Part shown: one piece after another, positions 1 through 64,000 of the stretch
Numbering within the stretch: the first letter of the stretch is position 1
Layout of the letters: each line of letters starts with the position of its first letter
Assembly: GCF_022846255.1 (NCBI RefSeq)
Contig: NZ_AP025682.1
Reading direction: 5' to 3' (one strand)
Origin: Escherichia coli
GTDB taxonomy: Bacteria; Pseudomonadota; Gammaproteobacteria; Enterobacterales; Enterobacteriaceae
Length of the DNA: 64,000 nt
Program-made: the position numbers and the translations under genes
The notes under the pieces: model-generated
Database searches by the model: none
What the model was told of the DNA's origin: nothing
The model's input: only the letters and a program-made list of their open reading frames with translations

Positions 1-277
1 GACCACGAAGGAGAGAGGAGTATTGCGTCATAAATGCCACCCGAGTATCCATTCAAAAAAAATACGTTATATCGCCGTATGATAAGTTCGGTGATTAATA
101 ACGCACACACAAACTTAAAGAAACCGTAAGTTGGTAAAGTTTTTAAAGTTTATGCAATATCCTGCCGCTTCGCTGCTTCTGGTGTCATTTTTTTGCCAGC
201 TGTTGCTTAAAAGTTAACTTTACTTCACCATCGGAGTCCTGTTCAGCCTGTGGCTGCCTGTCGGAAAAGGGGTGAGT

Positions 278-904
278 ATGATTACGCTGTGGGGTCGGAA
301 TAATTCAACCAACGTAAAAAAAGTATTGCTGACGCTCGAAGAACTGGAACTACCTTATGAGCAAATTCTCGCGGGCCGTGAGTTTGGGATAAATCACGAT
401 GCTGATTTTCTGGCGATGAACCCTAACGGGCTGGTGCCGTTGTTGCGTGACGACGAAAGTGATCTCATTCTTTGGGAATCAAACGCCATTGTCCGCTATC
501 TGGCGGCACAGTACGGGCAAAAACGCCTGTGGATCGACTCACCGGCACGTCGTGCGGAAGCAGAAAAATGGATGGACTGGGCAAACCAGACGCTCAGTAA
601 TGCTCATCGCGGGATCCTGATGGGATTAGTCAGAACACCACCGGAAGAGCGCGATCAGGCCGCCATTGATGCCAGTTGCAAAGAGTGCGACGCCCTGTTT
701 GCCCTGCTCGATGCGGAACTGGCAAAAGTAAAATGGTTCTCAGGCGACGAGTTTGGCGTGGGCGATATCGCTATCGCACCGTTCATCTACAATTTGTTTA
801 ACGTTGGCCTGACCTGGACACCGCGACCAAATCTGCAACGCTGGTATCAGCAACTCACTGAACGCCCCGCAGTGCGCAAAGTGGTGATGATTCCCGTTAG
901 CTAA
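278..904 (+). CDS. gstB: glutathione S-transferase GstB (208 aa)
   Basis: ORF track 272..904; internal ATG at 278 gives [16 protein letters not shown]-terminus with GGGGTGAG RBS upstream; GST fold; synteny next to yliI. Confidence 0.9.
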
Positions 905-2016
905 TTGCGTGGGCTAACTTTAAGTAATTCCCCACTGGACTCGTCGGTGAGAACGTATAAATAACCGTCGGGTCCAGTGCGAACATCACGAATTCGCTGC
1001 CCTCTGTCCGTTAAAATACGGCCATCTTCTGTCACTTTGTCGCCGTTGACGCTCATCACAATGACATCTTTATCTTTCAGCGCGCCAATAAATAATTTTT
1101 GCTGCCACTGGGGGAATTTGTCGCTGTTATAGAAGGCCATGCCGCTCACGGCGGGCGAATCTTTCCAGTAAAAAACAGGTTGCTCGGTCCCGGCGACGAT
1201 CTCCCCTTTCGCTTCCGGTATCTTAAAGCCCGAATAGTTGATTCCCCAGGTTGCCAGCGGCCAGCCGTAGTTTTTGCCTTTTTGCGGAATATTAATTTCA
1301 TCACCACCGCGCGGGCCATGTTCATTCAGCCATAGTGCATTACTCCACGGATTCATCGCCATTCCTTGCGGATTACGAATGCCATAAGACCAGATCTCGG
1401 CGCGCACACCGGATTCCTTTATAAAAGGATTATCATCCGGGATTTCTCCCAGGTCGGTCAGACGCACCAGTTTGCCCTGTAATTTATCCAGATCCTGCGC
1501 CGTCGGGCGCTGATTGTTTTCGCCCAGAGCAATAAAAAGATAACCTTTACCGTCAAATACCATCCGCCCGCCAAAATGGTTGCCGGTAGACAGTTTTGGC
1601 ATCTGACGAAAGACGGTGCGGAAGTCGGTCACTTTTGAGAGATCATCACTTAAGCGGCCATAACCCACAGCAGTTCCGGCTTTGCCATCATCGCCAACTT
1701 CGGAATAACTTAACCAGATGCGGCGCGACTGAGCAAAATCGGGCGCTAAAACCACGTCCAGCAGGCCGCCCTGCCCGTGCGCCCAAACGTCCGGCACTCC
1801 GGAAAGCGGCGCAGATAATCCTTTTCCTGCTTGCCAGTGACGCAACTCGCCGCCGCGCAGAGTGATTAACATACCGTGATTATCGGGTAAAAAGGCCAGC
1901 GCCCAGGGATGGTCGAGTTTGTCTTGCAGTACTTCGACATTTACCGTTGCAGGAGCTGCCCAGAGAGCGGAAGAAAGACAAATAAGGGGCACAAGGAAAA
2001 AGGATTGTCGATGCAT
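901..2016 (-). CDS. yliI: soluble aldose sugar dehydrogenase, PQQ-dependent beta-propeller (371 aa)
   Basis: ORF track; signal-peptide-like N-terminus [20 protein letters not shown]; length and synteny. Confidence 0.9.
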
Positions 2017-2084
2017 AACGCCTCCGGATTGACTCTGGCTTAAAGCGTAGTCAGTGGAGGAGATAACAAATTCATTTTTACAAA

Positions 2085-2122
2085 AACTTAAACATGAAGG
2101 GGGAGACGCTTTCTCCCCCTTA
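2085..2122 (-). terminator. hairpin plus T-rich tract downstream of bssR
   Basis: inverted repeat aagggggaga/tctccccctt immediately 3' of the bssR stop, followed on the minus strand by a T-rich run. Confidence 0.6.
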
Positions 2123-2126
2123 GTTT

Positions 2127-2510
2127 TCAGGCCTTCTCAAGCATGGCGTGCTTCTGCAGGCTCTGGATACTCAGCGTTAAGCTCATCAGACAATTTTCAA
2201 GCTTATCGGCGTTGACGGTAATAACAGTCGGGCAATCATGGTGCCCACTCATCAAACATACTGCGGCTGTCGCTAATGCTTCTTCAGCATGATGAAGAGC
2301 ACTCCACTCTTCCTGATCCAGATGAAGATTCAACCGCAGCGATTTGTCGTGCAGTTCGCGATTCAGTTTAAAAAAGTTATCTCGTAGATGATTGCTTTCG
2401 CTGACGGACATGTATCCTTTTGCCTTCCTCAGTTGCACGTATGCGGCGAGGTCAACGCGTGCGTCGATCAACCTGTTCAGCAGATCGATTCGCTGTCTGT
2501 CAACGAACAT
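2127..2510 (-). CDS. bssR: biofilm regulator BssR (127 aa)
   Basis: ORF track 2127..2543 trimmed to internal Met (MFVDRQRIDLL) to match the 127-aa length; synteny. Confidence 0.85.
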   Translation of the reverse strand: MFVDRQRIDLLNRLIDARVDLAAYVQLRKAKGYMSVSESNHLRDNFFKLNRELHDKSLRLNLHLDQEEWSALHHAEEALATAAVCLMSGHHDCPTVITVNADKLENCLMSLTLSIQSLQKHAMLEKA

Positions 2511-2722
2511 ACTTCGATCCTCCTCTTTCCAGCCTTGTTGCAACTAAATAGTATGGCTGTTTTTTGAGCAAAATGCTGTCCAGGATCAATTCTTCACGCC
2601 GAATTAACAAAATTTACATTTCCTTCAACTCCGCCAGCGAATGAGATTGCGATACAAATTTTATCCAGAACTCTGTAGAATCCCTGCCCTGACCTTTCCT
2701 GTAACTGAATATTTTTTAAGCT

Positions 2723-4048
2723 ATGAGCAAAGTAACTCCCCAGCCGAAAATCGGCTTTGTTTCCCTTGGCTGTCCGAAAAACCTTGTCGATTCAGAGCGT
2801 ATTCTCACCGAACTACGCACTGAAGGTTATGACGTGGTACCGAGCTATGATGATGCGGACATGGTGATCGTCAACACCTGCGGCTTTATTGACAGCGCGG
2901 TACAAGAATCACTGGAAGCCATTGGTGAAGCGTTGAATGAAAACGGCAAGGTAATTGTGACCGGTTGTCTGGGGGCAAAAGAAGATCAGATCCGCGAAGT
3001 CCACCCGAAAGTGCTGGAAATCACCGGGCCTCATAGCTATGAGCAGGTTCTGGAGCACGTTCATCACTACGTGCCAAAACCGAAACACAACCCATTCCTG
3101 AGCCTGGTGCCAGAACAAGGTGTGAAACTGACGCCGCGTCATTATGCCTATCTGAAAATTTCTGAAGGCTGTAATCACCGCTGCACCTTCTGCATTATTC
3201 CGTCTATGCGCGGCGATCTGGTGAGCCGTCCGATTGGCGAAGTGTTAAGTGAAGCGAAACGTCTGGTTGATGCGGGCGTTAAAGAAATTCTGGTGATCTC
3301 GCAGGATACTTCCGCGTATGGCGTCGATGTTAAACATCGTACTGGCTTCCACAACGGCGAGCCGGTAAAAACCAGCATGGTCAGCCTGTGCGAACAGTTA
3401 TCGAAACTGGGGATCTGGACACGTCTGCACTACGTTTACCCTTATCCGCATGTGGACGACGTCATCCCACTGATGGCAGAGGGCAAAATCCTGCCGTATC
3501 TGGACATTCCGTTGCAGCACGCCAGCCCGCGCATTCTCAAACTGATGAAACGTCCGGGTTCTGTAGATCGCCAACTGGCGCGCATCAAACAGTGGCGCAA
3601 AATCTGCCCGGAACTGACCCTACGCTCAACCTTTATTGTTGGCTTCCCTGGCGAGACGGAAGAAGATTTCCAGATGCTACTCGACTTCCTGAAAGAAGCA
3701 CGTCTGGATCGCGTTGGCTGCTTTAAATACAGCCCGGTTGAAGGTGCAGACGCCAATGCCCTGCCTGACCAGGTTCCGGAAGAAGTGAAAGAAGAACGCT
3801 GGAACCGTTTCATGCAGTTGCAGCAGCAAATTTCCGCCGAGCGCCTGCAAGAGAAAGTGGGCCGTGAAATTCTGGTGATTATCGACGAAGTGGACGAAGA
3901 AGGCGCGATTGGTCGCAGCATGGCAGATGCACCGGAAATCGACGGCGCGGTTTATCTCAATGGTGAAACCAACGTTAAGCCGGGTGATATCCTGCGAGTG
4001 AAAGTCGAGCACGCCGATGAGTACGATTTGTGGGGTAGCCGGGTTTAA
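2723..4048 (+). CDS. rimO: ribosomal protein S12 methylthiotransferase RimO (radical SAM, 441 aa)
   Basis: ORF track; radical-SAM CNHRCTFC motif and C-terminal TRAM-like region. Confidence 0.95.
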
Positions 4049-4054
4049 TTAATT

Positions 4055-4084
4055 CAGGCCGGGCAAAATCATTTGTCCGGCCTG
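4055..4084. terminator. hairpin between convergent rimO and dgcI
   Basis: inverted repeat caggccgggc ... gtccggcctg in the 46-nt gap between convergent stops; no strong T-run. Confidence 0.4.
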
Positions 4085-4094
4085 CGAATAATGA

Positions 4095-5423
4095 TTACTG
4101 CCAGCTAATCTGCGCCCTGCCGTTTTTCTTACTCTTATACAGCCGCTCATCCGCCAGCATTTTCAAACGTTCAACGGTAGTACATTCATTTGAATGCGCT
4201 ACACCGATACTGGTGCTTAAATTAATGCTTCCCACCTGGAAATGAACGATTTCTTTTAGAATCGATAGCAACTCTTCCAGCGTGCCGCCAGTATAAATCA
4301 CCGCAAATTCGTCACCTCCGAAGCGGTAAACTTTACCTTTATCTACCGGGATCTGTGATTTAAGGATTTTCACCACTTTCATCAACACTTCATCGCCCAG
4401 CAAATGACCGAAGGTGTCGTTAATGTTTTTGAATTTATCGACGTCAAACAGGCACAAATAACCGCCTTTTTCCGGCAGCGCTTTTAAATCTTCGTCAAAA
4501 GATTTTCTGCCCATCGCTTTGGTCAGATCGTCCAGGAATGCCGAGTTATACATACTGTAGAGTTTTTTGACATCGGCAGCCGAAAAGAAAAGCCCGCCAT
4601 CCAGTACGCGTTCAAAATGGTTATTAATAATGGCTTCTTTCTCCACAATACCACGATTAATCACTCTGCGTACCAGATAGAGGCAACTGGCACCCGATAT
4701 CACTGCCACCAATGCGGCAAAGAAAATAATCAATGTACATACCTGAAAATAAACGTCTTTTTTATAAGCAAATACGTACAACCCGGTCGGCAAATAGGAG
4801 AAGTGCTCCATTGCTTCCGAAACGGTGAAGATGGCGTTTTTAGCGTTATATTCATCACCGGTCACCGATTTACCGTTCTTGAACAGGGAGAACATCAGGT
4901 TCTCGCTATCCATCGCCAGCGATTTTGACAGTAAAGAAAAACGTTCCAGACCAAGCAAAAATATCAGACTACGATTGTGAGTTACCGGATAGAGGTAATA
5001 GACGAAGGTTTTACCATCAAAAGAGATAAACCCTGTATTTTTGACATGTCGATACTTAACAACCTGCATAATATCTGCACAATAATTTTTCTCGAACTCC
5101 TTTACCTGAATACATTCGTCACTGGAAATCAGATAAGGACCGACATCGTACAAATAAGAGGGTGAAACCGAGTCGGCGTAAGCTGTGCGTAAGCCAACCA
5201 ACAGCTGTTCCTCCGTAGGATTTAGCGTGTTGATGAGATCAATTGCCACACTACGCCGATATTCAGCAATATTTGCCACCGCAAAAGCAGTATCAATAAC
5301 GGACTGTTTCAGGCCATACACCCGTTCCTTTACCATTTGAGTGTAGATCCCGCAGGCAACTGCTGAAATCATGATAAAAATCAGCAGACTGACTGTAAGT
5401 ACGAATTTATTGATTCTGGACAT
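4095..5423 (-). CDS. dgcI: diguanylate cyclase (GGDEF) DgcI/YliF, membrane-anchored (442 aa)
   Basis: ORF track; N-terminal TM segment, C-terminal GGDEF domain with RFGGDEF motif. Confidence 0.9.
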
Positions 5424-5430
5424 ACGTAAA

Positions 5431-7779
5431 CTACTCTTTTACTAATTTTCCACTTTTATCCCAGGCGGAGAATGGCATGGGTTTCTGGTACAGATACCCC
5501 TGAGCCTGAACACATCCTAATTTGATTAATTCACGCGCAACGTCTTCGCTCTCTACGCCTTCCGCAATCACCGGGATCCGGTTATAGCGTGCCAGATCGA
5601 AAATAATGCGCACAATTTTTCCCGCAGTACCGAAAATATCGCCGGTAAATTGCGAATCCACCTTTATACTGTCTGGATTAATTTCATAAAAACGTTTCAG
5701 GTTTGACAAACCGGTGCCAAAGTCATCAATCGATACCCGTACCCCTTGTTTACGCAGTTGTTCAATATTGAGATAGAAATGTTCATTAATTCGCTCGATC
5801 ACGGTTTCGGTGATCTCAACACAAAGGCTGTTCGCCTTCAGGCCATTTTCTTTCATGATGGTAGTAAAACGCTCATGAAAGTGTGGTTCGTTTAACTGCC
5901 AGGGCGAAACATTAATATGCAGTAAGAAATCATCCTTCAGCGACGCACGCTGACTAAAATGTCTGAATTCACCCATCGCGGTTTTAATAATTTGATAGCC
6001 CAGCTCATTGATAAACCCGATATCTTCAGCAATGGTAATGAACTTCAGCGGTGAAATAATCCCCCGCTCCGCAGACACCCAACGGCACAACGCCTCCGCG
6101 CCCAAAATGGTGCGGGTGTTAATATCAACAATCGGTTGATAGACCAGGAATAGTTCGCCAATTTCCATTGCATGGCGAATATTACGCGCAATCCAGATAT
6201 TCTCTTCTATTTCGTTGAGTTTCGCATCATCACAGAAAATAAACTCTGAGAACATATGGTTGCGGATACTGGAAATCGCCAGTTTCAGCTTTTCTGCGTA
6301 ACTCCAGGCGTTTTCCCCCTGCAAAGGTTCACAAATAGCAGACTTATGGATGCGCAGATTGCGGTAGCCAAAACTGCTGTCAAAATCGTTTACCGTCGCT
6401 ATCTTACGGGTAAACGTCTGTACATTTTCCCGGCACAGGAGTAAATAGAGATCGGCATTAAATGTCACGATATCGCAGCATTGCGCATATTTCTCGGCAA
6501 TTCGCTGACACAATTTCCTGACGATTTTATTGCGTTCATCAACACCAAACACCGCTTCCACAGCTTCCAGACCACACAGTTTGATGATCCCCACAGCCAG
6601 ATACTGATTATTGTTGGACTCAATAATCGCCATATTTTTAATAAAACCGCTTTCCTGATCGTAAGAGATCAGCGAGAGCAATTTATTTGCCCGTTCAATT
6701 TCAGCATCTTTCATTTCCGCGATCGAATTTTTGATGCTGATAATCTCTTTCGCATCGCCTTCACGAATCTTCAGGGCCTCGATTTGATCCGTAGAGTCAG
6801 GCAAAAACGCCAGCGTATTGACCAAATCTGTCATTTCAGAAAATTGCCGACGGAACACTCGAGTGGTCATTAAATAAACCACCAGCAATACGATAATAAT
6901 GAAAGCAAACGGCAGATAAAAAAGTTTATCTGATGCGTTCAATAAATTACCACCAGGATAATAAAAATAGATTTCGAATAATGCGTTGTTTGGCACCGCT
7001 GATGTTTTTTCAATATATTCCGTATCGACAGAATCAATAATATTATAATTACCTTCGCTATTATAAATAATCAATTTTTCACGAGCGAGTTGATTCTTAG
7101 CAATGATCTCATGACCTTGCTTTAAAAATAGAACTTCATCATTAGCGCTGATGTGATCAAGATACTCGTTCAGATATCGCCAGTTTAAATCGACATGAAT
7201 TTTATCTACCGCTAACAAATCATGATCTTTGCCGTTGATGTGTAGCGTAAAAGAGATACATTTTTTACCCGGACGATCAAAGCAATTGTATGCCGGGTTC
7301 CAGCTGTTGTTAGAGTCATCTGAAGCCATCGACCACGGTCGTTTCGATGGGTTAAAATCGGCAAAAATAACCCGCCCTGACTCGTCGACAAGCGGTCCAT
7401 TTACTTGTTCCTGATGATAAACAACGATTTTATTATTCGCCCTCCGCGAAAAGAGATAATATTTATTATCATCAAGTACCAGTCCCACCGAGTCTAAAAA
7501 TGGCATCATTTCCATTTTCAGAATTACGGCGCGTTGAATCTCCTCTGTATTTTTTAATAAATACAGTGAGTCCTTTAATGTCAGGGCCGAACGTTCAATA
7601 TCTTTAAAGAAATAGCCAACGTTTTTCTGAATAAGTTCAAAGCGGCTATCGGCACGTTTTACCGCGCGTTCCGATACCAGTTGATAGTTAATGATGAAAA
7701 AAAGACCAATAAATGACAGTGCTGCCAATAAAAATAAAATTATCAGCCTTATCTTTATCTTTTCGTATAAACTCAGCAT
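5431..7779 (-). CDS. pdeI: c-di-GMP phosphodiesterase (EAL) PdeI/YliE with periplasmic sensor region (782 aa)
   Basis: ORF track; TM segments flanking a large N-terminal domain; C-terminal EAL domain; synteny with dgcI. Confidence 0.9.
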
Positions 7780-7955
7780 GTTAATACATTTAACAAAATA
7801 ACTGTCTGAACGCTGTGCCGCTGCAAAATAGTCCCTTGCTGCGGCTTTTTAACCAAATTACCCGATTCTACAAAATCAGCAGAAAGTTACAACACTTGCT
7901 TAGGGCAATAATTTCCTGTGAGGTGATTACCCTTTCAAGCAATATTCAAACGTAA

Positions 7956-8867
7956 CTATCCTTTAATTTTCGGATCCAGCGCATCGCGTAAACCATCGCC
8001 CAACAAATTGAACGCCAGTACGGTCAGAAAAATAGCCAGGGCCGGAAAAACAGCGACATGCGGCGCGATAACCATATCCGCTCGTGCCTCATTGAGCATT
8101 GCTCCCCACTCTGGTGTCGGCGGCTGCGCACCGAGGCCGAGAAATGACAGGCTGGCGGCAGAGATAATCGAGGTGCCAATGCGCATGGTGAAAAACACCA
8201 CGATAGAAGAGACGGTCCCAGGCAAGATATGACGCAACAAAATGGTCATATCGCTGGCACCAATACTGCGTGCTGACTCGATAAAGGTTTGCTGTTTCAA
8301 CACCAGCGTGTTGCCGCGCACCAGCCGGGCAAACGCGGGGATGGAAAAAATGGCGACTGCGATAATCACGTTAGCAATGCCGCTTCCCAACACCGCAACA
8401 ACAGCGATCGCCAGTAAAATACCCGGGAAGGCAAACAGCACATCGCAAATACGCATGATCAGCCGATCCCACCAGCCTTCATAATATCCAGCCAGCAAGC
8501 CCAGCAACGTCCCGATCGCCGCACCGATAAATACGGCAAACACGCCCGCCGCCAGCGAGATTTGCGCACCAACCAGGACACGGCTGAAAATGTCGCGCCC
8601 CAGTGAATCGACACCAAACCAGTGCTGCAAAGAAGGTCCGTTATTCAGATTGTCATAATCAAAATAATTTTCGGCGTCATAGGGAGCGATCCAGCGTGCA
8701 AAAATGGCCACCACAATCAATAAAATAACGAACAATGCGGCGGTCATCGCCATATGCTGACGGCGAAATCGTCGCCAGAATTCATGCCACGGTGTACGTA
8801 CCTGGTCAGGTTTGACCAGTGGCATGGCGTTTAACACCGCCTGACGTCGCCAGTTAAATAGTCGCAT
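7956..8867 (-). CDS. gsiD: glutathione ABC transporter permease GsiD (303 aa)
   Basis: ORF track; Dpp/Opp-type permease; synteny. Confidence 0.92.
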
Positions 8868-8869
8868 CC

Positions 8870-9790
8870 TTACTTGTACCTGATAGCCGGGTTAATGGCG
8901 GCGTAAAGCACATCCACCACTAAGTTGATAAGAATAAATTCCAGCGAGAAAAGCAGAATTTCCGCCTGAATCACCGGGTAATCGCGCATTTCAACGGAGT
9001 CAACGAGTAAGCGTCCAAGTCCGGGCCAGTTGAAAACTTTCTCCACCACGATGGAACCACCGAGTAAAAATCCAAACTGTAAGCCCATCATGGTCACTAC
9101 CGGGATCATCGCGTTGCGTAGCCCGTGTTTGAGGACAACCCAGGTTTCGCTCACCCCTTTCGCCCTCGCGGTACGCATATAATCTTCGCTTAAAACGTCG
9201 ACAAACGACGCGCGGGTAAAGCGCGCCATCACGGCGGCCACTGCCGCGCCGAGCGTCAGGGAGGGTAAAATGTAGTGCTGCCAACTGTCTGCTCCCACGG
9301 TAGGCAGCCAGCCCAGTTCAACGGAGAATACCTGAATTAAAAGCATCCCCAGAGCAAATGCCGGAAACGAGATCCCCGACACCGCAATGGTCATACTCAA
9401 TCGATCCGGCCAACGGTTACGCCAGACGGCGGCGATAATTCCCGCCGCCATACCAAATATCACCGCCCAGACCATACTGGTTATGGTCAGCCACAGCGTT
9501 GGCATAAAGCGGCTGGCAATCTCATCGGCAACCGGACGACGCGACACCATCGACAGGCCAAAATCCCCCTGCACAGCATTGCTGATATAGTGCCAGAACT
9601 GGTGATACAGCGGCTGATCCAACCCCAGCTGCTGACGCACCAGTTCTATAACCTGCGCATCAGCTTCGGGCCCGGCAATCAATCGCGCCGGATCGCCGGG
9701 CAGCATATGGACAAATAAAAACACCAGCACCGAGACGATAAACAGCGTCGGAATCAACCCCAGTAAGCGTTTGATAACGTAATTAAGCAT
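8870..9790 (-). CDS. gsiC: glutathione ABC transporter permease GsiC (306 aa)
   Basis: ORF track; permease; synteny. Confidence 0.92.
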
Positions 9791-9807
9791 TCCACTCCCT
9801 GCGTTGC

Positions 9808-11346
9808 TTATTGCAAATCCGCATCTTCAAAGCTGAAGCCGGTGTCTGGCATGATCCAAAAACCGGTCAGGTTTTTACTGTGTGCCGACACCAGTTTTTC
9901 TACCACCAGCGGGATCCACGGCGACTCTTGCCAGATGATATCCTGCGCCGCCTTATACAAGCGGGTCTTTTCCGCCGGATCATTAGTTTTCAGTGCCTGA
10001 GCCAGGAAGTCATCCACCTGTTTATTGCTGTAAAACGCGGTATTAAACAGCGTTGGTGGCCAGTTCTGCGAGGCAAACAGCGGCGATAGAGCCCAGTCGG
10101 CTTCGCCGGTTGAAGCCGACCAGCCAGTGTAGAACATCCGCACGCCGCTCTCTTTTTGCCCTTTACCTTCAACTTCTGCCGCCCGCTGTCCGGCATCCAT
10201 CGCAGTCACCTGGGCTTTAATCCCAACCTGCGCTAACTGCTGCTGGGTAAATTGCAGCACTTTCTGCGCGGTGCTGTGGTTATGTGACGACCACAGCGTG
10301 GTACTGAAACCGTTGGGATATCCCGCCTCTTTCAGTAATTCGCGCGCTTTCACTGGATCGTAAGGCCACGGTTTATAACTTTGCGCGTAGGCGATACTCG
10401 GCGGTACCACACCAGTAGCTGGCGTTGCATAGCCCGCGAAGGCCACTTTCACCAGCGCCGGGCGGTTAATGGCGTAATTCAGCGCCTCACGGACCTTCGG
10501 GTTATCGAACGGCTTTTGCGTCACGTTCATACTGATATAACGCTGCATAATTGACGGACTGGCCATCAACTCGATATTTTTGTTTTTCTCCAGCAGTGCG
10601 GCCTGCTCGTAGGGAATGGGGAAAGCAAACTGCGCTTCACCGGTTTGCAGCATTGCCGCGCGGGTGTTGTTATCCGCCACCGGACGCCAGGTTATGCTGT
10701 CCAGTTTGGGCAATCCTGGCTGCCAGTAACCCGCGAATTTTTTCACCTTCACAAAATCGGTCTGATTCCAGGTATCCAGTTCATACGGCCCGGTTCCCAC
10801 CGGATGAAAACCAATCTCCTTGCCATATTTTTCCAGCGCTGCCGGTGAAATCATCGCGGTCGCCGGATGGGCAAGAATATTAATAAACGCTGAGAATGGC
10901 TGTTTGAGGGTAATCTTTACCGTTGTCGGATCGATCGCTTCCGTTTTGGCAATATTCTTATACAGGTTATAGCGTTTAAGATGATTCGCCGGATCGCTGG
11001 CCCGGTCCAGATTCGCTTTCACCGCCGCTGCGTTGAAATCGGTGCCATCCTGGAATTTAATGCCTTCCCGCAATTTCACGGTGTAAGTAAGGCCGTCATC
11101 GGAAACGGTGTAACTCTCCGCCAGCACGTTTTTCAGTTTCATCTCTTTATCCAGACCGAACAGCCCCTGGTAAAACGATTTCGCTACGGCCTGAGATAAC
11201 GTGTCATTTGCGTCATACGGATCGAGCGTGGTGAAGTTCGAGCCCACCGCCACCACCACATTTTTGGCAGCGAATGCACAAGATGCCATCAACGCTGTCG
11301 CAATGCCCAGCGCCACTAACCCACTACGGTGTACAGCTCTTGCCAT
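9808..11346 (-). CDS. gsiB: glutathione-binding periplasmic protein GsiB (512 aa)
   Basis: ORF track 9808..11613 trimmed to the Met starting [26 protein letters not shown] (signal peptide); the 601-aa extension overlaps gsiA and is rejected. Confidence 0.9.
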
Positions 11347-11365
11347 TTTATTCTCCGCCTGAATG

Positions 11366-13237
11366 TTATCTACGCATGAATGCGTATTCTGATTGTGGTT
11401 GTGCGACGTAATGCCCCGGCCCGACGCATTGCAACGAGACGACTGCAACTTCTTCGCCACGCAGATGAATATTGCTGGGAAGATCGTCCGACAGCAGTAC
11501 ACGCTGCGGTCGTTGTCGGGACGGTTCAGCGACCGGAACTGCCGCCAGTAATTTACGCGTATAAGGATGCTGCGGATTTTCAAAGACCGCGCGCCGTGGA
11601 CCAATTTCAACAACTTGCCCGAGATACATCACCGCCACACGATGACTAATCCGCTCAACCACGGCCATATCGTGGGAGATAAACAGATACGCAATGCCGA
11701 AATCACGCTGGAGATCGAGCAACAAGTTGATAATCTGCCCGCGAATAGAAACATCCAGCGCCGAGACGGCTTCGTCGGCAATGATCACTTTTGGATTCAA
11801 TGCCAACGCGCGAGCAATGCAGATGCGCTGGCGCTGACCGCCGGAAAACTCATGAGGGTAACGCCAGGCATGTTCCGGTAACAGACCCACGCGCTCCAGC
11901 AACCACGCAACGCGTGCAGCCGCTTCTTTACCTGGCAATAAACCGTGTACGCGCAGCGGTTCGAGAATCGAATCACCGATGGTCTGACGTGGGTCCAGCG
12001 AAGCGTAAGGGTCCTGAAAAATAAACTGAATATCGCGGCGCAATGCCTGAAGTTTACCGGGTGACAAGGTATCGATTCGCTGACCGTTAAAGATAATTTC
12101 GCCGCCTTGCGATTCGACCAGGCGCAGCAACGCCCGCCCGGTGGTGGATTTACCGCTGCCAGACTCGCCCACCAGCGATAGCGTTTCACCAGGCCAGAGA
12201 TCAAAACTGACTTTCTCAACGGCATGCACTTCCCGCGTTACGCGATTCAACAAACCGCTGCGCAAAGGGAAACGGGTGACCAGATTACGCACCCGTAAAA
12301 CAGGTTCGCCATCCACCACCGTTTTCTGCTCGATGGGTGGCTCCTGTTTCGCTGGATGTTCAAGCGATATCAATGGGAAACGTCGGGGATAATCTAACCC
12401 TTTCATCGCACCAAGTTGCGGAACAGCAGCTAACAGCGCACGGGTATAAGGATGTTGCGGTGCATGAAAAATCTGTTCGACGCTACCCGTTTCCACCGCC
12501 TCGCCCTGATACATCACCAGTACCCGATCGGCAATCTCTGCCACCACACCCATATCGTGAGTGATAAAGATAACGCCCATCGACATCTCTTTTTGCAATA
12601 CTTTGATTAATTGCAGGATCTGCGCCTGAATAGTGACATCCAGCGCGGTGGTTGGCTCATCGGCAATCAGCACCGCCGGGCGGCATGACAGCGCCATCGC
12701 AATCATCACTCGCTGGCGCATCCCGCCAGAGAGTTGATGCGGATAACGTGAAAGAATGGTTTGTGCCTCCGGAATGCGTACCTGATCCAGCATCCGCTTC
12801 GCCTCGACCATCGCTTCTTCACGACTGGCGTTCTGATGCAGACGAATAGATTCGGCAATCTGTTCACCCACAGCAAATACCGGGTTCAGCGATGTCATCG
12901 GCTCCTGAAATATCATCGCCATATCCGCCCCGCGCACATGGCGCATTTGTGCAGCACTCTGCTCGCTAAGTTCAATTACTTCGCGACTGCGCCGCTGCAA
13001 CAGCATTTTATCGCACTGCACTAAACCGCCCGCCTGTTCCAACAGGCGCATCAATGCCAGCGCAGTCACTGACTTACCGGAGCCGGATTCGCCAACAATT
13101 GCCAGCGTCTCACCACGTTGCAGGCTAAAAGAGAGATTGCGGACCGCAGCTATTTTCTGCTGCTCCTGCATAAAGGCAATATTCAGATTTTCAACCGCCA
13201 GCACATCACCGGCATCAAGTTCATCACTGTGTGGCAA
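11366..13237 (-). CDS. gsiA: glutathione ABC transporter ATPase GsiA, two nucleotide-binding domains (623 aa), TTG start
   Basis: two Walker A motifs ([18 protein letters not shown]); start placed at the TTG encoding L of ..[10 protein letters not shown] to match the 623-aa length; overlaps the iaaA 3' end by 14 nt. Confidence 0.85.
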
Positions 13238-14189
13238 CGGTGTCCCCTCTTTCACGGTAGATACCGGTGGTTGGCGTATCGCCTGCGTAGCCCCAGGCGC
13301 GATACATTCCTTCGGTGTTAAACGGTAGCGCGACATTCCCTTCATGGTCGATAGCGATTAAGCCACCGCTACCGCCAAGCGCAGGGAGTTTTTCCATTAC
13401 TACCCGCTCGCAGGCTTCCGCGAGACTTAATCCGCCGTAATCCATTAACGCGGCGATATCATATGCCGCCAACGCGCGGATGAAGACTTCGCCCGTGCCG
13501 GTACAGGAAACCGCCACACTGGCGTTATTGGCATAGCATCCGGCCCCCACTAAGGGACTATCGCCAACTCGTCCGGGTAATTTATTGGTCATTCCGCCCG
13601 TGGACGTGGCTGCCGCCAGATTGCCGTCTAAATCCAACGCCACGGCCCCCACGGTGCCCATTTTCTGTTTTTCATCCAGTGGCGCACCGCTATGGTCGAG
13701 AACCATTGCCCCTTCCTCGCGCGCTGCCAGTAGTTGTTCATAACGCAAAGGCGTGGAGAAAATCTCCGGCGAGACGCGCTCCATGCCATGAGCAAACGCA
13801 AAATTTTCTGCCCCTTCGCCAATCATCATCACATGCGGGCTTTGCTCCATCACCAGCCGGGCGGCAAGAACCGGATTACGCAGATGACTAACGCCTGCCA
13901 CCGCACCGGCTTTCAGGGTGTTACCATCCATCACACAGGCGTCCAGTTCATGGGTTTCATCACGCGTAAAGACAGCGCCAATTCCGGCGTTAAACAGTGG
14001 ACACTCTTCCAGCAGACGCACCGCTTCCGTCACCACATCCAGCGCACTTTCGCCCGCTTCCAGCATTTTCTGCCCGGTTTCAACAATGGCAGACAGCGCC
14101 TCGATGTAGCGTAATTCCTGTTGCAGACTCATCTGCGCGCGGCTAATTGCACCTGCGCCGCCATGAATTGCAATGACTGCTTTGCCCAT
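13224..14189 (-). CDS. iaaA: isoaspartyl dipeptidase / asparaginase-like Ntn hydrolase IaaA (321 aa)
   Basis: ORF track; [16 protein letters not shown]-terminus; GTVGAVALD autoprocessing region. Confidence 0.92.
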
Positions 14190-14392
14190 AGTATTCGTCC
14201 ATTAAGGGTGGCTCGCCACTTTTGCTATAAATATCAGAATTTTTATGAATGACTCATTCAATTTTTGAATATAGAAAGATGGATATGGCATGTAAAGGCA
14301 GGAGCCAACGCTACGCCCGAGGTGGCATACAGTCTGTGGCGTTTTTCTGACATAATAGGCAAATTCGATTTTGCCTCCGCAGGAGTGTTTTC

Positions 14393-15628
14393 ATGGAATT
14401 TACCACCGGATTGATGTCGCTCGACACCGCGCTTAATGAGATGCTTTCTCGCGTTACCCCACTGACCGCCCAGGAAACGCTGCCACTGGTTCAGTGTTTT
14501 GGTCGTATTCTGGCGAGCGATGTCGTTTCGCCACTGGATGTCCCGGGGTTTGATAACTCCGCTATGGACGGCTACGCGGTGCGTTTAGCCGATATTGCCT
14601 CCGGGCAACCGCTGCCCGTTGCCGGTAAATCCTTTGCCGGTCAGCCGTACCATGGTGAATGGCCTGCGGGTACCTGCATTCGTATTATGACCGGTGCGCC
14701 GGTGCCAGAAGGCTGCGAAGCGGTGGTGATGCAGGAGCAGACTGAACAAACGGACAATGGCGTGCGTTTTACTGCTGAAGTGCGTAGCGGGCAAAATATT
14801 CGCCGTCGCGGTGAAGATATCTCTGCAGGTGCGGTTGTTTTCCCGGCGGGAACTCGCCTGACTACCGCGGAACTGCCAGTGATTGCTTCACTGGGGATTG
14901 CCGAAGTTCCGGTGATTCGTAAAGTGCGTGTAGCGCTGTTTTCTACCGGTGATGAACTCCAGTTGCCTGGTCAGCCACTGGGCGATGGCCAAATCTACGA
15001 TACCAACCGTCTCGCCGTACACCTGATGTTAGAACAGCTGGGTTGCGAGGTAATCAACTTAGGGATTATCCGCGACGATCCCCATGCCCTGCGCGCCGCA
15101 TTTATTGAAGCCGACAGCCAGGCGGATGTAGTGATCAGTTCCGGCGGTGTTTCAGTGGGTGAAGCGGATTACACCAAAACCATTCTCGAAGAGCTGGGTG
15201 AAATCGCCTTCTGGAAGCTGGCGATTAAACCGGGTAAACCGTTCGCGTTCGGTAAACTCAGCAATAGCTGGTTCTGCGGCCTGCCGGGTAATCCGGTTTC
15301 AGCAACGCTGACCTTCTATCAACTGGTACAGCCGTTACTGGCAAAATTGAGCGGCAACACCGCCAGCGGCCTGCCCGCGCGTCAGCGCGTACGCACGACA
15401 TCGCCTCTGAAGAAATCGCCAGGACGCCTTGATTTCCAGCGCGGCGTGCTGCAACGTAATGCTGACGGTGAACTGGAAGTCACCACCACCGGGCATCAGG
15501 GCTCACATATATTTAGCTCTTTTAGCCTCGGCAACTGCTTTATCGTACTGGAACGCGAGCGCGGCAATGTAGAAGCGGGCGAATGGGTGGAAGTAGAACC
15601 ATTTAACGCGTTGTTCGGAGGCCTGTAA
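14393..15628 (+). CDS. moeA: molybdopterin molybdenumtransferase MoeA (411 aa)
   Basis: ORF track; MoeA family; synteny with moeB. Confidence 0.95.
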
Positions 15629-16377
15629 TGGCAGAACTCAGCGATCAGGAGATGCTGCGCTACAACCGGCAAATCATTCTGCGCGGTTTTGATTTTGACG
15701 GTCAGGAAGCATTGAAAGATTCCCGCGTGCTGGTCGTCGGCCTTGGTGGACTCGGCTGCGCAGCTTCGCAGTATCTGGCAAGCGCCGGTGTCGGCAACCT
15801 GACGCTGCTCGACTTCGACACGGTTTCGCTCTCCAATCTGCAACGCCAGACGCTGCACAGTGATGCCACGGTCGGGCAACCAAAGGTGGAATCCGCCCGT
15901 GACGCCCTGACGCGGATCAACCCACATATCGCGATTACGCCAGTCAATGCGCTGCTTGATGACGCTGAACTTGCTGCGATGATTGCAAAACACGATCTGG
16001 TGCTCGACTGTACGGATAACGTTGCAGTACGTAATCAACTGAACGCAGGCTGTTTTGCCGCGAAGGTGCCGCTGGTTTCCGGCGCGGCAATTCGTATGGA
16101 AGGGCAAATCACGGTCTTCACTTATCAGGACGGCGAACCGTGCTATCGCTGCCTTAGCCGTTTGTTTGGCGAGAACGCGTTAACCTGCGTAGAAGCAGGC
16201 GTGATGGCACCGTTGATCGGCGTAATTGGTTCGTTGCAGGCAATGGAAGCGATCAAACTGCTGGCAGGTTATGGCAAACCAGCCAGCGGGAAAATCGTGA
16301 TGTACGATGCGATGACCTGTCAGTTTCGCGAAATGAAACTGATGCGTAATCCGGGGTGTGAGGTGTGCGGGCAGTAA
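15628..16377 (+). CDS. moeB: molybdopterin-synthase adenylyltransferase MoeB (249 aa)
   Basis: ORF track; ThiF/MoeB fold GLGGLGC, C-terminal CxxC pairs; start overlaps the moeA stop (TAATG). Confidence 0.95.
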   Translation: MAELSDQEMLRYNRQIILRGFDFDGQEALKDSRVLVVGLGGLGCAASQYLASAGVGNLTLLDFDTVSLSNLQRQTLHSDATVGQPKVESARDALTRINPHIAITPVNALLDDAELAAMIAKHDLVLDCTDNVAVRNQLNAGCFAAKVPLVSGAAIRMEGQITVFTYQDGEPCYRCLSRLFGENALTCVEAGVMAPLIGVIGSLQAMEAIKLLAGYGKPASGKIVMYDAMTCQFREMKLMRNPGCEVCGQ

Positions 16378-16439
16378 CTGCCACCTCCAGGCCAGATAAG
16401 ACGCGGCACTCCGCCACGTCATCAGCAATTTATGAGGAT

Positions 16440-16469
16440 GCAGAACGTCCGGTTAAATCGACGTTCTGC
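16440..16469. terminator. hairpin spanning the fsaA stop between convergent moeB and fsaA
   Basis: 10-bp inverted repeat gcagaacgtc ... gacgttctgc. Confidence 0.35.
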
Positions 16470-17115
16470 CAAACGCTCCCAGCCAGTCCTGTTCAAACTT
16501 CGCCACAGCGGCATCAACTGCCGGATAGCTAATCATCTGTTGTGCCACATCCAGTGGCAGAGTAATTGATTCACACCCTGCCAGTAAGCAGTCCAGCGCC
16601 TGACGCGGGGTTTTGAAACTCGCGGCTAACACTTTCGCCTGCGGCGCATGCATTTTCAATAACTGGTGTAAGTCGGTCACAGTCTGAATACCGCTACCGC
16701 CCTGAGCATCAATACGATTAACGTAAGGCGCAACATATTCCGCACCTGCCAGCGCCGACAGTAGCCCTTGTGCTGCGCCATATACCGCGGTTCCCAGCGT
16801 CGGAATCCCTTCCGCTTTTAACATCTTAATAGCTGCCAGCCCCTCAGCGGTCACCGGAACTTTCACCACGATATCCGCAATAATAGAACGCAATTTACGT
16901 GCGTCATTCACCATCCCTTCAGCAGTGGTAGCCATTACCTGGGCAAATAGACGCCCCTGACCGCCCATCGCCTCGTGAAGTTGCGGAAGCACAACCTCCA
17001 GCGGTTTTTTACCCGCAGCGATAATGCTTGGGTTAGTGGTTACACCCGCCAGCGGAAAAATACGTGACAGCGCCTTCACCGCAACAACGTCTGAAGTATC
17101 CAGATACAGTTCCAT
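16453..17115 (-). CDS. fsaA: fructose-6-phosphate aldolase 1 (220 aa)
   Basis: ORF track trimmed to [10 protein letters not shown]; transaldolase-like TIM barrel. Confidence 0.92.
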
Positions 17116-17245
17116 AACCATCCTCAAAATGTACTTTTTGTCTGAATGTAGACTATCACGGGAAAACTCTCTGAACAGTTGACGTACATCAATCTAACTT
17201 TCATTCGAAAGTATTTTAATGTTTGAACGAAACAGAGAGGCAACT

Positions 17246-18145
17246 ATGATTTTCAATATTCAACGCTACTCGACCCATGATGGCCCCGGTATCCGCACGG
17301 TCGTATTTCTTAAAGGCTGTTCGCTGGGCTGCCGCTGGTGTCAGAACCCGGAAAGCCGCGCCCGCACGCAGGATCTGCTGTATGACCCACGACTCTGTCT
17401 GGAAGGCTGTGAACTGTGCGCTAAGACCGCACCGGAAGTGATTGAGCGCGCGTTGAATGGTTTGCTTATTCATCGGGAAAAGTTAACCCCGGAGCATTTT
17501 ACGGCGCTAACCGACTGCTGCCCGACACAGGCGTTAACCGTGTGTGGTGAAGTGAAAAGCGTTGAGGAGATCATGGCAACCGTTTTGCGCGATAAACCGT
17601 TTTACGAGCGCAGCGGCGGCGGCTTAACGCTTTCTGGCGGTGAACCGTTTATGCAGCCGGAAATGGCGACGGCGCTGCTGCAAGCCAGCCACGAGGCCGG
17701 CATTCATACTGCGGTAGAAACCTGTCTGCATGTGCCGTGGAAATATATCGCCCCTTCTCTGCCCTATATCGATCTGTTTCTTGCCGATTTAAAACACGTT
17801 GCCGACGCGCCGTTTAAACAGTGGACCGACGGTAACGCCGCCAGGGTGCTGGATAACCTGAAAAAACTCGCCGCAGCCGGCAAAAAAATCATTATCCGCG
17901 TGCCACTGATTCAAGGCTTTAATGCCGACGAAACTTCTGTGAAAGCCATTACCGATTTTGCCGCCGACGAGCTGCACGTTAGCGAAATTCATTTTCTGCC
18001 CTACCACACACTGGGCATCAACAAATATCACTTACTTAATCTGCCCTATGACGCCCCGGAAAAACCGCTTGATGCGCCAGAACTGCTCGACTTTGCCCAG
18101 CAGTATGCCTGCCAGAAAGGGTTAACCGCGACCTTACGAGGATAA
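17246..18145 (+). CDS. ybiY: glycyl-radical enzyme activating protein YbiY (radical SAM, 299 aa)
   Basis: ORF track trimmed to ATG preceded by GAGAGG RBS; CxxxCxxC motif (CSLGCRWC) plus extra ferredoxin-like Cys clusters. Confidence 0.88.
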
Positions 18146-18150
18146 CAATC

Positions 18151-20583
18151 ATGACAACACTAAAACTGGATACGCTCAGCGACCGCATTAAAGCGCACAA
18201 AAATGCGCTGGTGCATATTGTGAAACCGCCGGTCTGTACCGAACGAGCACAACACTATACCGAGATGTATCAACAACATCTCGATAAGCCAATCCCGGTA
18301 CGTCGCGCGCTGGCACTGGCGCATCACCTGGCGAATCGCACCATCTGGATCAAACATGATGAATTGATCATTGGCAACCAGGCAAGCGAAGTTCGCGCCG
18401 CGCCGATCTTCCCGGAATATACTGTCTCATGGATCGAAAAAGAGATTGATGATCTGGCAGATCGTCCCGGTGCTGGCTTTGCGGTGAGCGAAGAGAACAA
18501 ACGCGTTCTGCATGAAGTGTGCCCGTGGTGGCGCGGTCAGACCGTACAGGATCGCTGCTACGGCATGTTTACCGATGAGCAAAAAGGTCTGCTGGCGACC
18601 GGCATCATTAAAGCGGAAGGCAATATGACCTCCGGCGATGCGCACCTGGCGGTCAATTTCCCGCTGCTGCTGGAAAAAGGGCTTGATGGTCTGCGCGAGA
18701 AAGTAGCGGAACGTCGCTCGCGCATCAACCTGACGGTGCTGGAAGATTTACACGGTGAGCAATTCCTGAAAGCGATTGATATCGTGCTGGTGGCAGTCAG
18801 TGAACACATTGAACGTTTCGCTGCCCTGGCGCGTGAAATGGCCGCGACCGAAACCCGCGAAAGCCGTCGCGATGAACTGCTGACGATAGCAGAAAACTGC
18901 GATCTTATCGCCCACCAGCCGCCGCAGACTTTCTGGCAGGCGCTGCAACTATGTTACTTCATCCAGTTGATTTTGCAGATCGAATCTAACGGTCACTCGG
19001 TATCGTTTGGTCGTATGGACCAGTATCTCTACCCATACTATCGCCGCGACGTTGAACTGAACCAGACACTGGATCGCGAACACGCCATCGAGATGCTGCA
19101 TAGCTGCTGGTTGAAATTGCTGGAAGTGAACAAAATCCGCTCCGGCTCACACTCAAAAGCCTCTGCGGGAAGTCCGCTATATCAGAACGTCACCATTGGC
19201 GGGCAAAATCTGGTTGATGGTCAACCGATGGACGCGGTAAATCCACTCTCTTATGCGATCCTCGAATCTTGCGGTCGCCTGCGTTCGACTCAGCCTAACC
19301 TCAGCGTGCGTTACCATGCGGGTATGAGTAACGATTTCCTCGACGCCTGTGTGCAGGTGATCCGCTGCGGCTTCGGGATGCCGGCGTTCAACAACGATGA
19401 AATCGTCATCCCGGAATTTATTAAACTCGGTATTGAACCGCAGGACGCTTACGACTACGCAGCAATTGGTTGTATCGAAACCGCCGTCGGTGGCAAATGG
19501 GGCTATCGCTGTACCGGCATGAGCTTTATCAACTTCGCCCGCGTGATGCTGGCGGCGCTGGAAGGTGGTCGTGATGCCACCAGCGGCAAAGTGTTCCTGC
19601 CACAAGCAAAAGCGTTGTCAGCGGGTAACTTCAACAACTTCGATGAAGTAATGGACGCATGGGATACGCAAATCCGTTACTACACGCGTAAATCAATCGA
19701 AATCGAATATGTCGTCGACACCATGCTGGAAGAGAACGTACACGATATTCTCTGCTCGGCGCTGGTCGATGACTGTATTGAGCGAGCGAAAAGTATCAAG
19801 CAAGGCGGCGCGAAATATGACTGGGTTTCTGGCCTGCAGGTCGGCATTGCTAACCTCGGCAACAGCCTGGCGGCAGTGAAGAAACTGGTATTTGAACAGG
19901 GAGCGATTGGTCAGCAACAGCTGGCTGCCGCACTGGCGGATGACTTCGACGGCCTGACTCACGAGCAGCTGCGTCAGCGGCTGATTAACGGTGCGCCGAA
20001 GTACGGCAACGACGATGATACTGTCGATACGCTGCTGGCTCGCGCTTATCAGACCTATATCGACGAACTAAAACAGTACCATAACCCGCGCTATGGTCGT
20101 GGTCCGGTTGGCGGCAATTATTACGCGGGTACGTCATCTATCTCCGCTAACGTACCCTTTGGCGCGCAGACGATGGCAACGCCGGACGGACGTAAAGCGC
20201 ATACCCCGCTGGCAGAAGGCGCTAGTCCGGCCTCCGGTACTGATCATCTTGGCCCTACTGCGGTCATTGGCTCAGTGGGTAAACTGCCTACGGCCGCGAT
20301 TCTCGGCGGCGTGCTGCTCAACCAGAAACTGAATCCAGCAACGCTGGAGAACGAATCTGACAAGCAGAAACTGATGATCCTGCTGCGTACCTTCTTTGAA
20401 GTGCATAAAGGCTGGCATATTCAGTACAACATCGTTTCCCGCGAAACGCTGCTGGAAGCGAAAAAACATCCGGATCAGTACCGCGATCTGGTAGTGCGCG
20501 TCGCGGGCTATTCCGCCTTCTTCACCGCGCTCTCTCCAGACGCTCAAGACGATATCATCGCCCGTACTGAACATATGCTGTAA
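18151..20583 (+). CDS. ybiW: pyruvate formate-lyase-like glycyl radical enzyme YbiW (810 aa)
   Basis: ORF track; C-terminal glycyl radical motif RVAGYSAFF; immediately downstream of its activase. Confidence 0.92.
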   Translation: MTTLKLDTLSDRIKAHKNALVHIVKPPVCTERAQHYTEMYQQHLDKPIPVRRALALAHHLANRTIWIKHDELIIGNQASEVRAAPIFPEYTVSWIEKEIDDLADRPGAGFAVSEENKRVLHEVCPWWRGQTVQDRCYGMFTDEQKGLLATGIIKAEGNMTSGDAHLAVNFPLLLEKGLDGLREKVAERRSRINLTVLEDLHGEQFLKAIDIVLVAVSEHIERFAALAREMAATETRESRRDELLTIAENCDLIAHQPPQTFWQALQLCYFIQLILQIESNGHSVSFGRMDQYLYPYYRRDVELNQTLDREHAIEMLHSCWLKLLEVNKIRSGSHSKASAGSPLYQNVTIGGQNLVDGQPMDAVNPLSYAILESCGRLRSTQPNLSVRYHAGMSNDFLDACVQVIRCGFGMPAFNNDEIVIPEFIKLGIEPQDAYDYAAIGCIETAVGGKWGYRCTGMSFINFARVMLAALEGGRDATSGKVFLPQAKALSAGNFNNFDEVMDAWDTQIRYYTRKSIEIEYVVDTMLEENVHDILCSALVDDCIERAKSIKQGGAKYDWVSGLQVGIANLGNSLAAVKKLVFEQGAIGQQQLAAALADDFDGLTHEQLRQRLINGAPKYGNDDDTVDTLLARAYQTYIDELKQYHNPRYGRGPVGGNYYAGTSSISANVPFGAQTMATPDGRKAHTPLAEGASPASGTDHLGPTAVIGSVGKLPTAAILGGVLLNQKLNPATLENESDKQKLMILLRTFFEVHKGWHIQYNIVSRETLLEAKKHPDQYRDLVVRVAGYSAFFTALSPDAQDDIIARTEHML

Positions 20584-20728
20584 TCTTCTCAGCCCGGCGG
20601 CGGCGTCGCCGGGCTAAATCATTCACATCATCAATTTCAGCCTCGCTTTCATTCGAAATATAATTTGTGCTCTGCGTCACATTGTTATTACACTGTTACG
20701 GTTTCATTTTCGAGCCAGGAGCACACCT

Positions 20729-21544
20729 ATGAGCGTAAAAGTTATCGTCACAGACATGGACGGTACTTTTCTTAACGACGCCAAAACGTACAACCAACCA
20801 CGTTTTATGGCGCAATATCAGGAACTGAAAAAGCGCGGCATTGAGTTCGTTGTCGCCAGCGGTAATCAGTATTACCAGCTTATTTCGTTCTTTCCTGAGC
20901 TAAAGGATGAGATCTCTTTTGTCGCGGAAAACGGCGCACTGGTTTACGAACATGGCAAGCAGTTGTTCCACGGCGAACTGACCCGACATGAATCGCGGAT
21001 TGTTATTGGCGAGTTGCTAAAAGATAAGCAACTCAATTTTGTCGCCTGCGGTCTGCAAAGTGCATATGTCAGCGAAAATGCCCCCGAAGCATTCGTCGCA
21101 CTGATGGCAAAACACTACCATCGCCTGAAACCTGTAAAAGATTATCAGGAGATTGACGACGTACTGTTCAAGTTTTCGCTCAACCTGCCGGATGAACAAA
21201 TCCCGTTAGTGATCGACAAACTGCACATAGCGCTGGATGGCATTATGAAACCCGTCACCAGTGGTTTTGGCTTTATCGACTTGATTATTCCCGGTCTACA
21301 TAAAGCAAACGGTATTTCGCGGTTACTGAAACGCTGGGATCTGTCACCGCAAAATGTGGTAGCGATTGGCGACAGCGGTAACGATGCGGAGATGCTGAAA
21401 ATGGCCCGTTATTCCTTTGCGATGAGCAATGCTGCGGAAAACATTAAACAAATCGCCCGTTACGCTACCGATGATAATAATCATGAAGGCGCGCTGAATG
21501 TGATTCAGGCGGTGCTGGAAAATAAACCGCCGTTTAATCTTTGA
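20729..21544 (+). CDS. ybiV: HAD-family (Cof-type) sugar phosphatase YbiV (271 aa)
   Basis: ORF track; DMDGT HAD motif I at N-terminus, GDSGND motif near C-terminus. Confidence 0.9.
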
Positions 21545-21582
21545 TTATCGCCAATTCAGTTTATTGAGAAAGTGCATGTCAT

Positions 21583-21683
21583 TATGCCGGATACGGCGTA
21601 ACCGCCTTATTTGGCATACAAAATCATGAAAATTCAATATATTGCGATACACTGCCAGGCCTGATAAGCGTAGCGCACCAGGC
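21583..21683. repeat. BIME-1/RIP-like element: degenerate REP, IHF-like linker, REP
   Basis: gccggatacggcgtaaccgccttatttggc, then linker with tcaatatattg (IHF-like WATCAAnnnnTTR), then gcctgataagcgtagcgcaccaggc; followed by hairpin cagtagccctga...tcagggctactg at about 21709..21737. Confidence 0.75.
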
Positions 21684-21743
21684 AATCTTGCGTTTGTCAT
21701 CAGTTTCAGTAGCCCTGACCACATCAGGGCTACTGATAATAAC

Positions 21744-23336
21744 TTACTCGATCCCTTTACTACGCAGGTAATCTTCGTAATTACCGCTAAAGTCGATCAC
21801 GCGTTCCGGGGTGATTTCCAGAATACGGGTCGCCAGGGAGCTTACGAACTCACGGTCGTGTGAAACAAAGATCAGCGTGCCCTGATACAGTTCCAGCGCC
21901 ATGTTCAGCGACTCAATAGATTCCATATCCAGGTGGTTGGTCGGTTCGTCCATGATCAGAATGTTCGGCTTCTGCATCATTAACTTACCAAACAGCATCC
22001 GCCCTTTCTCCCCACCGGAAAGCACTTTCGCTGGCTTTTTGATGTCGTCCTGGCTGAACAGCAAACGACCGAGAATGCTGCGTACCGCCTGCTCGTCATC
22101 GCCTTCCTGCTTCCACTGGCTCATCCATTCGAACACGGTCAGATCATTTTCAAACTCATATTCGTGGTCCTGAGCGTAGTAACCAATGCGCGCGTTTTCA
22201 GACCATTTTACGGTGCCGCTGTCCGGTTGCAGATCGCCCACCAGCGTTTTCAGCAGCGTTGATTTACCGACGCCGTTGGTACCCAGTACCGCCAGTTTTT
22301 CACCCACTTCCAGCAGCAGGTTGAGATTTTTAAACAGTGGACCGTTATCAAACCCTTTAGTCAGACCTTCCACTTCCAGCGCGTTACGGAACAGTTTCTT
22401 ATCCTGCTCAAAACGGATGAACGGGTTCTGACGGCTGGAGGCTTTCACCTCTTCCAGTTTGATTTTATCAATCTGGCGCGCACGCGAAGTTGCCTGGCGA
22501 GATTTCGAGGCGTTGGCGCTAAAGCGGCTAACGAAAGATTGCAACTCAGCAATCTGCGCTTTCTTCTTGGCGTTATCAGCCAGCAGACGTTCACGCGCCT
22601 GAGTCGCCGCCGTCATGTACTCATCGTAGTTGCCCGGATAAACGCGCAGCTCGCCGTAATCCAGATCCGCCATGTGGGTACAAACCATGTTAAGGAAGTG
22701 ACGGTCGTGCGAGATGATGATCATGGTGCTGTCACGCTCGTTCAGCACCTGTTCCAGCCAGCGAATGGTGTCGATGTCGAGGTTGTTGGTCGGTTCGTCG
22801 AGCAGGAGAATGTCCGGATCAGCAAACAGCGCCTGAGCCAGCAGCACACGCAGCTTCCAGCCAGGAGCAACTTCACTCATCGGGCCGTAGTGCTGTTCCA
22901 CTGGAATTCCCACGCCAAGCAACAGTTCACCAGCGCGAGCTTCCGCAGAGTAACCGTCCATTTCGCCGTATTTCACTTCCAGATCGGCCACTTTATAGCC
23001 GTCTTCTTCACTCATTTCCGGCAAAGCATAGATGCGGTCACGCTCCTGCTTCACTTCCCACAACTCTTTATGCCCCATGATCACCGTATCCAGCACAGTG
23101 AACTCTTCAAAGGCAAACTGATCCTGACGCAGCTTACCAATGCGCTCGTTGGGATCGAGGGAAACGTTACCCAACGTCGGCTCTAAGTCGCCGCCGAGGA
23201 TCTTCATAAAGGTGGATTTACCACTACCGTTCGCGCCAATCAGGCCGTAACGGTTGCCGCCGCCGAATTTGACGGAAATGTTTTCAAACAACGGCTTACT
23301 GCCGAACTGCATGGTGACGTTACTGGAAACTAACAC
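21744..23336 (-). CDS. ybiT: ABC-F family ATPase YbiT, tandem ABC domains (530 aa)
   Basis: ORF track; two Walker A motifs ([18 protein letters not shown]); no TM domain. Confidence 0.92.
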
Positions 23337-23554
23337 AGGCGTATCCTGAAAAGAGATATGACAAACCGCGCATTATGCCATAAGTCTGAAAGAAGATCCT
23401 GCTCCTCGCTTAAGGTCTACACTCAAGCCAAAGGCAAAAAATGTGATTTCGTACACATCTGATTTCACTGTGAGCTGGAATGAACTTATAATGCACTTCC
23501 AATACTCTAATATTCTCAACCCAATGGCCTGCCAGGCACAAAATCTCGCTTAAC

Positions 23555-24475
23555 ATGAATATGAAATTGAAAACATTATTCGCAGCGGCCTTCGCTGTTG
23601 TCGGCTTTTGCAGTACCGCCTCTGCGGTAACTTATCCTCTGCCAACCGACGGGAGTCGCCTGGTTGGTCAGAATCAGGTGATCACCATTCCTGAAGGTAA
23701 CACTCAGCCGCTGGAGTATTTTGCCGCCGAGTACCAGATGGGACTTTCCAATATGATGGAAGCGAACCCGGGTGTGGATACCTTCCTGCCGAAAGGCGGT
23801 ACTGTACTGAACATTCCGCAGCAGCTGATCCTGCCGGATACCGTTCATGAAGGCATCGTCATTAACAGTGCAGAGATGCGTCTGTATTACTATCCGAAAG
23901 GGACCAACACCGTTATCGTGCTACCGATCGGCATTGGTCAGTTAGGCAAAGACACGCCTATCAACTGGACCACCAAAGTTGAGCGTAAAAAAGCAGGCCC
24001 GACCTGGACGCCGACCGCTAAAATGCACGCAGAGTACCGCGCTGCGGGCGAACCGCTTCCGGCGGTCGTTCCGGCTGGTCCGGATAACCCGATGGGGCTG
24101 TATGCACTCTACATCGGTCGCCTGTACGCTATCCATGGCACCAACGCCAACTTCGGTATCGGCCTGCGTGTAAGTCATGGTTGTGTGCGTCTGCGTAACG
24201 AAGACATCAAATTCCTGTTCGAGAAAGTACCGGTCGGTACCCGCGTACAGTTTATTGATGAGCCGGTAAAAGCGACCACCGAGCCAGACGGCAGCCGTTA
24301 TATTGAAGTCCATAACCCGCTGTCTACCACTGAAGCCCAGTTTGAAGGTCAGGAAATTGTGCCAATTACCCTGACGAAGAGCGTGCAGACAGTGACCGGT
24401 CAGCCAGATGTTGACCAGGTTGTTCTGGATGAAGCGATCAAAAATCGTTCCGGGATGCCGGTTCGTCTGAATTAA
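23555..24475 (+). CDS. ldtB: L,D-transpeptidase LdtB/YbiS (306 aa)
   Basis: ORF track; signal peptide; YkuD domain with SHGCVRL catalytic motif. Confidence 0.92.
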
Positions 24476-24492
24476 TCTTCAAAACGTAAAGC

Positions 24493-24520
24493 AAAGGCGG
24501 ACTCATAATCCGCCTTTTTA
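24493..24520. terminator. bidirectional rho-independent terminator between convergent ldtB and ybiR
   Basis: aggcgga-loop-tccgcct stem followed by TTTTT; A-rich on the other side. Confidence 0.7.
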
Positions 24521-24532
24521 ATTTGACAGACC

Positions 24533-25651
24533 TTATCCCGCCGGGATCATAACCAACAAAACATATCCCACCAGCGCCGCCCACAACAGCATCGGTATCG
24601 AATAAAGATGAAAACGCCACCAGATACGGCGATCGTTCGCCATCCGTAACGCAATCAAATTTGCCAGCGATCCGGGTAATAAACCAAAGCCACCTACGTT
24701 TACCGCCCATGCCAGTAATAAAGACGGTGGCACATAATTGAGCAGCAAAATGGTACTCGGCACGTTACTGATCACCTGCGATAAACCAATCGCCGTTAAC
24801 CATAATCCGGGGTCGGATAAATGACTCACGTTACTTAACACCCCCTGCAAAGCTGGCAGTTGGGTTAGTAAATGGACGTCGATAAACATCGCCATAAACA
24901 CCAGCAGCAGCGTCCAGTCCACACTGAGCACCACGCGACGCGCCAGCAGCGCAAAGCCCGCCGCCACAATCACCAGTCCCCACAGCTCTTGTTTTAACTC
25001 CAGCGCCGTCAGAAAGACGATATACAGCCCCAGACAACTCCACACCAGCCGCGGTTTCCACTCCGGCGTTTGCACCCCCGTATGGTATTGCAGCGCCTTT
25101 CCAGGGAAACAACACCAGCACAACAGCAGGAGTGTCAGCATCATTGCGCCAGCCAGCGGTGCCATTTGGGCAATAAATCCGGCAAACGAAAGACCAGAAC
25201 GTCCCCAGATAAGAATATTTTGCGGGTTGCCAATTGGCGTCAGTAGCGAACCAGCGTTGACTGCCAGCGCCTCAAAAATAATCAGCCGATTAACCGGGAT
25301 CTCACACAGTCTTTTTAGCGTGATAGTCAGCGGAACAACTATAAACAGCGCGACATCGTTGGTCAGAAAGGTAGAAAGCAGCGCTGCCGCCAGTACCATA
25401 AACATCGCCAGCCGACGCTCCGTAGCAAAACGGCGCACCATTTTGCGCCCCAGCACATCAAAATAACCGCTTAACTCGACACCTTTGGTCAGCAGCATCA
25501 GGCCGCTTAAGGTGATGATGGTGTGCCAGTCGATAGCAGCAGGCCAGGATTTCGGTGCAAAGGGAACGAAAAAACTTAATCCGATGCCAACAAGAATTAA
25601 TAACTGAAAAAAACGATCGCCTTGCAGCGTGCGTAAAAAAGGCAGGCTCAT
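24533..25651 (-). CDS. ybiR: putative anion/ion transporter YbiR (372 aa)
   Basis: ORF track; polytopic membrane protein; synteny downstream of mntR. Confidence 0.88.
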
Positions 25652-26115
25652 TTGGCACCGTGTTTCTGGGTAAACAAACGAAAGGCATCCAGCGTCTCTT
25701 CACTAACATGGTGCTCCATACCTTCCGCGTCGCGACGGGCGATTTCCGGACTGACGCCCAACACCAACAAGAAATTTTCGACTATCTGATGTCGCTCGCG
25801 GCTTTCCTGCGCCAGCTTCTCTCCTTCTGCCGTTAAAAACACGCCACGCCAGGGGATCATTTCAATCAGCCCCATGGTTGCCAGTCGCTTAAGCATTTTA
25901 GCCACCGTCGGTTGCGAAACTCCCAAACGAGCAGCCATGTCTACCTGACGAGCTTCCCCCACTTCCCTGATCAAGTCAGAAATCAGCTCAACGTAATCAT
26001 CAATAAGCTCGCGCCGATGCGCCTCTCTGACCTGGCGGAACCCTTCAACGTGCTCTTCCACGTTCACTAACTGCGTCACTTTTTTTGCTGTTGGCGTACC
26101 TGCGCGACGACTCAT
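25648..26115 (-). CDS. mntR: manganese-responsive transcriptional regulator MntR (155 aa)
   Basis: ORF track; DtxR-family HTH; overlaps ybiR start by 4 nt. Confidence 0.92.
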
Positions 26116-26226
26116 TGTGCTTCCTCATTATGGTGACGCATACCTAGCGTTCTCATTTCGTGCGCACATTGTAAACCAGAGTTGCGAAGGTACAAAAAAT
26201 TAACGTTTTAGCAATAGCTATATAAT

Positions 26227-26240
26227 ATAGCCTGTGCTAT
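26227..26240. promoter_or_regulatory. candidate MntR operator (ATAGC-N4-GCTAT palindrome) upstream of mntS
   Basis: atagcctgtgctat palindrome about 60 nt upstream of the mntS ATG in the mntR-mntS divergent region. Confidence 0.5.
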
Positions 26241-26300
26241 ATCTGTATGTAATGCAATCATCCCTCAAGGATCGACGGGATTAGCAAGTCAGGAGGTCTT

Positions 26301-26429
26301 ATGAATGAGTTCAAGAGGTGTATACGCGTGTTTAGTCATTCTCCCTTTAAAGTACGGTTAATGCTGCTCTCTATGTTGTGCGATATGGTCAACAACAAAC
26401 CGCAGCAGGATAAACCTTCCGATAAATAG
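26301..26429 (+). CDS. mntS: small protein MntS (42 aa), manganese homeostasis
   Basis: ATG preceded by AGGAGG; translation MNEFKRCIRVFSHSPFKVRLMLLSMLCDMVNNKPQQDKPSDK; not in the ORF track because it is below the length cut-off. Confidence 0.85.
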   Translation: MNEFKRCIRVFSHSPFKVRLMLLSMLCDMVNNKPQQDKPSDK

Positions 26430-26700
26430 CGGCGTCGCGGTACGCCGCTTCACTCCTGCTTTTATGCAGGCACAACGCGTTTTGGTCTGAAAAACCCCAC
26501 TTTTTGTCGGATTTGCAATCCCCTTCGCAAAAGATTTGTTCGTCGGTAGTTGACCTGAACAGCAGCTCGCTCTATCTTCTTGCAGCCCTGCGTATATTGC
26601 GGCTCGCGGATGCGGACCCCTTTCCCCTCTTCACGCACTCTTGCAGGTATTGACCCTTGACGCCAGGGTAAGCACATGGCGTTTGTTACAATAGTGGCAT

Positions 26701-28284
26701 ATGAATTTAACCCTCAAAGAATCGCTTGTTACCCGTAGCCGGGTATTTAGCCCGTGGACTGCGTTCTACTTTTTACAGTCGCTATTAATTAACCTCGGCT
26801 TAGGTTACCCCTTCAGTTTGCTCTACACCGCTGCGTTTACGGCTATTTTGCTTTTGCTATGGCGAACATTGCCTCGCGTACAAAAAGTTCTGGTCGGTAT
26901 CAGCTCGCTGGTGGCGGCTTGTTATTTCCCTTTTGCTCAGGCCTACGGCGCGCCTAACTTCAATACATTGCTGGCATTGCACTCCACCAATATGGAAGAG
27001 TCGACCGAAATCCTGACGATTTTTCCATGGTACAGCTACCTGGTCGGCATATTTATTTTTGCGCTCGGCGTAATAGCGATCAGGCGAAAAAAAGAGAGTG
27101 AAAAAGCGCGCTGGAATACCTTCGACAGCCTGTGCCTGGTATTCAGTGTGGCGACATTTTTTGTTGCTCCCGTGCAAAACCTGGCCTGGGGCGGCGTATT
27201 TAAACTGAAAGATACTGGCTATCCGGTATTTCGTTTTGCTAAGGATGTCATCGTCAATAATAACGAGGTGATTGAAGAGCAAGAACGGATGGCAAAACTT
27301 TCCGGAATGAAAGATACCTGGACGGTCACTGCCGTTAAGCCGAAGTATCAGACCTATGTGGTGGTGATCGGAGAAAGCGCGCGTCGCGATGCCCTCGGTG
27401 CCTTTGGCGGTCACTGGGACAATACCCCGTTTGCCAGCAGCGTTAACGGTTTGATATTTGCTGACTACATTGCCGCCAGTGGCTCCACGCAGAAATCGCT
27501 TGGCTTAACGCTCAATCGCGTTGTCGATGGCAAACCACAGTTTCAGGATAACTTTGTCACCCTGGCAAATCGCGCGGGCTTCCAGACCTGGTGGTTTTCC
27601 AACCAGGGTCAAATCGGCGAATACGATACCGCCATCGCCAGCATCGCCAAACGAGCAGATGAAGTGTACTTCCTGAAAGAAGGTAATTTTGAAGCAGATA
27701 AAAACACGAAAGACGAAGCGTTACTGGATATGACCGCTCAAGTGCTGGCGCAAGAGCACTCGCAACCGCAGCTGATTGTTCTACATCTGATGGGCTCGCA
27801 TCCGCAGGCCTGCGACCGGACACAAGGCAAATACGAAACCTTTGTGCAATCAAAAGAAACGTCGTGCTATCTCTATACCATGACGCAAACAGACAATTTA
27901 CTGCGCAAGCTGTACGATCAGTTACGCAACAGCGGCAGCAGCTTCTCGCTGGTTTACTTTTCCGACCACGGTCTGGCCTTTAAAGAGCGCGGCAAAGACG
28001 TGCAATACCTTGCCCATGATGATAAGTATCAGCAAAATTTCCAGGTGCCTTTTATGGTCATTTCCAGCGACGATAAAGCGCATCGGGTGATTAAAGCCCG
28101 CCGCTCGGCGAATGACTTCTTAGGCTTTTTCTCGCAGTGGACGGGAATTAAAGCGAAGGAAATAAATATCAAATACCCGTTTATTTCTGAGAAGAAAGCC
28201 GGGCCGATATACATCACCAACTTCCAGTTACAGAAGGTGGATTACAACCATCTCGGAACCGATAATTTCGACCCGAAACCTTAA
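26701..28284 (+). CDS. opgE: phosphoethanolamine transferase OpgE/YbiP (527 aa)
   Basis: ORF track; N-terminal TM helices plus sulfatase-like periplasmic domain. Confidence 0.9.
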   Translation: MNLTLKESLVTRSRVFSPWTAFYFLQSLLINLGLGYPFSLLYTAAFTAILLLLWRTLPRVQKVLVGISSLVAACYFPFAQAYGAPNFNTLLALHSTNMEESTEILTIFPWYSYLVGIFIFALGVIAIRRKKESEKARWNTFDSLCLVFSVATFFVAPVQNLAWGGVFKLKDTGYPVFRFAKDVIVNNNEVIEEQERMAKLSGMKDTWTVTAVKPKYQTYVVVIGESARRDALGAFGGHWDNTPFASSVNGLIFADYIAASGSTQKSLGLTLNRVVDGKPQFQDNFVTLANRAGFQTWWFSNQGQIGEYDTAIASIAKRADEVYFLKEGNFEADKNTKDEALLDMTAQVLAQEHSQPQLIVLHLMGSHPQACDRTQGKYETFVQSKETSCYLYTMTQTDNLLRKLYDQLRNSGSSFSLVYFSDHGLAFKERGKDVQYLAHDDKYQQNFQVPFMVISSDDKAHRVIKARRSANDFLGFFSQWTGIKAKEINIKYPFISEKKAGPIYITNFQLQKVDYNHLGTDNFDPKP

Positions 28285-28285
28285 A

Positions 28286-28318
28286 ACAAAAAAATCCGCC
28301 CCGAGAGGCGGATTTTTA
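28286..28318. terminator. bidirectional rho-independent terminator between convergent opgE and ompX
   Basis: A-run, atccgcc-loop-ggcggat stem, T-run. Confidence 0.8.
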
Positions 28319-28332
28319 TATCACCGAAGTGA

Positions 28333-28848
28333 TTAGAAGCGGTAACCAACACCGGCAATCCAGGTGCCTACGTCAACGCTACGAATACGGCTCTGCTCGT
28401 AAGAGAAGTCCAGAGCAACGTTTTCCATCGGGTTGAACTGCAAACCAGCACCGTAGGAGAAACCGTAGTCGCTGGTGTCGTGTTTGTAGGTCGGGTATTC
28501 AGTGGTCTGGAATTTACCATAACCCACACCCACTACACCGTAGATGCTTGCCCAGTCGTTAATGCGGTAAGCCGGACCAGCAGTGATGCCGTAGTACTGG
28601 TTTTTGTTGTAGTCACCAGAGCTTGCAGTACGGCTTTTCTCGGTGTAAGTGAAAGAACCGATCACACCCAGCGGGCTGTTGTCTTCTTCATAGCGGTATT
28701 TCAGGTTGAAACCGCCCATTTTGTTCATTTGGCCCTGAGCGTCGCTTTGTGCGTAACCGCCAGTTACGGTAGAAGTCGCAGCTACGGAAGTACCTGCGGT
28801 GAAAGCCAGAACTGCGGCCAGTGCTGAAAGACATGCAATTTTTTTCAT
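28333..28848 (-). CDS. ompX: outer membrane protein OmpX (171 aa)
   Basis: ORF track trimmed to MKKIACLSALAAVLAFTAGTSVA; C-terminal ...GYRF beta-barrel signature. Confidence 0.95.
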   Translation of the reverse strand: MKKIACLSALAAVLAFTAGTSVAATSTVTGGYAQSDAQGQMNKMGGFNLKYRYEEDNSPLGVIGSFTYTEKSRTASSGDYNKNQYYGITAGPAYRINDWASIYGVVGVGYGKFQTTEYPTYKHDTSDYGFSYGAGLQFNPMENVALDFSYEQSRIRSVDVGTWIAGVGYRF

Positions 28849-29200
28849 AACCACCTCAAATGTGATTCAAATAAGTCCTAAGTTTTAAATATATCAAAAA
28901 TTAATGGGAAACTCTTCGCGATTTATGATGTCTAACGGGCCATTTCATGTAACAGAACGTTTCCATACACCGCTATCCATCTAAATTTAAATCACTTTTT
29001 CAGAGAACTGCGTAAGTATTACGCATGTTTTCCCTGTCATTCATCCAGATTATTCCTAATCACCAGACTAATGATTCCATCAATCCTGGCGCATTTTAGT
29101 CAAAACGGGGGAAAATTTTTTCAACAAATGCTCAACCAGCATTGGGTATATCCAGTACACTCCACGCTTTACTTAGGTTTAGATATTTGTGGGAGAAAGG

Positions 29201-30088
29201 ATGCCTGGTTCATTACGTAAAATGCCGGTCTGGTTACCAATAGTCATATTGCTCGTTGCCATGGCGTCTATTCAGGGTGGAGCCTCGTTAGCTAAGTCAC
29301 TTTTTCCTCTGGTGGGCGCACCAGGGGTCACTGCGCTGCGTCTGGCATTAGGCACGCTGATCCTCATCGCGTTCTTTAAGCCATGGCGACTGCGCTTTGC
29401 CAAAGAGCAACGATTACCGCTGTTGTTTTACGGCGTTTCGCTGGGTGGAATGAATTATCTTTTTTATCTTTCTATTCAGACGGTACCGCTGGGTATTGCG
29501 GTGGCGCTGGAGTTCACCGGACCACTGGCGGTGGCACTGTTCTCTTCTCGTCGCCCGGTAGATTTCGTCTGGGTTGTGCTGGCGGTTCTTGGTCTGTGGT
29601 TCCTGCTACCGCTGGGGCAAGACGTTTCCCATGTCGATTTAACCGGCTGTGCGCTGGCACTGGGGGCCGGGGCTTGTTGGGCTATTTACATTTTAAGTGG
29701 GCAACGCGCAGGAGCGGAACATGGCCCTGCGACGGTGGCAATTGGTTCGTTGATTGCAGCGTTAATTTTCGTGCCAATTGGAGCGCTTCAGGCTGGTGAA
29801 GCACTCTGGCACTGGTCGGTTATTCCATTGGGTCTGGCTGTCGCTATTCTCTCGACCGCTCTGCCTTATTCGCTGGAAATGATTGCCCTCACCCGTTTGC
29901 CAACACGCACATTTGGTACGCTAATGAGCATGGAACCTGCGCTGGCTGCCGTTTCCGGGATGATTTTCCTCGGAGAAACACTGACACCCATACAGCTGCT
30001 GGCGCTCGGCGCTATCATCGCCGCTTCAATGGGTTCTACGCTGACAGTACGCAAAGAGAGCAAAATAAAAGAATTAGACATAAATTAA
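29201..30088 (+). CDS. rhtA: threonine/homoserine exporter RhtA (DMT superfamily, 295 aa)
   Basis: ORF track trimmed to MPGSLRKMPVW with GGGAGAAAGG RBS; 10-TM EamA-type. Confidence 0.9.
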   Translation: MPGSLRKMPVWLPIVILLVAMASIQGGASLAKSLFPLVGAPGVTALRLALGTLILIAFFKPWRLRFAKEQRLPLLFYGVSLGGMNYLFYLSIQTVPLGIAVALEFTGPLAVALFSSRRPVDFVWVVLAVLGLWFLLPLGQDVSHVDLTGCALALGAGACWAIYILSGQRAGAEHGPATVAIGSLIAALIFVPIGALQAGEALWHWSVIPLGLAVAILSTALPYSLEMIALTRLPTRTFGTLMSMEPALAAVSGMIFLGETLTPIQLLALGAIIAASMGSTLTVRKESKIKELDIN

Positions 30089-30213
30089 ATTTACATTTCT
30101 GCATGGTTATGCATAACCATGCAGATTTTCTCGCTACTTTTCCTCTACACCGTCTTTATATATCGAATTATGCAAAAGCATATTTATTCCGAAAATTCCT
30201 GGCGAGCAAATAA

Positions 30214-30891
<678 letters not shown>

Positions 30892-30929
30892 ATCCATCGC
30901 TGATGGTGCAGAACTTTAGTACACGATAA

Positions 30930-30965
30930 AAGCGGCTTCCTGACAGGAGGCCGTTTTGTTTTGTA
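30930..30965 (+). terminator. dps terminator hairpin plus T-tract
   Basis: ggcttcct...aggaggcc imperfect stem followed by ttttgttttg. Confidence 0.55.
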
Positions 30966-31107
30966 GCCCGCCTCAACGCACTTATTTAGTGCATCCATCT
31001 GCTATCCCCAGCTGGTTAAGTAAATTTTTTGTATCCACATCATCACACAATCGTTACATAAAGATTGTTTTTTCATCATGTTTTACGCTAAATAATCACT
31101 GTGTTGA

Positions 31108-31240
31108 GTGCACAATTTTAGCGCACCAGTTTGGTGCCCCAGAATGGTGCATCTTCAGGGTATTGCCCTATAAATCGTGCATCACGTTTTTGCCGCATCT
31201 CGAAAAATCAATGAGTTGCAAAACTGGCACGATTTTTTCA
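31108..31240 (+). promoter_or_regulatory. glnH regulatory region: NtrC-type sites and sigma54 promoter
   Basis: gcaccagtttggtgc palindrome (about 31123..31137) and overlapping tgcaccattctgggg-like half-sites; TGGCAC-N5-TTTCA at about 31225..31240, about 55 nt upstream of the glnH ATG. Confidence 0.7.
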
Positions 31241-31279
31241 TATATGTGAATGTCACGCAGGGGATCGTCCCGTGGATAG

Positions 31280-32041
<762 letters not shown>

Positions 32042-32069
32042 TAACGCTGCGCCTGTAAAGCGCACTGGC

Positions 32070-32135
32070 AGTTCCCTCTCCCCGCCGGGGAGAGGATTAG
32101 GGTGAAGGGCGCAAACCCGCTCCGGGGCCATTAAT
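32070..32135 (+). other. intercistronic GC-rich stem-loop(s) between glnH and glnP
   Basis: ccctctcccc-gcc-ggggagagg perfect 9-10 bp stem followed by a gggtgaagggcg...ccgctccggggcc segment. Confidence 0.6.
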
Positions 32136-32179
32136 TACCCTGAATTTGATTATTTACACCACGGTAACAGGAACAACAT

Positions 32180-32839
32180 ATGCAGTTTGACTGGAGTGCC
32201 ATCTGGCCTGCCATTCCGCTTCTGATTGAAGGTGCCAAAATGACCCTGTGGATTTCGGTCCTCGGTCTGGCTGGCGGTCTGGTGATCGGATTGTTGGCAG
32301 GTTTTGCACGCACCTTCGGTGGTTGGATAGCCAACCACGTCGCGCTGGTCTTTATTGAAGTGATCCGCGGCACACCTATCGTCGTCCAGGTGATGTTTAT
32401 CTATTTCGCCCTGCCGATGGCGTTTAACGATTTACGCATCGACCCGTTTACTGCGGCGGTGGTCACCATCATGATCAACTCCGGCGCGTACATTGCGGAA
32501 ATCACGCGTGGTGCGGTGCTGTCTATTCACAAAGGTTTTCGTGAAGCAGGACTGGCGCTCGGTCTTTCACGTTGGGAAACCATTCGCTACGTCATTTTAC
32601 CGCTGGCACTGCGTCGTATGCTGCCGCCGCTGGGTAACCAGTGGATCATCAGCATTAAAGACACTTCGCTGTTTATTGTTATCGGCGTGGCTGAGCTGAC
32701 CCGTCAGGGGCAAGAAATTATTGCCGGTAACTTCCGCGCCCTGGAGATCTGGAGCGCCGTGGCGGTGTTCTATCTGATTATTACCCTGGTGCTGAGCTTT
32801 ATTCTGCGTCGTCTGGAAAGAAGGATGAAAATCCTGTGA
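32180..32839 (+). CDS. glnP: glutamine ABC transporter permease GlnP (219 aa)
   Basis: ORF track; polar amino-acid permease. Confidence 0.95.
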
Positions 32840-33558
32840 TTGAATTTAAAAACGTCTCCAAGCATTTTGGTCCAACCCAGGTGCTGCACAATATCGATTT
32901 GAACATTGCTCAGGGCGAAGTCGTGGTGATTATCGGGCCGTCCGGTTCCGGTAAATCGACCCTGCTGCGCTGCATCAACAAACTGGAAGAAATCACCTCC
33001 GGCGATCTGATTGTCGATGGCCTGAAGGTTAACGATCCGAAAGTTGATGAGCGCCTGATTCGCCAGGAAGCGGGTATGGTGTTCCAGCAGTTTTACCTCT
33101 TCCCGCATCTGACGGCGCTGGAAAACGTCATGTTTGGCCCGCTACGCGTGCGTGGCGCGAATAAAGAAGAGGCGGAAAAACTGGCGCGTGAGCTGCTGGC
33201 GAAAGTCGGTCTGGCAGAGCGTGCACATCACTACCCTTCCGAACTTTCTGGTGGTCAACAGCAGCGTGTGGCGATTGCCCGCGCGCTGGCGGTGAAGCCG
33301 AAAATGATGCTGTTTGATGAACCGACTTCCGCTCTTGACCCGGAACTGCGCCATGAAGTGCTGAAGGTTATGCAGGATCTGGCTGAAGAAGGGATGACGA
33401 TGGTGATCGTGACCCACGAAATCGGTTTTGCCGAGAAAGTAGCTTCGCGCCTGATCTTTATCGACAAAGGCCGGATTGCAGAAGATGGCGATCCGCAGGT
33501 GTTGATCAAGAACCCGCCGAGCCAGCGCTTGCAGGAATTTTTGCAGCACGTCTCTTAA
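32836..33558 (+). CDS. glnQ: glutamine ABC transporter ATPase GlnQ (240 aa), GTG start overlapping glnP stop
   Basis: ORF track; GPSGSGKST Walker A, LSGGQQQR signature. Confidence 0.95.
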
Positions 33559-33565
33559 CTTCTCT

Positions 33566-33591
33566 GCCTCCCTTTCCCCCGAAAGGGAGGC
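33566..33591 (+). terminator. strong hairpin 3' of glnQ
   Basis: 11-bp stem gcctccctttc / gaaagggaggc; weak T-tract. Confidence 0.5.
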
Positions 33592-33674
33592 ACACCAGAT
33601 TCCTCTCATTTAAAATCGCCCAGCCTCCAGCATCTATACTTATCTTTTTGCTCTGTTTTCTCACTGGAGGAGTC

Positions 33675-35900
33675 ATGCGGTGGATCCTGTTCATCCTCTT
33701 CTGCCTGTTGGGCGCACCTGCCCACGCGGTATCCATACCCGGCGTTACAACCACAACGACAACGGACTCAACGACTGAACCGGCCCCGGAACCGGATATC
33801 GAACAAAAAAAAGCGGCCTATGGCGCACTGGCGGATGTGCTGGATAATGACACCTCGCGTAAAGAGTTGATCGACCAGTTGCGCACCGTCGCCGCGACGC
33901 CCCCTGCGGAACCCGTACCGAAGATCGTGCCGCCGACGCTGGTTGAAGAGCAAACCGTGCTGCAAAAGGTCACCGAAGTCAGCCGCCATTATGGTGAAGC
34001 CCTTTCCGCCCGCTTCGGGCAACTTTATCGCAATATCACCGGCTCCCCGCATAAGCCGTTTAATCCACAAACCTTCAGCAATGCGCTGACCCACTTTTCA
34101 ATGTTAGCGGTATTAGTGTTTGGTTTTTACTGGCTGATTCGTCTGTGCGCACTGCCGCTGTATCGCAAAATGGGCCAGTGGGCGCGGCAAAAAAATCGTG
34201 AGCGCAGTAACTGGTTGCAGCTTCCGGCGATGATCATCGGGGCGTTTATTATCGACCTGCTGTTACTGGCACTGACATTATTTGTCGGCCAGGTATTAAG
34301 CGACAACCTGAATGCGGGCAGTCGCACCATCGCTTTCCAACAAAGTTTGTTTCTCAACGCCTTTGCCCTGATTGAATTTTTCAAAGCCGTACTACGCCTG
34401 ATTTTTTGCCCAAACGTGGCTGAACTGCGCCCGTTCACGATTCATGACGAGACCGCCCGTTACTGGAGTCGTCGCCTGAGCTGGTTAAGCAGCCTGATTG
34501 GCTATGGTCTGATTGTGGCTGTGCCGATTATCTCTAATCAGGTGAATGTACAGATAGGTGCGCTGGCAAACGTCATCATTATGCTGTGCATGACCGTCTG
34601 GGCGTTGTACCTGATTTTTCGTAATAAAAAAGAGATCACCCAGCATTTGCTCAACTTTGCGGAGCATTCGCTGGCCTTTTTCAGCCTGTTTATCCGCGCC
34701 TTTGCGCTGGTGTGGCACTGGCTGGCAAGCGCCTATTTTATCGTGCTGTTTTTCTTTTCGTTGTTCGATCCGGGCAACAGCCTGAAATTTATGATGGGTG
34801 CAACGGTGCGCAGCCTGGCGATTATTGGTATCGCAGCATTTGTTTCCGGTATGTTTTCCCGCTGGCTGGCAAAAACCATCACCCTCTCGCCACATACTCA
34901 GCGTAACTATCCAGAACTGCAAAAACGGCTGAATGGCTGGCTTTCGGCGGCGCTGAAAACGGCGCGTATTCTGACCGTCTGCGTGGCGGTAATGTTGCTG
35001 TTGAGCGCATGGGGATTGTTCGATTTCTGGAACTGGCTGCAAAACGGCGCGGGGCAGAAAACCGTAGATATCCTGATCCGTATCGCACTCATTCTTTTCT
35101 TCTCGGCGGTTGGCTGGACGGTGCTCGCCAGTTTGATCGAAAACCGGCTGGCTTCGGATATTCATGGCCGCCCGCTACCCAGCGCCCGTACGCGAACCCT
35201 GCTGACGCTGTTCCGTAACGCGCTGGCGGTGATTATCAGTACCATCACCATCATGATTGTGTTGTCGGAAATCGGCGTCAATATCGCGCCATTGCTGGCA
35301 GGTGCCGGGGCATTAGGTCTGGCTATCTCGTTTGGTTCGCAAACGCTGGTGAAAGATATCATTACCGGAGTATTTATTCAGTTTGAAAACGGCATGAACA
35401 CTGGAGATTTGGTGACTATCGGGCCGTTGACCGGCACTGTGGAACGGATGTCGATTCGCTCCGTGGGCGTGCGCCAGGATACCGGGGCGTATCACATCAT
35501 TCCGTGGTCTTCGATAACCACCTTTGCTAACTTCGTCCGCGGTATTGGTTCGGTAGTGGCAAATTATGATGTTGATCGCCATGAAGATGCTGATAAAGCC
35601 AATCAGGCACTGAAAGATGCGGTAGCGGAATTAATGGAAAACGAAGAAATTCGCGGGCTGGTTATTGGTGAACCGAACTTTGCCGGGATTGTCGGCTTAA
35701 GCAATACCGCGTTTACACTGCGTGTTTCGTTCACCACGCTGCCACTCAAACAGTGGACGGTCCGCTTTGCCCTCGACAGCCAGGTGAAAAAACATTTCGA
35801 CCTGGCGGGTGTTCGCGCGCCGGTGCAGACTTATCAGGTGCTGCCAGCTCCGGGCGCGGCCCCGGCTGAACCGTTGCCGCCGGGGGAGCCAACGCTTTAA
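33675..35900 (+). CDS. ybiO: MscS-family mechanosensitive channel YbiO (741 aa)
   Basis: ORF track trimmed to [18 protein letters not shown] (signal peptide, GGAGGAG RBS); multiple TM helices plus MscS C-terminal domain. Confidence 0.9.
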
Positions 35901-36823
35901 CGCTGGCGATTGACAAAACGGCGGCGCTGCTCGTCGTTCATAAAGGTCCAGGCTATAAAGCGGCTCTGCTTTTGCCCCTGGGCCATCTCTTTTTTTACCA
36001 CCTTCACCGCACCTACGTCCGTCAGAGCACGATACAACGGCGGTAAGTTTTCACCACGAGATACCAGCGAGGTAAACCACATCACCTGCTTCGCGAAGCC
36101 TTTGCTCTCTTCAATCATCTTTTTGATAAAAGCGACCTCACCGCCTTCACACCACAACTCCTGTTGCTGACCACCAAAGTTCAGTGCATCGTCTTTGTTC
36201 AGCCCCAGGTTACGGCGTTTACGTTCACTACCTGCCCGTGCCGCAGCGGCGGAATCGTGGAATGGCGGGTTACACAAGGTCGCATCGTATTGCTCGTTTT
36301 TATGGATGATGCCGTTAAAAATCGCCCCACTCTCTTTTTGCCGACGCAGACGAATAGCGCGGTTAAGCCCCGGATTAGCACTGATGATCGCCTGCGCACT
36401 GCTTAACGCCTGGCTGCTGGTTTCACTACCGGTAAAACGCCAGCCATATTCATGTACGCCAATCAGCGGATAAATACAGTTCGCACCAACGCCGATATCC
36501 AGAATGCTGGCATTAGCTGGAATTGTTCCGCTTGCTTCAGCCAGTAAATCGGCAAGGTGATGAATATAATCCGCCCGGCCCGGTACTGGCGGGCAGAGAA
36601 AACCGTCCGGGATATCCCAGTTCGCTACGGCGTAAAAATGGGCCAGCAACGCCTTATTGAGCGCCTTCACCGCCAGCGGATTGGCAAAGTCTACGCTTTG
36701 CTCCCCGGTGGGTGTAAGCGTGAGGAATTGCCTGAGTTCAGGATTGACCTGACAAAGCGTGGCGAGATCGTAGCGGCTGTGATGACGGTTGCGCGGATGC
36801 AACCCCGGTTTCTGGGCGGACAT
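35897..36823 (-). CDS. rlmF: 23S rRNA m6A1618 methyltransferase RlmF (308 aa)
   Basis: ORF track trimmed to [20 protein letters not shown]; NPPF motif (LCNPPFH). Confidence 0.9.
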
Positions 36824-37098
36824 AGCATTCTCCTTTAAGCAGCGGCGTAAGATACTCGCATAACGCGACAGGGTAAATATCTGGCTGCGTTTATCATTTC
36901 TAAAAACCTTCACATGGATATGGTTTATGGCAATTCACCATAAAAATCATCATCATGCATGTCATTGATTTGTCTTATTTTGTAAAAATATATCGTTCAA
37001 AAAATAAGCGCATCTCTGTCAATTTTTTGCGTCATTTTCATCGCGCAGGCGACCTACACTTATCTGGCACTACCCGTTGTATTTATGAGGATGTCATT

Positions 37099-37359
37099 AT
37101 GAAAAAGTGCCTCACACTACTGATTGCCACCGTCCTGAGCGGAATCTCTCTCACGGCTTATGCCGCGCAACCGATGAGTAACCTGGACAGAGGTCAACTA
37201 CGGCCCGCCGGTACCGTTTCGGCAACTGGCGCATCAAACCTAAGCGATCTGGAGGATAAACTGGCAGAAAAAGCGCGCGAACAAGGCGCGAAAGGTTATG
37301 TCATTAATTCCGCAGGCGGAAATGACCAGATGTTCGGTACTGCAATCATCTACAAATAA
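37099..37359 (+). CDS. mcbA: DUF1471/YhcN-family small periplasmic protein McbA/YbiM (86 aa)
   Basis: ORF track trimmed to MKKCLTLLIATVLSGISLTAYA with GAGGA RBS; C-terminal GTAIIYK. Confidence 0.85.
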   Translation: MKKCLTLLIATVLSGISLTAYAAQPMSNLDRGQLRPAGTVSATGASNLSDLEDKLAEKAREQGAKGYVINSAGGNDQMFGTAIIYK

Positions 37360-37494
37360 CCCCACCAACGTAACTGCATTCGTCTCTGGATGCAGTTTTC
37401 GTCCGATTTGTAAGCAAAAAACATCAAATATGAACGCAATGTAAATAAATGTATTTCTTTTTCGCGCAATGGGTGATAGAAAATCGCGCCAAGT

Positions 37495-37519
37495 GATAAT
37501 GCTTATCAAAATTATTATC
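37495..37519 (+). promoter_or_regulatory. Fur box upstream of fiu
   Basis: gataatgcttatcaaaattattatc, close to GATAATGATAATCATTATC, about 105 nt upstream of the fiu ATG. Confidence 0.8.
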
Positions 37520-37623
37520 ACTTGCACGTACGCTATCACGGGATTAACAGTGGCATCGCATCCGCAGAGATGCTTTCTCGTGACAGTGAAAATTTCACCA
37601 TATAAGAAAAAGTCACCTGCAAA

Positions 37624-39906
37624 ATGGAAAACAATCGCAATTTCCCTGCCAGACAATTTCATTCGCTCACGTTCTTTGCCGGTCTTTGTATTGGTATTAC
37701 GCCTGTGGCACAGGCACTCGCTGCCGAAGGGCAAGCTAACGCGGATGACACGCTGGTTGTCGAAGCATCAACGCCTTCGCTTTATGCGCCACAACAATCT
37801 GCCGATCCGAAATTCTCGCGTCCGGTAGCGGATACTACCCGCACGATGACGGTGATTTCTGAACAAGTGATTAAAGATCAGGGTGCAACCAACCTTACCG
37901 ACGCACTCAAAAACGTCCCCGGCGTGGGTGCGTTTTTTGCGGGTGAGAACGGTAACTCCACCACTGGCGACGCCATTTATATGCGCGGTGCCGATACCTC
38001 TAACAGTATTTATATCGATGGCATTCGCGATATCGGCAGCGTCTCGCGCGACACCTTCAATACCGAGCAGGTCGAAGTAATTAAAGGGCCGTCCGGCACC
38101 GACTACGGGCGCAGCGCACCGACAGGCTCGATCAATATGATCAGCAAACAGCCGCGCAATGATTCCGGCATTGACGCCTCCGCCAGTATTGGCAGCGCCT
38201 GGTTCCGCCGCGGCACGCTGGACGTCAATCAGGTCATTGGTGATACCACTGCGGTGCGCCTGAATGTAATGGGCGAAAAAACGCACGATGCCGGACGCGA
38301 CAAAGTCAAAAATGAGCGTTACGGCGTCGCCCCTTCTGTCGCTTTTGGCCTTGGTACAGCGAATCGTTTGTATCTTAATTATCTGCATGTCACCCAGCAC
38401 AACACGCCAGACGGCGGCATTCCGACCATCGGTTTACCGGGTTATTCTGCCCCATCTGCGGGAACAGCAGCCCTGAATCATTCCGGAAAAGTTGATACTC
38501 ATAACTTTTACGGCACAGATTCCGATTACGACGATTCGACCACCGACACCGCTACCATGCGTTTTGAGCACGACATCAACGATAACACCACCATTCGCAA
38601 CACTACGCGTTGGTCGCGCGTAAAGCAGGATTACCTGATGACGGCGATTATGGGTGGAGCGTCGAATATTACCCAGCCCACCAGCGATGTGAATAGCTGG
38701 ACGTGGTCACGCACGGCGAATACCAAAGATGTGAGTAACAAAATTCTCACCAACCAGACCAACCTGACCTCGACGTTCTATACCGGCGCTATCGGTCATG
38801 ATCTCAGTACCGGCGTGGAATTTACCCGCGAAACACAGACTAACTATGGCGTTAATCCGGTGACGTTACCGGCGGTAAATATTTATCATCCTGACAGCAG
38901 CATTCATCCCGGCGGCCTGACGCGCAACGGCGCAAACGCCAATGGTCAGACGGATACCTTCGCAATTTATGCCTTCGATACGCTGCAAATCACCCGTGAT
39001 TTTGAGCTGAACGGCGGGATCCGTCTGGATAATTATCATACTGAATATGACAGTGCTACCGCCTGCGGCGGCAGCGGGCGCGGTGCCATCACCTGCCCTG
39101 CTGGCGTGGCAAAAGGTTCTCCGGTCACCACCGTCGACACCGCCAAGTCGGGCAATCTGGTGAACTGGAAAGCCGGGGCGCTGTATCACCTGACGGAAAA
39201 CGGCAATGTCTATATTAACTATGCCGTTTCCCAGCAGCCGCCGGGCGGCAACAACTTCGCCCTTGCGCAGTCTGGCAGCGGTAACAGTGCCAACCGCACC
39301 GATTTTAAACCACAAAAAGCCAACACCAGCGAGATTGGCACCAAATGGCAGGTTCTGGATAAACGCCTGCTACTTACCGCCGCGCTGTTCCGTACTGATA
39401 TTGAAAATGAAGTTGAGCAAAATGATGACGGGACTTATTCGCAATATGGTAAGAAACGTGTCGAAGGCTACGAGATATCCGTGGCCGGGAATATCACCCC
39501 CGCATGGCAGATGATTGGCGGCTATACCCAGCAAAAAGCAACTATCAAAAACGGCAAAGATGTTGCCCAGGATGGTTCCTCATCGCTGCCGTATACCCCG
39601 GAACACGCCTTCACCTTATGGAGCCAGTATCAGGCAACCGATGATATTTCTGTTGGTGCGGGCGCACGGTATATCGGCAGTATGCATAAAGTTTCAGACG
39701 GCGCGGTGGGGACGCCAGCATTTACCGAAGGTTATTGGGTCGCCGACGCCAAACTGGGGTATCGGGTTAATCGCAATCTCGACTTCCAGCTAAACGTCTA
39801 CAACCTGTTTGATACCGATTACGTCGCCTCAATCAATAAGAGCGGCTACCGTTATCACCCGGGCGAGCCAAGAACCTTCTTGCTCACAGCTAATATGCAT
39901 TTCTGA
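37624..39906 (+). CDS. fiu: TonB-dependent catecholate siderophore receptor Fiu (760 aa)
   Basis: ORF track; signal peptide, TonB box, C-terminal aromatic residue ...NMHF. Confidence 0.95.
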   Translation: MENNRNFPARQFHSLTFFAGLCIGITPVAQALAAEGQANADDTLVVEASTPSLYAPQQSADPKFSRPVADTTRTMTVISEQVIKDQGATNLTDALKNVPGVGAFFAGENGNSTTGDAIYMRGADTSNSIYIDGIRDIGSVSRDTFNTEQVEVIKGPSGTDYGRSAPTGSINMISKQPRNDSGIDASASIGSAWFRRGTLDVNQVIGDTTAVRLNVMGEKTHDAGRDKVKNERYGVAPSVAFGLGTANRLYLNYLHVTQHNTPDGGIPTIGLPGYSAPSAGTAALNHSGKVDTHNFYGTDSDYDDSTTDTATMRFEHDINDNTTIRNTTRWSRVKQDYLMTAIMGGASNITQPTSDVNSWTWSRTANTKDVSNKILTNQTNLTSTFYTGAIGHDLSTGVEFTRETQTNYGVNPVTLPAVNIYHPDSSIHPGGLTRNGANANGQTDTFAIYAFDTLQITRDFELNGGIRLDNYHTEYDSATACGGSGRGAITCPAGVAKGSPVTTVDTAKSGNLVNWKAGALYHLTENGNVYINYAVSQQPPGGNNFALAQSGSGNSANRTDFKPQKANTSEIGTKWQVLDKRLLLTAALFRTDIENEVEQNDDGTYSQYGKKRVEGYEISVAGNITPAWQMIGGYTQQKATIKNGKDVAQDGSSSLPYTPEHAFTLWSQYQATDDISVGAGARYIGSMHKVSDGAVGTPAFTEGYWVADAKLGYRVNRNLDFQLNVYNLFDTDYVASINKSGYRYHPGEPRTFLLTANMHF

Positions 39907-39956
39907 TTCAGATGTGGGGCGCAAGGCTCACTAATGTTGATGGCGAGAGCAGGACT

Positions 39957-40054
39957 GCCTGATGCGCTGCGCTTATCAGGCCTACAAGGTTGTGCAATAC
40001 ACTGAATTCACATCATTTGGTAGGCCGGATAAGGCGTTCACGCCGCATCCGGCA
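39957..40054. repeat. BIME: two inverted REP units with a roughly 34-nt linker
   Basis: gcctgatgcgctgcgcttatcaggcctac ... gtaggccggataaggcgttcacgccgcatccggca. Confidence 0.85.
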
Positions 40055-40084
40055 CCTGAGCACCATTGCCTGCTGTTAAAAATC

Positions 40085-40110
40085 GGTGTGGGGCGCAGGC
40101 CCCACTTTTT
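40085..40110 (+). terminator. hairpin plus T5 just upstream of ybiX
   Basis: gtgggg-cgcag-gcccca-c stem followed by TTTTT, 12 nt before the ybiX ATG. Confidence 0.5.
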
Positions 40111-40121
40111 GGAGAACTTGT

Positions 40122-40799
40122 ATGATGTACCACATTCCCGGCGTGTTATCGCCACAGGACGTCGCCCGTTTTCGCGAACAACTGGAACAAGCCGAATGGG
40201 TGGATGGGCGCGTCACCACCGGCGCACAAGGTGCGCAAGTTAAGAACAATCAACAAGTAGACACCCGCAGCGCCCTGTACGCCGCCCTGCAAAATGAGGT
40301 GCTGAACGCGGTTAACCAACATGCTTTGTTCTTTGCCGCGGCCTTGCCGCGTACCCTTTCCACGCCGCTGTTTAATCGCTATCAGAACAATGAAACCTAT
40401 GGTTTTCATGTGGATGGCGCAGTACGCAGCCATCCACAAAACGGCTGGATGCGCACTGACCTTTCTGCCACGCTGTTTTTAAGCGATCCAGAAAGCTACG
40501 ACGGCGGCGAACTGGTCGTTAATGACACCTTCGGGCAACATCGGGTAAAACTCCCGGCAGGCGATCTGGTGTTGTATCCCTCCAGCAGCCTGCATTGCGT
40601 GACACCCGTAACCCGCGGCGTGCGAGTGGCATCATTTATGTGGATCCAGTCGATGATCCGCGATGATAAAAAGCGCGCCATGCTGTTTGAACTGGACAAC
40701 AATATTCAGTCGCTGAAAAGCCACTACGGCGAAAGTGAAGAGATCCTGTCGCTGCTCAATCTTTATCATAATCTGCTGCGGGAATGGTCGGAGATCTGA
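40122..40799 (+). CDS. ybiX: Fe(II)/2-oxoglutarate-dependent PKHD-type hydroxylase YbiX (225 aa)
   Basis: ORF track trimmed to [12 protein letters not shown]; HxD...H iron motif (FHVDGAV ... SSLHCVT). Confidence 0.9.
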
Positions 40800-40872
40800 C
40801 GCTTGAACTGCCCGAGTTCGTCCCTATATTAGCTACACTTAACTGTACAAGCATTGATATGGGGAGGACGAT

Positions 40873-41139
40873 ATGGCATCCGGTTGGGCTAATGATGACG
40901 CCGTCAACGAACAGATCAACAGTACAATTGAAGATGCGATTGCCCGCGCTCGGGGTGAAATTCCGCGTGGCGAAAGCCTGTATGAATGTGAAGAGTGCGG
41001 AGCCCTCATCCCGCAGGCCCGTCGGGAAGCCATTCCTGGCGTGCGCTTATGCATTCATTGTCAGCAGGAGAAAGATTTACAAAAACCAGATTATACAGGA
41101 TATAATCGCAGAGGTTCGAAAGACAGCCAGTTACGTTAA
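40873..41139 (+). CDS. ybiI: DksA/TraR-family C4 zinc-finger protein YbiI (88 aa)
   Basis: ORF track; CxxC-N17-CxxC (YECEECGALI...LCIHCQQ). Confidence 0.9.
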   Translation: MASGWANDDAVNEQINSTIEDAIARARGEIPRGESLYECEECGALIPQARREAIPGVRLCIHCQQEKDLQKPDYTGYNRRGSKDSQLR

Positions 41140-41403
41140 CTACAACTGGCGGGATGTATAGCGAATATAATTTGGATTTTGCGTGGCATTCCGTGCCTTT
41201 AACGCTACCGTGACTGCCACGCGGTATAAAACAAGTTCATAAGTACAACAAATAAATGGTTTATCAGTATGTTAGATATCAATCAATTTATTTGAACAAG
41301 GCGGTCAATTCTCTTCGATTTTATCTCTCGAAAAAAAACGTGATACTCATCACATCGACGAAACAACGTCACTTATACAAAAATCACCTGCGAGAGATTA
41401 ATT

Positions 41404-41664
41404 ATGAAAACTATCAATACTGTTGTTGCTGCTATGGCTCTTTCAACTCTGTCATTTGGCGTGTTCGCGGCGGAACCGGTAACGGCATCCCAGGCACAGA
41501 ACATGAATAAAATCGGCGTGGTTTCTGCCGATGGCGCATCCACCCTCGATGCCCTGGAAGCGAAACTGGCTGAGAAAGCCGCGGCGGCCGGTGCCAGTGG
41601 ATACAGCATTACTTCCGCCACCAACAACAATAAATTAAGCGGTACTGCGGTAATTTATAAGTAA
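41404..41664 (+). CDS. ybiJ: DUF1471/YhcN-family small periplasmic protein YbiJ (86 aa)
   Basis: ORF track; signal peptide; C-terminal GTAVIYK; paralog of mcbA. Confidence 0.9.
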   Translation: MKTINTVVAAMALSTLSFGVFAAEPVTASQAQNMNKIGVVSADGASTLDALEAKLAEKAAAAGASGYSITSATNNNKLSGTAVIYK

Positions 41665-41667
41665 TTC

Positions 41668-41744
41668 GTAGGACGGATAAGGCGTTTACGCCGCATCCGG
41701 CAACAGATGCCTGATGCGACGCTACCGCGTCTTATCAGACCTAC
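41668..41744. repeat. BIME (two REP units, short linker), with a further partial REP about 20 nt downstream
   Basis: gtaggacggataaggcgtttacgccgcatccggca - acagat - gcctgatgcgacgctaccgcgtcttatcagacctac. Confidence 0.85.
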
Positions 41745-41864
41745 AAAATCCGAACCGTTGGCTGGATCAGGCGTTTACGCTACGTTCAGCACAAGTATTT
41801 CCCTGTCTGTTTGCCGACAGACGCATATGCTCTAACCCTCATTGATCCTATGTTACCCTTGTTT

Positions 41865-41892
41865 GCCCGTCCGCCACTGGACGGGCTTTTTT

Positions 41893-41894
<2 letters not shown>
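41865..41894 (+). terminator. rho-independent terminator (hairpin plus T8), overlapping the ybiC stop codon
   Basis: gcccgtcc-gccactg-gacgggc followed by tttttttt. Confidence 0.75.
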
Positions 41895-44081
<2,187 letters not shown>

Positions 44082-44108
44082 TTACGACTCCTTACCTGAC
44101 TCACATCA

Positions 44109-46259
44109 TTAACGCCGCCGACGGCGTGGGGATTTCGTTTTTTCTTTCTTTTTAACTATACCTTCAGGGACTTCCGGTTGCTCTATCGGAAATACCGGTA
44201 ATGCATCCAGTAGTCGCTTGCCATAATTTTTTGTCAGCAAGCGTTTGTCGTAGATAACCACTTCCCCCCAGCAACCGTGGCTTCGAATCAGTCGCCCAAC
44301 CTGCTGAATCAGGTTAAACGAAGCGCTCGGCAGGCTTTGCACCTCAAACGGATAGCGGTTGAGGCTTTTCAGCCATTCACCTTCGGTGATCACCACCGGG
44401 CTGTCGATGGGCGGAAAAGCGATCTTGTGGATATGCACCTGGCTGAGCAGATCGCCTTTCAGATCAAGACCTTCGGCAAAGGACTGTAAGCCCACCAGCA
44501 CGCTACGCTCACCGTTGGCAACGCGTTTGCGGTGCAGTTCAACTAAGCGATAACGTGGCTGATCGCCCTGCACCAGCAACATCAGGCGTAAATCCGTCAC
44601 ATAGTCGAGAAAGCGCTGCATCGCACGCCCGCTGGCAAACAGCACCAACATACCGAGATGTTTTTTGCTCTCCACCTGTTCACGGAAAAAGGCCGCCATT
44701 TCGGCAATGTGCTGCTCTTCGTTGTCGATGGAAGGCTCAACGCGCATCCGGGGAATAACAATTTTGCCCTGTTCACAGTGGTTAAAAGGGGAATCCAGTG
44801 CCACAAAACGGTCGCCCGCTTTCTCTTTCAGCCCACTCATCTCCTGCAAACGCGAAAAACTGTTCAGCGAACGCAAGGTTGCGGAGGTAACAATAATGTG
44901 CGGAATACTGCGCCACAGCAGCCTTTCCAGCTGATCGCTAACACGTATTCCCACGCAGTGAAACCAAAGGTGTAGCTGCCCTTCGCGCTCTTCCCGCGTC
45001 GCCCATTTGGTCACCGGCGCACCGGAAGATTGCGCCAGAGACGCCAGCCGCCAGAGTTTGCTTTGCGCCTCGAACATCCCCAATGCGCGGTTCATCTGCA
45101 AAATCAACCGATGCAGACGTACAATGTCATGGCTGCCGGTTTTCTCACTTAAATCGTTAAGAAATAACTCCGCCAGGCCACGCAGCATCTCGGTGAGTTT
45201 TGCCAGCCGCTGGCAGATCTCCAGCACTTCATCTGGCAGTTCGCCCATCGCAAAACGGTGCTCTGCCTCCTGCCCGGCAGGCATGTAGAGATTGAGAATG
45301 TTGTTTAACGAGGCGATAAGCTCATACAACTCTTCACAATGCGCATTCAAACGTTCAGGGATCGCCAGCGGCGGGATGGTCTTCGGGCGAAACTGCTCCA
45401 TGCAGGTAGCGACCAGTTTCGTGAACAAGTCCAGCTGTAGCCGATACCACGGCGCGGTGATTTCGGCGCTCATCTCCAGCGCATCCCGCGCCACATCCGG
45501 CAGGTGATGACCTTCGTCCAGCACCAGCAGTAAATTTTTCGGGTCAGGCAATACCGCTTCGCTTTCCATCGCCGCCATCACCAGCGCATGGTTTGCCACC
45601 ACCACTTCCGCTTCCTGAATTTCCCGACGAGCGACAAAAAACGGGCATTCGCGATAGTAATAACAGTTGCGGTTGAGGCAGCTGGCCTTGTCGGTACTCA
45701 AACGACGCCAGAGATCGTCATCAATGGCGATATCAGTATGATCGCGCAGACCATCCCATTTATAAGTGTCGAGATCGCCCTTCAGCTTCGCACAACGTTT
45801 TTGCTCTTCCTGATTGTTCGGCGTCAGTTCATCGTCAAGAAACGCCAGCAGATCCTGTTGCGTGGGCTCAGTGCTGGCGAGCGCTGTCAGATTACGCGGG
45901 CAAACGTAGCGCCCACGCCCAAAAGCGGCAGTGAATTTAAGATCGGGAATGATCTTTTTCAGCAGCGGTAAATCTTTGCTGTAGATCTGATCCTGCAATG
46001 CCACGTTGGCGGTACTTACCACCAGCGTTTTTTGCTCTTCGCGGGCAATGGCGATGCCGGGGATCAAATAGGAGAGCGTTTTCCCAACGCCGGTAGGGGC
46101 TTCAATCGCCAGATGCCGCCCTTCTTCTCCGGCCAGCGTTTTGGCGACGTCCGCAATCATCTGCCGCTGCGGCGCACGGGGAATAAAGTCGGGGATCTGT
46201 TCCTGAAGCGCCTTATACCAGGCGGCAATTTGCGCTTTAAGCGCGGCGGTTAATGCCAT
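44109..46259 (-). CDS. dinG: ATP-dependent DNA helicase DinG (716 aa)
   Basis: ORF track; MALTAALKAQIAAWYK N-terminus; Walker A APTGVGKT; DEGH box; Fe-S Cys cluster. Confidence 0.95.
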   Translation of the reverse strand: MALTAALKAQIAAWYKALQEQIPDFIPRAPQRQMIADVAKTLAGEEGRHLAIEAPTGVGKTLSYLIPGIAIAREEQKTLVVSTANVALQDQIYSKDLPLLKKIIPDLKFTAAFGRGRYVCPRNLTALASTEPTQQDLLAFLDDELTPNNQEEQKRCAKLKGDLDTYKWDGLRDHTDIAIDDDLWRRLSTDKASCLNRNCYYYRECPFFVARREIQEAEVVVANHALVMAAMESEAVLPDPKNLLLVLDEGHHLPDVARDALEMSAEITAPWYRLQLDLFTKLVATCMEQFRPKTIPPLAIPERLNAHCEELYELIASLNNILNLYMPAGQEAEHRFAMGELPDEVLEICQRLAKLTEMLRGLAELFLNDLSEKTGSHDIVRLHRLILQMNRALGMFEAQSKLWRLASLAQSSGAPVTKWATREEREGQLHLWFHCVGIRVSDQLERLLWRSIPHIIVTSATLRSLNSFSRLQEMSGLKEKAGDRFVALDSPFNHCEQGKIVIPRMRVEPSIDNEEQHIAEMAAFFREQVESKKHLGMLVLFASGRAMQRFLDYVTDLRLMLLVQGDQPRYRLVELHRKRVANGERSVLVGLQSFAEGLDLKGDLLSQVHIHKIAFPPIDSPVVITEGEWLKSLNRYPFEVQSLPSASFNLIQQVGRLIRSHGCWGEVVIYDKRLLTKNYGKRLLDALPVFPIEQPEVPEGIVKKKEKTKSPRRRRR

Positions 46260-46272
46260 GAGAAAACCTGAA

Positions 46273-46293
46273 ATACTGTATAAACAGCCAATA
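46273..46293. promoter_or_regulatory. LexA (SOS) box of dinG
   Basis: tactgtataaacagccaata (reverse complement tattggctgtttatacagta), CTG...CAG-type SOS-box-like, about 15 nt upstream of the dinG start. Confidence 0.75.
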
Positions 46294-46365
46294 TTGTGGC
46301 ATTTTTCGGTTTTCAGGGGTAATGGTTTTTCTGTTTCGGGAAAGCGGCTCGCAATAACCAGCAGG

Positions 46366-46563
46366 ATGATGCGTAAAGCGCTTCGCGCTAAATTCGAACA
46401 ACATGCAGAACTGCGTACACTCTTGCGGGCAACCGCGTCCGCAAAACTGGTTGAGCATACGCAAAATGATGCTTACTGGGGAGATGGCGGTAATGGTCAG
46501 GGCAAGAATCGCCTGGGGTACCTTTTAATGGCGTTGCGCGGACAATTGGCTGCGGAGAAGTAA
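46366..46563 (+). pseudogene. ybiA: 3' remnant of ybiA (DUF1768 N-glycosidase family); 5' two-thirds missing
   Basis: only the C-terminal roughly 65 codons (MMRKALRAKFEQHAEL...NDAYWGDGGNGQGKNRLGYLLMALRGQLAAEK) carry the family motif; the in-frame upstream open frame runs through the dinG LexA box and start codon. Confidence 0.7.
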
Positions 46564-46644
46564 CGCATCGGGTGGCTTGTGGGCGTTAAAACAGAGAAAT
46601 CTTTTTGCCGCGCTCGCAAATGGCTGACAAGTGCTTGTTGTGAA

Positions 46645-46746
46645 ATGCCGGATGCGGCGCGAGCGCCTTATCCGGCCTACAAAAACATGCACATTCAATA
46701 TATTGCAGAGTTCACGTAGGCCTGATAAGCGTAGCGCATCAGGCAG
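46645..46746. repeat. BIME-1/RIP-like element: REP, IHF-like linker, REP
   Basis: atgccggatgcggcgcgagcgccttatccggcctac - linker with tcaatatattg - gtaggcctgataagcgtagcgcatcaggc; followed by hairpin catgccgggcatagcccggcatg at about 46768..46789. Confidence 0.85.
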
Positions 46747-46814
46747 TTTTGTGTTTGTCATCAGTCTCATGCCGGGCATAGCCCGGCATAAAAGATTACT
46801 GCGCAGCGGCAGGT

Positions 46815-48149
46815 TTACGCGGACGGCGGCGACGTTGTTGTTCGCCTGCCGGTTTGGCATCGACGAGACGGTTTTTCTGCGGGCTTCGCGTTACCAGACT
46901 TCGCACCACTTTCCGTACGGCGTGGTTGCTGTTGACCGCGACCACCGCCCTGTCCACGACCGCCGCCACGTTGCTGGCGACCGTTCTGGATCGGTTCGGC
47001 TTTGATTGACGGGTCCGGCTCATACCCCGGAATCGCAATGCGCGGGATCTCTTTTTTCAGCAGTTTTTCGATATCACGCAGCAGTTTGTGTTCATCAACA
47101 CACACCAGCGACAATGCTTCGCCAGTTGCCGCCGCACGGCCAGTACGCCCGATACGGTGAACATAATCTTCCGGTACGTTTGGTAACTCATAGTTGACGA
47201 CGTGCGGCAACTCTTCGATATCCAGACCGCGCGCAGCGATGTCAGTTGCCACCAGTACACGAATATCGCCCGATTTAAAATCGGCCAGCGCACGAGTACG
47301 CGCACCTTGCGATTTATTACCGTGGATCGCCGCACTACGGATGCCGTCTTTATTAAGCTGTTCAGCCAGATGGTTAGCGCCATGTTTGGTACGGGTAAAC
47401 ACCAGCACCTGCTGCCAGTTCCCTTTCCCAATCATATGCGACAGCAATTCGCGTTTGCGTTTCTTATCGACAAAGTGAACGTGCTGGGTCACCTGATCAG
47501 ACGCAGTATTGCGGCGTGCCACTTCGATTTCCAGCGGGTTGTGCAACAGTTTTTCCGCCAGGGCTTTAATATCGTCAGAGAAGGTCGCGGAGAACAACAG
47601 GTTCTGGCGCTTCGCTGGCAGTTTTGTTAACACGCGACGGATATCGTGGATAAAGCCCATGTCGAGCATGCGGTCAGCTTCATCAAGGACGAGGATTTCA
47701 ACCTGATCCAGCTTCACTGCATTTTGATGTTCCAGGTCCAGCAGACGTCCCGGCGTTGCCACCAGCACATCAACGCCGCCGCGCAACTTCATCATTTGTG
47801 GGTTAATGCTGACACCGCCAAACACCACCAGCGAACGAATGTTCAGATATTTGCTGTAATCACGGACGTTTTCGCCAATCTGCGCCGCCAGTTCACGGGT
47901 CGGGGTAAGAATGAGCGCGCGTACCGGACGACGCCCTTTGGCGTGCGGCTGGCGAGTGATCAGGTGTTGCAACAACGGCAGCGTAAAGCCCGCTGTTTTG
48001 CCGGTACCGGTCTGGGCGCTGGCCATCAGGTCGCGGCCTTCCAGCACCGCAGGGATCGCCTGCTGCTGAATAGGGGTGGGTTCACGGTAACCCTGCTCGG
48101 CAACGGCGCGCAGGATATCAGGGCTTAAACCCAAAGAATCGAAAGACAT
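46815..48149 (-). CDS. rhlE: DEAD-box RNA helicase RhlE; reading frame shifted near the 3' end (444-aa ORF; expected C-terminal tail is in another frame ending at 46796)
   Basis: ORF track; [17 protein letters not shown]-terminus, [23 protein letters not shown] motifs; Arg-rich tail ...[23 protein letters not shown] is encoded out of frame in ORF 46796..47038. Confidence 0.85.
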
Positions 48150-48377
48150 AACTACTCCGAACCGCCCCGACCGTTACCGGTGTAGTTTTCAGGGAGATAC
48201 TGAAAAGGAAAATGACAAAAACCACAATGTCATGAGGGAGCGGAGTGTAGCAGTTTTTGTGACGCAGCGCATAAATTATCCCTGTGACTGGCGTAGCTAA
48301 AATTCTTAGCCATACTGGACAACTCCCCTATGGAGTCATAATCTTAATCAATCATTTGATTAAGAATGGACTGTGCG

Positions 48378-51768
<3,391 letters not shown>

Positions 51769-51776
<8 letters not shown>

Positions 51777-52902
51777 TCCGATCCTGTCCTGGCGTCGCGT
51801 GCGGGCGCTGTGCGTCAAAGAGACGCGGCAGATCGTTCGCGATCCGAGTAGCTGGCTGATTGCGGTGGTGATCCCGCTGCTACTGCTGTTTATTTTTGGT
51901 TACGGCATTAACCTCGACTCCAGCAAGCTGCGGGTCGGGATTTTACTGGAACAGCGTAGCGAAGCGGCGCTGGATTTCACCCACACCATGACCGGTTCGC
52001 CCTACATCGACGCCACCATCAGCGATAACCGTCAGGAATTGATCGCCAAAATGCAGGCGGGGAAAATTCGCGGTCTGGTGGTTATTCCCGTGGATTTCGC
52101 CGAACAGATGGAGCGCGCCAACGCCACCGCACCGATTCAGGTGATCACCGACGGCAGTGAGCCGAATACCGCTAACTTTGTGCAGGGGTATGTCGAAGGG
52201 ATCTGGCAGATCTGGCAAATGCAGCGAGCGGAGGATAACGGGCAGACTTTTGAACCGCTTATTGATGTACAAACCCGCTACTGGTTTAACCCGGCGGCGA
52301 TTAGCCAGCACTTTATTATCCCCGGTGCGGTGACCATTATCATGACGGTCATCGGCGCGATTCTCACCTCGCTGGTGGTGGCGCGAGAATGGGAACGCGG
52401 CACCATGGAGGCTCTGCTCTCTACGGAGATTACCCGCACGGAGCTGCTGCTGTGTAAGCTGATCCCTTATTACTTTCTCGGGATGCTGGCGATGTTGCTA
52501 TGTATGCTGGTGTCGGTGTTTATTCTCGGCGTGCCGTATCGCGGGTCGCTGCTGATTCTGTTTTTTATCTCCAGCCTATTTTTACTCAGTACCCTGGGGA
52601 TGGGGCTGCTGATTTCCACGATTACCCGCAACCAGTTCAACGCCGCTCAGGTGGCCCTGAACGCGGCTTTTCTGCCGTCGATTATGCTTTCCGGCTTTAT
52701 ATTTCAGATAGACAGTATGCCCGCGGTGATCCGCGCGGTGACGTACATTATTCCCGCACGTTATTTCGTCAGCACCCTGCAAAGCCTGTTCCTCGCCGGG
52801 AATATTCCAGTGGTGCTGATAGTGAACGTGCTGTTTTTGATCGCTTCGGCGGTGATGTTTATCGGCCTGACGTGGCTGAAAACCAAACGTCGGCTGGATT
52901 AG
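51769..52902 (+). CDS. ybhS: ABC-2 type permease YbhS (377 aa)
   Basis: ORF track trimmed to [11 protein letters not shown]; overlaps the ybhF end. Confidence 0.9.
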
Positions 52903-52912
52903 GGAGAAGAGC

Positions 52913-54019
52913 ATGTTTCATCGCTTATGGACGTTAATCCGCAAAGAGTTGCAGTCGCTGCTGCGCGAACCGCAAACCCGCGCAATTCTGATTTTACCCG
53001 TGCTGATTCAGGTGATCCTGTTCCCGTTCGCCGCCACGCTGGAAGTGACCAACGCCACCATCGCCATCTACGATGAAGATAACGGCGAGCACTCGGTAGA
53101 ACTTACTCAACGTTTTGCCCGCGCCAGCGCCTTTACCCATGTGCTGCTGCTGAAAAGCCCGCAGGAGATCCGCCCGACCATCGACACACAAAAGGCGTTA
53201 CTACTGGTGCGTTTCCCGGCTGACTTCTCGCGCAAACTGGATACCTTCCAGACCGCGCCGTTGCAGTTGATCCTCGACGGGCGTAACTCCAACAGTGCGC
53301 AAATTGCCGCCAACTACCTGCAACAGATCGTCAAAAATTATCAGCAGGAGCTGCTGGAAGGAAAACCGAAACCCAACAACAGCGAGCTGGTGGTACGCAA
53401 CTGGTATAACCCGAATCTCGACTACAAATGGTTTGTGGTGCCGTCGCTGATCGCCATGATCACCACTATCGGCGTAATGATCGTCACTTCACTTTCCGTC
53501 GCCCGCGAACGTGAACAAGGTACGCTCGATCAGTTGCTGGTTTCGCCCCTCACCACCTGGCAGATATTCATCGGCAAAGCCGTACCGGCATTAATTGTCG
53601 CCACCTTCCAGGCCACCATTGTGCTGGCGATTGGTATCTGGGCGTATCAAATCCCCTTCGCCGGATCGCTGGCGCTGTTCTACTTCACGATGGTGATTTA
53701 CGGTTTATCGCTGGTGGGATTCGGTCTGTTGATTTCATCACTCTGTTCAACACAACAGCAGGCGTTTATCGGCGTGTTTGTCTTTATGATGCCCGCCATT
53801 CTCCTTTCCGGTTACGTTTCGCCGGTGGAAAACATGCCAGTGTGGCTGCAAAATCTGACGTGGATTAACCCTATTCGCCACTTTACGGACATTACCAAGC
53901 AGATTTATTTGAAGGATGCGAGTCTGGATATTGTGTGGAATAGTTTGTGGCCGCTACTGGTGATAACGGCCACGACAGGGTCAGCGGCGTACGCGATGTT
54001 TAGACGTAAGGTGATGTAA
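52913..54019 (+). CDS. ybhR: ABC-2 type permease YbhR (368 aa)
   Basis: ORF track; paralogous to ybhS. Confidence 0.9.
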
Positions 54020-54391
54020 CTTCTTATCTTTCGCCAGCAAAGACACTACCGCAGGGCCGGCAAGGATTGCCAGCCCTGCAATTGCCAGCACAAAGTTGTT
54101 TTCCAGTACGCGGGACAACAGCCACAGAACAATCAGCGCTGCGCCAAAATACCAGGTCGTGGTCAGCTCTTCCAGCACGTCTGCCACCTCACGCCAGCGT
54201 TGCTCGGGGTGGCGCTGAAACACCAGCATCATCACTACCGTGACACAATACAGTGCGCATAATCCTACGCCGACGTGAACCAGAGTTTTACTCATCCAGC
54301 CCACCACCAGCAGCGCCACTACCAGTAAATGCAACATAATCTGCCAGCAACTTAGGCCAGTTGCGACACGAACACGTTGTTGCCACTTCAT
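53981..54391 (-). CDS. ybhQ: inner membrane protein YbhQ (136 aa)
   Basis: ORF track; 4 predicted TM helices; 3' end overlaps the ybhR 3' end by 39 nt on the opposite strand. Confidence 0.85.
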
Positions 54392-54523
54392 GGCTTCTCT
54401 CCTGAAGAATTTATCTCTACTTATTCAGAGTACCGAACTTTACGGAAAATTCCGTAAGACCGCACCTTTTTGTGACGCCGACTACACTATTTCAATGAGA
54501 TAAGAGGCAAAGACAGGAAAATT

Positions 54524-55285
54524 ATGCCCGATCAAACACAACAATTTTCGTTCAAGGTGCTCACCATCAATATTCACAAAGGCTTTACCGCGTTTAACCG
54601 ACGCTTCATTTTGCCGGAACTTCGCGACGCCGTGCGTACCGTCAGCGCCGATATTGTTTGCCTGCAGGAAGTGATGGGCGCGCACGAAGTTCATCCGCTG
54701 CATGTGGAAAACTGGCCCGATACCTCGCACTACGAGTTTCTCGCCGACACCATGTGGAGCGATTTCGCCTACGGTCGCAATGCCGTATACCCGGAAGGAC
54801 ATCACGGTAACGCCGTTCTTTCACGTTATCCCATTGAACATTATGAGAATCGTGATGTTTCGGTCGATGGTGCGGAAAAGCGCGGCGTGCTCTACTGCCG
54901 CATTGTGCCGCCGATGACCGGGAAAGCGATTCATGTGATGTGCGTACATCTGGGCCTGCGTGAGGCGCACCGTCAGGCGCAGCTTGCGATGCTCGCCGAA
55001 TGGGTGAATGAGCTACCGGACGGCGAACCGGTATTGGTAGCGGGTGATTTCAACGACTGGCGGCAAAAAGCTAATCATCCGTTAAAAGTGCAGGCCGGGC
55101 TGGATGAGATTTTTACCCGCGCCCACGGACGCCCGGCGCGCACGTTTCCGGTGCAATTTCCTCTACTACGTCTGGACAGGATCTACGTCAAAAATGCCAG
55201 CGCCAGCGCGCCAACCGCGTTGCCGCTGCGGACATGGCGACACCTTTCTGATCATGCCCCTTTAAGTGCGGAGATTCATTTATGA
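54524..55285 (+). CDS. ybhP: endonuclease/exonuclease/phosphatase-family protein YbhP (253 aa)
   Basis: ORF track; EEP fold motifs; first gene of the ybhP-clsB-ybhN cluster. Confidence 0.88.
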
Positions 55286-56523
55286 AATGTAGCTGGCGCG
55301 AAGGCAATAAGATCCAGTTGCTGGAAAACGGCGAGCAATATTATCCCGCGGTGTTTAAGGCGATTGGCGAGGCGCAAGAACGCATCATTCTTGAAACGTT
55401 TATCTGGTTTGAGGATGACGTCGGCAAACAGCTGCATGCGGCGCTATTGGCAGCAGCGCAACGCGGGGTAAAAGCGGAAGTCTTGCTGGATGGCTACGGT
55501 TCGCCGGATCTCAGCGATGAGTTTGTCAATGAACTGACGGCAGCTGGCGTGGTGTTCCGCTACTACGATCCCCGCCCTCGCCTTTTTGGTATGCGCACCA
55601 ATGTGTTTCGCCGGATGCATCGCAAAATTGTGGTGATCGACGCGCGTATCGCCTTTATTGGCGGGCTGAATTACTCCGTCGAGCATATGTCCAGCTACGG
55701 CCCGGAGGCCAAACAGGATTACGCGGTACGCCTCGAAGGGCCGATTGTCGAAGATATTCTCCAGTTTGAGCTGGAAAACCTGCCAGGACAAAGCGCGGCG
55801 CGACGCTGGTGGCGACGTCATCATAAAGCGGAAGAGAACCGCCAGCCGGGAGAAGCGCAGGTATTGCTGGTCTGGCGCGATAACGAAGAACATCGCGATG
55901 ATATCGAACGTCACTATCTGAAAATGCTCACTCAGGCGCGGCGGGAAGTGATTATCGCCAACGCCTACTTCTTCCCCGGCTATCGTTTTTTACACGCCTT
56001 GCGTAAAGCGGCACGGCGCGGGGTGCGGATCAAACTGATCATTCAGGGCGAACCGGATATGCCGATTGTCAGAGTCGGCGCGCGTTTGCTGTATAACTAT
56101 CTGGTTAAAGGTGGCGTTCAGGTGTTTGAGTACCGCCGCCGCCCGCTCCACGGCAAAGTGGCATTGATGGACGATCACTGGGCGACAGTAGGGTCCAGTA
56201 ATCTCGATCCGCTCAGTTTGTCACTGAATCTCGAAGCAAATGTCATCATCCACGATCGTAATTTTAACCAGACGCTGCGCGATAATCTGAACGGCATTAT
56301 CGCCGCAGATTGTCAGCAGGTCGATGAGACCATGCTGCCGAAACGCACCTGGTGGAACCTGACCAAAAGCGTGCTGGCGTTCCACTTTTTACGCCACTTC
56401 CCGGCGCTGGTGGGCTGGCTTCCGGCGCACACGCCACGTCTGGCGCAGGTTGATCCCCCCGCACAACCGACAATGGAAACGCAGGATCGGGTAGAAACTG
56501 AAAACACGGGGGTAAAACCCTGA
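55282..56523 (+). CDS. clsB: cardiolipin synthase B, phospholipase D family (413 aa)
   Basis: ORF track; two HKD motifs ([16 protein letters not shown]); ATGA overlap with ybhP. Confidence 0.92.
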
Positions 56524-57479
56524 TGAGTAAATCACACCCGCGCTGGCGCTTAGCAAAGAAGATCCTCACCTGGCTGTTTTTTATCGCGGTGATTGTGTTG
56601 CTGGTGGTCTACGCCAAAAAAGTGGACTGGGAAGAGGTCTGGAAGGTCATCCGCGACTACAATCGCGTTGCGCTGCTTAGTGCGGTCGGGCTGGTGGTCG
56701 TCAGTTATCTGATTTACGGTTGCTACGACCTGCTCGCCCGTTTCTACTGCGGTCACAAACTGGCGAAGCGCCAGGTGATGCTGGTGTCGTTTATCTGCTA
56801 CGCCTTCAACCTGACACTCAGTACCTGGGTCGGCGGCATTGGTATGCGCTATCGTTTGTACTCCCGACTGGGGTTACCGGGCAGCACTATTACGCGGATT
56901 TTTTCGCTCAGTATTACCACCAACTGGCTAGGCTATATTTTGCTAGCGGGGGTTATCTTTACCGCAGGCGTGGTGGAGTTGCCGGATCACTGGTATGTCG
57001 ATCAAACTACGCTGCGTATTCTCGGTATTGGCTTACTGATGATTATCGCGGTTTATTTGTGGTTTTGCGCTTTCGCGAAGCACCGCCATATGACCATCAA
57101 AGGGCAAAAGCTGGTGCTGCCTTCGTGGAAATTCGCCCTCGCCCAGATGCTGATTTCCAGCGTTAACTGGATGGTAATGGGAGCGATTATCTGGCTGTTA
57201 CTTGGTCAAAGCGTGAACTATTTCTTTGTACTGGGCGTGTTGCTGGTTAGTAGTATTGCTGGCGTCATCGTGCATATTCCGGCGGGAATTGGTGTGCTGG
57301 AAGCGGTGTTTATCGCGCTACTGGCTGGGGAGCATACCTCCAAAGGCACAATTATCGCCGCCCTGCTCGCTTACCGTGTGCTGTATTACTTTATCCCACT
57401 GCTGCTGGCGCTGATCTGTTACCTGTTGCTGGAAAGCCAGGCGAAGAAGCTACGGGCGAAAAATAAAGCGGCGATGTGA
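56523..57479 (+). CDS. ybhN: integral membrane protein YbhN (318 aa)
   Basis: ORF track; polytopic membrane protein; ATGA overlap with clsB. Confidence 0.88.
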   Translation: MSKSHPRWRLAKKILTWLFFIAVIVLLVVYAKKVDWEEVWKVIRDYNRVALLSAVGLVVVSYLIYGCYDLLARFYCGHKLAKRQVMLVSFICYAFNLTLSTWVGGIGMRYRLYSRLGLPGSTITRIFSLSITTNWLGYILLAGVIFTAGVVELPDHWYVDQTTLRILGIGLLMIIAVYLWFCAFAKHRHMTIKGQKLVLPSWKFALAQMLISSVNWMVMGAIIWLLLGQSVNYFFVLGVLLVSSIAGVIVHIPAGIGVLEAVFIALLAGEHTSKGTIIAALLAYRVLYYFIPLLLALICYLLLESQAKKLRAKNKAAM

Positions 57480-57514
57480 AGTATAGTTAAGTTCTTTAGT
57501 ATGTGCATTTACGG

Positions 57515-58228
57515 CTAATGAAAAAACCGCGTATGCCTTTGCCAGACAAGCGTTATAGCTATAGTGGCAAGAATCCCAAAGAAGCCGATAAAATAGTAAT
57601 AGAGTGTTAATGCACCTATAAAAGCACAACGAACTGAACTCCATAATTCTTCACTATGGCTTTTTCCTGTCAGTTCAAGGAGCTTATTTCGTCCATGCGA
57701 GATAATGCCTGACCATAAGACAATCATTAAACAACTTATTACCCAAATGGGTCGTTCACTCATTAATGTGGCATTCACGATGATTACCAGGGCCAACCCT
57801 GTCAACGTCATCATAATGATAAAACGGTGAGAACCAGGATCAAATTTAAACAATAGACCTGCCAGCATACTGATTAAAAACATCGATCCCGCAGTGCTGA
57901 ACACGACGATAATGGCAGATACAGGCGCTAAACTCGCAACGACAATCGCCACCAAAGAGATTAAAAACAAATATATTACGCCCGCGATGGCGGTATTTAT
58001 CTTGTTGATATCTTTACTTAAGCCATACATAGAAAGTAATAATAATCCTATAGCAACATACATTTGCGGTGAATCATATTTTGTTGCCGTAATTTCGAGA
58101 TACTTAGCGCCCCAGGCCAGCCCTGCGGTTGCCACCAAACCCAAAGCGGTAATGAGCCATATGCCGTTTAATATCCTGGCTTCGTGCTGAAAATCTACTT
58201 TATTGCTATTTTGCGAGTATGATTCCAT
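57515..58228 (-). CDS. ybhM: BAX-inhibitor-1/TMBIM-family membrane protein YbhM (237 aa)
   Basis: ORF track trimmed to MESYSQNSNKVDF; 7 TM helices. Confidence 0.85.
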   Translation of the reverse strand: MESYSQNSNKVDFQHEARILNGIWLITALGLVATAGLAWGAKYLEITATKYDSPQMYVAIGLLLLSMYGLSKDINKINTAIAGVIYLFLISLVAIVVASLAPVSAIIVVFSTAGSMFLISMLAGLLFKFDPGSHRFIIMMTLTGLALVIIVNATLMSERPIWVISCLMIVLWSGIISHGRNKLLELTGKSHSEELWSSVRCAFIGALTLYYYFIGFFGILATIAITLVWQRHTRFFH

Positions 58229-58432
58229 TCTTTTAGTTGTCCTTAGAAAAAACATTAATATTCACCATCAATAAATTTAAAACTACGCATACAAAATACT
58301 TTTGCATTTATGGATACAGAAAACGCTTCCACTCGTCCATAAGGCATATTTTATACCTGGTACTTGTTAAGTGTCGTTTTTAATAAGAAAAAAATCCCGA
58401 CACATGGCCGGGATATTGATGGTGAAAAAGAA

Positions 58433-59137
58433 TTAACGGCGGTTGCCGAAGATCCGCAGCAACATCAGGAACAGGTTGATGAAGTCCAGATACAAGGTTA
58501 ACGCGCCAAGAATGGAATATTTGCGCAGGTTCGACGTGTCGCGAGTATCAATCTGCTCACCCATATTTTTCAGTTTCTGGGTGTCATACGCCGTCAATCC
58601 GACAAAGACAATCACGCCGATGTAGGTGACTGCCCACATCAATGCTTCGCTTTTCAGCCAGAAGTTAACCAGCGATGCCAGCACAATGCCGATTAACGCC
58701 ATAAACAGCATATTGCCAAAGCCGCTTAGATCGCGCTTCGTGGTGTAACCGTACAGGCTCATTGCGCCGAACATCCCGGCAGTAACGACGAAAGTACTGG
58801 CGATAGAAGCAGCCGTATAGACAATGAAAATACTGGAAAGCGTAAGACCCGTCAGCGCCGAATAAAGCATAAAGAGCATCGTCGTTACACCTGCGCTCAG
58901 CTTTTGAATCATCGCTGATAACACAATAACCAATGCTAATTGCGCGATGATCAGACCGATTAAAAAGACACGGTTAGTAAACAACAGCTCCATCACGGCC
59001 GCGGAATTAGCCGCATACCAGGCAACAAATGCTGTCAGCAACAAGCCAACGGTCATCCAGCCATAGACTTGCGCCATATAAGTTTGCAAGCCAGCCCGGG
59101 GTTGTACGATTGAATCAGAACGTGGGAATCTGTCCAT
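58433..59137 (-). CDS. ybhL: BAX-inhibitor-1/TMBIM-family membrane protein YbhL (234 aa)
   Basis: ORF track; 7 TM helices; paralogous family to ybhM. Confidence 0.88.
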   Translation of the reverse strand: MDRFPRSDSIVQPRAGLQTYMAQVYGWMTVGLLLTAFVAWYAANSAAVMELLFTNRVFLIGLIIAQLALVIVLSAMIQKLSAGVTTMLFMLYSALTGLTLSSIFIVYTAASIASTFVVTAGMFGAMSLYGYTTKRDLSGFGNMLFMALIGIVLASLVNFWLKSEALMWAVTYIGVIVFVGLTAYDTQKLKNMGEQIDTRDTSNLRKYSILGALTLYLDFINLFLMLLRIFGNRR

Positions 59138-59236
59138 GACTTTCTCCTGAAGATATAAGGAATATCTTAAGGATACTGCAAAATGATGAGGCTGTGCATC
59201 GACGCAGCGTAAACGTATGTACTGAGCGGTGAAATT

Positions 59237-59263
59237 GCCGGACGCAGCGGTGCCTTATCCGGC
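59237..59263. repeat. single REP element 3' of the moa operon
   Basis: gccggacgcagcggtgccttatccggc. Confidence 0.8.
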
Positions 59264-59273
59264 TAACAATAAA

Positions 59274-59726
59274 CTACCAGCGTTTTGCCGCCTGCTGATC
59301 GCTCTCCCGAGCTTCGACCCAGCGGTCGCCTTCCGGCGTGGCTTCGCGCTTCCAGAACGGTGCGCGGGTTTTGAGATAATCCATAATAAACTGCCCGGCT
59401 TCAAACGCACTGCTGCGATGCGCACTGGTAACACCGACAAAAACAATTTCATCGCCCGGCCATAATTCACCAATGCGGTGAATTACCGTGACGCGCCCCA
59501 GCGGCCAGCGGTTACGCGCTTCATCAACGATTTCTGCCAGTGCTTTTTCTGTCATTCCCGGATAGTGTTCGAGGGTTAATGCTTTGACGCTGTCGCCCAG
59601 GTTATGGTTGCGCACCTTACCGGTAAAGGTGACTACCGCACCGTCTTCGTCACGCTCAGCCAGCCACGGGTACTCTTCTCCTACGCTGAACGGCTGCGGG
59701 CCGACAACAATTTTGGTTTCTGCCAT
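59274..59726 (-). CDS. moaE: molybdopterin synthase catalytic subunit MoaE (150 aa)
   Basis: ORF track; synteny. Confidence 0.95.
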   Translation of the reverse strand: MAETKIVVGPQPFSVGEEYPWLAERDEDGAVVTFTGKVRNHNLGDSVKALTLEHYPGMTEKALAEIVDEARNRWPLGRVTVIHRIGELWPGDEIVFVGVTSAHRSSAFEAGQFIMDYLKTRAPFWKREATPEGDRWVEARESDQQAAKRW

Positions 59727-59727
59727 C

Positions 59728-59973
59728 TTAACCTCCGGTTACCGGCGGGAAGAAAGCCACTTCGTCGCCGTCAGTCAGCGAATGGTCAAAACTCACCAGC
59801 GTCTGGTTGACAGCTGCCAGCAATTTGCCATCTTCCAGCGCCAGCGCCCAGCGATCGCTCTGCGCAGCCAGATGCTGGCGTAACGCTTCAACGGTTGGGA
59901 AATCTGCAGCCACTTCGGTTGCATCTGTTCCCACCAACTCGCGCACCTGGGCGAAAAAAAGAACGTTAATCAT
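59728..59973 (-). CDS. moaD: molybdopterin synthase sulfur-carrier subunit MoaD (81 aa)
   Basis: ORF track trimmed to [13 protein letters not shown]; C-terminal Gly-Gly. Confidence 0.92.
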
Positions 59974-60451
59974 CCGCTTCCACCTTAAAGTCACCCGACT
60001 TGCCGCCGCTCTTCGCCAGCAAACGTACCGGACCAATCACCATATCTTTTTGCACCGCTTTGCACATGTCATAAATGGTCAGCGCCGCCACGGAGGCCGC
60101 GGTTAACGCTTCCATTTCGACACCGGTTTTCCCGGTCAGGCGGCATAAGGTTTCTATACGTACCCGATTGTGCTCCGGCTCGGCCTGTAAATTGACTTCA
60201 ACTTTGCTGAGCATCAGCGGGTGACACAGCGGGATCAGATCCCAGGTGCGTTTTGCCGCCTGAATACCGGCGATACGCGCAGTGGCAAATACGTCGCCTT
60301 TGTGGTGGCGACCATCAATAATCATCGCCAGCGTCTCGCTGCGCATGGTGACAAAGGCTTCGGCGCGCGCTTCACGCACGGTTTCCGCTTTGGCGGAGAC
60401 ATCCACCATGTGCGCTTCGCCAGCGGCGTTGATATGGGTCAGTTGCGACAT
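59966..60451 (-). CDS. moaC: cyclic pyranopterin monophosphate synthase accessory protein MoaC (161 aa)
   Basis: ORF track; synteny. Confidence 0.95.
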
Positions 60452-60453
60452 AC

Positions 60454-60966
60454 TTATTTCTTCAAATGTGGATGGAAATTACACGGACGCGTACGGGCAT
60501 CCAGCTGCGGCGCAATGATATTTTCCCATGCGGTACGGCACGCTTTGGTCGAACCCGGCATGGCGAAAATCAGCGTTTTGTTAGCGACGCCCGCTACCGC
60601 ACGAGATTGCAACGTGGAAGTGCCAATCTCTTCGAACGACAACATCCGGAACACTTCACCAAAACCTTCAACTTCACGGTCGAACAACGGCAGCAGCGCT
60701 TCGGGAGCCTGATCTCCTTCCGTCAGGCCAGTACCACCCGTAATCAACACCACTTGTACATCGTCGCTGGCGATCCACGCAGATACCTGAGCGCGAATAG
60801 CGTAGCGGTTTTCTTTCACAATGGCTTTATCGACAACGTGATGGCCCGCTTCTTGCGCCGAGTCGCGCAGATAGTGACCGGAGGTATCGTCTTCTTCACC
60901 GCGACGATTAGAAACCGTAAGAATAGCAATACGGGTCGGGATAAATTCAGTGCTTACCTGACTCAT
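60454..60966 (-). CDS. moaB: MoaB, MogA-like molybdopterin-binding protein (170 aa)
   Basis: ORF track; synteny. Confidence 0.95.
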
Positions 60967-60987
60967 CTGATCTCTCCTTTTGACGTT

Positions 60988-61977
60988 TTAGCCACCAATG
61001 TACGATAAGTTTTGCGTAATACCGGTGTTATTTTGATGCAGGAAATGGGTCTGTTTTTTCTCCCGCAGCGCCGCTGAAATACGCGCTTCCAGCGCCTGTT
61101 GCTGGGTATCGTCTTCCAGCAGATCGCGCAGGTTAACGCCGCCTTCACCAAACAGGCAGAGATGGAGTTTACCAATGGAGGAAACGCGCAGGCGGTTGCA
61201 AGTGGCGCAGAAGTCTTTTTCATACGGCATGATAAGGCCAATCTCTCCGGCGTAATCCGGATGACAAAAGACTTGCGCGGGACCGTCGCTGCGTTGACGT
61301 AATTGGTGGATCCAGCCGCGACGCAGTAGCTCGTCACGCAGAACCTGACCAGAGATGTGATGCTTACGGAAGAGCTCGCTGCCCTCGCCCGTTTCCATCA
61401 ATTCGATGAAACGCAGCTGGATAGGGCGATGCTGGATCCAGTTCAGAAAGGTGTCGAGCTGATGATGATTAACATCACGCATCAGCACGGTATTGACTTT
61501 GACCTTCTCAAAACCGGCCTCAAATGCAGCATCGATTCCTGCCATGACCTGGTTGAATTTATCCTGCCCGGTAATGGCATGAAACTGGCGAGCGTCAAGG
61601 CTATCAACGCTGACGTTGATGCCAGTAAGTCCAGCATCGCGCCAGTTCGCCACATCGCGTTCCAGACGGTAACCATTGGTGGTGACCGCAATCTGGCGGA
61701 TAGCGTCGTTTTCCCGCACAGCGGCGATGATATCGGTAAAGTCGCGGCGTAAAGATGGCTCACCGCCCGTCAGACGGACTTTTTCGGTGCCAAGACTGGC
61801 GAAGGCGCGCGTAACCCGGCGAATTTCATCGACGGTAAGAAAGCCTTTATTGGTGACGCCGCTCGGTTTGTAGCCATCCGGCAGGCAGTAGGTGCAACGA
61901 AAGTTACACACATCGGTAATCGACAGGCGCAAGTAGTAAAACTTACGCGCAAATGCATCAGTCAGTTGTGAAGCCAT
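60988..61977 (-). CDS. moaA: GTP 3',8-cyclase MoaA (radical SAM, 329 aa)
   Basis: ORF track 60988..62058 trimmed to [31 protein letters not shown]; the longer ORF would read through the leader. Confidence 0.93.
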
Positions 61978-61984
61978 GTACACC

Positions 61985-62125
61985 TTTCCAGATACGGGAG
62001 GCGAAGTCATTTCTTCCTTCGCCCTGGTGGCAATCTTTACAAGCATTGTCACGGCCAAAGCACCGTATCAGTTGACCCAGGTGCAGAGGCTAGAGTGTTT
62101 AGTGGTTAAGCCGATACTAGCGTGT
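61985..62125 (-). ncRNA. Moco riboswitch (moaA 5' leader RNA)
   Basis: minus-strand sequence ...aaacactctagcctctgcacctgggtcaactgatacggtgctttggccgtgacaatgcttgtaaagattgccaccagggcgaaggaagaaatgacttcgcctcc... immediately upstream of the moaA ATG; boundaries approximate. Confidence 0.7.
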
Positions 62126-62147
62126 AAATGAGATTTTTACCATCCAC

Positions 62148-62178
62148 ACTTTCGCTATGTAATCATGTATATAGCGTC
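62148..62178. promoter_or_regulatory. candidate ModE operator in the moaA promoter region
   Basis: tcgctatgtaatcatgtatatagcg, a CGCTAT...ATAGCG palindrome. Confidence 0.55.
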
Positions 62179-62313
62179 ATGATCGTGCTATTTCGCTACA
62201 GAATAAGGGAAAATGGCGGTTTTACTTTGATATACATCATCAGGGATGCATAGCGTGCATCGTCCTTTAGAGGTAGAAGAAAATAGTTTGTATCCTCAAT
62301 ATTGGCAGGTTAA

Positions 62314-63282
<969 letters not shown>

Positions 63283-63284
63283 CA

Positions 63285-63311
63285 CGAAGCCGGAAGAATA
63301 TTCCGGCTTCG
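63285..63311. terminator. hairpin between convergent ybhK and uvrB
   Basis: 10-bp stem gaagccggaa / ttccggcttc in the 37-nt gap between the two stops. Confidence 0.5.
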
Positions 63312-63319
63312 TCATCTTG

Positions 63320-64000
63320 TCACGACGCGGCAATAAACAGCTCACGCAACTGATGCAACTGGTCACGAATTTGCGCCGCTTCTTCGAACTCCAGATTCTG
63401 CGCGTGTTGCATCATCAACCCTTCCAGTTCATGGATCTTCTGCTGTAACGCTTTAGGCGACATATCCATCGGCACATTATCCGGTTCAACAATCGGGCGC
63501 GATTTTCCTCTGCCCTTCGCTTTGGTTTTGGCAATGTTCTGCCCCAGCGCCAGGATATCGACCACTTTCTTGTTCAAGCCTTGCGGCGTAATGCCGTGTT
63601 CTTCGTTGTACTTCTGCTGTTTCTCGCGGCGACGTTCGGTTTCGCCAATCGCTTTCGCCATTGATGGGGTGATCTTATCGCCGTAGAGAATCGCTTTACC
63701 GTTAACGTTACGTGCCGCACGACCAATGGTCTGGATCAACGAACGTTCGGAACGCAGGAAGCCTTCTTTGTCAGCGTCGAGGATCGCCACCAGCGAAACT
63801 TCCGGCATATCCAGACCTTCGCGCAGTAAGTTGATCCCTACCAATACGTCGAACTCACCCAGACGCAAGTCGCGGATAATCTCCATACGTTCGACGGTGT
63901 CGATATCTGAGTGAAGATAACGCACGCGCTCACCGTGTTCTTCGAGATATTCAGTGAGATCTTCCGCCATCCGCTTGGTCAGAGTTGTAACCAGTACGCG
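63320..64000 (-). CDS. uvrB: excinuclease ABC subunit B, C-terminal part only (gene continues beyond the window end)
   Basis: ORF track fragment; helicase motif VI (QTIGRAARN) and C-terminal UvrB/UvrC interaction coiled coil. Confidence 0.9.

Follow-up and report, generated by a model that had tools for sequence, protein, structure and literature searches.

The genes ybhR and ybhQ of Escherichia coli, which lie tail-to-tail on opposite strands and whose products are both inner-membrane proteins, share 39 nt in which both strands are coding. The best explanation as a whole, to which we assign a probability of about 0.8, is that this overlap is genuine and old and that both genes code for proteins. 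In the window, i.e., the whole 64,000-nt stretch of E. coli DNA analyzed here, the two genes and their shared part are located as follows:

52913-54019, plus strand: ybhR coding sequence, 368 aa (open reading frame list; Pfam ABC2_membrane_3, E = 4e-51; RefSeq).
53981-54391, minus strand: ybhQ coding sequence, 136 aa (open reading frame list; Pfam YbhQ, PF11076, E = 8e-73; RefSeq).
53981-54019, both strands: dual-coding overlap of 39 nt, YbhR residues 357-368 plus stop against YbhQ residues 125-136 plus stop.
53981-53983, minus strand: ybhQ stop codon TGA, the reverse complement of ybhR Ser357 TCA.
54017-54019, plus strand: ybhR stop codon TAA, the reverse complement of ybhQ Leu125 TTA.

YbhR is an ABC-2 permease encoded by the final gene of the cecR-ybhGFSR operon, and YbhQ is a member of the YbhQ family, with a PF11076 match that spans residues 1-132. 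Strong Pfam matches and the presence of orthologs in 80 species indicate that both are true protein genes. Within the overlap, their codons are in register, with position 1 opposite position 3 and position 2 opposite position 2. The 39-nt convergent overlap claimed in the earlier note was recovered alike from the open reading frame list, the sequence and RefSeq. Identical coding sequences and the same overlap are found in the RefSeq annotation of a 100%-identical genome, and the annotation of strain MG1655 also contains a 39-nt overlap (ybhQ 824630-825040, ybhR 825002-826108). The locus was found in 5423 of the 5426 complete E. coli genomes. The overlap is already known, as it is part of the standard annotation and the transcript overlap has been catalogued as an excludon, and in this respect it is an ordinary feature of small importance beyond bookkeeping. 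What the comparison adds is that the overlap is old and appears to be constrained in both reading frames. In practice, if the 3' end of ybhR or ybhQ is deleted or tagged, the C-terminus and the 3' end of the partner are changed as well, and knock-out phenotypes ascribed to either gene should be interpreted with the shared 3' ends in mind.

To characterize the evolution of this arrangement, we compared 81 sequences, i.e., the window and 80 species. The 39-nt geometry was retained in 67 of them (65 clean pairs, plus two assemblies in which one of the genes is defective at another place), and the genera that have it include Escherichia, Salmonella, Citrobacter, Enterobacter, Leclercia, Kluyvera, Buttiauxella, Cedecea, Atlantibacter, Mangrovibacter and Siccibacter. 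The overlap is probably ancestral to Enterobacteriaceae. Ortholog alignment, which had been proposed in the earlier note as a means to detect an earlier stop in either gene, revealed none, and both stops occupy the same positions in the 65 clean pairs. In all 65 of these lineages the ybhQ stop is TGA or TAG. The ybhR stop is TAA, TAG or TGA across species and the YbhQ residue opposite it is only Leu or Ser, the residues with codons antisense to stops. The YbhR tail itself, GS[AV]AY[AWLM]MFRR[KN], is almost invariant.

Loss of the overlap was observed solely through insertion of an ERIC-like repeat (13 lineages) or a change of Ser357 (one lineage). Both genes persist in the 13 insertion lineages, in which the YbhQ tail has been swapped for a repeat-encoded one; thus, the exact tail is dispensable. 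The original ybhQ stop is missing in five of the 13, where the inserted repeat provides another. The Ser codon TCA is a minor codon. At Ser357 it is kept wherever it is used as the ybhQ stop, and it has drifted to TCG or ACA in 5 of the 13 lineages that do not use it. As entered in the test, the ybhQ stop was kept in 66 of 67 lineages without an insertion versus 8 of 13 with one (Fisher p = 2.9e-4, ignoring phylogeny). Since ERIC-like insertions have split ybhR and ybhQ several times, these lineages represent natural controls.

A consensus scan for intrinsic terminators (a GC-rich hairpin followed by a U tract) found none downstream of either stop, and there is no intergenic spacer between the two genes. 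Thus, the 3' untranslated part of each mRNA is located inside the partner gene, and the geometry of the coding sequences makes the transcripts antisense at their ends. That the 3' end of each mRNA lies inside the coding sequence of the other gene had been missed in the earlier note. Its claim that the transcript ends are mutually antisense holds on several grounds, including the geometry, the excludon listing, the Term-seq end described below, antisense reads and p19-captured duplex fragments. All transcript data used here refer to MG1655, another strain, and were taken from supplementary tables. At least 79 nt (53941-54019) of the ybhQ mRNA can be matched as complement to the ybhR mRNA. The pair is among the 165 convergent excludons of MG1655 reported by ExcludonFinder and is present in at least 50% of 58 RNA-seq samples (NAR 2025, PMC12288877). 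In published total RNA-seq data, antisense versus sense reads amounted to 24.0 versus 14.2 RPM for ybhR and 1.2 versus 16.2 RPM for ybhS, and ybhQ mRNA reached 111 RPM over 411 nt versus 14 RPM over 1107 nt for ybhR. Published short duplex RNAs that are RNase III-dependent map to both ybhQ and ybhR. In four Illumina samples, p19-captured duplex fragments of ybhQ and ybhR (205-354 RPM) were about ten times more abundant than those of ybhS (16-30 RPM), these being counts per gene that are not located to the overlap.

On the side of ybhQ, the gene belongs to the sigma-E envelope-stress regulon, a point overlooked in the earlier note. The following element is located upstream of it and is a putative promoter of the sigma-E type:

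54425-54453, minus strand: candidate sigma-E promoter of ybhQ (GGAATTT, 17 nt, TCTGA).

ybhQ was found to be induced 5.0-fold in a sigma-E regulon table (Bury-Mone 2009), and a sigma-E ChIP-seq peak was located between ybhP and ybhQ in Salmonella. It may be hypothesized that the overlap couples the CecR-controlled exporter with sigma-E-driven ybhQ.

One way in which such coupling might operate is a functional excludon, in which sigma-E-induced ybhQ antisense RNA would lower YbhGFSR in envelope stress through RNase III or polymerase collision, and the reverse, so that the two units would be mutually exclusive. We consider this unlikely, although several observations are in its favor: the overlapping transcripts are catalogued as an excludon, ybhQ is in the sigma-E regulon, its mRNA is far above that of ybhR, antisense reads exceed sense reads over ybhR, duplex fragments are enriched for both genes, and mscL-arfA provides a precedent for antisense control via a 3' overlap. 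However, the ratio of ybhR to ybhS sense reads was 0.88 in the wild type, and two RNase III (rnc) mutants gave similar values of 1.16 and 0.91 (single samples), which speaks against a strong effect under the condition sampled. In addition, stable complementarity is limited to the last ~80-150 nt of a five-gene operon, and the coding overlap is gone in 13 lineages that retain both genes. Within the preferred reading of a genuine and old overlap, cross-talk between ybhQ and ybhGFSR would be a modest side effect and not a dedicated switch.

It is also necessary to consider how much of the overlap might be expected by chance. In this antisense phase, stops arise only from the sense codons TCA, TTA and CTA, which together make up 2.2% of codons in the long open reading frames of the window, giving a probability of 0.76 for a 12-codon read-through. 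Thus, the length of the overlap is unsurprising. This expectation would suit a neutral accident, in which ybhQ, after the loss of an ancestral stop or spacer, ran on to the first antisense stop, leaving a functionless tail and an overlap that is kept by inertia. The variability of YbhQ residues 125-130, whose facing ybhR third positions have entropies of 1.06-1.74, and the replacement of the whole tail in the insertion lineages are consistent with such a history. However, it is the conservation of the overlap, not its length, that goes beyond chance. Three observations speak against a neutral accident: hardly any variation is seen at the synonymous sites of ybhR opposite the stop and residues 131 and 133-136 of YbhQ, Ser357 remains TCA in every lineage where this codon provides the ybhQ stop, and the Pfam YbhQ model reaches residue 132. 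A neutral accident is rather unlikely in our opinion.

Judging from the aligned sequences, purifying selection appears to act on both reading frames in the overlap, and the motif with which YbhQ ends, K-H-x-[VI]-R-[RH]-stop, seems to be constrained most strongly. Among 26 conserved ybhR Ala codons, the least variable third positions are those of codons 353, 359 and 352, all of which are within the last 17 codons. In codon 358 the third position is G throughout (66 of 66 sequences), and TTT prevails at Phe363 by 59:4. The mean entropy of codons 347, 352, 353 and 359 is 0.215, as compared to a gene mean of 1.16 (0/100,000 permutations, which, like all cross-species statistics given here, ignore shared ancestry). 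At codons 358-359, the constraint could be at the RNA level instead of on the YbhQ protein.

The 3' end of the ybhQ mRNA in MG1655 has been mapped by Term-seq to 825080, with two entries as 'primary ybhQ, antisense ybhR' (Adams et al. 2021, Supplementary file 1). We placed it in the window via the MG1655 annotation and sequence, the tabulated 61-mers covering -50 to +10 around the 3' end. Two features are relevant here:

53947-53973, minus strand: hairpin A, a GC-rich stem-loop with a GUGGCCG...CGGCCAC core, located in the ybhQ 3' untranslated region 7 nt past the ybhQ stop and inside ybhR codons 345-354.
53941, minus strand: steady-state ybhQ mRNA 3' end (MG1655 825080, Term-seq), located 40 nt downstream of the stop, with hairpin A ending 6 nt before it.

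Hairpin A is a stable stem-loop directly upstream of the steady-state 3' end, and the sequence that follows (AAACUAUUCC) lacks a U tract. Its predicted folding energy is -19.2 kcal/mol (z = -4.4) on the ybhQ-sense strand versus -14.6 kcal/mol (z = -1.7) on the plus strand. Over the 81 sequences, 93.6% of cells are paired, and the pair changes, G-C to A-U (6) and C-G to U-A (3), went through U-G intermediates. At the three synonymous sites that ybhR has within the stem (codons 347, 352 and 353), the entropies are 0.28, 0.38 and 0, respectively, versus the gene mean given above. We suggest that 3' exonucleases may trim ybhQ RNA back to hairpin A, which would protect the trimmed RNA. On the other hand, the hairpin is intact in Raoultella, where the ybhQ stop is more than 180 nt away, which implies that its role may extend beyond the ybhQ 3' end. 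To see whether hairpin A decays where the overlap has been lost, we compared the overlap lineages with the insertion lineages, of which there are 13 related ones: a difference was obtained in the number of pairs (p = 0.0017), and none of significance in the folding energy (p = 0.35).

The overlap and the stem-loop in ybhR might together be a selected device, whereby sigma-E-driven transcription of ybhQ would serve, under envelope stress, as a cis antisense brake on the 3' end of cecR-ybhGFSR. This is quite improbable; if true, it would mean that the capacity for drug efflux is connected with the response to envelope stress throughout Enterobacteriaceae.

With regard to termination, read-through is bicyclomycin-sensitive on both strands according to the published MG1655 Rho scores (3.95 and 3.85, p about 1e-7; Adams et al. 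2021, Supplementary file 2), whose positions are coarse because the method uses 800-nt windows. The corresponding regions, together with a second inverted repeat, are:

Centre ~53839, minus strand: Rho termination region of the ybhQ transcript, antisense within ybhR (MG1655 825182 (+), Rho score 3.95).
Centre ~54092, plus strand: Rho termination region of the ybhR-sense transcript, antisense within ybhQ (MG1655 824929 (-), Rho score 3.85).
54048-54082, plus strand: hairpin B, a 16-pair inverted repeat in ybhQ codons 104-115, 29 nt past the ybhR stop.

The 106 nt past hairpin A are mildly C-rich, with a C/G ratio of 1.44 versus 0.84 for the whole ybhR antisense strand, which is a modest enrichment. 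In the preferred reading, Rho would terminate the untranslated read-through RNAs of both genes.

The sole strong hairpin obtained from the terminator scan is on the minus strand (54082-54048), upstream of the ybhQ stop and with a weak T run, and an Rfam search of the region gave no match at E up to 1. On the plus strand, hairpin B folds at -24.7 kcal/mol (z = -2.7) in the window strain, where it may, as a weak suggestion, form a structure at the 3' end of ybhR mRNA. We rejected it as a terminator that is conserved, with RNAalifold energies of -3.6 and 0 kcal/mol and most genera pairing 5-12 of the 16 positions. Its palindromic look is due to the encoded peptide (11 residues).

A different view of the same region is programmed bidirectional termination, in which converging polymerases, placed by a nascent stem-loop, would end each other at the overlap. 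The same collision-based model was reportedly put forward by Ju and colleagues in 2019. The model calls for a stem-loop located between the ends of the two genes (Wang et al. 2022, bioRxiv 10.1101/2022.10.23.513370), and the convergent arrangement and the stem-loops flanking the overlap on both sides would agree with it. However, there is no single hairpin between the stops and the flanking A and U tracts are absent. The bicyclomycin-sensitive read-through on both strands points to Rho instead, and collisions should be rare given the weak transcription of ybhR, which makes this view very improbable.

Finally, long convergent overlaps in bacterial annotations are frequently errors, so that one of the two open reading frames might end earlier or be no gene, but this is effectively refuted by the strong family matches of both proteins, the constant stop positions in the clean pairs, the nearly invariant YbhR tail and the lack of a conserved earlier stop or frameshift in the orthologs, besides the fact that stop codons, unlike starts, cannot be misplaced.

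Several known systems resemble the ybhQ-ybhR pair. Bidirectional intrinsic terminators (Wang et al. 2022, bioRxiv 10.1101/2022.10.23.513370) are likewise found at convergent genes that have stem-loops close to their ends; unlike them, ybhQ-ybhR has neither a shared hairpin between the stops nor A and U tracts, and Rho dependence is indicated. The excludons listed for MG1655, ybhQ-ybhR among them, are defined by overlapping RNA-seq coverage (PMC12288877); the listing reflects coverage, whereas the functional property that defines an excludon is mutually exclusive expression. In ybhQ-ybhR, the overlap is imposed by the geometry of the coding sequences and not by long untranslated regions.

The convergent pair mscL-arfA, found in E. 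coli and further Enterobacterales (Life Sci Alliance 2023, PMC10070815), is also arranged tail-to-tail, and there, too, one mRNA is complementary in its 3' part to the 3' coding sequence of its neighbor. It also has a stem-loop within the 3' coding sequence and involves RNase III. The mscL and arfA coding sequences overlap in some Enterobacteriaceae, whereas the overlap of ybhQ and ybhR is more constant across genera. Antisense regulation has been experimentally established for mscL-arfA, mscL mRNA being more than 2-fold up without arfA (PMC10070815), whereas such an effect is hypothetical for ybhQ-ybhR.

According to Dar and Sorek (2018, NAR, PMC6061677), Rho-dependent transcripts have their ends right behind stable stem-loops that lack a U tract. 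The ybhQ transcript follows this pattern, with a 3' end 6 nt past a stem-loop, bicyclomycin sensitivity and a mildly C-rich region downstream. Unlike the transcripts in that study, its stem-loop and presumed rut region are located within the coding sequence of the convergent gene, so that hairpin A is kept through synonymous sites of ybhR. This implies that the protective 3' stem-loop of one gene can be encoded via the synonymous sites of its convergent neighbor.

The earlier note had claimed a 39-nt overlap between the converging 3' ends of ybhR and ybhQ. This was confirmed here, as the ORF coordinates, the sequence and the RefSeq annotation agree on the following arrangement:

52913..54019, + strand: ybhR, 368 aa
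53981..54391, - strand: ybhQ, 136 aa
53981..54019, both strands: stretch shared by ybhR and ybhQ, exactly 39 nt

The two frames have a common codon register in the overlap: ybhR Ser357 (TCA) is the reverse complement of the ybhQ stop (TGA), and ybhQ Leu125 (TTA) that of the ybhR stop (TAA). RefSeq shows both CDSs and an identical overlap in MG1655 (ybhQ 824630..825040, ybhR 825002..826108) and in a genome that matches the queried stretch at 100% identity, and 5423 of 5426 complete E. coli genomes carry the locus. Each product matches a protein family strongly (YbhQ, PF11076, E = 8e-73; YbhR, ABC2_membrane_3, E = 4e-51). ybhQ is convergent with an operon on one strand, cecR-ybhG(hlyD)-ybhF-ybhS-ybhR, and ybhP-clsB-ybhN are divergent from ybhQ. 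Within the operon, ybhG/ybhF and ybhF/ybhS have same-strand 8-nt overlaps (RefSeq, fetched locus L001 1650-5514, window ~49049-52913), and gaps of 2 nt and 10 nt separate cecR from ybhG and ybhS from ybhR, respectively; operon genes coupled in translation are typically spaced this closely.

The length of the overlap is not beyond chance, because antisense stops in this phase come only from the sense codons TCA, TTA and CTA, which make up 2.2% of codons in long ORFs of the window and leave a probability of 0.76 for a 12-codon read-through. Unlike its length, the conservation of the overlap exceeds chance. We took the ybhQ locus from the genomes of 80 species, aligned ybhQ and ybhR (alignment A1) and located both stops in each sequence. 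With the window included, 65 of 81 sequences had a clean 39-nt overlap, and two more kept this geometry with a defect elsewhere. One is Escherichia albertii NBRC 107761, in which ybhQ codon 16 is changed from TGG to TAG upstream of an intact overlap; ybhQ in this type-strain assembly looks like a pseudogene. The other is a Kluyvera assembly (L038) with a 1-nt deletion visible in the ybhR alignment. The ybhR frame is broken in L038 as well as in Leclercia (L022) and C. amalonaticus (L048) assemblies, which may reflect faulty assembly or genuine frameshifts. In Kosakonia cowanii the overlap extends to 48 nt because Ser357 became Thr. The remaining 13 of 81 sequences lack it. Genera with the overlap state are Escherichia, Salmonella, Citrobacter, Enterobacter, Leclercia, Kluyvera, Yokenella, Trabulsiella, Pluralibacter, Atlantibacter, Siccibacter, Mangrovibacter, Buttiauxella and Cedecea, and non-overlap states are nested within genera that also have it (Kosakonia, Phytobacter). 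By parsimony, the overlap would be ancestral for the family. An earlier stop in orthologs, which would have spoken against the overlap, did not emerge as a refutation from these 81 sequences.

Extra DNA at about ybhQ codon 124 was found in Raoultella, three Kosakonia species, two Enterobacter strains and a strain labelled C. freundii M-21, and shorter remnants in two Phytobacter species and two other isolates. The fetched loci concerned are:

L076, L079 (Raoultella); L027, L029, L031 (Kosakonia); L042, L067, L077: repeat ~360-650 nt after the ybhQ start
L032, L036, L059, L060: shorter repeat remnants ~360-650 nt after the ybhQ start

The inserted DNA codes for a new YbhQ C-terminal tail (..KSFGLHQ.G.AANP..HR) and separates the two stops by 2-206 nt. 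The repeat is ~125 bp long, with two tandem copies in Raoultella. One 127-nt Raoultella copy has full-length matches of ~75% identity at a median of three unannotated intergenic sites per E. coli genome, and it scores 24-26 of 44 locally against the ERIC core. Based on these matches and this resemblance, the insert was assigned to ERIC/IRU-like dispersed repeats. The 13 non-overlap lineages represent natural uncoupling experiments; since both genes persist in the insertion lineages, they can do without the overlap.

The overlap is constrained in both reading frames. In a codon alignment of 63 species with intact ybhR, four-fold degenerate sites (n=148) had a mean entropy of 1.16 bits, with 5.4% below 0.25. 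The least variable third positions among 26 conserved Ala codons were 353 (0), 359 (0.20) and 352 (0.38), all in the final 17 codons, and Pro347 (0.28) was second lowest among 17 Pro codons. The mean entropy of sites 347, 352, 353 and 359 (0.215) was reached by none of 100,000 random four-site draws, with kinship ignored. In addition, the third base of codon 358 (Ala or Val) is G throughout (66 of 66 sequences), and TTT outnumbers TTC by 59 to 4 at Phe363. Sites 358, 359 and 363 lie opposite the first positions of YbhQ codons 136, 135 and 131, and thereby appear to preserve the YbhQ end motif K-H-x-[VI]-R-[RH]. Third positions of codons 364-368 are free (entropy 1.06-1.74), and the opposite YbhQ residues 125-130 vary accordingly; the residue opposite the ybhR stop is only Leu or Ser, the residues with codons antisense to stops. 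The TCA codon doubling as the ybhQ stop is kept everywhere it serves as stop and has drifted in 5 of the 13 lineages with an insertion-supplied stop (TCG in four, ACA in one), a retention of 66:1 without versus 8:5 with insertion (Fisher's exact p = 2.9e-4, shared ancestry ignored). Separately, Phe codons 285 and 291 (window 53765-53785), which ybhQ read-through would cross in antisense after ~160-220 nt, both use TTT in 62 of 63 species, with most other ybhR Phe codons split about evenly; this is a further synonymous constraint.

The following features are relevant to the transcript ends:

53947-53973, - strand (ybhQ-sense): hairpin A, a GC-rich stem-loop 7 nt past the ybhQ stop
53941 (MG1655 825080), - strand: ybhQ mRNA 3' end from MG1655 data, 40 nt downstream of the ybhQ stop codon, 6 nt beyond hairpin A
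54048-54082, inside ybhQ: hairpin B, an inverted repeat 29 nt past the ybhR stop, with a mapped Rho region 10 nt further on

A sequence scan near the overlap gave no sigma-70 promoter-like site and no usable intrinsic terminator, and no Rfam family matched. Hairpin A folds at -19.2 kcal/mol (z = -4.4) in the ybhQ-sense orientation and at -14.6 (z = -1.7) on the + strand. Across the 81 sequences, 93.6% of its pair cells are standard, versus 25-70% with the partner slid; G-C became A-U in six sequences and C-G became U-A in three, with nine U-G intermediates, and wobble pairs occur on the ybhQ-sense strand only. The constrained sites include all three ybhR synonymous positions that it covers (codons 347, 352 and 353). 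Hairpin B, strong in this strain but unconserved, was set aside.

By Term-seq, the end at MG1655 825080 (+) is primary for ybhQ and antisense to ybhR, with two entries in Supplementary file 1, which spans three growth conditions (Adams et al., 2021, eLife, PMC7815308); it was mapped to the window via the MG1655 annotation and sequence, and the tabulated 61-mers were verified as -50 to +10. In the same study, bicyclomycin revealed Rho regions at MG1655 825182 (+) (score 3.95, window ~53839) and 824929 (-) (score 3.85, window ~54092). Thus, each strand has one Rho region antisense to the partner gene, at positions that are coarse owing to the 800-nt windows of the method. Rho-dependent transcripts end precisely after stable stem-loops without U tracts, with rut sites beyond (Dar and Sorek, 2018, PMC6061677), and the ybhQ end fits this rule. 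C/G is 1.44 over the 106 nt past hairpin A versus 0.84 for the entire ybhR antisense. Supplementary files 1 and 3 of Adams et al. (2021) also list, as non-significant (Rho score 0.6), an ORF-internal end 61 nt into ybhQ (window 54331, - strand; MG1655 824690), which may reflect premature termination or processing.

ybhQ-ybhR is among 165 convergent excludons (opposite-strand neighbours with overlapping transcription) present in 50% or more of 58 MG1655 RNA-seq samples (ExcludonFinder, NAR 2025, PMC12288877). Read figures were taken from the per-gene tables of Huang et al. (2020, mBio, PMC7373196), in which p19-captured fragments are short, RNase III-dependent duplexes.

Wild-type sense and antisense reads, and p19-captured duplexes in four Illumina samples (RPM; PMC7373196)
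ybhQ: sense 111, antisense 5.0; duplex 205-342
ybhR: sense 14.2, antisense 24.0; duplex 230-354
ybhS: sense 16.2, antisense 1.2; duplex 16-30

In two SOLiD samples the contrast was about 2-fold (ybhQ 29-33, ybhR 24-26, ybhS 11-14 RPM; PMC7373196). The excludon listing, the antisense reads and the captured duplexes, the latter counted per gene, suggest that the ybhQ and ybhR ends pair and are cut. Together with the antisense Term-seq end, the antisense reads over ybhR and the other data support the mRNA ends antisense to each other that had been proposed. On the other hand, the ybhR/ybhS sense ratio was 0.88 for the wild type, compared with 1.16 and 0.91 for two rnc (RNase III) mutants, and these single samples do not point to a strong RNase III-dependent effect on the operon.

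Given how little evidence bears on it, the suggested regulatory coupling of ybhQ with the CecR-controlled exporter is a weak proposal. One feature upstream of ybhQ is of relevance:

54453..54425, - strand: motif resembling a sigma-E promoter (GGAATTT-17 nt-TCTGA), in the 132 nt between the divergent genes ybhQ and ybhP

This candidate was called with the sigma-E consensus. It is consistent with two published observations. ybhQ is listed in the sigma-E regulon, with 5.0-fold induction (Bury-Mone et al., 2009), and sigma-E ChIP-seq in Salmonella gave a peak between ybhP and ybhQ. Given this listing, a coupling of envelope stress to the exporter is conceivable.

The ybhR-ybhQ overlap is already in annotation and literature, and it belongs to known classes, namely convergent overlapping genes, catalogued excludons and stem-loop-protected Rho-dependent 3' ends. 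The details added here are minor: family-wide conservation and dual-frame constraint of the overlap, a hairpin coded via synonymous sites of the neighbour, and ERIC-like disruptions. The closest studied parallel is mscL-arfA, for which antisense control has been demonstrated (PMC10070815).

Follow-up and report, generated by a model that had tools for sequence, protein, structure and literature searches.

BsYetJ (PDB 4PGR and related entries) is a structurally defined bacterial TMBIM protein that works as a pH-gated Ca2+ leak channel, and the roles of its aspartate dyad and of its Arg60 latch have been described (PMC8589314). The di-aspartyl sensor is described as common to the six human TMBIMs and as required for Ca2+ conductance. 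The basic latch is not universal in TMBIMs, BI-1 having a histidine there (PMC8589314). One of the eukaryotic proteins, TMBIM5, couples ion transport with inhibition of an FtsH-type protease (PMC9379554). In E. coli, the BI-1 family is represented by YbhL, YbhM, and a third paralogue, YccA, which shares the Pfam family and the seven transmembrane helices with the other two, has a short cytoplasmic N-terminal tail, and is encoded elsewhere in the genome, unlike the adjoining ybhL and ybhM. The activity of YccA consists in binding to FtsH/HflKC, as substrate and as modulator, rather than in a demonstrated ion flux (PMC9379554; PMC7876416). Another bacterial BI-1 with seven transmembrane helices, BrBI of Brucella suis, affects cell division and membrane homeostasis, as proposed via FtsH/HflKC (PMC7876416); this protein, which we liken to the present ones by description, is alphaproteobacterial, and a tandem divergent paralogue has not been reported for it. 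According to a 2021 paper, YccA and YetJ alone have been studied among the prokaryotic BI-1 homologues (PMC7876416). Our literature search found no paper characterising YbhL or YbhM, no experiment, and no flux data on either, in agreement with an earlier note on this DNA, which had called the bacterial function of the family poorly defined.

The window, i.e., the whole 64,000-nucleotide stretch of E. coli DNA that was analysed, matches E. coli O150:H6 FEX669 at 100% identity. The annotation of that genome names the two genes ybhM and ybhL, as the earlier note had done, and describes each as a "Bax inhibitor-1/YccA family protein". The pair is thus already known and annotated in E. coli genome records, and for that reason it is ordinary in itself. 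The features of the locus are the following.

59170..59198, minus strand: promoter-like site of ybhL, TGCACA-17-TATCCT, in the moaE-ybhL spacer (sequence read)
59148-59144, minus strand: Shine-Dalgarno sequence of ybhL, AGGAG (sequence read)
58433..59137, minus strand: ybhL coding sequence, 234 aa, canonical BI-1/TMBIM protein (open reading frame)
58384..58414, minus strand: intrinsic terminator after ybhL, ATCCCGGCC-ATGTG-TCGGGAT followed by a T-run (terminator scan)
58350..58377, minus strand: promoter-like site of ybhM, ACGACA-16-TATAAA (promoter scan and sequence read)
58196..58386, minus strand: allele-specific segment, comprising the ybhM promoter region and the first 11 codons (blastn breakpoints against the three-gene-allele locus L013)
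57515..58228, minus strand: ybhM coding sequence, 237 aa, divergent BI-1-family protein (RefSeq WP_097520676.1)

The two minus-strand open reading frames bear out the tandem arrangement on one strand. The ybhL gene lies directly 3' of the moaABCDE operon, behind a spacer of 136 bp. The ybhM gene follows the ybhL terminator and is bounded on its other side by the 3' end of ybhN, a convergent gene. The open frame of ybhM runs further upstream, to an ATG at 58255 (57515..58255, 246 aa in the list of open reading frames); the RefSeq start is the ATG at 58228, which is conserved in the three-gene allele. The spacer between the two genes (204 bp) is AT-rich, with a GC content of 32%, and contains first the terminator, whose hairpin (58414-58394) has an 8-bp stem with five GC pairs, and then the promoter-like site of ybhM. 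The separate upstream regions that the earlier note had noticed therefore correspond to one promoter-like site for each gene with an intrinsic terminator between them. This is consistent with a genomic SELEX study that lists the ybhL and ybhM promoters as constitutive sigma-70 (RpoD) promoters, with the same hexamers for ybhL (PMC3946193). In a published screen, H-NS is marked in the ybhL-ybhM spacer, upstream of ybhM (PMC3946193). An alphaproteobacterial "ybhL motif" exists in the literature; our search for a leader RNA upstream of ybhL gave nothing above noise in 57300-59500.

The HMM search places both proteins in Pfam PF01027 (Bax1-I, gathering cut-off 34.1 bits), YbhL with 212.1 bits over model positions 1-207 of 207 and YbhM with 63.2 bits over positions 3-206 of 207. 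The family assignment is thus confirmed, and the placement in unrelated families that the earlier note had named as the opposing outcome does not occur. The pairwise alignment proposed there as a check gives 25% identity over 157 aa (BLASTP, E 4e-11), and the YbhM-like and canonical profiles align with 99.8% probability over 217 collinear columns (hhalign, E 1.5e-28). The AF2 models of YbhL (pLDDT 93.5) and YbhM (pLDDT 89.9, pTM 0.87) each contain seven long helices, in agreement with the hydropathy segments and with the seven-helix architecture claimed earlier. The predicted YbhL fold superposes on B. subtilis YetJ. For YbhM, no direct sequence match was found among PDB chains, and a structure search with its model did not return 4PGR. 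Taken together, these data show that ybhL and ybhM are independently transcribed genes for seven-helix inner-membrane BI-1/TMBIM proteins, which are homologous over their full length and not functionally equivalent.

The relation of the pair to YccA was also considered. The NCBIfam YccA equivalog NF007765 (cut-off 353) scores genuine YccA at 454 and YbhL at 23.3 bits, and gives no match to YbhM or to the other YbhM-like proteins; NCBIfam has no equivalog for YbhM. A derivation of the YbhM clade from YccA was rejected, since the YbhM-like HMM misses YccA and the YccA equivalog model misses all YbhM-like proteins. Owing to the same two mutual misses, the analogy between YbhM and YccA is a weak one.

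The two proteins differ at the residues that define the channel in YetJ. In YbhL, D185 (AYDTQKL) and D218 (LYLDFINLF) align with D171 and D195 of YetJ, i.e., the sensor pair is present, and YbhL thus has both the Bax1-I domain and the dyad in common with the eukaryotic TMBIMs (BI-1/TMBIM6, GAAP/TMBIM4, RECS1/TMBIM1, and TMBIM5), although the bacterial proteins lack an apoptosis context. Both aspartates are found in 36 of the 43 canonical homologues; the other seven lack one of them, and the dyad is therefore not absolutely required for family membership. In YbhM, on the other hand, the positions corresponding to D171 and D195 are occupied by Gly and Tyr, as G179/Y212 in every Escherichia YbhM allele examined and as A/Y in E. 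albertii, and none of the 18 sequences of the YbhM-like clade has both aspartates. YbhM thereby breaks the rule that the dyad is conserved in all TMBIMs. Genuine YccA, with E/S at these columns, likewise lacks the pair. At the column of the YetJ Arg60 latch, YbhL has Q77 and YbhM has N75, each followed by a lysine (K78 and K76), so that YbhL differs from BsYetJ in having Gln-Lys at this place; the alignment of this loop is uncertain by one position.

On the basis of these residues, we consider it likely that YbhL leaks cations in a pH-gated manner, as a channel of the YetJ kind, and that YbhM is a non-channel derivative with a non-essential role. YbhL would most likely form an inner-membrane, proton-sensitive cation (Ca2+) leak, gated by protonation of the aspartate pair. 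YbhM would most likely be unable to work as a leak of the YetJ type, and is probably a non-conducting TMBIM scaffold that is conditionally useful and non-essential. The nearest characterised precedent for such a protein would be E. coli YccA, which lacks the pair and acts by FtsH-HflKC binding.

The genes also differ in composition and in rate. The GC content of ybhM is 40.8% and its GC3 is 0.42, compared to a GC3 of 0.61 for ybhL; more generally, the YbhM-like genes of Escherichia and Salmonella have GC3 values of 0.39-0.45, against 0.58-0.72 in the flanking genes. Relative to the E. coli genomes compared, ybhM has a dN of 0.035 and a dN/dS of 0.14-0.17, while ybhL, ybhN, and moaE have dN values of at most 0.003 and dN/dS ratios of at most 0.03; the dN of ybhM is thus about ten times that of ybhL. 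A dN/dS of about 0.15 indicates purifying selection, and YbhM must therefore have some function.

Among the 5426 complete E. coli genomes searched, 5424 have a full-length ybhL, and only 4593 have a ybhM match that spans 80% of the query or more. The ybhM gene is truncated or interrupted in about 15% of the genomes and has no match in 27. The disrupted alleles include IS1 insertions and an in-frame deletion of 324 bp that fuses TM1-TM5 (541 genomes), and an IS5 insertion in ybhM has been published for E. coli RR1. The GTDB representative of E. coli also lacks the gene. In one E. coli genome without ybhM, the site may never have been occupied or may have arisen by a secondary deletion; its ybhL/ybhN junction keeps the ybhL terminator hairpin, and no clear target-site repeats were seen there. 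The number of YbhM-like genes in the slot between ybhL and ybhN ranges from zero to three, in tandem. In about 14% of the E. coli genomes, the allele-specific segment gives way to one of 905 bp, which contains a third BI-1-like gene, "X" (WP_001299026); gene X is present in 750 of the 5426 genomes. The possibility that the 191-bp ybhL-ybhM spacer is a decayed remnant of X is insufficiently supported, the sole match being 14 nt to the 3' end of X (E 0.17).

Outside E. coli, YbhM is conserved in E. albertii and in one divergent lineage of Escherichia, the amino-acid identity being 84-90%. All 68 close relatives of YbhM with a named source, from a search of 5.8 billion proteins, belong to Escherichia or Shigella, and the remote members of the YbhM-like clade come from Enterobacteriaceae only. 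This clade is separate from the canonical proteins and fast-diverging, its members being 24-37% identical within one bacterial family. An alignment of 13 YbhM-like sequences nevertheless has eleven invariant residues, among them W39, G114, N152, and W172, and C201 is kept in at least 90%. Because this alignment offered no sufficiently conserved stretch, YbhL was used as the anchor of the genome scan; ybhL is found in all 80 species loci. As to the neighbourhood conservation that the earlier note had put forward as a check, moaE lies upstream of ybhL in 79 of these loci, and a YbhM-like gene occurs in 3. In 38 of the 47 species loci that have ybhN, this gene is convergent to ybhL at a distance of at most 150 bp, without ybhM. 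The slot is empty in most genera and holds other cargo in some. In Salmonella, the YbhM-like gene is followed by genes for two more polytopic membrane proteins, and this three-gene set occurs again at a second site next to guaBA, where IS elements and a TsiV-family gene surround it, the two copies being 36-40% identical. In the divergent Escherichia lineage, DUF3969 and a 73-aa gene close the slot array. PADLOC matched neither YbhM nor the YbhM-like proteins of Salmonella nor the companions of the latter; Pfam gave none for the Salmonella companions, and the search for relatives of the 203-aa companion returned its own cluster only. In the search for carriage on phages or plasmids, no phage matched. 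Genuine plasmids gave no match either, the "plasmid" matches being non-mobilizable records of 0.05-5 Mb that resemble chromosome fragments or mislabelled chromosomes, or ybhL homologues.

These data show that ybhL belongs to the vertically inherited core of Enterobacterales, whereas ybhM is an AT-rich accessory gene, compositionally foreign, lineage-restricted, and variable in copy number. The earlier description of the family as duplicated is thus right in that the two are homologous paralogs, but they are not a simple, co-inherited duplicate, with ybhL being core and ybhM foreign, restricted to a lineage, and devoid of the dyad. Neither the shared composition nor the co-distribution that mark a recent tandem duplicate is found for them, and ybhM more probably entered the slot, or was retained in it, from a flexible gene pool than arose by recent local duplication of ybhL. 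An ancient duplication of ybhL may nonetheless lie at its origin, as the canonical proteins that match the YbhM-like profile best include enterobacterial YbhL, and as a second copy adjoining ybhL in Phytobacter resembles its host in GC and has a score of intermediate height.

The same two observations could be cited, together with the adjoining position, common strand, similar length, and common Pfam family of the two genes, for regarding ybhM as a simple local duplicate of ybhL, both encoding equivalent pH-gated Ca2+ leak channels that serve for dosage or back-up. We consider this highly improbable, and indeed largely refuted already, by the identity of only 25%, the replacement of both sensor aspartates, the GC3 difference, the rarity of YbhM-like genes in the species loci, the tenfold higher dN, and the frequency of ybhM loss alleles. 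The last of these raises the question of whether ybhM is instead a decaying, silenced relic, effectively non-functional in present-day E. coli. The truncated and missing alleles, the recurrent 324-bp deletion, the IS insertions in wild and laboratory strains, the H-NS mark upstream of the gene (PMC3946193), the lack of an NCBIfam equivalog, and the ybhM-less GTDB representative all point in this direction. However, the dN/dS of 0.14-0.17 is found between deeply diverged ybhM alleles (dS 0.25), which corresponds to continuing purifying selection, about 85% of the genomes have an uninterrupted frame, and the conservation in E. albertii and the divergent lineage, as well as the invariant residues of the clade, also speak against decay. 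A relic is therefore unlikely.

It is equally unlikely, in our assessment, that the YbhM-like proteins constitute a mobile, fast-diversifying membrane module, such as a toxin or phage immunity function or the subunit of a small complex, of which E. coli ybhM would be an orphan. The low identity within one bacterial family, the variable copy number and AT-rich composition, the recurrence of the Salmonella set at guaBA, and the DUF3969 gene and other cargo of the slot would, as contextual evidence, fit such a module, but PADLOC and, for the companions, Pfam gave no match, no toxin-like partner adjoins ybhM within the window, no copy was found on phages or genuine plasmids, and the 203-aa companion has no relatives beyond its own cluster. 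A related proposal, which we put forward tentatively and regard as rather doubtful, is that YbhM, X, the P0079 type, and two Salmonella types make up an undescribed TMBIM subfamily of the flexible genome, confined to Enterobacteriaceae, motif-less, fast-diversifying, and sometimes arranged with two other small polytopic membrane proteins as a three-gene cassette. Instead of forming an ion leak, it might, for instance, shield the inner membrane, or machinery within it such as FtsH or Sec, from a threat particular to a strain, like a toxin or a phage. The reading that we prefer remains that of a YetJ-like leak channel, YbhL, accompanied by a non-channel derivative, YbhM.

Enterobacterial chromosomes, as this analysis shows, have a small variable slot in the convergent gap between ybhL and ybhN, and the sharper picture of the pair may be useful for TMBIM research. 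The E. coli paralogues represent three states of the sensor, namely D/D in YbhL, E/S in YccA, and G/Y in YbhM. YbhM is a natural, motif-dead version that adjoins the canonical gene and whose presence, copy number, and integrity are polymorphic across thousands of strains. It thereby provides a ready-made genetic contrast for telling ion conduction by the TMBIM fold from its roles as a scaffold or as a modulator of proteases.

The open reading frames listed over 55.5-61.5 kb of the window and the RefSeq annotation agree with the coordinates, names, strand and order given for ybhM and ybhL in the earlier note. The pair is an already annotated, known feature: a 2.1-kb query shows 100% identity to strain FEX669 (E. 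coli O150:H6), where RefSeq names both products 'Bax inhibitor-1/YccA family protein', and the query has a match in 5424 of the 5426 complete E. coli genomes. The moaA-E genes lie upstream of ybhL on the same strand, and ybhP-clsB-ybhN lie downstream of ybhM on the opposite strand, in convergent orientation.

58433..59137, minus strand: ybhL, 234 aa (ORF listing; 705 bp in RefSeq)
57515..58255, minus strand: ybhM, ORF of 246 aa (RefSeq start 58228, 714 bp)
59198-59170, minus strand: ybhL promoter hexamers TGCACA-17-TATCCT in the 136-bp moaE-ybhL spacer (sequence reading)
58414-58384, minus strand: GC-rich terminator hairpin with a T-run, past the ybhL stop codon (sequence reading and terminator scan)
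58377-58350, minus strand: ybhM promoter hexamers ACGACA-16-TATAAA, 3' of the hairpin, spacer GC 32%
55282-57479, plus strand: clsB and ybhN, stop and start codons overlapping at 56523
61965-62109, minus strand: Moco (molybdenum cofactor) riboswitch upstream of moaA (Rfam RF01055, 103 bits, E 2.6e-25)

The clsB gene encodes cardiolipin synthase ClsB (NCBIfam, 749 bits), and the ybhN product resembles the MprF flippase-like TM domain; both belong to the known ybhP-clsB-ybhN unit, which is separated from the convergent ybhM by a gap of only 35 bp. The riboswitch, annotated by RefSeq in the identical strain, is ordinary and known.

The two genes have independent promoters with a terminator between them, in line with the separate upstream regions noticed earlier. 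The same two hexamer pairs are listed for ybhL and ybhM in a catalogue of constitutive sigma-70 promoters obtained by genomic SELEX, which also shows an H-NS mark in the spacer between the two genes (PMC3946193). An AGGAG ribosome-binding site can be read in the moaE-ybhL spacer, and an Rfam scan of the ybhL/ybhM region gave no family above noise, the ybhL leader motif included.

The assignment of both proteins to one family holds, as the HMM check did not place them in unrelated families: both match Pfam PF01027 (Bax1-I; cut-off 34.1 bits) over the whole model, YbhL with 212.1 bits and YbhM with 63.2 bits. Neither protein has a specific NCBIfam model; YbhL scores just 23 bits against the YccA equivalog (cut-off 353 bits), and YbhM has zero NCBIfam matches, that equivalog included. 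A YbhM-like profile aligns collinearly with the canonical BI-1 profile over 217 columns (99.8% probability, E 1.5e-28). The scores of the YbhM-like HMM are bimodal, with YbhM-like members at 232 bits or more and canonical proteins at 104 or less; a second copy in Phytobacter is intermediate (122).

The two proteins differ in the di-aspartyl pH sensor, which is kept in YbhL and lost in YbhM. In B. subtilis YetJ (BsYetJ), Arg60 and the hydrogen-bonded Asp171-Asp195 pair maintain the closed state; the pair is reported to be conserved across the six human TMBIMs, and mutation of the pair impairs Ca2+ conductance (PMC8589314). The aligned columns are D185 and D218 in YbhL, and both Asp are found in 36 of 43 canonical homologues. 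None of 18 YbhM-like sequences has both: the columns are G179 and Y212 in YbhM, A/Y in E. albertii, E/S in X (WP_001299026, a third BI-1-like protein of some E. coli) and E/G or E/C in the Salmonella types. Since genuine E. coli YccA, taken from a K-12-type genome, has E/S, the E. coli paralogues display three dyad states, the canonical one in YbhL only.

The two genes also differ in rate and composition. Identity to a K-12-type genome is 92.6% for ybhM, as against 96-98.6% for ybhL, ybhN, clsB and moaB-E.

Substitution rates versus K-12-type; dN/dS ranges span all window-versus-genome comparisons, except for ybhM, where they cover K-12-type alleles alone
ybhM: dN 0.035, dS 0.25, dN/dS 0.14-0.17
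ybhL: dN 0.000, dS 0.08, dN/dS 0-0.03
ybhN: dN 0.003, dS 0.13, dN/dS 0.02-0.07
moaE: dN 0.003, dS 0.15, dN/dS 0-0.02

With a dN/dS of 0.14-0.17, ybhM is therefore under purifying selection, which is much weaker. Its GC content is 40.8% (ybhL 48.9%, whole window 51.5%), and in Escherichia and Salmonella the YbhM-like genes have a GC3 of 0.39-0.45, versus 0.58-0.72 for the core genes that flank them; the Phytobacter second copy is host-like (0.76). As a separate observation, the ybhL allele of E. coli isolate 23S01245-7 (L012 2501-3205, in that locus's own coordinates) has 87.9% DNA identity and a dS of 0.75 with just 4-5 amino-acid changes, between moaE and ybhN at ordinary E. coli divergence, and looks like a short imported segment.

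Within E. coli, ybhL is core and ybhM accessory, with variable copy number. While ybhL is full-length in all 5424 matching genomes, ybhM has a match in 5399 of 5426 and at least 80% coverage in just 4593. The short forms include IS1 insertions, and an IS5 insertion is reported in ybhM of laboratory strain RR1 (PMC5379014). A 324-bp in-frame deletion fuses TM1 with TM5 across a short and imperfect repeat, GG(G/A)(C/T)T(G/A)GCC, which may reflect internal pseudo-symmetry of the fold; a 91-nt probe spanning its junction is complete in 541 genomes. This recurrent deletion (e.g., comparison loci L004 1201-1590 and L005 1501-1890) leaves a 129-aa product annotated 'hypothetical protein'. The GTDB representative E. 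coli, which has no ybhM, shows a 45-bp ybhL-ybhN gap and keeps the ybhL hairpin. In the other direction, 750 of 5426 genomes (13.8%; e.g., L013 1499-2203 in E-93 and L014 3284-3988 in NB4833) carry X (234 aa) between ybhL and ybhM, accompanied by replacement of window 58196-58386, i.e., the ybhM promoter and first 11 codons. X is nearly invariant, 730 of the 750 carriers having at least 99% identity. The gene order in a divergent Escherichia lineage is ybhL, X, ybhM, a fourth BI-1-like gene (P0079 type), DUF3969, a 73-aa gene and ybhN. The DUF3969 gene (GC 30%) and the 73-aa gene lie at L015 6708-7299, and about 28 of the complete E. coli genomes have a similar pair (including H62-H67).

Across Enterobacterales, ybhL is the canonical TMBIM gene and belongs to the core, and the ybhM clade is small, fast-evolving, without the motif, found in Enterobacteriaceae only, and located in a variable slot. 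Among 5.8 billion proteins, a word-indexed search returned 68 YbhM relatives, all those with a source name being from Escherichia or Shigella, and exhaustive HMMER searching against 1.84 billion cluster representatives gave just 95 matches at E <= 1e-3. The best of these, besides E. coli fragments, have 232-238 aa and 25-35% identity, and cluster look-ups place them in Escherichia, Salmonella, Kluyvera, Superficieibacter and Pseudocitrobacter. No YbhM match occurs in 50,697 phage records, and the 'plasmid' matches are either ybhL homologues or non-mobilizable 0.05-5 Mb records resembling chromosome pieces or mislabelled chromosomes. In the ybhL loci of 80 genomes that each represent a species of Enterobacterales, with all ORFs scored against the YbhM-like HMM, the canonical HMM and reference proteins, moaE is upstream in 79 and ybhN convergent downstream in 47; in 38 of these 47 ybhN is within 150 bp of ybhL, leaving no space for a gene. 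Only three loci (E. albertii, a Pseudocitrobacter MAG and Phytobacter) hold a YbhM-like gene. The slot carries a sulfatase-domain membrane protein gene truncating ybhM in E. albertii (L021 5705-7860), catalase and lipocalin in Pluralibacter (L049 5705-9094), a weak Phd/ParE-like pair in Siccibacter (L057 5708-6458) and a 257-aa protein without assignment in Dryocola (L043 5711-6936). The unrelated cargo in other genera suggests a small insertion hotspot.

YbhL and YbhM share 25% identity across 157 residues (E 4e-11), and the idea that ybhM is a redundant recent duplicate of ybhL is largely excluded. That it is a decaying relic is argued against by the dN/dS of about 0.15 and by residues invariant across the YbhM-like clade. 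Alternatively, ybhM could be part of a mobile membrane module, or an orphan of one, as a Salmonella YbhM-like gene is followed by two more polytopic membrane protein genes, and this trio is found at two sites, the ybhL slot and an island beside guaBA, with 36-40% identity between copies; however, family or defence-system matches are absent.

The trio loci of Salmonella enterica are L016 6001-7908 and L018 6001-7900. The companions (~202 and ~185 aa) have no Pfam or PADLOC match, and those of the ybhL-ybhN slot and the guaBA site are themselves 36-40% identical. The guaBA-side island also holds IS elements and TsiV, DUF1266 and DjlB_C genes.

Our literature search found no paper on YbhL or YbhM function. 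On the basis of fold and residues, YbhL is most likely a YetJ-like, proton-sensitive cation leak of the inner membrane, gated by D185/D218. YbhM would neither sense pH nor bind Ca2+ in the YetJ way, and is probably a non-conducting TMBIM scaffold whose function would be conditional and dispensable. The only characterised dyad-less bacterial BI-1 precedent is YccA, which acts through FtsH-HflKC binding (PMC9379554; PMC7876416). Neither the YccA equivalog search nor the YbhM-like profile search ties YbhM specifically to YccA, and the comparison is therefore an analogy rather than a claim of membership.

Overall, the earlier interpretation of the pair is supported. What the present analysis adds is descriptive, namely a core ybhL versus a fast-evolving, motif-less ybhM clade; the interest is low as it stands and would become modest if the YbhM-like clade proves functionally distinct.

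Follow-up and report, generated by a model that had tools for sequence, protein, structure and literature searches.

The closest described system to the locus treated here is the molybdenum cofactor (Moco) riboswitch of the moaA leader in Escherichia coli K-12 (Regulski et al. 2008, PMC2408646; Rfam family RF01055). In K-12, a translational fusion behind a constitutive promoter is repressed when Moco synthesis is on, P1, junction and structure-disrupting mutations abolish this Moco-dependent translational repression, and the Shine–Dalgarno region has been assigned the role of expression platform (PMC2408646). A P3-less class of these RNAs, the 'Tuco' variants, shares the junction core and the P1, P2, P4 and P5 helices but is devoid of P3. 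Regulski et al. (2008) also placed a ModE site upstream of the proximal transcription start, S1 (PMC2408646). According to PMC2408646, a second start, S2, lies at -87 relative to S1 and is FNR-dependent, S1 is activated by molybdate-ModE, and the binding of ModE-molybdate to the moaA site is credited to Anderson et al. 2000. A further protein acts on the RNA itself: as reported in PMC7652899 and PMC4347634, CsrA activates translation and has two binding sites within the aptamer.

Two families of operators provide the remaining points of reference. E. coli ModE operators (modA, moaA, dmsA, napF) consist of two 9-bp half-sites, CGnTATATA, set 6 bp apart upstream of a molybdenum-related operon, with the consensus ATCGNTATATA-N6-TATATANCGAT (PMC545781); in the literature, ModE activates at moaA, in contrast to modA, where it represses. 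FNR class II promoters carry a TTGAT-N4-ATCAA box near -41.5.

The window analysed here, a stretch of 64,000 nucleotides, is a piece of E. coli chromosome. It is collinear, in the reverse orientation, with K-12 MG1655 815,000-880,757 at about 97% identity; for its local variants, the match to phylogroup-B2-type strains, ATCC 11775 among them, is 100%. The minus strand encodes moaA (60988..61977; GTP 3',8-cyclase, 329 aa plus stop), moaB (60966-60454), moaC (60451-59966), moaD (59973-59728) and moaE (59726-59274), the last four identified from the open reading frame list and from collinearity with K-12 b0782-b0785. Divergent from moaABCDE, ybhK/yvcK occupies 62374-63282 on the plus strand. The neighbours run from the C-terminus of uvrB (minus strand) through ybhK/yvcK and moaABCDE to ybhL and ybhM, so that the moaA leader sits in the same locus as in K-12, with the same gene order of uvrB, ybhK/yvcK and divergent moaABCDE. 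The ybhK-moaA intergenic region measures 396 bp (61978-62373), the same length as in K-12. What the locus holds is already known, namely the moaA Moco riboswitch of K-12 and its ModE and FNR promoters, altered by neutral polymorphisms only; the region is almost certainly the E. coli moaABCDE regulatory region with several controls stacked on one another.

Of 5426 complete E. coli genomes, 5424 contain the 501-nt leader region. It matches many E. coli strains at 99.6% identity and none of the 5426 at 100%; the idea that the leader of the sequenced strain is unusual was rejected in view of the 99.6% figure. Window and K-12 differ at four places over 421 nt, two of them within the riboswitch RNA. 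Within the window, moaA is the sole riboswitch-controlled Moco operon: moeA-moeB, which also serve Moco biosynthesis (about 14394-16378, plus strand), have neither an RF01055 match nor a ModE-type box. Between the divergent operons, a perfect 7-bp inverted repeat, GCGCTAC-N-GTAGCGC, lies at 62333-62347, 27-41 nt upstream of the ybhK/yvcK start codon (62374), and is possibly a 5'-UTR hairpin or an operator for that divergent gene.

Several departures from K-12 and features of annotation were seen elsewhere in the window. An naRNA4 element (RF02564, 72.7 bits; REP/BIME-type) is found by Rfam at 41671-41741 (plus strand), and a REP-containing insert of about 160 nt that is not in K-12 lies at 39927-40087 between the fiu and ybiX homologues; the K-12 REP-type segments 815561-815710 and 845602-845740 are missing from the window. 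The gene ybiU (K-12 857716-859219) is also missing, and ybiV adjoins ybiT with a junction at about 21537-21584, a junction for which at least 80% of the query is covered in 1052 of 5426 E. coli genomes. A 287-bp segment with the 5' part of ybiA (K-12 832669-832955) is absent as well, with a 12-nt overlap at the junction (about 46362-46373); in strains with an identical junction (1295 of 5426, including ATCC 11775) the ybiA remnant is annotated as a NADAR domain protein. The open reading frame list over-extends moaD (59728-60036, TTG, 102 aa vs 81 aa), ybhK/yvcK (62314-63282, TTG, 322 aa vs 302 aa from ATG 62374) and ybhM (57515-58255, 246 aa vs 237 aa in K-12).

A reading of the sequence alone had recognised the region 5' of moaA as a Moco riboswitch leader, and a covariance-model search bears this out. 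With the whole window searched against Rfam 15, RF01055 (Moco RNA motif) matches 62109..61965 on the minus strand over model positions 1-135 of 135, scoring 103.4 bits against a gathering score of 36 (E = 1.2e-24). RefSeq/PGAP annotates identical bases as 'molybdenum cofactor riboswitch' in E. coli FHI_NMBU_03. The match ends inside the moaA coding sequence, 13 nt beyond the lower bound given in the sequence-only reading, because the 3' strand of P1 spans the Shine–Dalgarno sequence and the first codons. Compared with K-12, 143 of 145 bases of the RNA are identical; the window has U for A at 62109 (the 5' end) and U for C at 62041 (the P3 loop), both unpaired positions and both substitutions common to other E. 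coli strains.

Projecting the Rfam consensus onto the sequence places P1 at 62107-62093 paired with 61984-61971, P2 at 62090-62054, P3 at 62052-62027, P4 at 62024-61999 with a GAAA tetraloop at 62013-62010, and P5 at 61998-61988, all on the minus strand. The moaA Shine–Dalgarno sequence, AAGGUG (61986-61981, minus strand, read from the sequence and the pair list), makes up most of the inner 3' strand of P1, with G61984 to U61980 in the helix. The moaA AUG (61977-61975) falls within the P1 internal loop, and the outer pairs extend into codons 2-3. All of this is as in K-12, from P1-P5 with P3 included and the GAAA tetraloop to the placement of Shine–Dalgarno sequence and AUG in P1. The stem at 62052-62027 that the 'Tuco' variants lack assigns the window RNA to the Moco class rather than the tungsten-cofactor class. 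The window RNA thus carries every feature of RF01055 membership that a sequence can be checked for.

The conserved secondary structure on which the riboswitch claim had been staked is also present, the P1-P5 helices being supported by covariation across 80 sequences. The comparison set comprised 80 moaA loci from Enterobacterales, Vibrionales, Aeromonadales and Pasteurellales; their RNAs were aligned with MAFFT, blind to structure, and 41 consensus pairs were projected onto the alignment. Standard pairs fill 80.1% of pair cells, against 35-43% in controls with the 3' partners shifted by 1-3 columns, and compensatory double changes occur in 28 of the 41 pairs (393 cells, vs 59-125 in the shifted controls). 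Not one of 500 shuffles equals any of the observed pairing measures. Support from covariation is good for P2, P3, P4 and P5 and poor for outer P1, which is 36% paired, probably owing to poor alignment of the RNA ends. The P3 pairs 62052-62048 with 62031-62027 are 94% paired across homologues, and the GAAA tetraloop is invariant in all 80 sequences. The P2 receptor bulge is a variant, CCUGGG...UACGG as against the usual CCUAAG...UAUGG.

Single-sequence folding was rejected as evidence on the riboswitch in either direction. It gives a z-score of -1.43, and the minimum-energy fold of the full-length RNA (-42.5 kcal/mol), in which the Shine–Dalgarno sequence pairs with the 5' strand of P2, is unlike the consensus fold (-33.7 kcal/mol when constrained). 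For the nascent RNA 1-122, P2, P3 and P4 form the predicted minimum-energy structure, a modelled result that is consistent with co-transcriptional formation of the aptamer.

Within the comparison set, an RF01055 match of 65-106 bits adjoins the moaA start codon in 79 of 80 gammaproteobacterial loci. The remaining locus is that of Rosenbergiella gaditana, where the moaA leader (positions 700-1030 of the locus) yields no RF01055 match even at E up to 10; a degenerate copy of the riboswitch was considered for this leader and rejected on that result. Vibrionaceae, Aeromonas, Pasteurellaceae, Moritella and Arsenophonus retain the riboswitch ahead of moaA but not the ModE box. Ahead of the RNA, 13 of 24 Enterobacteriaceae carry a 6-9 bp hairpin between the putative S1 start and P1, about 10-35 nt upstream of the Rfam match (-5 to -14 kcal/mol, z about -2.5 to -8.7), whose sequence changes from genus to genus with pairing retained. 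The window (62107-62095), E. albertii, Phytobacter, Cedecea and Superficieibacter are without this hairpin, so the E. coli transcript would begin directly at the aptamer.

The promoters were placed by phylogenetic footprinting combined with published primers. An alignment of 24 Enterobacteriaceae, reaching from upstream of the FNR-like box to the RNA start, contains five conserved blocks amid freely varying sequence: ATGAYRYATATCAA, TAttCT, the ModE box, aTGGcgA and TActAT. The proximal start, S1, is placed at 62106-62108 (minus strand) from the primers of Regulski 2008 (PMC2408646) and Adams 2021 (PMC7815308), the fusion of the latter beginning with AACCACT at window position 62107 (PMC7815308). 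This is 6-8 nt downstream of the TActAT block and at about the first base of the Rfam match. The putative S1 -10 hexamer, TAGTAT (62119-62114, minus strand), falls in the TActAT block, and a weak candidate -35 hexamer, TGGTAA (62142-62137, minus strand), falls in the aTGGcgA block 17 bp upstream of the -10.

The distal start, S2, would lie at about 62194 (+/-1, minus strand), taking S1 plus 87 from PMC2408646. Its probable -10 hexamer is TATTCT (62205-62200, minus strand), which is the TAttCT block conserved in the 24 Enterobacteriaceae, and the start falls about 6 nt downstream of this block, the FNR box being centred about 40 nt upstream of the start. A strict sigma-70 consensus scan finds no promoter in 61900-62420, a result that fits two activator-dependent promoters. 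Between the S2 -10 hexamer and the ModE box, a block at 62199-62180 (minus strand GTAGCGAAATAGCACGATCA) is conserved in the 24 Enterobacteriaceae more strongly than would be expected of a spacer, and might represent the start region of S2 or a further binding site.

The FNR-type box, ATGATGTATATCAA at 62240..62227 (minus strand), agrees with TTGAT-N4-ATCAA at 9 of 10 consensus positions, its first base being A, not T as in the class II consensus. The consensus by itself is unspecific, with eight matches in the window against 2.5 expected, and was rejected as a sole criterion; the box at 62240-62227, with its one mismatch, is credible only because of its conservation and spacing. In all 23 other Enterobacteriaceae examined, the distance from the start of the FNR-like ATGAYRYATATCAA down to the ModE box is exactly 64 nt, and the centre-to-centre distance of 69 bp between FNR and ModE boxes is invariant in the 24. 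FNR probably binds this box. An FNR-activated class II promoter is a plausible assignment, the box likewise lying about 40 nt upstream of the putative S2, a distance uncertain by 1-2 bp because S2 was placed arithmetically from the literature.

Just upstream of the FNR box, position 62247 carries a strain-specific A, where K-12 and the closest genome matches have C, and this A makes GATGCAcgctaTGCCTC a perfect 6-bp inverted repeat, GATGCA...TGCATC. Far from moaA, another FNR-type box, TTGACGTACATCAA (one mismatch, 17179-17192), lies between the divergent genes fsaA and ybiY, with about 61 nt separating it from the downstream start of ybiY, a pyruvate formate-lyase activase homologue.

Between the two promoters lies the palindrome that had been singled out from the raw sequence as ModE-like, an identification that holds in its place, its consensus and its conservation upstream of moaA. 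The predicted operator, CGCTATATA-CATGAT-TACATAGCG (62176..62153, minus-strand reading), is made of two 9-nt arms (62153-62161 and 62168-62176) set 6 nt apart, as are the known E. coli operators, and its centre is about 57 nt upstream of S1. Against the core CGNTATATA-N6-TATATANCG it has a single mismatch (TACATA for TATATA), leaving 15 of 16 core positions matched; the outer AT...AT flanks of the consensus are unmatched. It is the only match to the ModE core in the 64-kb window, and 100 dinucleotide-preserving shuffles give none with one mismatch or fewer.

The box recurs with at most two mismatches in 52 of the 80 moaA upstream regions, which are nearly all of the Enterobacterales sampled; control windows from coding regions of the same loci have 5-9 mismatches in all but one of 239. 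The moaA leaders of Vibrionaceae, Aeromonas and Pasteurellaceae show 4-8 mismatches to the ModE box, values that nearly all fall in the background range. Of the two layers of control at the moaA promoter, that of the RNA is older or more widely distributed than that of ModE. A third CGCTAT motif, CGCTATGCA (62254-62246), was considered as an extra ModE half-site and rejected, being conserved only in E. albertii.

Taken with the published work on K-12, these elements suggest a chain of controls in which two weak sigma-70 promoters would supply one leader. Occupancy of the ModE and FNR sites and of the hexamers is inferred, and the regulatory outcomes are those of the literature. Transcription from the distal S2 (about 62194) would depend on FNR, probably seated on the 62240-62227 box, and S1 transcripts would start at the first base of the Moco aptamer, whose helices P2-P5 are expected to form during transcription. 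When plentiful, Moco or a closely related derivative is proposed to bind at the multi-stem junction, locking P1, in which ACAC-C (62098-62093) would pair with GGUGU of the Shine–Dalgarno region (61984-61980). With the Shine–Dalgarno sequence held in P1, ribosomes could not start and MoaA-E would not be made. CsrA bound in the aptamer would oppose this P1-mediated repression. The 130-nt leader contains exactly two GGA motifs, one in distal P4 (62017-62015, candidate CsrA site 1) and one at P5 and the junction just upstream of the Shine–Dalgarno sequence (61989-61987, candidate CsrA site 2), both on the minus strand and read from the sequence. Message left untranslated would finally be exposed to Rho.

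Other readings of the leader and its promoter fare less well against the same data. The open reading frame list gives moaA as 60988..62058, uninterrupted from a TTG at 62058 and 356 aa long, overlapping the riboswitch, and one could take the leader as coding for a 27-residue N-terminal extension of MoaA, with the RNA similarity incidental. The sequence-only reading had called this frame an over-extension, correctly. Position 1 of TIGR02666, the equivalog profile for MoaA, falls on residue 32 of the 356-aa frame, and the profile covers the frame from there to the C-terminus only; K-12 (a 990-bp gene) and RefSeq/PGAP start moaA at the ATG equivalent to 61977; of 62 related loci, 31 carry an in-frame stop somewhere in the 27 codons ahead of the ATG; and in most loci tblastn matches start at residue 1 of the short MoaA. 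Substitutions in the leader track base-pair covariation, not codon structure, and a good Shine–Dalgarno sequence (AAGGUG) precedes the ATG, not the TTG. The probability of a coding leader is practically negligible, and MoaA starts at ATG 61977 (329 aa), not at TTG 62058 (356 aa). We also regard it as very improbable that the palindrome arose by chance as an AT-rich inverted repeat, or that it serves a regulator other than ModE. The extended ModE consensus is matched at only 16 of 20 specified positions, and the modE gene is outside the window, presumably about 20 kb past its end on the K-12 map. Set against this are the core match, equalled by 0 of 100 shuffles, and the form CGnTATaTA-N6-TAtAtAgCG, which is found upstream of moaA in about 50 Enterobacterales genera with the 6-nt spacer varying freely. 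The published ModE site is at the same place (PMC2408646), and a ModE operator is the reading kept here.

A third reading accepts the RNA as a genuine conserved structure and has a protein, or some other metabolite, do the sensing of Moco in its place. In the literature, direct Moco binding to this RNA is undemonstrated and the exact effector not established, in vitro ligand binding having gone unreported because Moco is unstable (PMC2408646; PMC10845959; PMC10265488), and CsrA is known to bind within the aptamer (PMC7652899). Indirect sensing nevertheless seems quite improbable, given that a conserved multi-stem junction with a tetraloop-receptor architecture is typical of metabolite aptamers, that the P3-less class correlates with tungsten-cofactor genes, that searches found no protein factor (both PMC2408646), and that the RNA is conserved in phyla without CsrA, going by the taxon list of PMC2408646. 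Unlikely, though less so, is the proposal that the main output in E. coli is premature Rho-dependent termination in early moaA, not a translational block as such. In the work of Adams et al. 2021, a moaA fusion was expressed more highly in a rho R66S mutant, sensitivity to bicyclomycin was seen in a region at K-12 817336 (window about 61685), and a strong, abundant 3' end was reported just after P1, at K-12 817052, which is window 61969 and two bases past P1 (PMC7815308). That 3' end was nevertheless scored as not Rho-dependent, with a Rho score of 1.24 (PMC7815308), and the Moco effect is already seen with translational fusions driven by a constitutive promoter (PMC2408646). Rho action on untranslated message follows from a translational block and is thus an added layer, not an alternative to it.

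As one of the best-described riboswitch leaders, which genome pipelines already annotate, this locus offers nothing new as a discovery. Its interest lies in part in the fact that a structured RNA and a transcription-factor operator could be recognised by the sequence-only reading from raw sequence, and it has value for annotation in that the MoaA start is fixed at ATG 61977 instead of the longer TTG frame. One point of arrangement bears on regulation: the ModE box falls at about +18 to +41, downstream of the putative FNR-dependent S2, and is rigidly spaced from the FNR box, the conserved block 62199-62180 lying between the two. The literature examined yielded no statement that ModE gates S2. 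Going by position, ModE might gate or block S2 transcripts too, or act together with FNR, beyond activating S1; we consider this improbable. If it were true, the signals of anaerobiosis and molybdate would be combined on the DNA itself instead of being read separately.
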